A DNA stretch of 64,000 bases from Eledone cirrhosa (Eukaryota). A program made the translations under genes and the position numbers. The stretch covers positions 88,164,001 through 88,228,000 of the forward strand of contig OZ024744.1 in the NCBI GenBank assembly GCA_964016885.1, in the 5' to 3' direction. Of the stretch, positions 1 to 64,000 are shown in pieces. Positions within the stretch are counted from its first letter, which is position 1, and the number at the start of each line of letters is the position of its first letter. The notes under the pieces were generated by a model. That model made no database searches, was not told the DNA's origin, and worked only from the letters and a program-made list of their open reading frames with translations.

Positions 1-1420
1 CTCCCACCGCTCCCTCATCACCTCCGCCTTCTTCAAACCCACCGACTCCCACTCCTACCTCGACTTCACCTACTCACACCCTACACATGCCAACCACTCC
101 ATTCCTTACTTCCAACTTCTCCGGATCCGCCGCCTCTGCAACCGACATGCTGACTTCGAGGCCCAGGCTCTTTCTCTGGTCAGCCAATTCACCCGGAGAG
201 ATTACCTCCTTCCCGCGGCCGTGCAGTCAACCGCTCCACCCACCTCACACCGCGCCCCCGCGCCCCACCCACCAACTCACCGCCCCTCTCACCTACCACC
301 CCATCACTATTAATACTAACCCCCCCCCAACTCACCTGCCCACTCACAACGCACAGACGAACACACACCACCATATATACACACACCCACACCTACGTAC
401 ACACCGATACACAACCTACTCCACACTCACACTACCACCACTAACCCCTACCCACACACCCGTATTCGACTACCTGCCATTAACAATTCTAACACCCACC
501 CTTCTACACACACACGCACTCACCCAAACACGCACACACATACCAGTATATTACACTCACTCATACAGTACCCAGCACCATCTCTCTAACCCCCGTACCC
601 CCCCCCCCCACACACACATCTACTACTAACACATCCACTAATATACATACATCCCCCCTACACACACCGCCACCCTCTCCCTCAACTTTTCACACTGATC
701 CACCTCTTCTCCGGTCCGCCGCACCTCCGCGCACACATACACACATTCTACACACATATACAGGCCAGACCTGCCAACTACCACTCGCTTGAGTCTTCCT
801 TACCCTCTTGACTGCTATCTCCTCTCTCTCCCTCGCATCCTTCTCCACCCCCTGCCTTGACCTTCATGACCACTTCCTGTTGCGCGCACCCCACAACTTT
901 CTACTACCTCCTCACCAATTCCACGGACCCTACACCGCTGGTCACACTCTCTGGACATCAACCCAATAATACCCGGATTTTCACTATCTGACCACACAGT
1001 CACCGAAAAAATATTCAGGAACACACACAAACACTTACACCATTTTCGCACACACGCAACCATGCATTCCCACGTATCCACACCACACAAACAAACACAC
1101 ACACACACGTTCGTATCCTCACATACACCTATTCTGCCACCGGACTCCACCACCCCCACCCACCTCTGACCACTCTTCATCCACACACACACACACACAC
1201 ACGTACACCTACACACTTATACACACACCACCTTCCGCCCTCCCCGCTCGGAGCCTCAATTTCCTTCTTCCCCTTCCATCCACCCACCACCATCTCTACA
1301 CACCTCACACCTTTTCACCACTTGTTTTCATTAAAAAAATTTTTCCTTCATTTTAATTTTTTTCCCTTTATTTTAATGTCTCCTCCCTCCCGTCACACCC
1401 TCTCGGAACTCTTTTCCGAT
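1..1420 (+). mobile_element. Degenerate Penelope-like retroelement (RT C-terminus/thumb and linker remnants, C-rich low-complexity body)
   Basis: Frame 2 from base 2 reads SHRSLITSAFFKPTDSHSYLDFTYSHPTHANHSIPYFQLLRIRRLCNRHADFEAQA, matching the PLE RT motif KPTD-x-HSYL-x(4)-HP-x(5)-IPYSQ-x-LR-x-RR-x-C. A linker-like PLPVARTPQL occurs near 870-900. The 3' part resembles the minus strand of 26930-27585. Confidence 0.75.
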
Positions 1421-1438
1421 CTGATCATCTACGTTAGA

Positions 1439-1720
1439 GTTAACCTTGGCGGGATTTGAACTCGAACCGCAAAGGGACGTAACTATGCTGCAAAGCATGA
1501 CGTCTTACTCTCTACTGATACTGCCAAATAATTGTTTCTACTTTTGTTACAAGGCCAGCAATTATCCCAGCGCATTACTGGTACTTTATTTTATCGACCC
1601 CCATAAGAATGAAAGGCAAAGTTAACCTCGGCTGGATTTGAACTCAGAATAGCAAGGGCGGTAACTCTATGCTGCAAAGCATGGTAACCGACCCCCTACC
1701 GATACTGCCAATCCACCGCC
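1439..1720 (-). mobile_element. tRNA-derived octopus-type SINE, tandem (one full copy plus a partial head)
   Basis: Reverse complement of GGCGGTGGATTGGCAGTATCGGTAG (A box) ... GAGTTCAAATCC (B box) ... GTTAACTTTGCCTTTCAT ... GGGGTCGATAAAATAAAGTACCAG ... GCTGGCCTTGT ... AGTAGAAACAAT. More than 12 copies occur in the window. Confidence 0.9.
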
Positions 1721-1975
1721 GATACAGCCAAATAATACAAAGTCTTGAGGTAGGTAAAATATATTCCATAACTCAAAATATGATGCGCGGCTGTAATCAT
1801 TCATGCTGCAAAGCTTTTGACTTTGCTTTTGTTCAGGTTACCGCAAAGAGATGTTACTGCTAAACAATCAGCAAATAGGACTAAGGCTTCAAGTGGTCCT
1901 TGTTAGATTAGCATCCGTTGAAATATCGCCGATGTGTATAATCTCTGAATGTCCAGTCGACATGGTTGCCGATTA

Positions 1976-2029
<54 letters not shown>

Positions 2030-2337
2030 TCACTCTCTCTCTCTCTCTCTCTTTCCACACACACACATATATATATATATACTTATATATGTATATATAT
2101 ATATAATATATTTAGAAACACACAGATACATGCGGACACACACATATATACATGAATGCATCCGCACCCAACTGTGAGTTAAGGGTGCCAACTTCACCGA
2201 TGTTGCTCAATGAATGACTGGGACAGACCAATTCAGTTGAACTAGACTGAACCAGTATCAGAGTTAAAAATACATTCGCCTTTTGGGATTCTTTCTCACG
2301 TCGTGTAGACGCGTTCTTAAGACTAGTAAAATGAGGT

Positions 2338-2429
2338 ATCCTCTTGATAAGTCGGCAGACCTCGCAAGGACTCTATATCTTTATGATATATTGTTTTTGT
2401 TTATGCCACGAAACTACGTAGTCGAGGAA
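2338..2429 (+). ncRNA. Type I hammerhead ribozyme, U3-A8 core variant
   Basis: TCCTC-TTGATAA-GTCGGCA...TGCCAC-GAAAC-TACGTA-GTC-GAGGA. Stem I TCCTC/GAGGA, stem II GT(C)GGCA/TGCCAC, palindromic stem III ACTACGTAGT. Predicted cut after 2423. Confidence 0.8.
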
Positions 2430-2932
2430 TTTAGGAGCAGTTTAGGTATGATACATTTTATTACTAATTATATCTAAATGTTTCTTCTCTCTTCATAATG
2501 TATTTTTAACTCTGATACTGGTTCAGTCTAGTTCAACTGAATTGGTCTGTCCCAGTCATTCATTGAGCAACATCGGTGAAGTTGGCACCCTTAACTCACA
2601 GTTGGGTGCGGATGCATTCATGTATATATGTGTGTGTCCGCATGTATCTGTGTGTTTCTAAATATATTGTTAATAACTCCCTCTGGTCGAGCAATCTTTG
2701 AAGTGTGGGGACAGCTGGAAAGCTTCCATTACTCATACTTCTCGCCTTCTTCACCACCTCTTCTACGACCTCGATATAGATACCCCCTCCGCCTCCGTGG
2801 TATTTTCTTCGGGGTTATAAGAGGCTTAGCTCTGTTTCTCGACCGTTATATCGCGTGATTATCTCCTCCTCCGCCTTTTGGGATTCTTTCTCACGTCGTG
2901 TAGACGCGTTCTTGAGACTAGTAAAATGAGGT

Positions 2933-3024
2933 ATTCTCTTGATAAGTCGGCAGACCTCGCAAGGACTCTATATCTTTATGATATATTGTTTTTGTTTATG
3001 CCACGAAACTACGTAGTCGAGGAA
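2933..3024 (+). ncRNA. Type I hammerhead ribozyme, U3-A8 core variant (second repeat copy)
   Basis: TTCTC-TTGATAA-GTCGGCA...TGCCAC-GAAAC-TACGTA-GTC-GAGGA. Predicted cut after 3018. Confidence 0.8.
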
Positions 3025-3092
3025 TTTAGGAGCAGTTTAGGTATGATACATTTTATTACTAATTATATCTAAATGTTTCTTCTCTCTTCATA

Positions 3093-3138
<46 letters not shown>

Positions 3139-3228
3139 ATGTATATAAATAAATAAATATATATATATATATATATATCTATTTTATATATATATATATA
3201 TATATATATTTTATTAATATTTATATTC

Positions 3229-3272
<44 letters not shown>

Positions 3273-3312
3273 GAATATAAATATTAATAAAATAGATGTT
3301 CTTTTGATCAAT

Positions 3313-3371
3313 TACATTTTATTATACATATTTCGGATGTACAACAGTACGTCCTCCTCAGACAAAATATA
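3313..3371 (-). ncRNA. Type I hammerhead ribozyme in PLE pseudo-LTR
   Basis: Minus strand: TATATTTTGT-CTGAGGA-GGACGTAC-TGTT-GTACATCC-GAAA-TATGTA-TA-ATAAAATGTA. Confidence 0.8.
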
Positions 3372-4768
3372 ATGATACATGACATACCCTGAGATGTTAA
3401 ATGGTTAAGATTTAATCAAGGTAGTGATTAACCTAAGAGAAAATTTAACATTTATACCCTAATAATGAGAAAATGCGAAAACGTAATAAATTCAATAGAG
3501 AATATGTGAGTAAGAAAAACGTTGCTTAATGTACCAGTTATCGAGATTTTAATATGTATGATACTACAATTTATATAGGAAAGCATTTCATGAATTATAA
3601 CAGTCAGTGAGAGAAGGGGAGTAATGTATGCAGAAGGAGATTTTTTTCCGAAAGTTAAACGGATAAGTTTGAAAATATTTAATTTATGTTATCTTAGGGT
3701 GAAGAATCAATAGTTTAGGTGTTTTTTTTAAATTGGTGATTATTTATATATTAGTTTTGTAAATTTTACAAGTGTGTTAACATTTCTAAGTTTCTGAATT
3801 ATTTGATGATAAGATTTAAAGGGTTTAGCTGGCCACTATTAAGGAAAGTTTACACTGTTGAATATTTTCCTAAATGTAATCTTTAATGATGTCAGTTATT
3901 GTCAATGTATTAGGTATGTAAAGCTTTTGAAGTACTTATTGTTATAAAAATGTAAATAACGGTTATGTATATAGATATATATTAATTAATTAATGAGCCA
4001 GTATATTTTAGGTAAATGATAATGAAAATAAAATTAAAATAAAATAATAGATTGAGGCATGTTAAAACTAAATATATACCCATATATAACCACGTGTACA
4101 TGTATTAATTATTCCTATCTCAAAGTAAAAACAATAAAAAAATTTAGAAGTTAACTGAAAATTATGTATATAAAGATACTTGGGAGTTATATATGGATAT
4201 ATCTTATATTATGTATTAGTGATACAGTATACTTTAGGTAAATGATAACGATTAGAATTTTATATAATAAAGTTCTACGTGTTAAAGTTAAATACATATA
4301 TATATATATAAGAAAAACAATAATAAATGTATGGATAATTCATAGTTCGAAATAATGTTTATAATAGTTTGTAATTTGGATATTTGCTCCATATTTGAAT
4401 CATGGATATAAGAATGCGGTAGGTATATTTAAAAACATAGAAAATATAATTACATGCACATTATAAATAAGAGATCAGAAACGCATGAAAAATTCACAGT
4501 TATAAATAAGTTCAGTAAAGATGTAAGGGTTGGATACAAAACTCAGATTTAAAACTTAAGTAGGAAGATAAGGATAGAGAAATAAAGAAATAACGGTATG
4601 GATCAAAGTTAACAGAATAATGTTATGTGTATCAATCTTCCGGCATGTTATTGAACAAGTGTCTTTCATTCGAGCGTTATTTCTTCTACAGATAGTTATA
4701 AGATAGTGCAATATTAAAAGCCACTAAAGTTTTCCCCTGTTGATTTTATACGTCTGACAACCAAATTT

Positions 4769-5500
4769 TTAATGGTTTAATGTTTCTCTCTCTTTTTTTT
4801 CTCTCGTTTTGTGGGAGGCTAAGAATGTGGATGTAGCTTTGTGGAGGCAACTATAGAATAATTCACTTTTTTTGTTAATTAGGGTCTCGTAGTTATTAAT
4901 AATCAACAGGATCTCCATTGTACAGAGTGCGCAGTTATTTGATACACTAGAGTTGTGGTAAACTCCACAGTTCCGAAGTTTTGTCCAAAGAATGGAGTAT
5001 TTTAAATTCTTCTCTTTTAATGACCATATGAGCTGTGATAAAGACGTGGATGATTTCCTCTTTGAGTTCGATAATGAGCATTTATGGTTCGCAAATCTGG
5101 CTTTAAAAGTGGAAGAAGTGGATCCTATGTAGTTGTAAGTATTGTGATCTGTTTTTACGGTGCATTTATAAACCAAATTACTATCTAAACAATTATTTTG
5201 CAAAGGGCAATCAGTTTTATTTCTACAATTACATTTAGGTTTAGTATCATTTATGTTAACTCTATTATTAATATCATTATGCTGATTTTGTTTTAGGATT
5301 TTAGTGTTTAATTTGGCGATGTTTTGGGCCATGTTACTGGTTGTAGAATATGAGAATTTAATGGTATGTCTATTAAAAATGGTATGTCTATTACAAATGT
5401 TGAGTAGGGAAAGAAGTGTCAAGAGCTTTAAAGAATAATTTTGCGATTGGTGTTTTGATTGCGACAGAAGCAGGGGGGGGGGGCAAACCATATGACTGTT
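4769..5500 (-). pseudogene. PLE linker plus GIY-YIG endonuclease, frameshifted, RT domain absent
   Basis: IFNRHTIKFSYS...CNCRNKTDCPLQNNCLDSNLVYKC...YIGSTSSTFKARFANH...LSQLIWSLK...CALCTME...INKKSELFYSCLH. Upstream VIWFAPP and IKTPIAKLFFKALDTSFP motifs are in other frames (shift at the G-run 5473-5483 and at a short duplication near 5360-5395). Confidence 0.85.
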
Positions 5501-5793
5501 TAGTTCTAGTTCTTATCCTCGATTTATTTGGCGTATGGGTGTTTGAATTATAATTAGTAGAGTTTCCTTTATATATGTTATTATTTTTATTAAGATTAAT
5601 AGTTGGATTATTATTATATACATATTCTATGTTATTCGTATATCGTTTTTCTTACTCACACATTCTCTATTGAATTTATTACGTTTTCGCATTTTCTCAT
5701 TATTATGGTATAAATGTTAAATTTTCTCTTAGGTTAATCACTACTTTGATTAAATCTTAACCATTTAACATCTCAGGGTATGTCATGTATCAT

Positions 5794-5852
5794 TATATGT
5801 TGTCTGGTGAGGACGTACTATTGTACATCCGAAATATGTATAATAAAATGTA
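5794..5852 (+). ncRNA. Hammerhead motif, probably inactivated core (CTGGTGA)
   Basis: Inverted copy of 3313-3371 with A6 changed to G. Confidence 0.6.
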
Positions 5853-5988
5853 ATTGATCAAAAGAACATCGATTTTATTAATATTTATATTCTAATATTA
5901 ATAACTCCGGAAAATTATTTTACCGTAGAGTGCTTCCAATCTACTGTAAAACTCATTCTTTGACATACTCATAGAATATTGTTTAACT

Positions 5989-6031
<43 letters not shown>

Positions 6032-6072
6032 CAAGATATTAATAATTGGAGATATTCACGTAATCAAAATAT

Positions 6073-6140
6073 ATATTTTATTATATATATTTCGGAGGTA
6101 CTGTGCTGTTTTTTCAGTACGTCCTCATCAGATAAAATAC
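6073..6140 (-). ncRNA. Type I hammerhead ribozyme (canonical core)
   Basis: Reverse complement of 6257-6324. Confidence 0.8.
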
Positions 6141-6256
6141 ATAAATTGATGTATGACATACCCCACCTGTGCTGATGGTTCAATTCCAGTCTTGCAGACT
6201 GCCAAGGCTGGAATTGAACCATCAGCACAGTTGAGGTATGTCATACATCAATTTAT

Positions 6257-6324
6257 GTATTTTATCTGATGAGGACGTACTGAAAAAACAGCACAGTACC
6301 TCCGAAATATATATAATAAAATAT
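6257..6324 (+). ncRNA. Type I hammerhead ribozyme (canonical core)
   Basis: GTATTTTAT-CTGATGA-GGA(C)GTACTG...CAGTAC(C)TCC-GAAA-TATATA-TA-ATAAAATAT. Confidence 0.85.
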
Positions 6325-6466
6325 ATATTTTGATTACGTGAATATCTCAATTTATTAATATTTTGAATAATATTAATAACTTCTGAAAACCTCTTTGTTG
6401 AGTGCTTTTAATCTATTGTAAAACTATATTCATTGAGTAATCAATGAACCTAGTTTAACATTTGGG

Positions 6467-7187
<721 letters not shown>

Positions 7188-7202
7188 TATATAAATAAAT
7201 AT

Positions 7203-7378
7203 ATATAGATGAGATTCTACAGGACTAGAACTGTTTCATTCTTTAGAAATCATGATGATTTCTAAAGAATGAAACAGTTCTAGTCCTGTAGAATCTCATC
7301 TATATTAAAACTTTTATACTCTGCAATGTATTGAGTACCTTACTTACTGTGGTTACCTCTGATTCAACCCGGAATAAC

Positions 7379-7380
<2 letters not shown>
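7203..7380 (+). mobile_element. Fold-back element (family C): perfect palindrome of about 100 bp (7203-7305) plus tail, carrying a 3' hammerhead half
   Basis: TGATGA-TTTC-TAAA-GAAT-GAAAC-AGTTCTA-GTC. Other copies at 24403-24530 (+), 26775-26895 (-) and 48940-49070 (+). Confidence 0.75.
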
Positions 7381-7453
<73 letters not shown>

Positions 7454-7583
7454 GTATATATATATATATATGTATATATATATGTATATATATATATACA
7501 TATCCAGGGAGTGTAACATACTATATGTGTAACATGCTGTATCGTGCTATAGAGCTAGACCGAGTGTAGTATAATAAAATATA

Positions 7584-7668
7584 GGTCCGACAAGCCATTA
7601 ATTAGAGAGTCGGGCTAGATTGATACAGATCGAACCTTGAGCTGATCGGTGGCGAAACACGTGTCACC
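7584..7668 (+). ncRNA. Hammerhead-like motif, core CCGACAA (U4C, G8 lost)
   Basis: GGT-CCGACAA-GCCATT...GGTGGC-GAAAC-ACGT-GTC-ACC, with palindromic stem III ACACGTGT. Lies in an island of about 220 bp between TA tracts. Confidence 0.6.
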
Positions 7669-7749
7669 AACCAATAAACGTAATGAAGGAGTAGCCACTC
7701 GTCTTTGTTTTATTTATTCTATTATATATATGTATATATATATATATGC

Positions 7750-7801
<52 letters not shown>

Positions 7802-8265
7802 TTACCTGTTGGACGCCAATCTTGTAAAATCTTTGCAATATACCACGTTTTTTTTATTATTATTGAAAGAGAGAAAGAAAAAGCAAATGCCACATTCCGC
7901 TTCAACGGGACATACATAATACTTGGTATCAAATAAGAGATGAGCTTCAATTTTTTACCCCCTATAAATACTGTGTTTTTCTGTGCTTTACATATATATA
8001 TATGGGGGGGGGGGTACGTGTGTGTGTGTGTATGTATATATATGTATGTAATTATATATATATATGTATATATATGTGTGTGTGTATATATATATATATA
8101 TACATTGTTTGTTTTGTAACAGATAGCGGTGAGAATTACTAGACATAAGGGGATCATATTAGGGTTCACAAGTACACTACTGCGTGATATACACACACCG
8201 TGACCGATCACCATTAAAGACACCTCACTTCCAATACGTTACGCCGATCTCCATTATTGTTATTA

Positions 8266-8308
<43 letters not shown>

Positions 8309-8476
8309 TATTATTATTATTATTATGCACTGGGGTAATTGCTGGCCTTGTGCAAAAAAGTAAAAACAATTATATATATTCATCTGTTGTATTTTTTGGT
8401 TTGTTTTGTGTTCTTTTTTGTTGTTGTTTGTTTTTATATTGCTGTCGTCGTTGTTGATAATTGTGTTAGATCGGTA

Positions 8477-8605
<129 letters not shown>

Positions 8606-8875
8606 TGTTTTGTTACTTTCTTCTTTTCTAAAGATGGCGACTAATAAAAAACTATTACTGTCACATGCAAAGATAATCGTGACCAAGAGTGTGAGCGAAC
8701 AAGAAAAAAAAAGTCTTTTTTTACAAACAGCCGACGCGGGTAGATGTAGGTTTATGTTTCTTGAGCAAAGTAGCCAATAATAGATATATCAAGTGTGACA
8801 AGGCATGTGAAAATTAATGAGCCGTTTTATAAACACCTATCTATCTATCTATCCACCTATCGATCTATCTATACA

Positions 8876-9022
<147 letters not shown>

Positions 9023-9062
9023 ATATATATATATAAGTGTATATATTTGTATATACATATAT

Positions 9063-9740
9063 ATATAAATGGAAAGAATGAAACGAAATTTCATTTCTCA
9101 CTCTTAGTACGGCTGTTACCTAAATATAAGTATGTATACGTACATACATATATGTATACAGACGTACAGTAGTATGTATATATATACATACATGCACACA
9201 TATATATATATGTACGTATGGATTCACCGAACATTCATTATAATGCTCGGTTTGTTTCTCATCAAACATCCCGGATTAAGCGTACAGTGTTTGGCAACAA
9301 TCGTTGCCCTCTTGTTCAACACTGACAAAGGAAATTTCGTTTCATTTTTTCCATTTATCGTTTTCGGTGCGCCCGGCCGATTAACTGACTCGATATGCAA
9401 ATTAGGCTGCTCAGCTGTTAATATCCATAAGGAAAATATATACTTTCAGACGGTCAATAATCTGGCAGGAAGGTATAGGTTGCTGACGATAGCTAATAAG
9501 CTTGAAACTAGTACAACGTCCCTTTGTCAGTGTTGAACAAAAGGGCAACGATCGTTGCTAAACACTGTACGGCTTAATCCAGGATGTTTGTTTACAAACA
9601 CACCGAGCACTATAATAAATGTTCGGTGAATCCATACTTACATATATATATATATACATGTGTGTGCATGTATGTGTATATATATACATACTACTGTACG
9701 TGTGTATACATGTATATATGTACGTATACATACTTATACA
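9063..9740. mobile_element. Fold-back, circularly permuted non-coding element (family G, unit of about 430 nt)
   Basis: 9125-9331 is inverted relative to 9521-9737, and 9063-9092 is inverted relative to 9331-9358. A second copy lies at 46988-47255. Confidence 0.8.
9479..9517 (+). ncRNA. Minimal type I hammerhead ribozyme
   Basis: GTTG-CTGACGA-TAGCT-AATA-AGCTT-GAAAC-TA-GTA-CAAC, with palindromic ACTAGT. Predicted cut after 9513. Confidence 0.85.
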
Positions 9741-10140
9741 TATATATATGTATATATATGTCTATCTATCTATCTACCCATCTATCCATCAGCCTACCTT
9801 CCTATCTATCTATCTGCCTATCTCTCCATCTCTCTGTCAACATATCTATAGAAACATATCTATCTTGCCGTCTTAAGCTAGGTCTTATACAATGGCACCA
9901 CACGCTTGACGAATCAACCAACTCTACATGCGTACGTATGTCAGGGAGAAAGAGAAAGATAAACAACAGGCAGATAAGGAAGGAAAGAAGGAGAGAAAGA
10001 AAGAAGAGAGAAAAAAGAGAGAGTGAAAGAAAGAAAGGAAGAAAGAAACACATAAAGGAAGTAAGAAAGGCATAGACAGTGAGAGAGGGATTTGGTATGG
10101 TAGATATGTATATATAGAGATATGGTAGATATTTATATAT

Positions 10141-10322
10141 ATTCCGCGAGCGGAAACGACCACTCGGAAGGCCTCCACGAGGGTGGAGTTACGATTTTAA
10201 GAATACGATTGGGACTACATGGATGAGGAAAGTACGATCCAGAGAGGAATGGACGGCGTGCTGTGACTAGCGGTGCTGAATGGACGCCCGACAGACTGGT
10301 CGGTCAAGGTGATCAAGGTGAT
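10141..10322 (+). mobile_element. RTE-clade LINE 3' end fragment
   Basis: Translates RERKRPLGRPPRGWSYDFKNTIGTTWMRKVRSREEWTACCD-stop (typical RTE C-terminus) and ends in a (TCAAGGTGA)2 tail followed by TA. Confidence 0.75.
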
Positions 10323-10326
10323 ATAC

Positions 10327-10368
<42 letters not shown>

Positions 10369-10459
10369 GTATATATAAAGTATAACAATATCGGTTTCAA
10401 CACACGTTTTCAGATAAAGAATCTTGCTAAACAAATTCAGAAACGAAATATATATATAT

Positions 10460-11625
10460 ATGTCAGACGCATTGACTTGTTTTCTATCTGCTTGCATAAA
10501 TTCCATAAAACATTTCACAAAGTATACAGCTAATATTCAATTCTTTATCAATTTAGAATCTTTTTTCTCAAAGGCATATATATATACACTTCTTTTAAAA
10601 ATATACCCATCTTTCTACCTTATTTCAAAGGTTATTATACATTCTATAATACTTGTTTACTCATTACTCTTACTCTATATCACCTTGTAAAAATCCTTCG
10701 TAAACATATACATTTTTTTTGACGCTAGATTATTCATCCTCAATTCATTATTCTTTTCTCCCTATCATCTAACTCATTATTCTCAATACATATTAACATT
10801 TTCTTTTTCTTCGCACATATTATCAAATTCTTCAATATACAAACCTTAACTTTACATTATTTTTTTCTCTTCGTTAATTTTCAAATTCTATAATACTTGT
10901 TTACTCTTTCTACATCACCCATATTTCTCACTTCCTTTTCCTCTCTTCTAATATCTAACCCCTAATCTGTACCTTTTCTCACTCTTGCCTAACATAGAAT
11001 CAATTATTACATAATACAACACATCTTACTCTATATCACCTTGTAAAAATCCTTCGTAAACATATACATTTTTTTTACGTCAGATTATTCATCCTCAATT
11101 CATTATTCTTTTCTCCCTATCATCTAACTCATTATTCTCAATACATATTAACTCTTTCTTTCTTCGCACATATTATCGAACCCCTCAATATACAAAGCTT
11201 AACTTTACATTATTTTTCTCTTCGTTAATTTTCAAATTCTTTTAATTTATACATTATCTTCCAACGGTTTTCAACTCTATGTAAAACAATATATCTTTCT
11301 CAGTTATAAAAGCTATCTCTCCTCCTATCTCCTCCTTCCTCATTATACTCCTCCCTCTCCACCTTCACTCTCATCTCCTTCTTTTTTCATCCTTTCCACC
11401 CCACCCCCCTCTAAATAAAATATTTTTCCCAATATCACACATCAATCTAAAACTACTTCTCATATGTTGATTTAAAACTGAACTATCCACAAGTGTTTTT
11501 TAACCTTCATATCATGTCCTCCTGTTTTATCTGATGAAAACACAAATATTATTGCATGAAGATATTTGTTTTTGAAATGCGCATAATAAAATACATGGAA
11601 CTCTTTTAACCATCTTTTGTTCTTA
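10460..11625 (+). mobile_element. AT-rich element with an internal duplication of about 220 bp (10669-10889 vs 11026-11240) and a 3' hammerhead
   Basis: The direct repeat is visible, a hammerhead lies at 11523-11593, and TA tracts flank the element. Confidence 0.6.
11523..11593 (+). ncRNA. Type I hammerhead ribozyme
   Basis: TGTTTTAT-CTGATGA-AAA(C)ACAAATAT...ATATTTGT-TTTT-GAAA-TGCGCA-TA-ATAAAATA, with palindromic ATGCGCAT. Confidence 0.85.
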
Positions 11626-11744
11626 TATATTATATGCATATATATATATGCATATATCTATGTACAAATATATATGAATTGAAAAAAAAAAAAAAAACAC
11701 ACACACACATAAAAAAAACAAAAAAACACACACTCACACATAGA

Positions 11745-12183
11745 ACAAACAACCAACCAACAATAAATAAATAAACAAATAGATAAATGAACACAAACAC
11801 ACACAGACACCCGGATGTGGCGCATGCGCAAACTGAGCACACAACACACACACAGAAACAAAATGGCGTAGGATAGAAGAAAGGAAAGGCACAGAAACAA
11901 AGGAAGGAATCCCCAGTCACTGAAGAGGTCACAGAGTGTGTGACGAAAGGACTATGACTATATATAAACAACTATCTGGTTGTGGAACCAACCAACCAAC
12001 CAGAAATTTATAAGTTTGTAGATTTGTAAATTTATAAATTTATAAATATATAATAAATTGATGTGAAAGCAACTGGTGCGTGTGTTGCTTATTGGCAACA
12101 TGACCCTCCCAAAGTATAACAATATCTGTTTCAACACACGATTTCAGATAAAGAATCTTGCTAAACAAATTCAGAAACGAAAT
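11745..12183 (+). mobile_element. Non-coding hammerhead element (family F)
   Basis: Nearly identical inverted copy at 61488-61915. Tail fragments at 10377-10448 and 22341-22512, and a diverged relative at 39848-40710. Confidence 0.8.
11915..11959 (+). ncRNA. Type I hammerhead ribozyme
   Basis: AGTCA-CTGAAGA-G-GTCACA-GAGTG-TGTGAC-GAAAG-GA-CTA-TGACT. Confidence 0.85.
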
Positions 12184-12254
12184 ATATATATGCATATATA
12201 TATATATATATATATATATGCATATATATATATATATATACATAGATATATGCA

Positions 12255-12290
<36 letters not shown>

Positions 12291-12317
12291 TAGATAGATA
12301 TACACATATATATACAT

Positions 12318-12482
<165 letters not shown>

Positions 12483-12574
12483 ACTTTGAACTTTGAATAA
12501 CTTTGAAATGTTTTGGCCAGTATTGGCCCAGGCCATGTCTAACTTAATAGCACCACCTGGCGAAGTCTTTCAAT

Positions 12575-15500
12575 TCAGGATTTGGGCACCATGGCCCATT
12601 CGAGAAGAGAATTACTGTTTGCGGAGACATATCCGGGTGTGGGTGGTTTGTCCGGGATTACTTGGAGGAATTTGTCCAAAGACTTCTTGAATTTTGTGTG
12701 GTCAGTTTCTGTTTTGACGTGTCCTGGTGTGATGTTGAAGAGAGCAGGGCCGATTGAGGTGAAATAATTGTGCCGTATTGTTGTTATGAGTTGCGATTTA
12801 GATTTTTGAATGGGACGGATAGCACGGGGCCCAAGCCTTGGGTGTATCTTGAAGGCGATGCCAACATCATTTGGGCAGTGATGATGGAACATTTTCCACA
12901 TCATGCAGATAATATAACGCTCACGGCGACGTTGGAGTGAGTAAAGTTTCAGGTTTTCCAATCGACCCCAGTAGTCAAGGTCTGACATGCCATCTATCTT
13001 TTTCGTGATTGCCCTTTGAGGAGCTTCAAGTTTCATGATACTTTGTTTCGTGTGGGGAGACCACAGTGGACAACAGTATTCAAGGTGTGGTCGGGCGAAA
13101 GTAGAGAAGAGAAGGATAATGGTGCGGGAATCTCTCGACTGGAAGGTTCTGAGGATCCAGGAACACATTCTGCGGGCCATGTCAACTTTGCTGCTTATAT
13201 GCGTGGTCCAGCTTATGTTGCTGTCCACGGTTACTCCCAAGTCTCTGATGTTGTTAGATGCCACGAGAGTTTCCCCGGAGGGAAGGGAGTACGGGAGTTT
13301 CAGAGCATCCTCTTTTCCAAAGTGGATCAGTTCGAATTTGTCTTCGTTCAGTAACATGTTGTTCTTTTCTGCCCATTGGGTAACAGCCAGTAGGTCTGAC
13401 TGAAGGCTTATCCGGTCATCCACGCCATTGATGACCTTTTGGAGCTTGGAATCATCAGCGAAAATTTTAATGTTGCTGTGTTTGATGATGTCAGTGATGT
13501 CATTAATATAGATGATGAAGAGAAGTGGGCCCAACACAGTGCCTTGTGGGACTCCACTACTGACTTTGGCTGGGCCTGATTTGACTCCCTCAACTACAAC
13601 ATGTTGGGTTCTGTTTGACAGGAAGCTCTTGATCCACTGCAGCAGCTTTCCAGTGACACCAATATTGGACAGCTTTCTCAGTAGAATGTTATGATCAACC
13701 CTGTCAAAGGCCTTGCTGAAATCAAGGTAGATAACATCAGTGTTGGAACCCTCTCCCAAGGCTCTCAAAATGTCATCAAAGTGATGCAGTAGTTGCGTCA
13801 GGCAATCCCTTCCATTACGGAATCCATGCTGGTTGGAGTTCAGCATATTGTTACTCTCAAGGAAGTGGGTCATTCGCGATCTCACCACTCGCTCAAATAC
13901 CTTAATGATATGAGAGGTGAGTGAGATTGGACGGTAATTCACGGCAAGGGATTTGTTTCCCTTTTTGAAAACTGGGACAACAGACTGGGATAGAAGGTTT
14001 TCTGGCACATATCCAGCATCCAGTGAGTTCCGCCACAGATTGGCAAGAGGAGAAGCAAGTTGGTGTTGACACGCCTTCAAGACACAAGCAGGGAACCTAT
14101 CGGGACCTACTGCTGAATTATGCTTGATTTCCTTTATTGCCGCCAAGACATCAGGGGCGCCAAACGTTATGTCCGATAAGGTGTAATGGGGAGTAACATC
14201 GCCGATACAGCCCAGATCGGCCATATCAGGATTGCTGAAAACAGAGCAGTATTGTTTCTGCAGTATCTCACCCATGGTTTTAGCATTGTCTTGAAGAGTG
14301 CCATTTTCATCAATTAGAGGGCCAACAGTAGAGCCAGTGATTTTGTGTTTTTTTGCAAATGAAAAGAACACTTTGGGATTGAGTTTGATCTTCTCAATGG
14401 CCCAGGCCTCTTCAGCTCTTCTCTGATTGTTGATGAGGGACATTATGTTGTTTTGGAGGTTATGTTTTTTAATCTCTAGTGATGAAATGGCAGTCAAGTT
14501 GATGTGTTGCTGCTGACAGTATTTCAGCTTGTTGATTTTTTTGTTCGTTCTCTTAATTTTTCTGATGAGTGTTTTTCTATTTCTAGGGATTCTGCTCTTA
14601 GATTTGTTTATAGTTCTTAATGGGGTGTGTTTAGCACATATGTTTGTAACAGTGTCCACAAATGTCTGCCAGGACTTTTTGATGTTAGTGGGTGTATGAG
14701 TGTGCGTGAAGGACCAGTCGACATGTGCAAGATCATGACTGATCGCTTCCCAGTTTGCATTGTGGAAATCCATAGCGTCAAACGGATGGACAGGAGAAAT
14801 GACATTGGGTTTGTATATTGGACGGTGGAAACTCAGATCACAGAGAACCATGTCATGATCAGAGAGTAGAGTTTTCTCCACTGCAATATTGTGGATATTG
14901 TCAGTGTGATTGCTGAAAATTAAGTCTAGGACGTTTTTGTGGCACCTCGTTGGTTCGAGCACTAGTTGGGATAGGAAGAAATCATCCATGAAGTCAAGAA
15001 GCGATTCCACAGCTTCCCTGTCAGAGGTTGAGGCAGAAGAACCTGGTGGCAGGGTGTTTGTGGACCAGTCAACTCCGGGGAGGTTGAAGTCCCCCATCAT
15101 TAAGATGTTGTCAGGGTGACACTCTTGGATGAAACACTTTATGCTGTTGAGGCATTCCTTGAAGCATGGTACAGGCGTTTGGGGTGGCCTATAGAGCCCA
15201 ACTACTAATAGGTTGTTGGTTTGACTGAATACAGTGACTGCCTCACAGTATCCATTAGTGAATATGTTCATAGCCTCTGTTGAGAAAGAATTATGGACAT
15301 AAATGGCAGTTCCGCCCTTTCTTCTGCCAGCGCGATCAGCACGGATGGCTTTGAAATTTTTCACTTTCACCTCGGCTTCCAAGTGGAGGTTACTGAGATG
15401 GGTTTCAGTGAGGACGAAGAAAGGGATGTGGTTTGGATGGACATCAATCCAGTCCTCCAGGAATTTGATCTTCCATTTTTGAGTATTGGTGGAAGGGCTG

Positions 15501-15595
15501 ATGCCTTGGGCGTTAAGCAAAAATGTAGAGGCGAGAGTGGATGGTTTTAATTGTTTTGGTGTGTTGTTAATTTGTTTGTTTGTTAATGGCAGCAA
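12575..15595 (-). CDS. LINE ORF2: AP endonuclease plus reverse transcriptase
   Basis: 1006 aa. EN motifs LNAQG, LTETHL, GGTAIYV, YRPP, MGDFN, LDLIF, SDH. RT motifs NYRPISL, QHGFR, YLDFSKAFD, SGVPQGTVLGP, FADD, RDLGV. CR1-type C-terminus LEYCCPLWSP...LYSLQRRRER. The annotated start is TTG and the frame is open from 15712. Confidence 0.95.
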   Translation of the reverse strand: MLPLTNKQINNTPKQLKPSTLASTFLLNAQGISPSTNTQKWKIKFLEDWIDVHPNHIPFFVLTETHLSNLHLEAEVKVKNFKAIRADRAGRRKGGTAIYVHNSFSTEAMNIFTNGYCEAVTVFSQTNNLLVVGLYRPPQTPVPCFKECLNSIKCFIQECHPDNILMMGDFNLPGVDWSTNTLPPGSSASTSDREAVESLLDFMDDFFLSQLVLEPTRCHKNVLDLIFSNHTDNIHNIAVEKTLLSDHDMVLCDLSFHRPIYKPNVISPVHPFDAMDFHNANWEAISHDLAHVDWSFTHTHTPTNIKKSWQTFVDTVTNICAKHTPLRTINKSKSRIPRNRKTLIRKIKRTNKKINKLKYCQQQHINLTAISSLEIKKHNLQNNIMSLINNQRRAEEAWAIEKIKLNPKVFFSFAKKHKITGSTVGPLIDENGTLQDNAKTMGEILQKQYCSVFSNPDMADLGCIGDVTPHYTLSDITFGAPDVLAAIKEIKHNSAVGPDRFPACVLKACQHQLASPLANLWRNSLDAGYVPENLLSQSVVPVFKKGNKSLAVNYRPISLTSHIIKVFERVVRSRMTHFLESNNMLNSNQHGFRNGRDCLTQLLHHFDDILRALGEGSNTDVIYLDFSKAFDRVDHNILLRKLSNIGVTGKLLQWIKSFLSNRTQHVVVEGVKSGPAKVSSGVPQGTVLGPLLFIIYINDITDIIKHSNIKIFADDSKLQKVINGVDDRISLQSDLLAVTQWAEKNNMLLNEDKFELIHFGKEDALKLPYSLPSGETLVASNNIRDLGVTVDSNISWTTHISSKVDMARRMCSWILRTFQSRDSRTIILLFSTFARPHLEYCCPLWSPHTKQSIMKLEAPQRAITKKIDGMSDLDYWGRLENLKLYSLQRRRERYIICMMWKMFHHHCPNDVGIAFKIHPRLGPRAIRPIQKSKSQLITTIRHNYFTSIGPALFNITPGHVKTETDHTKFKKSLDKFLQVIPDKPPTPGYVSANSNSLLEWAMVPKS

Positions 15596-16734
15596 TGGGA
15601 GTTTGTGCAGTGGGGTGATAGTGGAGGGTGGTGCTGGGTGATAGCTCGAATGTTTTTTTCCAGTTCTTTTGCCAGATTCATTATGGCTAAAAAAGAGGAA
15701 GAAGTTTCCTGTTTAGAAGACTGTTGGTGACTGTGGTAGTGGTTATTTTTATGTAGGTTATGGTTTTTGTTTTTGCTTTTATTTTTAATTTTATTTTCAT
15801 TTATCCGACGGGTCCCCGGGAGATGGGTAAAGGGACAATCCCGGTCTAAACACAATCTGTCTCGCAGGGAAAAACGGCAGATTTGTGGATTCCTTGTTTG
15901 AGTTATTGGTGGTTGTGTTGGTGTTAAATTAGAGTATGTATTATGGTGGTGGCTGTTTGTGGGGATAGATCGTTTTGTCCTAGGTAAATGGGTGAATTTG
16001 CAGCCACTATCCGTACATATTCTATAGCGTAGAGAGTAGCGGCAAATGATGGGGTTTCGAGTGGGTGGGTATGTGGGTGTGGGTGTTGTGAGAGGTGTAG
16101 ATGATGGTTTGGGTAGGATTTGACGACCTTTGTGGACTGTGGGAGGGAGAGTTCTTGTTCTGGTATTAGAAGGTAAATTCCTTGACATAGCAGTAGACAA
16201 AAATGTTGTAGTAGTAGTAGTAGTAGTAGGCAGAGATGTTGGCAGTGGTGATGATTGGACTGCTGGGCCAGAGAAAGGATGTGGCGTTTCATGCTGTGAG
16301 ACAGAGGCCACTGGGGGGTCAATAGTTTCATTTAGTAGATCGGCCATTGTTGATGAATCAAGGAGTGGTTCACACTGTTGTTGTCGTTGTTGTTGTTGTT
16401 GTTGCTGTTGTTGTTGCTGTAGCTGTTGTTGTTGTTGTTGCTGTTGCTGTTGTTGTTGTTGTTGTTGCTGCTGCTGGACAGCATTCGAAGAGAAAACACA
16501 CCGTAGTTTATCCAAATGTTTATTGATTAATTTAAAAGCAATTTCGATTTGCTTTAATTTATTTTGAATCTGTTGTTCAGATCGAGTTTTCAAAAATTGA
16601 ACTGTACGTTTAGCAATGTCGTTCAGAGATGAAGCATCTATATTTTCTGTTTGGGAAAGGCAATGCCATGTGTTTATTAGAATGTCGATTTCATTATCAG
16701 ACCAGTTCTGTTTGGATTTTTGCTGGTTAGCCAT
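15583..16734 (-). CDS. LINE ORF1: N-terminal Myb/SANT-like helix region, polyQ, two CCCH-type zinc fingers
   Basis: 383 aa. WSDNEIDILINTW...RSEQQIQNKL, a Q tract, and CRYSLRYRICTDSGCKFTHLP plus CRFSLRDRLCLDRDCPFTHLP. Directly upstream of and overlapping ORF2. Confidence 0.85.
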   Translation of the reverse strand: MANQQKSKQNWSDNEIDILINTWHCLSQTENIDASSLNDIAKRTVQFLKTRSEQQIQNKLKQIEIAFKLINKHLDKLRCVFSSNAVQQQQQQQQQQQQQQQQQQLQQQQQQQQQQQRQQQCEPLLDSSTMADLLNETIDPPVASVSQHETPHPFSGPAVQSSPLPTSLPTTTTTTTTFLSTAMSRNLPSNTRTRTLPPTVHKGRQILPKPSSTPLTTPTPTYPPTRNPIICRYSLRYRICTDSGCKFTHLPRTKRSIPTNSHHHNTYSNLTPTQPPITQTRNPQICRFSLRDRLCLDRDCPFTHLPGTRRINENKIKNKSKNKNHNLHKNNHYHSHQQSSKQETSSSFLAIMNLAKELEKNIRAITQHHPPLSPHCTNSHCCH

Positions 16735-17113
16735 TCTAGTTTTGAGTGTGTGTGTTTTTTAGTTAAGTATTTCAATATATATATATATTTTTTTTTTTTT
16801 AAATTTATTTTTGATTTATTTTTGTTTTTTGTTTTTCTTGTGTGTGAGTGAGAAGCGTATATATATAAATATGAGTATATATATATATATATATGTATAT
16901 TCTGGTTATTTGAAATTAATTAAGTTAATGAAAAGACGAAAGTATATAATAATAATTTGTAGTTAAAGGAAAATGTACTCACAAGTTCGTGTGTGTGTGT
17001 TTTAGTTAAGTATTTCAATATATATATATTTTTTTTTTAAATTTATTTTTGATTTATTTTTGTTTTTTGTTTTTCTTGTGTGTGAGTGAGAAGCGTATAT
17101 ATATAAATATGAG

Positions 17114-17146
<33 letters not shown>

Positions 17147-17275
17147 TCTGGTTATTTGAAATTAATTAAGTTAATGAAAAGACGAAAGTATATAATAATA
17201 ATTTGTAGTTAAAGGAAAATGTACTCACAAGTTCGAAAACACGTGGTTTCAAATATATAATAATATAGATGTATG

Positions 17276-18461
<1,186 letters not shown>

Positions 18462-18500
18462 ATATATATACATATATGGGTCTGTGGAAAGAGAGAGAGC

Positions 18501-18535
<35 letters not shown>

Positions 18536-18586
18536 CGTGGAGTAGAGATTGAAGGAGATTAAAAGAGAATTGCATGGCTGGGGAGA

Positions 18587-18665
<79 letters not shown>

Positions 18666-18727
18666 GGTAGTAGTAGTGGTGGTGGTGGTGGTAGTGGTAG
18701 TAGTAGTGGTGGTGGTGGTGGTAGTGA

Positions 18728-18779
<52 letters not shown>

Positions 18780-18826
18780 TAGTAGTATTATTATTATTAT
18801 TATTATTAGTAGTAGTAGTAGTAGTA
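18587..18826. repeat. (TAG)n/(TGG)n/(TAT)n compound microsatellite
   Basis: Direct observation. Confidence 0.95.
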
Positions 18827-19011
18827 AGCTCAGACGCACACACTCACACTTACACATACGCATACGCATACACACATACATGCACGCACATACGCGCATG
18901 CACATGCAAACGAAGCAGAAACAAGAATCTGTAACTGTATATAATCAATGGAGATCTTTTGTTGAAGGTTGTAGTTAATTGTTTGCTTATAAGTCATTAA
19001 ATATATTAACT

Positions 19012-19610
19012 GCGGTGGATTGGCAGTATCGGTAGAGGGTCAGACGCCATGCTTTGCAGCATTGTGTTACGGCCCTTTATGATCTGAGTTCAAATCCCGT
19101 CGAGGTTAACTTTGCCTTCATCCTTACAGGGTCGATAAAATAAAGTACCAGTAATGCACTGGATAATTGATGGCCTTGTGCCTAAAGTAGAAACAATTTA
19201 TTATTTGCAGTATCGGTAGAGGGTCAGACGCCATGCTTTGCAGCATAGTGTTACGGCCCTTTATGGTCTGAGTTCAAATCCCGCCGAGGTTAACTTTGCC
19301 TTTCATCCTTACGGGGTCGATAAAATAAAGTACCAGCAATGCACTGGGTAATTGCTGGCCTTGTGCCAAAAAGTAGAAACATTTATTTACTTCATTGGCA
19401 GAATCTGTAGAGCGTCGGACAACTTGTTTTGCAACATAAACTTACGGCCCCTTTACATTCTGATTTTAAATCCTGCAGAGATTAGCTTTGCCTTTTATCC
19501 TTACGGTGTTGATAACATAAAGCACCATTAATGCACTGGGGTTGATTTAATCGATTTCCCCCTCCCCTAAAATTGCTAGCCATGTGCCTATAGCAGAAAC
19601 AGTTATTTAC
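19012..19610 (+). mobile_element. Head-to-tail trimer of octopus-type tRNA SINE
   Basis: Units start at about 19012, 19205 and 19395, each with A/B boxes and the GTTAACTTTGCCTTTCATCC core (third unit diverged). Confidence 0.9.
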
Positions 19611-20419
19611 TTGCGTCATAAGCTATTTCCGCCTTCGATATTAAACAATACGAAATAGAATAAAGTAAACTTGACTTCAAATTCACTGCAAGGTATGTTA
19701 CGTCTTTGTTGTTCTTATTTATATCCATGTCTGGAGTGATCGAGCCGATGTATTATAATATAATTATCAAAAGCATCTCCAGCCACAAATTTTTAGTCTT
19801 TCTTAGTCTGTACTTATATGCAGAAATACATTAATGTCTCGCTTTCATTTAAAGATTGTACATTTCTATTTAAATGGAGATATTACATATATTTCCTGAC
19901 TAGATACTGATGTTTTAGTGATGGTATTTGCACTGTTGTATGACACCCTATAATTCATGCTCTATAAATAGTCAGATGCATTTCCGAAGGTAGATATCAC
20001 AATCTTAGAGGAACTCCCAAATTCAATATCACGTTGCATTCTTCTTCGACAGTTCAAAACCTTAAATTGTCCACTCCTTGTCGAAATGCGCGTTGATGGA
20101 TCTACTTATAAAAGATCTGCAACTTTTCCTTGAACTGGAAGGAGTTAATGAGAGTTTAGCGAATTCGGGATATGTGGTATAATTACCGCCTAGCGTAACA
20201 CTTTTTGTTTTGTCGTCAGAACATTCTAGCTGTAGGCGTTTAGTCCCTGGTCATCTTGTTCAAACAAACCTGTGATCAAATACATTTTAACCATGATCAG
20301 CCTACCTTGTCAGATAATGTATACCTCAGATCATTTTATTCAATGTGCCCTTCATTTGCTTTAGATGCAGTAAAGTAGAGTTTCTCAAGGTGGGCGTTGA
20401 GAAGATCCATGGGATGCTG

Positions 20420-20673
20420 ATGTATATTAAATATCAAATGATACATATATATATATATAAATATAGTAAAATAAAAAAAATATATAATATTTATTTACAC
20501 ATAGTATATATTATATTATTTATTATATATACATTAACGATTTTATTTATTCTATATTATTTCCAATTTGCGTGTGGACATGTCTCTCTGGAAATACGGG
20601 GTGGAGGCACTGAGTGTATTACGTGGCCGTGACGCGTGGGGTGGTAGTGGCCCTAAAAGTTTGAGAACCTCTG
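20420..20673 (+). mobile_element. hAT (Charlie/Buster-like) 3' terminal fragment
   Basis: Ends TTGAGAACCTCTG. Homologous to 30527-30680 and 31467-31630. Confidence 0.6.
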
Positions 20674-21459
20674 CCGTAAAGCATAAGTGGAGAGAAAGTG
20701 AGGAGAAGGATCTTTCTAGTAAATAAAGAAACTGTGCTGGTTGAAGCGTTCTATTTCATGTTGCAAGCGCTTGAAGAGATGAGAAACTTGGCAATCAATG
20801 TGACAACTGTCAAAAGTAAATTCTCATCAGCGAATTGTTCTTCTTCATGTGATCAACATATACAAAGTTATTGTCAAATCAAAGAATTAAATCTAAATTT
20901 TTCAAATGAAGCAGTAAATTTTCATATGTCATACTTATCTTTTGTCTGCAATATAACTTATCAAAGGATTTTACATAGAATTATGATGGAAAAGATGTTA
21001 TATAAACATAAACCTTTTAAAACAAACACATTTATTTCTTAGATCGGGTGGTTTAATATCTCGGTAAAGGGTTTTAAAAGTTCAGTTGGTAAACACAATA
21101 TTTAGATATTTAGTGTATTGAGAGTCGTTTCCCGTGGAGTAGAAGCCATGCAATGCTATCTATACCATGGATCCTTAATTCTGGCTGGAGTCTTAGAGGC
21201 AAAGCCATGACACACGGCGTTGTGTTTTGAGCGTTTCAATCTTGTCAGAGCCCATTAGTCTCCGGGTTTATGTGGGCAGCCACAATATTTATATCTTTTG
21301 AAAGCAAACATAGTAATTAGACGTTGAGTGAGTAATCAATATTTTCGATTTGCTGTCTACTTTCCCATTTTAAATCCCTTCATGGTAAAACTGATCAGGG
21401 AGGACTGTAGGCTGGATTTATACTCAAGCTTGTAACGTGTCAGGAAAATACGGAATACA

Positions 21460-21642
21460 AATAATTGTTTCTACTTTTGGCACAAGGCCAGCAATTCACC
21501 AGTATATTACTGGTACTTTATTTACTCGACCCCGAAAGGATGAAAGGCAAAGTTAACCTCGGCAGGATTTGAACTCAGATCGTAAAGAGAGGTTACTCTT
21601 TGCGTCAAAGCATGGCGTCCGACCCTCTACCGATACTGCCAA
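21460..21642 (-). mobile_element. Octopus-type tRNA SINE
   Basis: Matches the window SINE consensus. Confidence 0.9.
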
Positions 21643-22299
21643 AATAATGGCGCATCTGTGCGCGCCATATGAAGTGCACTAAAAGAAAATTTTAGCCAGT
21701 TAACCACATACATTTTGGCCGATGAAGAAAACGTAATTTTATCATTTACCAGATGAGGGAAAACATAGTTGTTAATCTTTTAGTGGTTTGACAAAGAATT
21801 TGGAATTCGAGGTGACATACAGGTTATTTAGAGTCCGACTGGGTAACTATTGCTCAAGTTTGTGTCTGGCAACGGACGCGTCCCTGTGTGTATGTGTATG
21901 TGTAATTTGTAAATGTGTGTGGGAGTGTCGCACAATATGAAGGTGTTTCTTTGTGTGTATGCACAATGTAATGAAGGATGTCGAAAGTGAGTGATATGAT
22001 GCAAGAAGTGGTTATGTAAGGAGACATAGATGAGGTAGGAAATCCAGTTAAATCCTGGAGATAGCCAGACTCAAGCAGATGTCGATAGCTCTGTAGTCAG
22101 ATGAAACGTCAGGTAGCAGTGAGAGACATTTGTATATCTCAAAGAATCAAAACATTTTATAGAGACAAAGAGGTAGAGATATTGATAGTGCTATGGTCAG
22201 CTGAACAAGGGATTGTTTAGCTCGGACAGGGACTGCCAGAAGAATAATTTATAAGACAAAAAATGTCTTATAGAGAGGTTAGGTATTTGTGTGTGTATG

Positions 22300-22342
<43 letters not shown>

Positions 22343-22415
22343 TTTCTGAATTTGGTGCGTGTGTTTCTTATTGGCAACATGTCTTATAGAGAGGTTAGGT
22401 ATTTGTGTGTGTATG

Positions 22416-22450
<35 letters not shown>

Positions 22451-22510
22451 CGTTTCTGAATTTGGTGCGTGTGTATCTTATTGGCAACATGACCCTCCCA
22501 AAGTATAACA

Positions 22511-22930
<420 letters not shown>

Positions 22931-23480
22931 GTTAATAAGACAGCGGCCTAAATATATATATATCAGAATGAAGTAACAGAGTCAGAAACTCGCGTTAGTC
23001 CCTGTAATTGATGAGCTCAAAGGAAAAAGAATCTTGGGCACTTCAAATATAATATATAGAAGAAAACACACGAGGGAAAGAGTGTGTGCACGTCAGGTTA
23101 CAGGGGTACCACTAGCATATGGAACCTATAAACAAAGAAAGGTGAGGTAGATACATTATAATTAAAAAGATAAATTAAAATGAAACAACCCACCTTTATA
23201 TCACACACATACAAACTCAGAGAGAATGTTTCGCCAGAAATCGGTGTTGGAATTGGATTCACCCAGGTTCATCAGAGTGTGTTAGGTGAATACATTCCAG
23301 ACGTCTCTAAGAGAACTTAAAGTAAGTGACTTGCAACGGAAATGCGTGTACGAGACAGTACACTAGTGGTTTGAATGTGATGAGCCGCTAGAAATAGCAG
23401 TCCAAAATAACTCAAATTAAGGTGCTCGACAAAATATATATATATATATATATATATATGCATAAACACACACACACACA

Positions 23481-23561
<81 letters not shown>

Positions 23562-23680
23562 TTACACACAGCACTAGACAGAATTGCTTCCACATCATTC
23601 ATTCTCATCTCGGGAACAATTTTGAATGGCGCCAGTTCGTGATTTGAACTCGGGAATTTTATATTCTCCGAGCGAAAAGA

Positions 23681-23765
23681 ACCTTCTGACGAAAGTCTTC
23701 CTTTTCAATGGATTTCCGTATGGATTATCCATTTATTTCGAGACTTGAAACCGTACGGTAAGGGT
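23681..23765 (+). ncRNA. Type I hammerhead ribozyme
   Basis: ACCTT-CTGACGA-AAGTCT...AGACTT-GAAAC-CGTACG-GTA-AGGGT, with palindromic ACCGTACGGT. Lies in an island of about 260 bp between TA tracts. Confidence 0.88.
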
Positions 23766-23990
23766 AATTACAGCAGGTACAGTGAACTTTTTAAAATTAA
23801 TTTGCTAAACCTTGATTATATATATATATATATATATATTTAAAAACATAGAGATGTGACACACAAGTTGTGATATATTAGTAAAAAGGAAAAGAAAATG
23901 GTGACAGATTTTTCCCAGTGAAAATTAGTTTAATTAGGAATAAGTATAAATTAGTAATAAGTATTGGTTAGTATTCAGTTTTAGTTTTAA

Positions 23991-24057
<67 letters not shown>

Positions 24058-24171
24058 TAAGTTGAGCAAACTTATGCAGCTTCAAATGCAAATGAGATTA
24101 ATCACATCATTTACACAGACGAGAAATGTATATATTCTCAGCTGTCTTCTAGTTCAGCAGTCGCAAGCGGT

Positions 24172-24229
24172 GGGAAGGACTGTCCTGAGGAAGACCAGTT
24201 AAGCCTGAAATGCATAGACGGTTGTTCCC
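24172..24229 (+). ncRNA. Type I hammerhead ribozyme
   Basis: GGGAA..ACTGTC-CTGAGGA-AGAC-CAGTTAA-GCCT-GAAA-TGCA-TA-GACGGT..TTCCC. Extended stem I, palindromic ATGCAT, one mismatch in stem II. Confidence 0.75.
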
Positions 24230-24371
24230 CTTGCTTCTGCTGGACATCACCAGAGGGCGTTAGCCCCCCGGTGTTTGCATAGCTACGGCTTCCTAAAACC
24301 GTATTTCCTTGGAGATACGAAATACTTATAATACATATTGTATAAAGCTATGCTCGAAGCGAAATCCTATT

Positions 24372-24402
<31 letters not shown>

Positions 24403-25926
24403 AATGATTTCTCCCGAATAAAACAGTTCTAGTCCTGTAAAATCCATTTTTTATATTAAATATTTCTACTCTGTTATGTATTGAGAACCTTACTTACTGT
24501 GGTTACCCCCGATTGAACCCGGGATAAACAGATATATGTATAAAGAGAGAGAGATAGAGGGGGGCGGGGAAGAGAGAGAGAGAGAACATACAGCAATGAG
24601 TGTATTTATATGTCTAATTAAATTTAACGTTCGCGTTTTGCTGTTTGTTCAGGTACGCAAGACGCTGTGTGTGTATGTTGTATTTTATTGCTAATGGTTC
24701 ACTTGTACGTATATGTATATGATGTTCAATGTGTGTGTGTGTGTGTGTGTGCGTGCGCGCGCTAGTGGGGGGGAGGGGCGTGTGTGTGTGTGTGTTAGTG
24801 TGTGTGTGTTAGTGTGTTTATGGAATTGATCAATACCGTTCTTCTTTAGCCAGTAGAAATAGCAGCTTTGTGGGTTAACAGTTTGTATGATATAAACTGT
24901 TAATATAACATTCAGATCTGAACAGGTCAAGCGAGTAAAAACGATTTTCGAGCCAGACGTCAACTCGGTTTAGTTGAATCAGTGAATAACTGTTTGTGTT
25001 ACTACTGCTGCTGATGGTTTTGTACTTGCTTTTTGTTGTTTTTGTTGTTTGTTGCCTGATGGGTTTTTTTTTTTTTTGTTAATTTTTTTATTTTGCTGCT
25101 GGTGCTGCTGTTGTTGGTATTGTTGTTGTTGTTCTTCTTCTTATTTTTGTTGTTGAGGTTGTTTTTCTTCTTTGTTGGTGGTGGCGACGGTGGTAATGGT
25201 GATGGTGGTTGTGGTTGAGGTTATGGTTGGGGTTGTGGTTGCAGTTATAGTGGTGAGGCTGGCGATGGGGATGTGTGACGCTCGTGCAATTGTAGTCATG
25301 TTGTGATTGGTTGTGATGATGTTGGCGGTGGTGGTGAGGGCAGTGTTGGTGGAGGTGGCGAAGTGCTGCTGCTGGTGGCGAAGTGCTGGTGCTGGGGATG
25401 ATGGTGACTGTTGTGGCTATGGTGAAGGTGTTGTTGGTGGTGGTGGTGGTGGTGTTGGTGCTATTGGTGACCTTAGTAGTTCTAGTTTTTTGGCACCGGT
25501 TCATTGTTTTTTGAATAGATCAGTTTTTGACCACACTGTCATATTGTACGGCAGTGGTTCTCAACGTGGGAGCTACCGCCCAGGGGGGCGTCGGGAATGT
25601 CCAGGGGAAGCTGAAGTTTAAAGAGAGGGGGAGGGGGTGAGGCTAAAAGGGGGCATGGTGAGGAATGGAGAGGCTGTAAGTGTCACTCCACCCATGCAAG
25701 TGTAAAAACTTGTCTTGTGTTCTTTCTTCTACTTAACAATATATTCAGTGCCTCAAATTTTTGGCAACTTTAGAATCGTCGATTGCTATCAGAACAATCG
25801 CTTACATAGATCAACATATTTCTGAAAGAAAGAATAGACGGATTTAATATATTTCCTTATATTTCTGACTTTCTCTTTCTGTCTTTCTTTCTGCCACTGT
25901 CAAGTGCTCTATCAATTTAAGTGTCT

Positions 25927-26032
<106 letters not shown>

Positions 26033-26407
26033 TGACCACTGTGGAGGGGGGGGGGGGGGGGGGGGGAATAACAGGTCAGTTGTAATTTCCTGCTGTTATA
26101 AAAATTTCACTCTCTCTCTTTCTCTCGCTATCTAACTCATTCGCCACCCCACCTCTCTCTCTCTCTCTTTGCATATTTCTTTCTTGTTGGTGTGTGTGAT
26201 ATGAACTTTCGACTTATTCGAAGGAGAATCTCTTTTCTGGATTCTTTCACTCATATTTAAAGTCTAAGGGACCACATTGTGCTTTGAAGATAAGTTGTAT
26301 ATCTTGATTCTTTAAAAAAAATATTCTAGTTAATTTTGTCTAATTATGTTTTGTTATATTATAAACATTTTAATTGATGTTAATAATTTCATTTATCAAA
26401 ACACATT

Positions 26408-26531
<124 letters not shown>

Positions 26532-26564
26532 TGAGAAAAACCACAGACCCTCCATCTCAACTCA

Positions 26565-26599
26565 CCTTTTGAAAAGCAGAACTGCGAAACCGGTAAAGG
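26565..26599 (+). ncRNA. Minimal hammerhead ribozyme, U3-A8 core variant (family J)
   Basis: CCTT-TTGAAAA-GCAG-AA-CTGC-GAAAC-CG-GTA-AAGG, with palindromic ACCGGT. Element spans about 26533-26738. Confidence 0.7.
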
Positions 26600-26730
26600 A
26601 ACCAAATAAATATATATATATTTTTTTTAAATAAGACTCCAGTTGCATTTTCGATTTCATCTTTTTTTCTTTATACTTTCACTCGTGTAGGATACTTCGG
26701 TTATTTTTCATTTTGTAAAAAAAACCTCAC

Positions 26731-26774
<44 letters not shown>

Positions 26775-26929
26775 TTATCCCGGGTTCAATAGGGGGTAAC
26801 CACAGTAAATAAGGTACTCAATACATAACAGTGTATAAATATTTAATATAGAAATGGCTTCTACGGGGCTAGAACTGCTTCCTTCGAAGGAAATTATATA
26901 TATATTTATATATATATATATAATAAAAA

Positions 26930-27585
26930 ATTGAACAGGGACAGAACAGAGAGGCAGTACGACAAATGTTTATTAGATTCACGCTTAGGAGAGTGGGGGG
27001 TAGGTGGAGGACGACGTTTCGGGCATAAGCCCTTCTTCAGGTAAGAGTTCAAAAGGTGTGTAGGGGAGTGGTGGAGAGACATATAGCGAAAGGAAACGGT
27101 GCGAATGAAAAATTAACAAATAAAGACAAAAATATAATAAATAATAAATAAAAATAAAGCATGATCAAAATACAAGGAATGAGAACATTTAAAAATAAAG
27201 GTATGATCAAAATAAACTGAAATTAAAAGGGGGGTAAACAGGTGGTGGAAGGGTGTGGGGTGAGTAGAGGTGGAGGCGGGTGGAGTGGGGAGAGGGAGAC
27301 GGGGTGTCCGAGCGGGGAGGGCTGAAGGTGGTGTATGTGGTTAGGTGTGCGTGTGTGTGTGTGTGTGTGTATGTGAAAGTGAGGGTTGGGGGAAGAACGG
27401 GGTTGCATGTTCAGGAAGGTGTGTGTGGGGGGTGTTTTTGTGTGTCGGAGGGTCTGTGCGTGTGTGGATAGGGGGTGGGGGGAGAGGAATCAGGGGGCTG
27501 AGGGTGTAAATATGTGGTGGGAAGCACGTGTGTGTGGTTTAAGCGTGTTGTGGGTGTGGGTGGCGTGTGGAATGAAGTATATATG
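26930..27585 (-). mobile_element. 3' end of the C-rich Penelope-like family seen at 1-1420
   Basis: Minus strand is C/A-rich, then U-rich, then CACACC..GAACTCTT, a hammerhead and AATAAA. Confidence 0.6.
27011..27042 (-). ncRNA. Minimal PLE-type hammerhead motif
   Basis: Minus strand: AC-CTGAAGA-A-GGGC-TTAT-GCCC-GAAAC-GTC-GT. Stem I is weak. Confidence 0.7.
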
Positions 27586-27589
27586 ACAA

Positions 27590-28116
27590 ATTAGTTCACA
27601 AGCATTTTAAAGAAATCTAAAACATTTTATTTATTCCAATATTGTCCACCCAAAGCACCTGAACTGAACTGCACGAAGATATGAAGCGACGATTTCATGA
27701 TCTGTTTACTCTTCGAGTTCCTGAATGGATTGTCAACCCCTTCGTTGACAATCCCTTCATTCATAGATGCAGAAGAGGGTGGAGAAGAGAGTGGAGAGTT
27801 AGAAGAGGAGTTGATAACGCTTCAAAATTTCATTCCTAAATTCTGCAAGTGCTATCAAGAATTTCGGCTTCCAAAGGCTATCCATGAGCTTTGGAAGCTC
27901 ATGGATAGCCTTTGGAAGAAATTCAAAATGTTCTTCATTGCCTTTTCAAGATCATATTTGGTTGAGAGAGGATTCAGTGCAATCACACGCATTCGTACAA
28001 AGCAGCGGAGAAAGCTCTGAATTACGGAGTATGGAGATCTCAGACTTATTCTTAGTACAATTCAACCTGAGATAGAGAGTCTACTTTCACTTTACCAAAG
28101 TCATCCTTCTCATTGA
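27590..28116 (+). pseudogene. hAT transposase C-terminal remnant
   Basis: Across frames: EDMKRRFHDL...PEWIVNPF...LEEELITLQN...FIAFSRSYLVERGFSA...GDLRLILSTIQPEIESLLSLYQSHPSH-stop. Confidence 0.8.
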
Positions 28117-28319
28117 ACAACGTTCCCTAAAAACCTATCTGGATGGGCTGTTTAGGTGGTATATTATTCACTTCTCCAATATGCGTTGTAAATTTGGTCA
28201 TTATTTGATTAAGAATATAGTATTTGTGTAAGTAGAAAGGTCTCTTTTTTTTTGCTGTGGATTGGGAGATGCTATGAATTTATTATTTATGTTATCATAG
28301 TATTGCATACATATTATAT

Positions 28320-28516
28320 AATTGTTACTACTTTTGGCACAAGGCCAGCAATTAACCCAGTGTATTACTGGTACTTTATTTTATCGACCTCGACCCCGTA
28401 AGGATGAAAGGCAAAGTTAACCTCGGCGGGATTTGAACTCAGACCATAAAGGGCTGTAACTCTTTGCTGCAAAGCATAGCGTCCAACCCTCTACCGATAC
28501 TGCTAATCCACCGCCC
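28320..28516 (-). mobile_element. Octopus-type tRNA SINE
   Basis: Matches the window SINE consensus. Confidence 0.9.
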
Positions 28517-28583
28517 TATTAGATATATACATATGATATAATAATATATTTAATATCAAATGATACATATATATATATAAATA

Positions 28584-30322
<1,739 letters not shown>

Positions 30323-30336
30323 ATATATTATATATG

Positions 30337-30527
30337 ACGGTCGATTGGCAGTATCGGTGGAGGGTCGGACACCATGTTTTAACGCAAAGAGATACGGCCC
30401 TTTCCATTTTGAGTTCAAATCCCGCCAAGGTTAACTTTGACTTTCATCCTTACGAGATCGATAAAATAAAGTACCAGTATTACACTGGGTGGGTAATTGC
30501 TGGCCTTGAGCCAAAAGTAGATACAAT
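30337..30527 (+). mobile_element. Octopus-type tRNA SINE
   Basis: Matches the window SINE consensus. Confidence 0.85.
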
Positions 30528-30979
30528 TATATTATTTATTATATATAAATTAACGATTTTATTTATTATATATTATTTACAATTTGCGTGTAGACAGATC
30601 TCTCTGAAAATAGGTGGGGGTGCTGAGGGTATTAAGTCTCAGTGAGAGGGTCGATGGTTCAAAATGTTTGAGAACCTCTGTTTTAAATCTTTGGTGTTAT
30701 TTATTAGATGTTCCTAATGTTATTCAACGTGAAATATTATTCTGAAGCATTTTAATAAACTCTGAGGACAGCTGTGCTGAATTACAAATCAAAAGTTACA
30801 TTAAAACTCACTATACGTAGATCTACACAGGTAGAAATAATTGTTTTAAAACTTTGGTGATATTTAAACATTTAATGTTTAAATATCACTAAAAGCACCG
30901 GATCCAAGTGTTCATCTTCATGTCACACAGCGTGATATCCAGTATGATGCGCTCCATCTTTCGCAAATGATACATATTA

Positions 30980-31466
30980 TCTATATGCATAAATGGCAAT
31001 TTCTGTCTGTTTGTGTGTGTGTTTGTTTGTGAACCTAAAACTCAAAAACTACCTAACCGAGTTTGATAAAACTTGACACGTGTGTGGGGTTCATGCCCAT
31101 TTGATTTCTTACGTATATTTCATTTCAATCAAAGGGTTCCCCGGGGACTCAAACCCACGCTGAAAACCCCCACTGAAAATGTTTTCTCTTCGATTTATAT
31201 GAAATTTAAACCATAGGTAAATAAGAAGATATGATGCTTATTTACAAAATTTCAGCAAGTTTTAATAATATTAAGACACACTAATGGGGGATAAACCCCC
31301 TATAGTGAAAATGTTGGCCAATAAATGGAACAAGATTTCACGAACTCCACCTATGGTTTTGAAGATAGACCCCTATAAATATATCATCATTAAAATCAAT
31401 CATCATTTTCTTACAAAAAAAAAAAAAAATGTGTGAAACACAGCAAGGCCCGGGTAATTCGGCTAG
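30980..31466 (+). mobile_element. Non-autonomous Helitron
   Basis: A|TCTATATGCATAAA...TCTGTCTGTTTG start, GC-rich subterminal segment, and CTAG|T end. Confidence 0.65.
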
Positions 31467-32214
31467 TATATAAATATGGTAAAATAAAAAAAAATATAAA
31501 TTATTTATTATATATAAATTAACGATTTTATTTATTATATATTATTTATAATCTGCGTGCAGGCAAGTCTCTCTGGAAATAGGACTAGAGTGAGGGGGGG
31601 GGGTGCTGAGGGTATTATGTGCTCCTGAGAGGACACTATTTAGCAATGTGTCATAAAGACAGTATAGTGAAGGAACATTTAGCTGCTATTTCTAATAGGT
31701 AGAGTAACCAAACAGTGGCTAAAGTTATAGTTCTTTTGTTTGGAATTTTTTTTAACCCAGGTAATCCCTGATCGGACAGGCCTAACAGCGAAAGCATTCC
31801 AGTCTTGACCATCCCGTTTGTTTTCCGTGTGCAAGAAAATGAGTAAGATATTAAAATATAAGACGGTGGATTATGAATTGATAGGAACATGGCTGCTATT
31901 TGTAGCAGGTCAAGCGATGACGTAGAAACTTCGTCGCTGACTTGTCAACTCATGGTTTGTGATAGTTTCTGATAGTGATAGTATTTACACCCCTGTCGGT
32001 GTGGTGTTGCTGTTTAGGTCTGAATACGCCCTGGCCAAACAAACCAATGATTAAATACATTCTCACCGTGAGCATTCCGTCATAACATATCTAGGTTTAC
32101 ATTTCTCAGTGTGTTCTATCTGTTTTACGAAACGAAGGTTTAATTTGAAAGATATTTCGCGGGAGACTCTTACAATGGTCGACTAAATATTTCATAGGCT
32201 GACTATAAAGGATT

Positions 32215-32500
32215 GATGCTAGAGCTGTGAAATGTTTAATGCATTAATTTCAACTCTTCTTATTAATACCTACATTGTTTCCTTCCAGGGACTACGCTGA
32301 AAATTAAACCTCATTTAGTAATTCCATGAAACTATCTTGGTCAACCTATGAAGAGGTGATGCTAGTGCTGTGAAATCTTGCATGCAGTAATTTCAACTCT
32401 TCTTATTAATAACTGCATTGCTTCCTTCCAGGGACAACGCTGAAAATTAAACCTCATTTAAATAATTCCATGAGAGTATCTTGGTCAGCCTATGAACTTT
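32215..32500. repeat. Tandem duplication of about 143 bp of a dispersed repeat
   Basis: GATGCTAG.GCTGTGAAAT...ATCTTGGTCA.CCTATGAA occurs twice. A related inverted sequence lies at 43530-43652. Confidence 0.75.
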
Positions 32501-32591
32501 TCACTCTAGGAAACTTTCATTCGACCCTCGTACACTGATTGATGCTAGTGGTTTTCATATTGGTGAATGTGATAATGCTGGCTATCATAGT

Positions 32592-32780
32592 AATTGTTTC
32601 TACTTTTGGCACAACGCCAGCAATTAGCCAGTGCATTACTGGTACTTTATTTTATCGACCCTGTAAGGATGAAAGGCAAAGTTAACCTCGGCGGGATTTT
32701 AACTCAGAATGGCAAGGACCGTAACTCTATGCGTCAAAGCATGGCGTCCGACGCTCTACCGATACTGCCAATCCACCGCC
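32592..32780 (-). mobile_element. Octopus-type tRNA SINE
   Basis: Matches the window SINE consensus. Confidence 0.9.
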
Positions 32781-33603
32781 TTTGCTATCATAGTAATGTT
32801 GTTTGTCAGGGTCGAGTCTTCCTGTTTTATTTGGTTGGTTGTTGTGTGTGTTGTGTGTGTGTGTATTTGCGTGTGTGTGTGTGCGTCTGTGTGTGTTTGT
32901 GTGCGCACGCGTGTGTGTGTGTTATATTGCAGTTTGTAAACTACTTATTTCACAGCTTCACGGAGTTTCGACTTCTTACCTAAAACAGTCAGTGTTTATT
33001 TTTTTTTTCTCACCGACGCTTATATCCTATGTCAATATAAATGCAAGCTCACATGCCCACATACATCAGATACATATAAATACATATATAGATGTACACA
33101 CATATATACATCTACACACAGGTATTCATCTATACTCATAAACACCACAAATATATATATGTGTGTGTGTATCTATGCATATGTATATATGTATGTATGT
33201 TTGTATGTATGTTTGTTTGTATGTATGTTTCTTTGTATGTATGTATATATTTAACGGATGTGTGTTTTTATTTTCATTATAAACGTGAAGTACCAGTAAT
33301 GCACTGGATAATTTGCTGGCCTTGTGCCAAAAGTAAAAACAATGATAAACATGAACGCATTCTATTTTTAACTTTATAATCAATATTTTGTTTTCTATTT
33401 TCGTATGAAATGTTGCTGTTTGGAACAGTAAAGAGTTTACATTTTTTACATTGTTCACTATGACCCTACATACCATAAACATTCAACAACACCCACCAAT
33501 AACCCGTCATCCTGAAGATGAGATATTGAGAAACGTTAATGATAGATATAACGACTTTACTATTTCAGAAAACAAAAAACAAAAAAAAAACGCATGGTTC
33601 TAA

Positions 33604-34725
33604 TCTACTTATATATATAACCAGCAATTTCTTTGTCTGTCTGTCCGACAGTGGAAACACGTGCGTAGAGAGAGAGTGAGAGTGAAAGAAAGTGACAGAC
33701 TACGAGGGGGGATAGCGGGAGGGGGAAAGGGAGAGAGAGAGAGAGAATAGACGCTAAAACACGTGCTACAGAAATATTACCTTCCCCTTCCTTTCTCCAC
33801 TTTGGTACTACCAAGAGAAACACTGTCGCTATAGAAACATTACCTTCCCCTCTCCACTGACTTTGGTCACTGAGGCCGAGGGAATCGCTGGTTGCTATAG
33901 AGACACCTTGCACAAGCCAGAAGTAACCAGTTCGAGGCGGTTCTAACTTGACACCATGCGAAGATGGTTGCCATTGAATTTGTGGTTGTTGCTGCTGATA
34001 ATAAGGACCATTTGAAGAAGGTTGCCATTGAATTTGTGGTTGTTGCTGCTGATAATAAGGACCATTTGAAGAAGGTTGCTGCCGATGAGGTAATTTATTA
34101 ATCAGATTGAGCAGTTCCATAACCTACGTTTGATTTGTTAAATTTATTTCTTCAATTTTTTTGTTGTTTTTTTTTTTATTTCTTATTGAAAAATATAAAT
34201 AATAAAATAAGGTTAGAAATTTAAATACAATTAAATACGATTTAATTTCCATTTCCAGCAGCCAATGTCCAGTGTTCAATTTCATGAAAAAATTGGAAAT
34301 TTCAAAAAATTGAAGTTTAACTTTTGAACATTTGTTTTGACAATAAAAAAATATTTCCTTATTCACACCTAATGGTATGATTAAAATTTCATCGGAATAT
34401 TTTTTTCTAACCGCCAGTTATTTATTTTCTCCTTTTTCGTTTTAACATATATTTATTTCAAAGATTTCACCGTATAGATAACATATATATTTATACATGC
34501 ATAAAAGACACACCGAGAGACGGTGAACATGTGATGCCGAAAACATTTCTCATCCAAATCTCAACAGACTACAAGAGGGGGATAGCGGGAGGGAGATAGG
34601 GGGAATTGAGGAGTGCTACAGAAACATATATACATTTCTGTGTGTGTGTAATATATATATATATATACAGACACAGAAATATATATATATATACACACAG
34701 AAATATATATACATTTCTGTGTGTG

Positions 34726-34792
<67 letters not shown>

Positions 34793-34893
34793 GAAATATA
34801 TATATATATATACACAGAAATATATACACATTTCTGTGTGTGTAATATATATATATATACACACAGAAATATATATACATTTCTGTGTGTGTA

Positions 34894-34928
<35 letters not shown>

Positions 34929-35008
34929 GAAATATATATGCATTTCTGTGTGTGTAATATATATATATATATTAGCAGAAAACCGCCCATCGTGTGGTTT
35001 TGTGCTAG
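33604..35008 (+). mobile_element. Probable non-autonomous Helitron containing internal tandem repeats
   Basis: A|TCTACTTATATATATAA...TGTCTGTCTGTCC start, hairpin and CTAG|T at 35005-35009. Contains a 60-bp repeat (33960-34085) and a minisatellite (34617-34970). Confidence 0.55.
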
Positions 35009-35194
35009 TCTATATATTAATACCTACGTACCGTACGTCCGACCGTGTGTGTCACACTTTCAGTAATATAAATAAAAGTCGAATGACGCCCGTGAGTCGT
35101 GCTAATACAATGGAAGTGGGGTGCTAAACTATCTATGAAAATCTACGGCCAAAGAAAATCAAAGAGCGTTGCAACGTTTGGAAAGGAGAGAAAG

Positions 35195-35830
35195 GGTTGG
35201 GTTATTATATATATAGAGCGAGAGGAGGTTATAATATATATATAGAGAGAGTGGGTTATACTATATTTAAAGAGAGCGGGGTTATAATATAGAGAAAGGG
35301 ATGGGTTATAATATATAGAAAGAAGGGGGTTATAATATAGAGAGAGGGGGTTATAATATAGAGAGGGGGGGGTTATAATTGTTTCTACTTTCTGGCATAA
35401 GGCCAGCAATTACTCAGTACATTACTGGTACTTTATTTTATCGACCCCGTAAGGATGAAAGGCAAAGTTAACCTCGACGGGATTTGAACTCAGACCGTAA
35501 AGGGACGTAACTATGCTGGAAAGCATGGCGTCCGACCCTCTACCGATACTGCCAATTCAGGTTATAATATAGAGAAAGGTGAGATTAAAATATATAGAGA
35601 AAGAGGAGGTTAAATATATATATATATAGAGAGAGGGGGTTATAATATCGAGAAAGGAGGCTTAATATATATATAGAGAGAGAGGGGATTAAAATATATA
35701 TATAGGGGGTGTTATAATATATAGAGAGGGAGGTTTTAATATATAGAGAAAGGGATGGGTTTATTTTTAGAGAGAGGGGGGTTTAATATATTTAAAGAGA
35801 TGGGGTTATAATATCGAGAGAGGGGATTAT
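35195..35830. repeat. Minisatellite (GGGTTATAATATATAGAGA)n interrupted by a SINE (35377-35557, minus)
   Basis: Direct observation. Confidence 0.85.
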
Positions 35831-35989
35831 CCAGCTAGTAAATATTTGAATATTTCAAATACCCGTGTAACATCAACGTGTGGCCTGCCCTACACATTTA
35901 TAGTTCAGCGTGAAGTTCTCTTCTACTCAAAGACTTTATACTGCTGAACAATAGAAACAAGTTGAATAAATTTGAATAATGATTTATTA

Positions 35990-36150
35990 ATAATTGTTTC
36001 TACTTTTGGTATAAGGCCAGCAATTACCCCAGTGCATTACTGGTACTTTACTTTTATCGACCCTGTAACGATGAAAGGCAGAATTAACTCAGAACGGAAG
36101 GGGCCATAACTCTATGCTGCGAAGCATGGTATCTAAGGCTCTACGGCCCT
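35990..36150 (-). mobile_element. Octopus-type tRNA SINE, partial
   Basis: Matches the SINE tail and core. Confidence 0.8.
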
Positions 36151-36573
36151 TTATGTATTATTAATGACATAGTTAGGAGGATATTAGTTATCGATCTATA
36201 TAGACTAGTTGACTAGCTCCCCATGCCAAAAGTGTAACAGAAAGGTAAGCACAGGTAATATATTCATAACAAGAAAGGTCACAATATCACAACATAATTT
36301 GAGGTCTCGACAGACGAGATCCTTACAGAATGCAAACTGCGAAGGTGGGAAGCTAAAGTAGCACCAAAATAACTTCAGAAAAACTAAAGTAAACAAGAAC
36401 TAAGTCGACATTACAATTCAAACTGTCTTCAATATATATATATATATGGTCCTTTCCAATGCTGTGTTTGTTTTCCGAATGTTTGACTAAATATTAAATT
36501 CTTTGTTATTTTTTATGTAATTTTATCCTCGGAATATATTTGAATATTTTGAAATATGTATCTAATGAATATT

Positions 36574-37672
36574 TCTATATATATAAAAAAGAGGATGTCT
36601 GTCTGTGGAAATCCCTAACATTTGAGAAGTACCCAACGTATTTTTTTTTAAACTTTACACATGCGTTACTTATATTTCTTGAAGTACAGTGGGCTAAAAC
36701 AATTTTAACATTTTCTGCCTTAGGGCAGGCAAAAAACCGCGATTTTTAGGCAATTTTGGGCTTTTTTGAGGCGTAACTTAAAGATAATCCATCCGATTTC
36801 CTCGAAATATACAGCACACATTAGTTAGTCCCCCCGCATTGTTGTGGACAAATAAAATTCGGATTCCCTAAATGGTTTCTAGGAAATTTACGAATTAGCA
36901 TTGGGCATTACATGCCATTTTCATTTTCAATATAAACGCTACTTAAACATCGTAAGTAGCGTTTCGTTAAAAATTTGATTTATTTAACAGAGGACACAAC
37001 GCTTACTTACTTTTAAGCAGGACCATTTTGGGGGGATTGAGGAAATGAGGAGGACCTTAACATTTTTGTCGGCGCAATGTTGACGCTTCGTGCTTTCATC
37101 ACGCGCAAATCCGGGCCGTGTTATTGATACCGTAAAACTCTACTAAGACCACTCTTGTTGCACCTACACCGCCGTATGAACGCCCTGCGCAGGTACAGTG
37201 GTTTTGCTAATTCTGCGATGACCCCTTTTGTCGCACCATTGTTGCTGTTTAAACGCAGTGCCGCCTAGCGTTTGTGCTAATTGCATTATGACCCCCTTCT
37301 ACTGCAGCTGCGTTGCCATGCTGATTTCGTCATCTCAACATCCCTACTTAAATGTACATCCCTACTTGGTTTGCACACAATTGACTACGTCGCTCCTTCT
37401 GACTGACGTGTGTTCCCCATTCGTGACGTAATTCGTGAACAGACTTACGACATATATCGCTCCACAACACTTACTTCTTTCGCATACAGCATTTCCGCAA
37501 TCGGCCCACTGACACTGCTACTACTGGATTCGACCTGTCGGTGTTCTACGTTTCCAGTAGATGAACAATCATTCCCCGAGAATAAGGGAATTCAAAAAGT
37601 ACACAGCTACATTCCTCAATCTTTGCATATTTCACGTATCCTACCCTGTGCAACGCCGGGTCCTGCTGCTGG
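36574..37672 (+). mobile_element. Non-autonomous Helitron (family shared with 41474-42429)
   Basis: TCTATATATATAAAA...GTCTGTCTGT start and CCCTGTGCAACGCCGGG...CTGG end. An inverted homolog ends in CTAG. Confidence 0.75.
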
Positions 37673-37678
37673 TGTATG

Positions 37679-37726
<48 letters not shown>

Positions 37727-37824
37727 AGAGATGTCAACATGAATGGATCCGTTATTTGTATCTAAAGACATTTTTTCCAATTCCAAACCGCTCGTGCTTT
37801 CAATCTATCTTATTTCGCATTCTT

Positions 37825-37860
37825 TCTTCTGATGAAGGACTAGCGTCCGAAACGTTGAGA
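37825..37860 (+). ncRNA. Minimal PLE-type hammerhead motif
   Basis: TCTT-CTGATGA-A-GGAC-TAGC-GTCC-GAAAC-GTT-GAGA. Confidence 0.75.
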
Positions 37861-37965
37861 TCCTCTTTCGTTTATTTCAAGCGTTAACCTAATAAATCCC
37901 TTCCATATACTGTACCGATTGTGTTGTTATTACTGTTTACCTTTTTACATACACACACACACACA

Positions 37966-38000
<35 letters not shown>

Positions 38001-38025
38001 TCACACGTGTGTTTGTGTGTGTGCG

Positions 38026-38061
<36 letters not shown>

Positions 38062-38619
38062 AATGTAAATGCAATATAAATCGGGAGAAAACACACAAAA
38101 ACAAAACAAAATTACAAAACATGTACGACAAAATTACGAACGTTGATGATAGAATTAGGTATCTCCCTATTCCAAAAGACTGCCAGGATCTTATACGAAA
38201 ATATGTTTAAAATATGTACAAAGCATTCGAAACACAATAACCGTATTGTGTTTTTAATGCATGTAGGAAAGATGTACATCGTATGTACATTATAAAAATG
38301 CACTTTAAAATAACAGGAAAGTGAAAATATACGACAGAATACTAAAATAAACTTCATATTCCGCTTGCAATGCCTATATTAATCACATTGGAACTTACCT
38401 GTATAAATATCCAGAAGCATCCTGAAGAATCTATGAAGATTTTGAGAAATTGATGATGATTTAGAAACTGAGATACGAACAAACACAAAGTAGCTTATAT
38501 ATGAATATGAAAATTCCTTGAGAATGAAACTGAAAGATCATTATAGGTTTTCAGTTGTCTCGAGATTCCGGAGCGGCTCTTGCAAACTTTACCACATACA
38601 TTACAAATAATGGTCTGCA

Positions 38620-39800
38620 ATATCGAATTTAGCACAATCTGGTGGTGAGTTGTCTATGTGACTGCTAAGATGGCTTTGGAACCCTGAGTGTGACAGGTTT
38701 ATTAGGCTACACTTATGGCAAACAAACTGAAGAGTAGCTGGGGATACGACTATCGTCCAATCGTATCAGATGTCTTTCCCAGCGATGGGAGTGTTTGTGT
38801 ATATGAGCTTCAATGCTAAGTGTATCAGCTCGTTTCAGTGCATCTGTGTCTGGAAGATGTGAGAGCTAGAGAAAGCTCCAGATCGATCTTAGTAGGTTTA
38901 AATGTTTCATGCAAACTACCCGGGTCTCGCAAGAATGAATAATGAAGGCTTGTAAGAATACTGGCATTATAAACATTTATTTTCATTTTCTTTTTCAGGC
39001 CTTTCTGAGACCATACGCAATCTTGAAGAGCAGAAAAGGCGACAGTAACTTCCTTAAGTCGGAGAGTTTTTTCATCGTCGAATGAACAGTGGCGGTTTAG
39101 CGTACTACCGAGGTAGGTAAAGTTGTCAACAACCTTCAGCTTTTTCCCGTCGACATAGATGGAAATTTCCACATAGTACTTAGTGCAGGCTAGAATATGA
39201 CAACTTGTTTATCCAGACTGATTGCCAGACGAAATGATTTGCGTGACTAGGATAACCTCACCACGAAACACTGCATACAGCGGTAGTGTGCGAGACCATG
39301 TTGCGGTCATCAGCGTAGAGGAGATCGTGGACAAGAGCTAGAAAGACATTTCGGCAAGGCGGCGTATGTTAAAAAAGCTTGTATGTACTGCGATATTACA
39401 CATACACACCTTGGTTACAGTTCTTGAAGGCATCATTAAGAACAAGTTAGTGCAACCAGGTCTCCCTGATTAACACCGTACTCTATAGAATATTCCATAT
39501 CATCATGTAAGGACTTGACCTCGTTGAAAAACTGTTGGGGACAGCCTAGCATTAGAATAAGTAACCCAGAGTGCTTCTCTGTTGACCGTATCAAGTGCCT
39601 TTGTGAAATCGACAATATCCTAATATAAGGACTGGACCTGTTCTACACACTTTTCTTGGAATTAGATCGCTGTAAATATCATGTCTGTAGCTTCTCGTTT
39701 TGCTCTAAAACAGCACTGTCATCCTGGGAGAAGCCTGACAGAGATATAGGAGTTCTGTCTGAAGACGGTTGCACCAGACAAGAACTTTTAGGCTGTGCAT
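38620..39800 (-). pseudogene. Degenerate RTE (BovB-like) LINE reverse transcriptase
   Basis: Fragments DMIFTA..FQEKCVEQ, VDFTKALDTVNREAL, LLYADD and LKVVDNFTYLGSTL...KINVYNASIL, with many stops and frameshifts. Confidence 0.85.
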
Positions 39801-40269
39801 AGAAGAGCTAAGCCTCTATAGATTCTATAAAGTTCAAGAGTACCTTATTTATAATATTGCCAGAAATAATAACAGAACACACTCACTGTTTGGTTTGGGT
39901 TGGTTTTCGCTTCTGTATCTTTTATATCTCCATAGTTACTCTATTTGGCAATCCATGTTTATCATTGATTGACCAATTGTTAAAAATACATACATATATA
40001 TATATATACATATGTATATATTAGACCAAGCTATAAGAAGAAAGGCTCTTATGAAGAAATCTCCGACAAATAACTGAAAGTGACCTCTTCGCAGTGGCCC
40101 CAATAGATTATTTATCCAACATTTCGACAGCATGTAGAAATTGACTAAATATATCAACCATACACAATTAGTTGTAAAATTAAACTTAGAAGAAATGTGT
40201 ACATACCGTAATTATATCTCGTAAATATATATATATATATATATGTGTACATACCGTAATTATATCCCG

Positions 40270-40320
<51 letters not shown>

Positions 40321-40321
<1 letters not shown>

Positions 40322-40364
40322 ATCAAAGTTCTTTCGTCACAGATCTGCGACATCATCAATGGTA
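40321..40364 (-). ncRNA. Degenerate hammerhead (family F relative)
   Basis: Minus strand: TACCA-TTGATGA-T-GTCGCAG-AT-CTGTGAC-GAAAG-AA-CTT-TGATA. Confidence 0.55.
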
Positions 40365-40412
40365 CTATTATGTTTCCTCCCGTTGTATTGTAAAGCCTAC
40401 GCTATTTTTATT

Positions 40413-40471
<59 letters not shown>

Positions 40472-40935
40472 TTCTTGTCTGTCTCTGCGCATGCGTTTGC
40501 GCCTGTATTTTTAACCGTTGGTCAATCAATGATAAACATTTATTTGCCAAATAAAGTAACTATGGAGATATAAAAGATACAAAAGCGAAAACCAACCCAA
40601 ACCAAACAGTGGGTGTGTTCTGGCAATATTATAATAATATGATCCTCCCCAAGTATAAGAATATCTGTTTCGCCACACGATTCATATCAAAACCTTGCAA
40701 AACAAATATATACTTATATATATATATATAATAAATATTAGTTTAACAATGATAATAATAGCAAAGGCAAGTTATTCTATAAAAATTCCTTCATTGCTTT
40801 ACGATCGTTTCGGGGAGTGATAATATTGATATATTGACTGATCTATAGCATTTAAAGAACTGTATACTATCAGACATAATTTATGGGTTTGATCATACCG
40901 TCTTCTACGAAAGGTAAACCCCATTGCATATGTAT

Positions 40936-40974
<39 letters not shown>

Positions 40975-41007
40975 CACACACACACATACACACACACACA
41001 CAGACAG

Positions 41008-41128
<121 letters not shown>

Positions 41129-41473
41129 TATATATAGAAAGATACAGAGCTTAGCCTTGTTTTGGAAATTAACTTTGTTTACAAACAACGGAGAATTTGA
41201 AAATTAGATAGTGAAATAGAGTTTCCACCGTATTTTTGACTAAGTAAATTAGCCTAATAGTTATGAAAAAAAAACCCAGACTGGAAAAAGTATGAGCCTA
41301 CATCTTTGGCTATCATCACCACTGTTTTAACCATTACGCCAATACGTCCCCCATCAAATGTCCAATCAATTTGAAGCTATGCGGGTTCGTGTCCAACGTA
41401 TGTCAATGCTGATCCTTTTTCTAATTTAGGTTTTTTTATAAAAAATACGACGGAAGCTATATTTTATTATATA

Positions 41474-42429
41474 CTAGAAGCAGGACCCGGCGTTGCACGG
41501 GGTAGGAAACGTGAAATAGAAACACGCATATGCAAAATTGAGCAATGTAGCTGTGTACTTTTGAAATCCCTTATTCTCAGAGAGAACACCGACAGGCCGA
41601 ATCCAGTAGTAGCAGTGTCAGTGGGCCAATTGCGGAAATCCTGTATGCGAAAGAAGTGTTGTGGAGCGATATATGTCGTAAGTCTGTTCACGAATTACGT
41701 CACGGATGGGGAACACACGTCAGTCTGAAGGAGCGACGTAGTCAATTGTGTGAAAACCAAGTAGGGAAGTTGAAATGACGAAATGAGCAGGGCGTACATA
41801 CTGCGGTGTAGGTGCAACAAAAGGGGTCTTAGTAGAAGTAGCACAGACGTGAGCTTTACGGTGTCAATAAAACGCTAACGTACACAGGGCTCGGATTTGC
41901 GCGTGATGAAAGCACGAAGCGTCAACAGGGCGCCGATAAAAAATGTTAAGGTCCTCCTCATTTCCTCAATCCCCCGAAAATAGTCCTGCTTAAAAGTAGG
42001 TAAGTGTTGTGTCCTCTGTTAAATAAATTTTTAACGAAATATTATACGCTGCATACGATGTTTAAGTACCGTTTATATTGAAAATAAAAATGGCATATAA
42101 TGCCCAATGATAATTCGTAAATTTCCTAGAAGCCATTAATGGAATCGGAAATTGTTTTCGTCCACAGCAATGCGAGGGGACTAACTAATGTATGCTGCAA
42201 ATTTCGAGGAAATCGGATGGATTATCTTAGTTACGTCTCAAAAAAGCCTAAAAATGCCTAAAAAATGCGGTTTTTCGCCTAATGCAGAAAAAGTTAAAAT
42301 TGTTTTAGCTCATTGCACTTCAAGAAATATAAGTAACGCATGTGTAAAGTTTGAAAAAAATCGGTCGGGTACTTCTCGAGTTTTAGGGATTTACACAGAC
42401 AGACATCCTCTGTTTTATATAGAGAGAGA
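41474..42429 (-). mobile_element. Non-autonomous Helitron
   Basis: Inverted homolog of 36574-37672. Minus strand ends CCCCGTGCAACGCCGGG-TCCTGCTT-CTAG|T. Confidence 0.8.
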
Positions 42430-44887
42430 TATGCATATATGTATGTATATATATAAATGAATCGGGACTCCGACGGTTGAGCTCTTGCCGTTTCAACAGC
42501 TAGTTCCAGACTCAGTAATGATCTAAAACAGTTTTTTACTACATCCATATTGATTTATAAATATAACGTTTTTGTTTATAACTCGTTTCTCCTCCCCGCT
42601 CATAATTTTATGTAACAATCGTTTGTTATTCCGCTTGTGTCTAATAACAGACCGTGTGTTTTATCTCTCTTACCACTGCTCATTCGCTACCATTTATCAT
42701 TTGCTTTCTCGCTAATTCTATGTATTCCTATTTATATCTCCCTTACTTTCTCACTCTCTTCATTTTCTTCAGACGCGCTCCGGTTTTCATAACGAAACTA
42801 TCTCTATGTAGTTCATTTTCTCTCTCTATCTGAATTCTTTTGAGCATTTTCATTAGTCGTCATGTAAAGCCACGTGAGGGGTATAAGACGCACCACTCAT
42901 CATGAAGAAAATTTAGGGAGGCGGAACAGTTTGTTGTATATCAGAAGTTATTTAATGAAAGTGTGTTAAACTGATAGAAGCTGCAGAAAATAGTATTGGT
43001 GTCTCTAGAATATTCTGGTTTCTCTGGTGTTTAGTTTTGTGGTGTTTTGATGAATGCGTGTGCGGTAAATGAATATACACATATACACCAGGTTCGAACA
43101 CAAAAGAACTAAACTCCCACTATCACTGCCTCCGTCTCTCCCGCTCTCTGCAACTCTTTCTAATATGAGCATTCAAAAGGATAATAGATATGTATGAACG
43201 ATGTTGTTATTGCAATGGTAATGATGGCAGTGATCTGTTTATGTGATTGTGATGGTGATGGTGTGGTGGGATGGGATGATGTTACGTTCAGTATTGGTGA
43301 TGTAATGAGTAATAGTATGGTGAGATTGTTGTAGATGTGGTATGATGGTGGTGGCGATAGTATGTGGTTCGTTATGAGTTGATGTGGTAGTATGTGATAA
43401 CATGTTATGTTTATATTATTATTTCTGTTTGAGGGAAGGGGCTGTGCCAATGAATTTTGTATGACCTCTGAAACTGATAAGATTGAAGCCATGTATGTTC
43501 AGTTTAAAATGTTGTGCGAGGGTCAGCTGAAACGTTCATCGGCTGACCAAGATACACTCATGGAATGGCCAAATATGGTTTATATTTCAACATAGTCCGT
43601 ATAAAGAATCAAGGCAATTATTAATAGGAAGATTTCACAGCTCTAGCATCACTCATTCGTAGTCATATGCACAGAGAATGTATGCCAGGGGTATGACGGG
43701 ATGATATTCTGGGCGGAAGAACAATGGATAATAGTTAGTGAAAGAGCTAGGAAGTAGAACACATTATGTGTGAGGAGAGGAGAGGAGAGAAAAGAGATGT
43801 GGGAGTGCTTGACTGAAGGTGACATTAGGTGAGCAAGTCTGAGGAGTTGATGCCATTGCAGCAGTGAGAGAAATTGAGACTGAAACTGGAGCATGTGTCT
43901 TAGAGATTTAATTCCAATGAGATGAGAGCCTTTTTTTCAGGGTATTAAATATGATGTATTCACGAGTAGGAGTAGGACCTTTACGTAGATGACAAAACTA
44001 CTCCAACGTGTGTTTTACCTGAACATTGTTGAGGGGAGGAAGTTGTTCGGAGTTGATGTATTTTCTGCCTCTGAAGAGAAGAGCCAGTCTCTTACATGCA
44101 GTTATGGGCATGTTGAAGATGTGTCTTTGCAATGAGAGACACTTAAGAAGTGTAAGGCTTAAGTATTTGGATCGAAAGCGATGGTTTTATAATTGCGTGT
44201 TGTTCTTCGTTAACGTTGGTTTGGTACAGTGATGTTTTATTTCCGTGTACTGACAATCAACAAAGCAAATGAACATTCAGTAAAAATTGATCAGATCTTT
44301 CAATGATTCGGTTTCAGACATTCAAGTGTTCTGCTATCATATAGGTTCAACATCTTAAAAAGTTTCGGCGATCGCATTGGTTCCCGTACTTATTTCAATC
44401 AATAACTTATCAATTTTTATTTCCAGAAGTATTGGTTACGGGATAAAGCAAGAAAATACACATAGACATACATAGACACACACAGATACACACACAAATG
44501 CAAACAAACACACAAGCATACAAAATCATACACACGCACACACACAGACTCACTCTCACACACACACACACTGAATATTAATGTGTTTCAAATAACGTAT
44601 GTATACAGTTACAATACAATTATTATTTTATAAGTGTCGGCTCTTGTGGCAAATAAATGAAACTATTATTTTCTGAGTAATTGTCCACTGACTGAACTAT
44701 GTATATCCCGAGCAATTTCGGGTATTACTGCTAGTATAATATATACGACGAGTTTCCATTTGGTTTCCGTCTCGTAAGGTTTTCGTATTCCTAATCATAT
44801 TATAATCGATACTTTCGCAAAGTATCACAGAATCGAGCTGGGAGGAAAATCTTAACCAAACAACCATATCAATGTACTTTGTTTTAA

Positions 44888-45487
44888 TAATTGTTTCTAC
44901 TTTTGGCACAAGGCCAGCAATAACCCAGTGTATTACTGGTACTTTATTTTATCGATCCCGTAAGGATGAAAGGCAAAGTTAACCTCGGCGGGATTTGAAA
45001 TCAGATCATAAAGGGACCTAACTCTATGCTTCAAAGCATGGCGTCCGTTGGTTTCTGATTGAGGTACAAAGATAACAATTTGAGAGGCAGGGAAAAGTCT
45101 ATTAAATCGACCCCAGTGCATCACTGGTGCTTTATATGATCGACCCCCGTAAGGATGAAAGGCAAAGCTAACCTCGGTGGGATTTGAACTCAGATCGTAA
45201 AGAGTCGTAACTTAATGCCGTAAAGCATGGTGTCTCACGCTCTACTGACACTGCCAATCCCCCCTCCCACCGTTAATGTCTACTATAGGCACAAGACAGC
45301 AGTTTTTTAGGGGAGGGGAAAGTCAATTAAATCGACAGTGCACCACTGACACTTTATTTTATAGACTCCGTAAGGAGGAAAGGCAAAGCTAACCTCGGTG
45401 GGATTTGAACTCAGATCGTAAAGGGCCGTAACTTTATGCCGTAAATCATGGTGTCTGATGCTCTACCGATACTGCCAATCCACCTCC
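44888..45487 (-). mobile_element. Tandem trimer of octopus-type tRNA SINE
   Basis: Three successive AAAGGCAAAG.TAACCTCGG.GGGATTTGAA cores. Confidence 0.88.
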
Positions 45488-46394
45488 CTTACTTTGATAT
45501 TTATATTATGTACGTTGTTGTTTAGGCTGCAGTTGGCCAGTAACCAGTATACATGTAACCAACTGCTATGTAGCCTAGACCAACATGTTTTTTGTTGTTT
45601 TTTTCAAGAATGGATTACCGTATGAAAGACTACATTTTTCAATGTCTTTCTATATTTAATGACAGTATTTGAGAGATTTGGCTGTTATTTCTAGTAGATA
45701 AAGTCACTGAGTGAAGGTCCCGTGAATGACTTTTATTGTTGGTGACGGTGATAGTGTTGATAGTTTCTGACAAAGGTGATTTGAAGAAAGCATCATATAT
45801 TGTGACAGAGCTGGTGTCAGAACTGACGGAGATTAACGGAAACTAGCGAATGACTGGCGGAAGGTGTCGGAAGCTACTGTGGCTGACGGTGATTGCAGCT
45901 GTCGGAAGATGTTAATAAGAGGATGAGGTATGAGGGTGAGGGTGAGGGAAAAAGGAAAAAAATGAGATAAGAAGAATGTGAAGCTGGAAAGAGGAGAACA
46001 ATCTGGAGGTAAAGGAGAAGGTGGGAGGAAACGAGAAGAAAACGGAAGAGAAGGAGGTTAAAGAGGAAGTAAAATTGAATAGGAGAGGGTAGATATCATA
46101 TCTAAGAAAACTATAGGCGATTATTAAACATCGTTATCGCTGTCAAACATAAAGGGGCTGAAGATAAAGGAGAGAAAAGAAGCGTATGTTGATGAGGGGT
46201 TCGAGGGGAAAGGAGAAAGGAGAAGAATGATCTGAAACAGGAAGAGGATGAAAAGGCTTGTAAGAGGATATACGTACAAATGTATATATAATAAAGTTAT
46301 ATCTGTATAAATACAGAGTATGTAACCGAGACCGCACCAACATCTATAAATATAACTAAAGTCTAAAATCTGTTTTAAACCAGAAGGTTCATTT

Positions 46395-46641
46395 CGCCGG
46401 TACTTATCCCGGTTTTATGGCGAGAAGCGACTGAGAGTTCAAGACTTCCCCATAGACAGAACGCCAGTCCATCGTAGGGTTAAACCCCCGGCTATTGATG
46501 GTATACATTTTCAGCTGAGTATACTGGAGCAACGTGAAATGAATTGTTTTGCTCAAGAACACAACACGCAAGCCAGGAATCGAATCCAGGACATTACGAT
46601 CGTAAGTCCAACGCCCTTACCATTAGGTCTCGTGTCTCCAC
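46395..46641 (-). mobile_element. CORE-type (MIR-like) tRNA SINE
   Basis: Minus strand: tRNA head with GATTCGATTCC, a CORE-like CTTGAGCAAAACAATTCATTTCACGTTGCTCCAGT..ACTCAGCTG, and tail GATGGACTGGCGTTCTGTC. Confidence 0.7.
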
Positions 46642-46942
46642 TTATAAATATGTACATATATCTAATATATAGGCATCTAAACATGCCAGAAAATAAGAAT
46701 TTCCCTCTAAATTGAATAACACGATAAACATTTTTAATCGATTTTCGGATCTTATTGGACTCTCAATAGAAGACGTGTATATTATCTGATGAACCACATG
46801 TATTTAATGGATATATATATCCCCATACACTCTTAGTGTCATTCTTAAATGTACGTACTAATTTGCGTATAATTAGCGCTCATATTGTTTATTAATACAG
46901 ATATAAACTTTATACTCTTATAGGCTTTTAGAGCATTTCTTG

Positions 46943-46985
<43 letters not shown>

Positions 46986-46987
46986 TA

Positions 46988-47147
46988 TAAACGGAAAAAA
47001 TGAAACGAAATTTCATTTCTCACTCTTAGTACGGCTGTTACTTAAATATAAGTATGTATACGTACATACATATATGTATACAGACGTACAGACGTACATA
47101 TATGTATACACACCGAGCATTATAATAAATGTTCGGTGAATCCATAC

Positions 47148-47182
<35 letters not shown>

Positions 47183-47255
47183 CATGTATGTATATATATA
47201 TATACATACTACTGTACGTCTGTATACATATATGTATGTAAGTATACATACTTAT
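46988..47255. mobile_element. Family G fold-back element, shorter copy without the ribozyme
   Basis: Both arms end at the same positions as in 9063-9740. Confidence 0.75.
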
Positions 47256-47412
47256 ATATATATTGTATATAACTTTCTCAGTACTCTGATATGCCCAGTT
47301 CCTGGTTGGGTTGTTATTTCACTGAGGAACTGGAATCATATTTATTTTATTTTATATATATATATATATATAAAATATATATAATATAAAACGAAAAATA
47401 TATATATATTTA

Positions 47413-47810
47413 TATATATATAATATAAAACGAAAAATCAGTGTGATGCATCCGAACTCAAATTATTGTGTGTTACAATTGTTTCGCCAGAGGACAGCTT
47501 GAGATAGGATCATTGTGTGGATCTGTCTGATTCTGGGTCTGTAGGTTCGACGGACACGTCTAATGATTTCGGAGCAAAGTCTTTCACTGAAAGACTTTGC
47601 TCCGAAATCATTAGACGTGTCCAGAATCAAACAGGTCCACGCAATTATCGCGTCTCGAGCTGTCCGCCGGCGAAACAATTGTAACACACAATAAATTTAG
47701 TTCAGATGCATCACTGATTTTTCGTTTTATTTTATATCATACTTTGCGCTGTAAGATCATAGAGTGCTCAACCGGCATACCACCAATGGAAGCATCATAG
47801 CTACCATCAG
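47413..47810. mobile_element. Family D fold-back element; + arm tail abuts (CA)n
   Basis: Palindrome centred at 47587 (GCAAAGTCTTTCA-C-TGAAAGACTTTGC). The minus arm carries GTGT-CCGTCGA...GAAAC-AATT-GTA-ACAC (47468-47558). Confidence 0.8.
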
Positions 47811-47867
<57 letters not shown>

Positions 47868-48014
47868 CAGGTGGACCATAGCGTACCATAACGCACCAGA
47901 GTACGCAATACATAGGGTAGTAGAATGGGTAATAGGAAAATTTGGGCTCTAGCTGTCGAAACGTCGGGGTCGTGACTGTTTTCATATATATATATATGAA
48001 TTTATGTATGTATG

Positions 48015-48068
<54 letters not shown>

Positions 48069-48075
<7 letters not shown>

Positions 48076-48322
48076 GTGAGGGTTTTTTTTTTACAAAATG
48101 AAAAATAACCGAGGTGTCCTACACGAATGAAAGTATAAAGAAAAAAAGATGAAATTGAAAATGCAACTGGAGTGTTATTTAAAAATATATATATATATAT
48201 TTAATTGGTTCCTTTACTTTTGAAAAGCAGAAGAACTGCGAAACCGGTAAAGGAACCAAATAAATATATATATTTTTTTTAAAATAAGACTCCAGTTGCA
48301 TTTTCGATTTCATCTTTTTTTT
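48069..48322. mobile_element. Family J fold-back element
   Basis: 48069-48217 is the inverse of 26593-26738, and 48217-48322 is a direct copy. Confidence 0.8.
48217..48252 (+). ncRNA. Minimal hammerhead, U3-A8 variant (family J)
   Basis: CTT-TTGAAAA-GCAG-AAGAA-CTGC-GAAAC-CG-GTA-AAG. Confidence 0.7.
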
Positions 48323-48325
48323 CTG

Positions 48326-48433
<108 letters not shown>

Positions 48434-48584
48434 TAAATAAATATACACGGGTCTGTATGATTGTGTATTGATTATATTAATAAAAGGAATTCCAACTTTG
48501 TCTTATTTACTCGTTTTATTTACAATCCTTTAAAATTATAATGATATTATAATGAAATAGAATGATAGTATATTAAATGTTAAT

Positions 48585-48623
48585 TGAACAAGTACTTTCA
48601 TGCTTTCGCAATCTTCAGGTTCA
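48585..48623 (-). ncRNA. Minimal type I hammerhead ribozyme
   Basis: Exact reverse complement of 57063-57101. Element spans about 48474-48660. Confidence 0.85.
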
Positions 48624-49238
48624 TATTAAGTGGTGACAGTCAAGTTTGCAATTTTCGACAGTCGAAAATTGAAAATTTGGAGGGTGTTGCTGAAAAACTA
48701 TAACAACGTGTGTTGCGTCCCGTTAGGGTTTGTCGGCTATATAGCTTATTTGAATAATCTTGTCTAATATCCAGACTGATTCATTTTTTTTTTTTTTTCT
48801 GGTTTTGGTTTTCAATTCTACTTTGGCGACTCCTCGATGGGCGGATCATGTCGTTCGTGAGAAGAAACTCAACAGACCGCAGTGTGGTAGCTGCTCTACT
48901 AAGCACGTCACTCCAGACGGCAAGTCGAGTTGTATAAATTCCTGATGGTTTTTCCCGAATGTGACAGTTCTAGTCCTGTAGAAGCCATTTCTATATTAAA
49001 TATTTACACCCTGCTATGATTTGAGTACCTTATTTACTGTGGTTACCCCTGATTGAACCCGGGATAAACTTATCTATCTATCTACGTATATATATATATA
49101 TATATATATATAGTCAGGTTCGTGAATTGCATCGATCGTGCCTCGAGCTGGTCGGCAGAGAAACGATTGTAATATGTCTAATAAATTGTATCCGTAGCAC
49201 CACTGATTCTCCGTTTCTTATGTGATATATATATATGT

Positions 49239-49315
<77 letters not shown>

Positions 49316-49316
49316 T

Positions 49317-50215
49317 CGCGCGCGACAAGCACATCGAATGTGCTCAGGCGTTCACAGCCCTCTGGCAGGCGGACCCGGCGATTACTTCGTCATTCTATGG
49401 AGGGTTGATCCGTAGCAAGTGCGACGACGCGCTCGGAGAAACTCTAGGCGTAGAGGAAGACGAACTGGCCAGTCTGTTCGGTACAGTCCGATGGATGTGC
49501 TCCCGAGGAGCTCTGCCAGTTCGAGACAAGCTCTATAGACATGGGCGCCCGGGCAGGGACCCTGCAAAAAAGATCTGTCCGAGGTGCGTCGAGACGAAGA
49601 AAACGTCGCGCATGCATTCATACACTGCCCAGGCGTCACTGACCTGTGGGGCTATGTAGAACGACTATTGTCGCGGGTGAGACCAATCCCGTTGACCATC
49701 GAGTCCATTGTCATGATCAAACCGCCACCGTTCTTCAAAAATGAAGGAGAGGCGGTTTTCCTTTGTGTGATAGCTATGGCGAAAGAGGTTGTATGGTGGA
49801 CGAGGTTAAAAGGGCTGAGGTCAGACACCTTTCTATCCGGCCAACAACTGATTCTTTTTTTCAAATATCACTTTGGAAGAAGAATCAGGATGGAGAAAGA
49901 GGTGCTGTACCCCAGCAAGTTTTATGAAAGATGGGTGAAAGTGGCGAGAATAGCCCGACTGAATGGGCCTTCTCTCTATATCAGCCTGTAGGTTGAGGAA
50001 AAAGAGGAAGTGAGGAAATGGATACTCACTCTTCGTACTCCTGGAGATGAGGGCTGCACATTTTTTGGGGGGTATGTGTTACCCATATGTAATGTCTCCC
50101 CCTCGAATAATTTTTAAATTGCATATGTGATAGTATTTTACACGTTTTTATTATATGTAAACTTCTCCCTTTTATTTGTCCCCTTCTTTTGTGCCCCTGT
50201 GGCTAATAAAGAAAC
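49317..50215 (+). mobile_element. Tx1/L1-like LINE 3' fragment (zinc-binding C-terminus, frameshifted)
   Basis: WMCSRGALPVRDKLYRHG...CPRC / EENVAHAFIHCP..DLWGYV...KEVVWWTR...FYERW. AATAAA near 50205, then (CT)n. Confidence 0.8.
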
Positions 50216-50243
50216 ATATCTTCTTTCTCTCGCGCGCGCTCTC

Positions 50244-50293
<50 letters not shown>

Positions 50294-50954
50294 ACTCACA
50301 AACTAGTCCTTTTTTTTTCGTATATATATATATGCCCACCATTTTATTCTTCCTGTAACTACGATTTCTCCAATGGATGTCTTTGCTCCATATGTCTTTA
50401 GTCTTTGTATTGCTAAATGTTTCATTTCAACCCTAACATGTAGGCTGACACACTTCCTTCCTTCCTTCCTTCGTCCCATCTCTCCTATCTCACTCACACC
50501 GCTCTCTCACAATTTCTCCCATTACAAACACAAACATACACATACAGTCAAACACGCACACACACACACACACACACAGACATACACTCATACACTCAAA
50601 CACACTCACACATACATATATACATATATGTGTGTGTGTTTGTGTCTGAGGTTTCTGTGTGTATGTATGAATGAATGCATGCATGTACGTACGTATGTAT
50701 ATGTACGTATATATGTATGTATGCACGTATGTATGCATGCCTGCATGCAGATATACATAAATGAATGTATTTATGTATATATATATATATGTATGTATGT
50801 ACGTATATATGTGTATATGTGTGCAAGTATGTATGTATATATATGTTTGTATGTGTATATGTATATATGCGTGTATGTATGTAAGCATGTGTCTCTATAT
50901 GCATGTATGAATGTGCATGTGTGTATGTGTGTATGCATGTATGCATGTATGTAT

Positions 50955-51270
50955 GATGTTGACTTGTTCTTTTTTGTAAATATCATCTTGGTTAAGAGAG
51001 TGGGACTGGCTTTGTGCAGTGCCTTTGCTCACTATAAAAGCTTCACGGCACAGGCATTGCTTTATATCTGGAGATCTCTCTGCACTTGTCGTCACATGGT
51101 ACCATGGACCCAGCACTATGTGTCAATAATTGTCACAAGTGTAGTATTTGTACCAGAGTTTTCAAGTCGCTGGCTGGACTAAAATGTCACACTCGTTCAG
51201 CGCATCGGTAGGAGCTCTCCTACATGGATATAAAGTAGTGGCCGTACTCGAAAACGAGTTGGCAGCCACC
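50955..51270 (+). mobile_element. Family I RTE-derived element, 5'-truncated
   Basis: Near-identical to 18141-18461. Confidence 0.75.
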
Positions 51271-52700
51271 ATATGTATATATGTATGTATATATGGATGC
51301 ATGTATGTTTGTAAGTGTATGTATGTATATATGTATGCATGTATATATGTATATGTATATATGTATATATGTATGTATATTTGTATGCATGTATGTATGT
51401 ATCTAAGTGTATGTATGTACATATGTATGCATGTATGTATGTATGTATGTATGTGTATATATGTATATATGTATGTATATTTGTATGCATGTATGTATGT
51501 ATCTATGTAAGTGTATGTATATATGTATGCATGTATGTATGTATGTAAGTATGTGTATATATGTATATATGTATGTATATTTGTATGCATGTATGTATGT
51601 ATGTATGTGTATATATGTATATATGTATATATGTATGTATATTTGTATGTTTGTATGTATGTATGTATGTAAGTGTATGTATGTATATATGTATGCATGT
51701 ATGTATGTATGTATGTATGTGTATATATGTATATATGTATGTATATTTGTATGCATGTATGTATGTAAGTGTATGTATGTATATATGTATGCATGTATAT
51801 GTATGTATGTGTATATATGTATATATGTATGTATATTTGTATGCATGTTTGTATGTATGTATGTAAGTGTATGTATGTATATATGTATGCATGTATGTAT
51901 GTATGTGTATATATGTATATATGTATGTATATTTCTATGCATGTATGTATGTATGTAAGTGTATGTATGTATATATGTATGCATGTATGTATGTATGTGT
52001 ATATATGTATATATGTATGTATATTTCTATGCATGTATGTATGTATGTAAGTGTATGTATGTATATATGTATGCATGTATGTATGTATGTATGTATGTGT
52101 ATATATGTATATATGTATGTATATTTGTATGCATCTATGTATGTATCTATGTAAGTGTATGTATATATGTATGCATGTATGTATGTATGTAAGTATGTGT
52201 ATATATGTATATATGTATGTATATTTGTATGCATGTATGTATGTATGTATGTATGTATGTATGTGTATGTATGTATATATGTGTGCATGTATGTATGTAT
52301 GTATGTGTATATATGTATATATGTATATATGTATGTATATTTGTATGCATGTATGTATGTATGTAAGTGTATGTATGTATATATGTATGCATGTATGTAT
52401 GTATGTGTATATATGTATATATGTATGTATATTTGTATGCATGTATGTATGTATGTAAGTGTATGTATTATATATGTATGCATGTATATGTATGTATGTG
52501 TATATATGTATATATGTATGTATATTTGTATGCATGTATGCATGTATGTATGTATGTATGTAAGTGTATGTATGTATATATGTATGCATGTATGTATGTA
52601 TGTGTATATATGTATATATGTATGTATATTTGTATGCATGTATGTATGTATGTAAGTGTATGTATGTATATATGTATGTTAGTATATATATATGTGTATA
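51271..52700. repeat. (TATG)n-based compound satellite with a higher-order period of about 92 bp
   Basis: The AAGTGT marker recurs at 51865, 51957 and 52049. Confidence 0.9.
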
Positions 52701-52967
52701 TGTCTCTACGTAAGTAGGTATAAAGGATGGTAGCTATGTGTATTTGAATGCATGTGTGCGTTCGCGCTCTTCGTAATGTGCACTCTATGCCGGAGAAATC
52801 TTTTGATGAAGAGAAATAAGCTTTTGTGTGATGTGTACAAGGAGCTCCATGCATCCTGTTCCGTCTCCCAAAACCAATTGCTTGTTTCCTGCTCTGGTAA
52901 ATAAATAAGGCATAGTCTCACTCTCACTCTCTCTCTCCCCCTCTCTCTCCCTCTCTCTCTCTATCTC

Positions 52968-53003
<36 letters not shown>

Positions 53004-53116
53004 AAGGTTAAGCAAGGTTCAATGAATAAATCAATGAATAAAGTTTTATAACTACACCCAGATATATATTTGATATTTTGATTGATTGACTATTTCTAAA
53101 TAATTCTCTCTCTCTC

Positions 53117-53154
<38 letters not shown>

Positions 53155-54590
53155 CTCCCTCTCTCTCTCTCTCTCTCTCTCCCTCCCTCTCTCTCTCTCT
53201 CTCCCTCTCTCTCGATGTGCTTGAGCGTATATGCGCTTGTGTATACGTTTGGACGTGTGTGTGTGTGTGTGTGAGTGTATATATATATACTCACATACAC
53301 ACACACACACACACACGTATATATTAAGGTACATTTTCCTATATATATAGAACATCATTTGCGTTATTAGAGACACGACTATGTTTGAGCCCTTTAGATT
53401 CATGATTATGCGTACCTAGACTTGCACAGTCTCATCATCCTGATTTTGTTGTTTCATGCGAACTGAATTGGCGAGTAATTTGGTGTAATGTTTATCGCAA
53501 TCATATTGTATACGATGATTCCCGTGGACGATTCTGACTACCAATTGTCCATAACCAGGCATTTACTTATTCAACTTCATCCTAGATCATATATTCATAT
53601 ATATTACACCATCTTTCACTTCTTGAGAATAAGGGTCTCTTTAATCCGCAACATATCTGGCTTCTTTCTAGACTTCTCAAACCTTTTCACTTCACAACGA
53701 GATAATAAACCCTTTAACCCCAACATGCTTAGACAGAATAAATACCATTTAAGTCTATATTTAGTTTCTCTCTATACCTCTGACGCCTTCCTTCCCCAGT
53801 AACAACCATCGATTTGGCAAGTGATAGTATTGTCTATACTAACAACCTCAACTGCTTCTGACTCACTGCCGCTATCATACACCAGCTGCTCTCTGTCATC
53901 ATGTACAAATATATTCTTCCAGATCTCGGGAATGTCGAAGAGGCAAGTTCCTCTGGCCTGCTGGCCATCACAAATATAGACTAGCTGCGGTCCTTTACAA
54001 GCACACCTGCGGCTGTCACAAAGAATTTTACAGCGCGTGCATAATATAAAATAAGAAAATATTAGTTGTAATGACGCAATTATTTTTCATGTGTGGGCCT
54101 CAGACAAGACATATGTGACCTATGTGACCTTCGAGGGACACTCAGTTTGACATGTCTCGCCTAGAACGTTAACTTCGTCTCGTCAGGCAACCAACAAAAT
54201 ATATAGCAAGTTCATCAACTTTCATGGTCTAAATGAACGTGGGAGATGACCACTTAGATAACACTCAATCCATTTCCCTGTTCGAATTCACATAAATAAT
54301 TGCTTTAGAATGTTTCATGTACACCAAATTCTATGAAAAGAGTGCCAACAGAAGCCTATTGTTCCCCACGATTCTGCCCTACGCTTCAGAACCAAAATGC
54401 CCTATTCGATGATGCAGCAAGAACAAAAAGAACCAGTACCAAACGGCTTCTCCCAGCAAAGGTAGGCATGATAATACAACACCACGAAGAAAAGCACGCC
54501 AAATGTTGGCACATTCTATTTGTCAAATTATCCGTAGGAAATATCTGAATATATATATATGTGTGTGTGTATGTAGGTATGTATATATAT

Positions 54591-54982
54591 CGGGTCGTTG
54601 GCGACTAAACTGGCAACCCCACCAAGGTTTCTTGGTGAGGAGGGTGACTTTGGACATCCTGCAGGACTAAAAACAAAACCTGTCAAAGGGTAAATATTAT
54701 CTTGGTTAAGAGAGTGGGACTGGCTTTGTGCAGTGCCTTTACTCACTATAAAAGCTTCACGGCACAGGCATTGCTTTATATCTGGAGATCTCTCTGCACT
54801 TGTCGTCACATGGTACCATGGGCCCAGCACTATGTGTCAATAATTGTCACAAGTGTAGTATTTGTACCAGTTTTCAAGTCGCTGGCTGGACTAAAAAGTC
54901 ACACTCGTTCAGCGCATCGGTAGGGGTTCTCCTACATGGATATAAAGTAGTGGCCGTACTCGAAAACGAGTTGGCAGCCACC
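54591..54982 (+). mobile_element. Family I RTE-derived element with an internal deletion
   Basis: Joins CCTGTCAAAGG directly to GTAAATAT, deleting about 155 bp relative to 17861-18461. Confidence 0.75.
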
Positions 54983-54995
54983 ATATATATATATA

Positions 54996-55069
<74 letters not shown>

Positions 55070-55604
55070 CACATATGTGTGTGTGTGTATGTATATATAA
55101 ACATACATATATATATATATATATATAAACATATATACATATATATATATATATATCAGGCGGACCATGTCGAAACAGCCGGAGCACAGCCGTCGGGATG
55201 ATCCTGACTCTTTTCAAATTATATATATATGTGTGTGTGTGTGAGTGTAGAGAGAGAGAGGGGGGGGATTTATACATGATTAAAGACATTTCAAACGTGA
55301 CCATGCTTTCATTTTAGCAATATCAGCCATACATTAGCTCATTTGTATTATAAAGAGGGTGCGAGAAAAAGAGAGAAAAAGAGAGTGTCAGAGAGGAAGT
55401 TTATGTGTGAGTAAGTGCAAGATAAATATGGTGAGAGACCGCTTGAGGGAGAGAATGAAAGATATATAGTAAATTAGAGAATTATAAATTGAGTCGTCAA
55501 TTATAAAATTTGTAGAAATGTGTAGAAAGAAAAGAAATTTCTACAAATGTCATACTTGTCGACCCAATAGTAACATAGCATGATAGGTAAGATATGTGTG
55601 TGTG

Positions 55605-55652
<48 letters not shown>

Positions 55653-55655
<3 letters not shown>

Positions 55656-55844
55656 CGAAGGAAATGTGGTAAGGAACCAGGTGGACCATAACGCACCAAA
55701 GTACTCAATACTTAAGGTAGTAGAGTGGGTAATAGGAACGAGTAGGACCCGACGGCTGAGCTCAAGCCGTTTCGACGGCTAATTCTGGACTCCAGTATTA
55801 GCCGCCGAAACGGCTTGAGCTCAGCCGTCTGGGTCCTACTCGTT

Positions 55845-55849
<5 letters not shown>
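55653..55849. mobile_element. Family E fold-back element carrying a 3' hammerhead half
   Basis: Palindrome 55732-55849. Minus arm GAAAC-GGCTTGAGCTCAGCC-GTC plus a tail of about 80 nt. Relatives at 42460-42512, 47863-47985, 55156-55220 and 61066-61320. Confidence 0.75.
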
Positions 55850-55883
<34 letters not shown>

Positions 55884-55884
55884 C

Positions 55885-56021
<137 letters not shown>

Positions 56022-56509
56022 AAATTAACTTACTTACTATATGTAATATATATATATATATTACATATAGTAAGTAAGTTAATTTTTTATAATTTTCTTA
56101 ATTTACGTCTTTCATATAATTGTTCGGCATCCCCTTGCATTGAACCACAACGTTACTAAGACAAAACCTATATATTTGCTAGCATAGGTATGCATCTGTA
56201 TATATATGTTGGTAGATATACTAATTCTTTATAATTATCTCCAAATTATTTTGTTGAGCAAAAATATGCCAAAACTGCTACTATAGTTCATAGAAATGGC
56301 TCGGCTACTGTCTTTTTAACACCCCACTCCTCACTAATTAACCTCGATGTCACGTGATTGATTCTTTTGAATTTGCCACCGACCAAGTAGGCAGTGATTT
56401 TTTCAATGTCTTCGAATTTAGTCCACGCTTGCTTTTTTCCATCCACTGAATTATTTTCATATAAGTTCCCTGTGTCCACGCATCGCCAAGTATCTTAGCT
56501 GAGAACAGA

Positions 56510-56590
56510 CTTCCTGATAACGAAACGGCTTCTCCATGCTTTCAATTTGGAAACCATGTTTATTCCCTTTCAGAAACTAATTAGTTGGAG
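56510..56590 (+). ncRNA. Degenerate hammerhead (family H, core CTGATAA)
   Basis: CTTC-CTGATAA-CGAAACGG...CCCTTTCA-GAAAC-TAATTA-GTT-GGAG. Confidence 0.55.
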
Positions 56591-56720
56591 TGAAATTTTA
56601 GTAAGTAAGTTAACTTTTATAATTTTCTTATTTTACATCTTTCATATATATATATATATACATATGCATATATATTAATTCAAAATATTAACAAAAATAG
56701 ACAATTCTTGTGATCAAGTA

Positions 56721-56783
56721 TATTTTATTATACATATTTCAGAGGTACTGAGCTAACTTCAACCGTCCTCATCAGATAAAATA
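56721..56783 (-). ncRNA. Type I hammerhead in a PLE pseudo-LTR fragment (3270-5991 / 6025-6466 group)
   Basis: Minus strand: TATTTTAT-CTGATGA-GGA...TCT-GAAA-TATGTA-TA-ATAAAATA. Confidence 0.75.
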
Positions 56784-56918
56784 AGATGATGCATGACATT
56801 CCCTGACATAGTAGATGGCTAAGATCCAGTCATGGTAGTGAGTAAGATATGACAAAACTTTAAATATATGCATGTATATATATAAAAATATATATATATA
56901 TATATGTATATATATATT

Positions 56919-56953
<35 letters not shown>

Positions 56954-56961
56954 TCATATAC

Positions 56962-57027
<66 letters not shown>

Positions 57028-57062
57028 TTGAAAATTGCAAACTTGACTGTCACCACACATTA

Positions 57063-57101
57063 TGAACCTGAAGATTGCGAAAGCATGAAAGTACTTGTTC
57101 A
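57063..57101 (+). ncRNA. Minimal type I hammerhead ribozyme
   Basis: TGAAC-CTGAAGA-TTGC-GAAA-GCAT-GAAA-GTAC-TT-GTTCA. GNRA-capped stem II and palindromic AAGTACTT. Confidence 0.85.
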
Positions 57102-57307
57102 ATTAACACTTAACATTTAATATTCTATCATACTATTTCATTATAATACCATTACAAATTTTAAAAGGATTGTAAATAAAACGAGTAAATCAGACAAAGT
57201 TGGAATTCCTCTTATTAATATATATATATTAGTTGATACAGAGAATAAGGAAAAAAAGAAAAGTTGAGAGGAAGAGTGATATATGAAATTAGAGAAATGG
57301 AAAATAT

Positions 57308-60165
<2,858 letters not shown>

Positions 60166-60260
60166 ATGCTATCAGTTTTGTGTTTGTCTCCACAGGCACC
60201 ACTTGCTTACCTCTCTGTCACTTTCGTACCATTTCTTCCTATGTCCAACAGCGTTCTAAT

Positions 60261-60340
<80 letters not shown>

Positions 60341-60389
60341 CTCTCTTTCTCCCTTTCTCTCTCTCTCTCTCTGTATCTATATACCTCTC

Positions 60390-60537
60390 TATTGGCAGTA
60401 TCAGTAGAGGCTCGGACGCTGAGTTGAGTTCAAATCCCGCCGAGGTTAACTTTGCCTTTTATCCTTACGGGGTCGATAAAATAAAGTACCAGTATTGTAC
60501 TGGGTAATTTGCTGGCCTTGTGCCAAAAGAAGAAACG
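60390..60537 (+). mobile_element. Octopus-type tRNA SINE (internally deleted head)
   Basis: Matches the SINE consensus. Confidence 0.85.
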
Positions 60538-60593
60538 TTATCAATAAAGAAATGTATCTATCTATTATCTCTCACTCTCTCTCTCTTCTCTCT

Positions 60594-60650
<57 letters not shown>

Positions 60651-60722
60651 GTATCTATCTATCTCACTGGAACTCTCAGTCCCTTTCTTTCTCTCTCTCC
60701 CTCTATCTCTCTTCTCTCTCTC

Positions 60723-60754
<32 letters not shown>

Positions 60755-60953
60755 TTCTCTATCTCGCTCTATATATATCAGTCTCTTTTCTTTTGGTCTC
60801 TATCTATCTATCCCATCTTGTCTGTCTCCACCTTTCACTTATTTTCTTTCACTTTCCCTTACCCATTCTCTCTCTATATATCTATCTATATGTCTGTCTA
60901 TCTCTACATATATATGTATATACATGCATACATATATATAAATATATATATAT

Positions 60954-61410
<457 letters not shown>

Positions 61411-61420
61411 TATCTATATC

Positions 61421-61487
<67 letters not shown>

Positions 61488-61491
<4 letters not shown>

Positions 61492-61915
61492 CGTTTCTGA
61501 ATTTGTTTAGCAAGATTCTTTATCTGAAATCGTGTGTTGAAACCGATATTGTTATACTTTGGGAGGGTCATGTTGCCAATAAGAAACACACGCACCAGTT
61601 GCTTTCACTTCAATTTATTATATATTTATAAATTTACAAATCTACAAACTTATAAATTTCTGGTTGGTTGGTTGGTTCCACAACCAGATAGTTGTTTATA
61701 TATAGTCATAGTCCTTTCGTCACACACTCTGTGACCTCTTCAGTGACTGGGGATTCCTTTCTTTGTTTCTGTGCCTTTCCTTTCTTCTATCCTACGCCAT
61801 TTTGTTTCTGTGTGTGTGTTGTGTGCTCAGTTTGCGCATGCGCCACATCCGGGTGTCTGTGTGTGTTTGTGTCCATTTATCTATTTGTTTATTTATTTAT
61901 TGTTGGTTGGTTGTT
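61488..61915 (-). mobile_element. Family F hammerhead element
   Basis: Inverted near-identical copy of 11745-12183. Confidence 0.8.
61704..61748 (-). ncRNA. Type I hammerhead ribozyme
   Basis: Reverse complement of 11915-11959. Confidence 0.85.
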
Positions 61916-61962
61916 TATATATATATACACATATATATATATATACACACATATATATATAT

Positions 61963-62019
<57 letters not shown>

Positions 62020-62024
62020 ATAAC

Positions 62025-62057
<33 letters not shown>

Positions 62058-62132
62058 TATACATATATATATATACACACATATACATATATATATATAT
62101 ATATACATATATATACACATATACATATACAT

Positions 62133-62163
<31 letters not shown>

Positions 62164-62164
62164 C

Positions 62165-62254
<90 letters not shown>

Positions 62255-62511
62255 TTTCGGTTTCCTCCTTATTTCTTCATACATGTTGGCATGTTAGCAT
62301 TGCCCCCAGCCTCTTAGAATCACTCCCACTAAAATTTATCGATATCTTCTCATTAAATCTGTCTTCATATTTGAAGGTATTCTTGTATTTTTTTTCACTA
62401 CATTTCATTCGTCACTCCATTATTCATTCATTCACTCATTCAGCTAGTCACGTGCTCACTCACTAACACATTGTACGTCATTTCCCTTTTATGTGTGAGT
62501 ATGTGTGTGTA

Positions 62512-62547
<36 letters not shown>

Positions 62548-62789
62548 TGATTTTAAATGTGGGAGTTTTCGTGTGTATTTATATATATACATAAACTCCA
62601 CAAAACTTTCACTCACTCTCTCTCTCTCTCTCTCTCTCTCCATATATATATAAATATATATATACACACAAACATACTTATATACATTCATACATACATA
62701 CATACATACATACATACATACATACATACATACATACATACACGCATGCATATATACATATATATTTGTGTGTGTGTGTGTATGTGTCC

Positions 62790-62847
<58 letters not shown>

Positions 62848-62921
62848 CATTAGGTGCATATATGTATGTATGTATGTATGTATGTAAGTGTGTAAGTATA
62901 TATGTATGTACACACACACAG

Positions 62922-63011
<90 letters not shown>

Positions 63012-63435
63012 GTGTATATATATATATATATATATATGTACGTGTATATATATGTGCGTGTATATATATATATAAGACTCATATTCCTAGTTTTGTTTAG
63101 GCAACTTCCGTTTTATCACAACAAATTTACAATATTTTTCTTTCACTCATCACCCCCACTCTACCCCCAATTTCTCCACAGTTCCTCTCTCTCTCTCTCT
63201 CTCTCTCTCTCCACTTCCGGTACCACCTTCCCCTCCTTCTTCTCTACTTAATCAACCTTCTTTTCGTCTTCCTACTACATGTTTATCGACGTTCAATCTC
63301 TACCTCCGCCCACTTTTGGAAATTTTTCTTTAATCATTTGTGTTTATCGTTTTCTCTTTGTTGTTGTTGTTGTTGTTGTTGTTGCTGTTGTTGTTGTTGT
63401 TGTTGTTGTTGTTGTCGTCGTCGTCGTCGTCGTCG

Positions 63436-63470
<35 letters not shown>

Positions 63471-63499
63471 GCTGTTGTTGTTGTTGTTGTTTGTATTAA

Positions 63500-64000
63500 T
63501 ATAACAGTCATTAGGATCTTCATTAGGAAAATAGATATAAATAGTGTAGGCTGCCCACTTTTTAAAACGGTCGCCTATTCAGATCACAAATGTGTGATCT
63601 GTACGGTCGACCTAGATAAAACGCGTAGGTTAGGACCTGGTTACTGGAAGTTGAACATGTCATTTCCGGCACGTAAGGCTTACAGGGACCCAGTCAACAA
63701 TTTAGTTAAGCAAAAGTTGACAGGAGGGATCATAAACAACAGATGGTGGGGGGGCTCTCAAAAGAGAGATTAGAGTAACTTCGATAGAGTTCAGCAAAGA
63801 ACTAGCGTTAGAGAAAAATAGAAAGGAGGGGGAGCTGATAGATAAGTTAGACGAGGCTATTGGTAGTGGCATTGCAACTGACGTGCTAGCGGCGAGAATG
63901 GCATTAGACCATTTCTTCAATGCCAAACACGAAGGTTGCATTGTCAGAGCTAAGGCGCGTGAGAAACGAGGGAACCAAAGCTGTTAGATGGGCCCGCGTG
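63500..64000 (+). pseudogene. Tx1/L1-like LINE ORF2 fragment (end of endonuclease, linker), runs off the window
   Basis: VAYSDHKCV...GPGYWKLN...WW, then a frameshift to KREIRVTSIEFSK...EGCIVRAK. Confidence 0.75.

Follow-up and report, generated by a model that had tools for sequence, protein, structure and literature searches.

A young, high-copy, noncoding hammerhead repeat in Eledone cirrhosa that inserts in the manner of Penelope-like elements

Layout of the locus

Near one end of a 64,000-nt window of Eledone cirrhosa contig OZ024744.1, a short stretch carries two tandem hammerhead motifs beside an inverted arm, and the question that it raises is what kind of element this is, from which template it was copied, and which enzyme wrote it into the genome. 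The first-pass annotation of the window had described two 227-nt copies of a segment, B, spaced 595 nt apart, and these are indeed present at 2277-2503 and 2872-3098, with 2 mismatches confined to 2319/2914 and 2340/2935. The inverted arm was likewise found to be a perfect inverted copy, but it does not start exactly past the end of B, as had been stated: the 172 nt at 2105-2276 are the perfect reverse complement of 2497-2668 and overlap the final 7 nt of B. The (TA)n noted at the border of the element lies on both sides of the insertion. The absence of a credible open reading frame also held, the longest stop-free frame in a natural trimer being 87 aa. Target site duplications are unreadable within (TA)n and were suggested by eye only at two other loci (L031 and L059), and an LTR pair was absent from the examined insertions. 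In the numbering used here, unit position 1 is window position 2504, position 595 is 3098, and the predicted cut follows position 515.

2067..2104, no strand: left (TA)n-rich target flank
2105..2276, minus strand: inverted arm of 172 nt, bounded on its outer side (2105) by the distal fixed end, at unit position 165 (= 2668)
2277..2503, plus strand: "B1," first monomer, 5'-truncated (unit positions 369-595)
2339..2428, plus strand: hammerhead 1, predicted cut after 2423
2424..3018, plus strand: predicted unit-length RNA, cut to cut
2504..3098, plus strand: complete 595-nt monomer (unit 1-595); 3098 is the proximal fixed end
2504..2668, plus strand: PLE-type "tail," 165 nt, spanning the two fixed ends, with two hairpins
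2677..2691, plus strand: 15-nt motif, 8 nt past the distal end; candidate RT-binding element
2757..2767, plus strand: conserved blocker strand (predicted), complementary to the cleavage-site strand 3012-3022
2934..3023, plus strand: hammerhead 2, predicted to cut after 3018, its helix I made weaker by a C-to-U change at 2935 that is private to this copy
3099..3130, no strand: right (TA)n target flank

A minimal-type hammerhead ribozyme

An independent motif scan recovered the type I hammerhead that had been read in each B copy, with the same predicted cuts after 2423 and 3018. The parts of hammerhead 1, all on the plus strand, are as follows.

2339-2343/2424-2428: helix I, 5 bp
2344-2350: core, UUGAUAA
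2351-2357/2404-2409: helix II, bulged, with a 46-nt structured insert
2410-2413: GAAA
2413-2422: palindromic helix III

The UUGAUAA core has U3:A8 in place of C3:G8, and helix III is a 10-nt palindrome, ACUACGUAGU, that offers 3 bp as a monomer and a duplex of -12.9 kcal/mol as a dimer. The canonical features are lacking, a 5-bp helix I and the 46-nt helix II insert standing where a canonical hammerhead has its loop 1-loop 2 contact, and a search of the whole window against Rfam at gathering thresholds gave no match. A U3:A8 variant, a short helix I, a bulged helix II, and a palindromic helix III are what PMC4209133 describes for the minimal hammerheads of Penelope-like elements (PLEs). Judged from these sequence features, the ribozyme is of the PLE minimal type rather than the canonical retrozyme type. 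Minimal hammerheads of this type cleave weakly in vitro (PMC4209133), and eight of nine predicted Xenopus retrozymes showed no cleavage; as the ribozyme is a weak PLE-type variant, plain in vitro transcription may give little cleavage. The active local fold lies 1.1 kcal/mol above the minimum in copy 1 and 5.0 kcal/mol above it in copy 2, which carries the private change in helix I. Helix I is intact in 130 of 138 sampled ribozymes, and the UUGAUAA-GAAA-UC core is present in 132 of 138 two-half regions, these regions having been chosen by motif similarity.

Family size and subfamilies

The element is genuine, young, and abundant. The 3.0-Gb genome contains 7,444 exact matches to a 24-nt segment of the ribozyme and 0 to the reversed control, which disposes of the possibility, named at the outset as fatal to a retrozyme reading, that the locus is a single-copy local duplication. 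Full units with 99% identity lie on many contigs (39 scored of 1,052 candidates). Exact junctions between position 595 and (TA)n number 2,481, read-through junctions 4,651, and forward-strand matches to the distal-end junction 1,039 (the reverse-strand count is inflated by overlapping matches); as the initial 54 Mb of contig 1 hold about 50 insertions, we estimate by extrapolation some 3,000 dispersed insertions genome-wide. The insertions are short head-to-tail arrays in (TA)n, with fewer than one to about five monomers per arm; most units are 595 or 591 nt long, with a GC content of 41% and an identity of about 98.6% among young units. Adjacent monomers of an array are nearly identical, and whole insertions are occasionally duplicated together with their flanks (L053/L056).

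An older subfamily, found via a loose end in one sequencing run, is 74 to 80% identical across the whole unit. A comparison of the majority sequences of 5 young and 6 old units gives agreement at 79% of the 595 positions; in the helices and core of the ribozyme, 44 of 44 positions agree, and in the helix II insert, 33 of 46. The two longest runs invariant between the subfamilies are the two ribozyme halves, although runs of 22 nt occur elsewhere too.

Six sequencing runs of unrecorded kind contain the unit, none of the runs listed for it being recorded as RNA, and in the four that were examined, contigs span all of it; a head-to-tail joint is visible in runs X1 and X6, and run X4 gave a single 620-nt contig. 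Since the kind of run is unrecorded and tandem DNA would look alike, these runs do not bear on expression. A search of the literature, mostly without subscription papers, found no cephalopod or Hydra-linked retrozyme and no haplotype or pairing tests; the family may already stand catalogued in Dfam or Repbase.

Insertion ends and the tail rule

Permuted endpoints, for which a BLAST comparison of genomic copies had been proposed, were not found: the ends are two fixed sites, 165 nt apart. We scored an unbiased set of 49 loci, obtained by grouping the first 100 ribozyme matches of the listing into clusters and dropping the flank-sharing duplicate L056; cluster L020, which also has one end of each kind, was counted with the best-hit set. 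Twenty-four of these loci are two-armed and head-to-head, and 21 of them pair end 595 with an end at 164-170; the remaining 3 have a noncanonical end, and none has two alike ends. The 25 one-armed loci end at 595 in 12 cases and at about 165 in 12, with a deletion in 1. On the assumption that the two sites are used evenly, 21 of 21 one-of-each pairs among canonical ends corresponds to a p of ~1e-6. In the best-hit set, 14 of 17 copies are one-of-each (15 if one cut by the locus edge is included) and one is 595/593; in the old subfamily, whose sample is biased toward tail-bearing copies, the figure is 26 of 30, with one 595/595. Two-armed 595/595 copies number two, outside the unbiased set, and they count against a strict rule.

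Coding PLEs of the same genome behave similarly. In PLE-B, 11 of 15 two-strand loci are clean one-of-each and the other 4 are complex or imperfect, with no alike ends, and all four PLE-A loci follow the end rule; the tails of the coding elements are about 60 and 100 nt. Published PLE tails are 30 to 40 nt long and often present at one end only (PMC8557442; PMC3846280), and in vitro a PLE reverse transcriptase (RT) cuts and extends both target strands, the tail being the span between two internal starts (PMC11167929). By comparison of sequences, then, the one-of-each ends are the "tail" signature of PLEs, and we have little doubt that the element is mobilized as a nonautonomous PLE. From the strict pairing of ends, we infer a single RNA-protein complex on which the two primers act. 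The first-pass annotation had read the inverted arm as contiguous with the end of B on a circular map; this contiguity is the PLE tail and partly incidental, as the tail arm extends past the end-of-B point in 26 of 36 two-armed copies.

Two other regularities were considered for the arms. Correlated arm lengths were not supported (rho = -0.05, n = 36), and simple fold-back accounts for at most 4 of 36 copies, those with matching inner ends, and not for the window locus. At L089 (4705-4765), the arm junction carries about 60 nt of a tandem 11-mer derived from the unit, which suggests repeated slippage while the arms were joined. The 5' ends of one-armed copies cluster at unit positions 261-328 (17 of 33), possibly because of an internal promoter or an RT stop. 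A TATA-like box, changed in the window copy but set within TATAAATA in 42 of 75 units, and two CCCCCTCCGCC-like repeats, at 2775-2793 and 2865-2875 of the window, sit at this cluster.

Template of an insertion

Within an insertion, copies share their haplotype. At 12 polymorphic sites scored across 71 young loci, two copies of the same insertion match in 782 of 785 comparisons within an arm and in 532 of 537 comparisons across arms, whereas 66% would be expected if copies were independent. Alleles private to a locus are present in every copy there in 25 cases (as many as 8 copies, with 15 of the 25 spanning both arms), are confined to one copy in 98, and are found in a subset of copies in 2, and a 22-nt deletion is carried in both monomers of one array. 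Such sharing implies one monomer's worth of sequence, read repeatedly, and a single-monomer template is strongly favored.

Measured downstream from the predicted cut, the distances to the two fixed ends are 80 and 245 nt; the arms continue across the cut, and of 109 inner ends just 1 is located within 510-522, around the predicted cut at 515/516. The template is therefore not a cleaved linear monomer. Most simply, the pattern would be explained by a ligated circle; the haplotypes require a monomer bottleneck and leave the junction of such a circle unplaced. That the circle was made by the ribozyme is probable.

Predicted RNA fold

The sense strand of the predicted 595-nt circle folds with a z score of -6.7 and the antisense strand with one of -1.5 (60 shuffles). 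Covariation is modest: an alignment fold of 12 related sequences contains 5 compensatory pairs, in a structure derived from those same 12 sequences; changed cells number 21 versus 9.6 in shuffles, and the count of pairs is not above that in shuffles (290/500). The two tail hairpins within 2504..2668 show compensatory changes between subfamilies. Helices I and III have a probability of at most 0.04 in 12 of 12 predicted circles, because the conserved strand 2757-2767 pairs with the cleavage-site strand. This strand is present in exact or near form in 70 of 75 units and is predicted to block the ribozyme within the circle. Such blocking has been noted in plant retrozymes and viroids, and most animal retrozymes are described without it (Cervera and de la Pena). 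A helix in which the two fixed ends face each other was seen in a local fold, yet of 12 whole-circle ensembles just 1 contained it; it was also nonspecific in the old subfamily and in PLE-B and is rejected for now.

Candidate enzyme donor and a shared 15-nt motif

The 15-nt motif at 2677-2691 is present in 75 of 75 full units. It recurs 6 nt past the distal end in all 3 read-through PLE-A copies found, within the 5' UTR, and 3 nt past the distal end in 4 copies of an unrelated second noncoding hammerhead family (~500 nt); among 85 nonfamily loci (418 kb, both strands), these 7 are the only matches, so that all known positions lie 3 to 8 nt past a distal end. In a comparison picked after the match had been seen and using the best of three PLE-A copies, 8 and 3 of 20,000 shuffles scored as well for PLE-A, and 2,161 and 14,213 did so for PLE-B. 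The motif is a candidate RT-binding element, and the RNA required by a purified anole PLE, which reaches beyond the start sites (PMC11167929), fits a binding element placed there. Apart from the motif, BLAST found no alignable homology between the unit and PLE-A or PLE-B. Of two ribozyme patterns searched for, one that kept helix III but had a canonical core gave no match, and one that combined the U3:A8 core with a short helix II recovered nothing but a deletion variant of this family; neither led to a coding relative.

PLE-A carries RWR, DKT (in the L155 frame), and CxCx5C motifs, with a GIY-YIG domain at its C terminus, and targets (TA)n; it is assigned to the Hydra clade by agreement with a published motif description rather than by a tree. 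No intact PLE-A open reading frame was seen, stop-free frames reaching at most 563 aa in 12 loci and at most 642 aa among 150 matches, which counts against PLE-A as a contemporaneous active donor. Even so, we lean toward a Hydra-type PLE as the donor. PLE-B has 38,439 first-look candidates, with 96 to 98% amino acid identity among nearly all of 150 matches; its frame is up to 1,167 aa long (L171, 2688-6191), resembles RT/GIY-YIG clusters, and includes, before the RT, a low-complexity stretch rich in asparagine and histidine, and the element also inserts in (TA)n. Its CxxxxCxxC linker, compared with PMC8557442, suggests that PLE-B is Neptune-like. Five PLE frames had no Pfam match, and a PDB search returned one weak GIY-YIG match (E = 0.42).

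Proposed mechanism and rival explanations

The copy number, the end rule, and the haplotypes together support the original proposal, in which a PLE that targets (TA)n copied a recent retrozyme-like unit from RNA in circular or concatemeric form. On balance, we consider it likely that this is a young insertion of an RNA circle that was cut by the ribozyme, ligated, and copied by such a PLE, likely of the Hydra clade. The arrays would be transcribed, and tandem hammerheads, probably as dimers and with help from a protein, would cut after GUC to give 595-nt monomers. A host ligase would close these monomers, and the fold of the circle would block the ribozyme. The RT/GIY-YIG protein of the PLE would bind at or near the 15-nt motif, cut both (TA)n strands, and prime one cDNA per fixed site, both on the same RNA. 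Rolling-circle copying would then give arms of fewer than one to about five monomers, and the two cDNAs would be joined head-to-head, or just one would be completed.

The main rival to a ligated circle is a linear, uncleaved transcript on which the RT, at the 5' end, switches by homology to the terminal repeat and so generates multimers, the hammerhead being kept for another role. In the one PLE that has been purified (PAc), the ribozyme works only with protein and insertion does not require the ribozyme, which counts against the circle; unprocessed RNA was the main substrate there and ribozyme mutants were still inserted (PMC11167929). With strand transfer, too, a single copy would be the source of most of the unit, and the cluster of one-armed 5' ends near the TATA-like box is what a transcription start might give, although it coincides also with TA microhomologies and GC-rich hairpins. 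We nevertheless consider homology-driven switching unlikely, as the ribozyme positions are invariant despite 21% divergence, the blocker strand is conserved, and alleles shared by a subset of copies are scarce (2 versus 25). A change of donor alone, with the same element and mechanism served by PLE-B, which is young and Neptune-like, or by some unsampled PLE instead of PLE-A, would agree with the youth, the 1,167-aa open frame, the (TA)n target, and the end rule of PLE-B; however, PLE-B lacks the motif, which PLE-A and the second noncoding family have at the matching position, and we regard this variant as improbable.

Two further readings would do without an RNA circle. Solo PLE terminal pieces could have become tandem by unequal crossover or conversion in the manner of minisatellites (10.64898/2026.07.22.740005), and the near-identity of adjacent monomers and the occasional duplication of whole insertions with their flanks would be expected in that case; yet the arrays are dispersed through the genome, remain short, begin at fixed ends, and break off mid-unit, private alleles extend to inverted arms in 15 cases, and the conservation of structure is strand specific, leaving this origin very improbable. 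The ribozyme type, tail, and target of the unit are those of PLE termini, as they would be if B were the pseudo-LTR of a longer coding PLE known from 5'-truncated copies, an objection foreseen in the first-pass annotation. What lies upstream of the unit, however, is re-entry into itself, up to five times; in BLAST comparisons of ~118 insertions (a few percent of all), none runs into nonunit element sequence, the best tblastn E value of four PLE proteins against three natural arrays was 0.96, and no coding PLE body stands beside the examined copies. We find the pseudo-LTR reading scarcely credible.

Relation to known systems

Like the unit, metazoan non-LTR retrozymes (PMC7229834; 10.64898/2026.07.22.740005) are noncoding tandem repeats with one type I hammerhead each, a GC content below 50%, a self-paired predicted circle, no LTR, and coexisting PLEs. 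The unit length of 591 to 595 nt compares with 150 to 450 in PMC7229834 and falls within the 51 to 972 of 10.64898/2026.07.22.740005. The retrozymes of PMC7229834 have hammerheads of the canonical loop-loop type, whereas that of the unit is of the PLE type, with U3:A8 and a long helix II insert; the definition in 10.64898/2026.07.22.740005 admits minimal hammerhead types. The predicted blocking of the ribozyme within the circle resembles plant retrozymes and viroids and differs from most animal retrozymes. Plant LTR retrozymes have type III hammerheads in LTRs, with a PBS and a PPT, whereas the unit has type I hammerheads and no LTRs. The unit also shows every part of the PLE insertion signature, together with a motif suggestive of a partner, features that such repeats lack according to PMC7761336.

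With PLEs (PMC8557442, PMC3846280, PMC11167929), the unit shares partial-tandem and head-to-head inverted insertions, a one-end tail, and the (TA)n target, as well as a minimal palindromic hammerhead including the U3:A8 variant (PMC4209133); it differs in having no open reading frame with RT and GIY-YIG and in its tail of 165 nt versus the published 30 to 40 nt. The nonautonomous PLEs of Chlamys, e.g., MRC1 (PMC8557442), are like the unit noncoding, multicopy, head-to-tail, and moved by PLEs; Chlamys elements mostly lack hammerheads and the nonautonomous ones resemble the 3' end of their partner, whereas the unit has a conserved hammerhead and shares a short motif only. By its sequence, the unit would thus resemble a non-LTR retrozyme, a class defined by a circular RNA in vivo, in the structural features compared, apart from the canonical ribozyme type, and it inserts like a PLE. 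The class and its proposed PLE origin have already been published; a U3:A8 family with the PLE insertion signature appears to be new within it.

The enzyme of animal retrozymes is a hypothesis from co-occurrence and terminal homology (PMC7229834; 10.64898/2026.07.22.740005), and the origin of tandem, inverted, and tailed PLE insertions is given as unresolved (PMC8557442, PMC11167929). The family described here is a small, abundant, and young substrate with measurable rules, namely, start-site pairing and one haplotype per insertion. It offers a specific candidate cis element and a partner clade, and both questions become testable using one purified protein and a short RNA. Developers of RNA-templated insertion tools would also take an interest in a minimal RNA written into (TA)n by a PLE protein. 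A broader proposition, which we put forward tentatively and hold at slightly less than even chances, is that a guild of viroid-like circular RNAs, with at least two unrelated families (~595 and ~500 nt), parasitizes Hydra-clade PLEs via the shared 15-nt cis element, and that the insertions record, in thousands of instances, two-site priming at both ends of a cut (TA)n tract and rolling-circle copying of one circle. If true, it would provide genomic evidence for a circular intermediate and a named enzyme donor of an animal retrozyme.

Other elements in and around the window

A second high-copy (TA)n family, with 2,278 candidates, is represented at 23562-23817 of the window and at L223-L237. It has its own hammerhead with a CUGACGA core and a palindromic helix III, an apparent unit of ~500 nt, and a 116-nt tail; no coding sequence was seen inside it, and from its sequence features it is probably another retrozyme. 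Downstream of the element described here, a two-armed Hydra-type PLE-A insertion occupies 3266-5990, with a tail of ~100 nt at one end only, and at 6030-6470 a related PLE subfamily is represented by a short insertion, likewise two-armed, that has one short and one tailed end.

Near 3323-3361, minus strand: PLE-A hammerhead
4769-5512, minus strand: PLE-A GIY-YIG frame
Near 5805-5845, plus strand: PLE-A hammerhead with a mutated core
6082-6131, minus strand, and 6266-6315, plus strand: identical hammerheads of the 6030-6470 PLE insertion

The fragment at 1-1330 had no Pfam match, and its FFKPTDSHSYL...HP motif resembles what we take to be the C-terminal RT/thumb region of a different PLE. A repeat of ~184 nt at 1430-1720, in tandem at 19019-19540 and also flanking many of the examined loci, is presumably an abundant SINE-like element. 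The scan returned more hammerhead-like motifs at 11531-11585, 24185-24216, 26569-26595, and 56729-56775, each in a different sequence family, and the one at 26569 has a U3:A8 core.

Follow-up and report, generated by a model that had tools for sequence, protein, structure and literature searches.

PLEs characteristically insert as inverted, 5'-truncated copies with a one-sided tail, and their targets are microsatellites or (TA)n tracts (PMC8557442). The tail corresponds to the element's own start (PMC3846280; PMC11167929). For a Poseidon PLE, Frangieh et al. documented that reverse transcription starts internally, downstream of the hammerhead, at two sites that bracket the tail (PMC11167929). 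The Hydra clade of PLEs targets (TA)n, is diagnosed by RWK, DKT, CxCX5C, CxxC and CxH, and is listed for Octopus bimaculoides in the supplement of the same study (PMC8557442). Metazoan non-LTR retrozymes, on the other hand, are units of ~170-400 nt, or 51-972 nt in a recent preprint (Li et al., 2026, bioRxiv 10.64898/2026.07.22.740005), and circular forms of their RNA occur in coral, mussel and axolotl (Cervera and de la Pena, 2020, PMC7229834). The enzyme that mobilises animal retrozymes and the role of the hammerhead in the PLE cycle are open questions in the field. PLEs have been proposed as the movers from co-occurrence and pseudo-LTR homology (PMC7229834; bioRxiv 10.64898/2026.07.22.740005), and retrozymes have already been interpreted in print as non-autonomous derivatives of PLEs (bioRxiv 10.64898/2026.07.22.740005).

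In this study, we characterized a ribozyme-bearing insertion, hereafter family G, located at 9065-9738 of the window, that is, of the whole 64-kb stretch of Eledone cirrhosa DNA analysed. The best reading of this locus is a real feature of an ordinary class, namely a non-autonomous PLE-type hammerhead element. More precisely, we give a probability of roughly 60% to family G being a non-autonomous, retrozyme-sized PLE derivative of ~430-440 nt that is mobilised in trans, with a Hydra-clade enzyme as the probable mover. The unit most likely reads, in this order, tail, short body, hammerhead and pseudo-LTR segment, and its mover is most likely an endonuclease-bearing PLE of the Hydra clade. A short ribozyme unit with PLE-type ends, lying in an insertion-rich region, makes the question of the retrozyme mover testable. 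Our literature search found no cephalopod ribozyme unit like family G, which the supplements of the retrozyme papers could list; the giant squid paper, in the parts available to us, only counts hammerheads.

The insertion is built of two arms whose 5' ends meet at 9331/9332. The minus arm runs from 9331 to 9065 and the plus arm from 9332 to 9738, so that both 3' ends point outward, facing TA-rich microsatellites. Sequence comparison shows that the left arm (9065-9331, minus strand) is 5'-truncated and passes through a short end, the tail and a long end before reaching (TA)n. The tail (9065-9124, minus strand) is a one-sided 3' extension with a hairpin and GAGTG at +21, by which the left arm reaches 57-60 nt beyond the stop point of the right arm. 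The right arm (9332-9738, plus strand) comprises 27 nt of tail, ~120 nt of body, the hammerhead and a post-cut segment, and finishes at the short end in (TA)n. Its first 27 nt (9332-9358, plus strand) are an internal copy of the 3' part of the tail, differing from each left arm at 1 of 27 columns, and it is this copy that closes the map. The post-cut segment, or pseudo-LTR body (9514-9738, plus strand; 225 nt), contains stem-loops and an internal TA/CA-rich self-complementary block; the predicted fold of 9514-9640 has a z of -2.3. The two arms are 88.5% identical over 218 nt (9521-9738 against 9331-9125, E 1.6e-76), and in the comparison for different template variants they carry 5 and 2 private changes in 101 columns. 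Reading the flanks by eye, we noted a possible 15-nt target-site duplication (left copy 9053-9067, plus strand; right copy from ~9735), which is uncertain because it lies inside a microsatellite.

The first-pass annotation had read from these arms a closed map of about 430 nt with one ribozyme and no ORF, in which the end of the unit leads into its own start, and our analysis bears this out. The motifs it had cited lie at 9331 on the plus strand and 9092 on the minus strand (GAAATTTCGTTTCATT), at 9521 and 9331 (CCTTTGTCAG) and at 9729 and 9134 (CATACTTATA), respectively. The closing repeat measures 36 nt, of which 33 are identical (9323-9358 against 9100-9065, E 1.2e-8). The closed map amounts to 440 nt with the post-cut segment of the right arm and to 429 nt with that of the left arm; the unit assembled from the two arms has a GC content of 0.36. 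The arms are 407 and 267 nt long, each shorter than one unit, and hence closure arises only by combining them. Regarding coding capacity, the longest ATG frames at 9065-9738 reach 49-66 aa, and a Pfam search with the 142-aa stop-to-stop frame at 9108-9536 gave no match. A full-length Hydra-PLE profile built from 25 homologues has no match at this locus, and in the window it scores only at 4769-5600. A candidate decayed Hydra ORF start in the body (KLGCSAVNIH, 9399) was rejected, as it ranked 700th among the 127,924 positions scored with the profile and mismatched invariant residues. Thus, no PLE coding remnant was found in the unit.

The hammerhead previously placed at 9479-9517 was confirmed by sequence and predicted fold as type I, and with its distal pairing it spans 9469-9525 on the plus strand. 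The core CTGACGA occupies 9483-9489 and GAAA 9504-9507, with the predicted cut after 9513. Stem I has 4 bp (9479-9482/9514-9517) and a distal 5-bp extension (9469-9473/9521-9525), stem II has 4 bp (9491-9494/9499-9502) above a U.U base, and helix III is a loopless palindrome. In four stretches folded, the ribozyme-compatible structure lies 1.4-2.4 kcal/mol above the minimum-energy fold. A relaxed type I descriptor found eight motifs in the window, including this one, and none in each of 200 dinucleotide shuffles. Rfam did not detect the family G hammerhead at the gathering score, nor among the 84 matches up to E 10, most of them noise from TA hairpins, and its pattern has no match in bacterial and archaeal genomes. 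Over both strands of the window we counted eleven type I hammerhead candidates, none of them at the Rfam gathering score; the Rfam miRNA matches, below cut-off, were discarded as noise from TA hairpins.

The family G ribozyme resembles Hydra-clade hammerheads. Of the 25 Hydra families listed in the supplement of PMC8557442, 14 likewise have a U.U at the base of stem II, as counted by eye, 11 of these 14 coming from one species. In contrast, the helix III loop has no nucleotides in family G and 1-3 in the Hydra ribozymes listed there, and a short-string search of that supplement gave no match to the family G ribozyme strings. Hammerheads with a palindromic type of helix III cut poorly alone and act as dimers (PMC4209133). 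By analogy, the palindromic helix III of family G would imply the need for a second ribozyme copy, which is absent at 9065-9738. Since this locus carries one ribozyme with a dimer-type helix III, the copy should not release a unit-length RNA or a circle alone, to judge from PMC4209133.

The window contains a second family G insertion, also head-to-head and lacking the ribozyme, at 46987-47256. Its left arm stops at the long end and its right arm at the short end, both as in 9065-9738, and it has a different inner junction, with a short filler (~47092-47108) that resembles nearby sequence. Hence, all four family G arms end at one of two sites, in TA-rich repeats. Both loci show two fixed 3' ends ~60 nt apart, a head-to-head inverted 5'-truncated copy and a one-sided tail of 57-60 nt. 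The last 27 nt of the tail recur at the start of the right arm of 9065-9738, and the join of tail to body is present in only this one of the two. The body segment has no further copy within the 64-kb window.

These long inverted arms, together with a second copy resembling a centre-deleted form, are what a foldback or MITE-like DNA element, an inversion after insertion or an assembly artefact in a repeat-rich region could also leave. However, the ends are unequal by 60 nt, the two loci combine differing junctions with outer ends that are fixed and unequal, and the arms mismatch in 14 of 183 ungapped columns, unlike an assembly duplication. The ribozyme is moreover intact, and a PLE-coding neighbour has a like layout. 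We regard an origin of this kind as very improbable.

The question is then which RNA served as template. It had been suggested that the closed map reflects a circular or tandem RNA, and that the partial-tandem pseudo-LTR structure of PLEs could give the same pattern without a circle. One part of the first suggestion stands: the right arm begins within the tail and continues unbroken over the cut site, which supports a template in which the tail precedes the ribozyme. A circle is unnecessary, as both arms can be copied from a linear RNA bearing the 60-nt tail at each end, or from a partial-tandem transcript. In the published PLE layout an element end leading into its own start is expected, and this feature is therefore no proof of a circle. 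The pseudo-LTR alternative fits better, given the two fixed 3' ends common to both loci, the head-to-head arms, the (TA)n targets, a coding Hydra-type PLE neighbour with the same layout and the published PLE tails that repeat the start of their element (PMC3846280; PMC11167929). The proposed check for tandem arrays came out negative in the window, where none of the 145 TRF arrays has a period near 430.

Because the right arm crosses the cut site, the template was either uncut linear RNA or a ligated circle. In the latter case, tandem donors elsewhere would have supplied cut-to-cut monomers, and a PLE RT would have copied the circles made from them, beginning at two start sites. The unit size, 36% GC, lack of an ORF and type I hammerhead fit non-LTR retrozymes, the intact crossing of the cut site is accounted for, and a circular PLE template has already been proposed (PMC4209133). 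A modelled circle is also 67% paired, with a z of -5.4. Yet this z falls to -2.6 without the TA block, and the circle folds into local hairpins rather than a rod, with 3 pairs between the body and the post-cut segment. The window has neither a tandem array nor a second family G ribozyme, neither arm is longer than one unit, and the one PLE tested used mainly uncut RNA as its substrate (PMC11167929). In addition, the minus arm starts 8 nt past the predicted cut, as had been noticed, at the point equivalent to 9521 of the plus arm, which is where the 3' strand of the distal stem I begins; this stop suits a cleaved end or a stall at the folded stem I, and is more easily explained by linear RNA. 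Altogether, a ligated circular template seems distinctly unlikely to us. The stop at cut+8 may itself be due to chance, since only one of the four family G arms starts near the predicted cut; at three other loci with a ribozyme, the arms begin about 70-200 nt upstream of it.

The join that closes the map could have another origin, in which there is no 440-nt unit at all. The right arm would then derive from a longer PLE, perhaps a coding one, of which 5' truncation left the 3' end, and its cDNA would have been re-primed at the long-end site and gained ~30 nt more of tail before it joined the left arm, mimicking circular permutation. Several facts agree with this: the shared internal sequence stops exactly at the long end, PLE RT starts internally without primer homology (PMC11167929), the filler at the junction of the second locus resembles nearby sequence and points to template jumps, and the tail-to-body join occurs in one copy only. 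Nevertheless, the left arm must finish at the long end in every model, so that its coincidence with the shared sequence weighs little. Two further insertions in the window, at 2105-3098 and 56015-56648, also run through their terminal sequence into a short non-coding body, which suggests that short units are common, with the same ambiguity. We thus consider re-priming on a longer element unlikely.

The preferred reading, a PLE derivative moved in trans, can be laid out as a series of steps. A donor copy or partial tandem would be transcribed into a linear RNA that carries the tail twice, ahead of the body and again behind the pseudo-LTR. A GIY-YIG endonuclease would then nick both strands of a (TA)n tract; this target is the one observed, and nicking of both strands is taken from another PLE (PMC11167929). 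Each nick would prime reverse transcription at one of the two fixed internal sites, the ends of which are observed in both loci. The cDNA begun at the short end may cross the uncut ribozyme and stop in the upstream tail, and that begun at the long end may stop at the ribozyme, because of a cleaved 5' end or the folded stem I; both boundaries are observed and their causes are conjectural. Finally, the cDNA ends would anneal through a 9-nt imperfect match and be repaired into a head-to-head insert. The microhomology itself is observed (9323-9331): 7 of 9 positions agree with the tail sequence preceding the right-arm start, a match found in about 1 in 1000 of 27,966 comparison pairs, and the repair had many pairs to choose from. 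The exact base of the left-arm start may have been set by this match.

Compared with described elements, family G combines the insertion mode of a PLE with the size and ribozyme type of a non-LTR retrozyme. Like Hydra-clade PLEs (Craig et al., 2021, PMC8557442), it has (TA)n targets, at all four ends, a type I hammerhead near the 3' end with the U.U base of stem II, and a head-to-head truncated copy with a one-sided tail. Unlike them, it has no ORF and only a partial tail motif, and its tail of 57-60 nt exceeds the 30-40 nt given in print for PLEs in general. Family G lacks the ORF with RT and GIY-YIG of an autonomous endonuclease-bearing PLE, and it shows the head-to-head copy, the one-sided tail and the predicted type I hammerhead within a pseudo-LTR that mark a PLE-type non-autonomous insertion. 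In Penelope/Poseidon PAc (PMC11167929) and Adineta Pen2a (PMC3846280), as in family G, the 3' ends are fixed at two sites beyond the ribozyme, the tail forms the beginning of the next unit and an inverted pseudo-LTR lies on the 5' side; their microhomology junctions may have a counterpart in the imperfect match of family G. In both of these PLEs, however, an RT-endonuclease ORF lies between the repeats, the tail is ~30 nt and the ribozyme overlaps the ORF start. With metazoan non-LTR retrozymes (PMC7229834; bioRxiv 10.64898/2026.07.22.740005), family G has in common a non-coding unit of a few hundred nucleotides (429-440 nt), a GC content below 50% (0.36) and one type I hammerhead. In contrast to these, it shows in the window a single ribozyme and no head-to-tail array with at least two, and it has head-to-head PLE-type ends and a predicted fold that is not rod-like.

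A different family inserted ~3 kb away provides a control for the PLE-type layout. This head-to-head PLE insertion (3264-5990) carries a hammerhead at 3361 (minus strand), a C-terminal endonuclease fragment (4769-5512, minus strand) and a one-sided 94-nt tail. It is a 5'-truncated PLE with a 1.4-kb AT-rich 3' region and an inverted pseudo-LTR at 5644-5896, and it is followed by a related palindromic insertion with two hammerheads (6027-6465). An exhaustive search with the endonuclease fragment gave 4,679 relatives, the alignment of which conserves CxCX5C, CxxC-E and N..CxH, and RW, DKT and YRDD are found in five long relatives. A word-index search found no match among longer proteins. Pfam recognised one of seven relatives, weakly (GIY-YIG, E 0.0023), and no solved structure matched them by sequence; the assignment of this fragment to the Hydra clade thus rests on its motifs. 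The repeat content, a homologue named from Argonauta and the Hydra family listed for Octopus are all in keeping with a cephalopod host. In the window we found no autonomous partner similar in sequence to family G, nor any sequence similarity between its pseudo-LTR and an autonomous Hydra family.

For a wider comparison, we assembled ten head-to-head loci, nine picked by eye from 40 inverted pairs plus the second family G locus. The selection required one arm ending in a microsatellite and the other bearing a short extension; SINE pairs and pure microsatellite hairpins were excluded, as were loci with an extension that continues past the arm with no repeat close by. In all ten loci so chosen the extensions measure 57-96 nt and end in (TA)n or (CA)n, and they fall into about six sequence groups. 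The head-to-head insertion at 2105-3098 is very young, with arms 99-100% identical; its period is 595 nt and non-coding, its plus arm holds 1.4 units, and no canonical hammerhead core was found in it. That at 56015-56648, related to 22612-22943, is also head-to-head and ends in (TA)n; its body measures 531 nt and its direct terminal repeat 51 nt, and no complete hammerhead was found. A strict twin-priming rule, by which the first cDNA stops at the second primer, was rejected, as it fails for the second family G locus and for 2105-3098. Elsewhere, the stretch 10377-12182 (copy at 61471-61916, minus strand) has an 81-nt end sequence at both 10377 and 12111. Two hammerheads lie between these occurrences, at 11531 and 11920, and a weak profile match at 10579 resembling a Hydra N-terminus was below significance (E 0.28).

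The tails of the selected loci share a short motif. GAGYRC occurs at +24 to +31 in seven of the ten (background 2.4% per 60 nt), and CTC lies upstream of it in six (background 0.8%), counts that are no blind test, because GAGTR was first noticed in these very tails. In three of six published Hydra consensi, as read by eye in the supplement of PMC8557442, GAGCAC sits in a terminal hairpin; the terminus is the 3' end in two of them and the 5' start in the third. The CTC..GAGYRC motif is a candidate RT recognition signal. The family G tail has GAGTG at +21 only (background 4.3% for the range) without the CTC partner, and this partial motif makes the link to the Hydra clade by tail motif weak. In the window, GAGYRC tails were seen at 5896, 6370, 6672, 7305, 47737, 55735 and 61240, and also at 26819 (minus strand) and 49023 (plus strand). 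In unrelated repeat families the motif, usually with CTC upstream, is separated by ~25-30 nt from the short end and by 40-60 nt from the microsatellite that follows.

Taken singly, the copy at 9065-9738 is an ordinary dead or passenger copy. A broader interpretation, which we hold to be possible though doubtful, is that family G is a true retrozyme, forming circles from tandem donors elsewhere and integrated here by a Hydra-clade PLE, with two fixed start sites around a conserved tail hairpin; of the two cDNAs, the first would have stopped at the cut and the second would have read across it. If so, the junctions at this locus would be evidence for the mobilisation of animal retrozymes in trans by PLEs, and CTC..GAGYRC would stand out as an RT recognition signal common to Hydra PLEs of several phyla.

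The window holds other repeats. A dispersed repeat of ~190 nt, which we presume to be a SINE, occurs at 1438-1720 and about 12 other places, with a tandem of 184 nt at 19019-19540. A LINE frame of 1045 aa, free of interruptions and encoding endonuclease and RT domains, extends over 12575-16758 (minus strand), and the 391-aa frame that precedes it shows a weak Myb/SANT-like match and a glutamine run.
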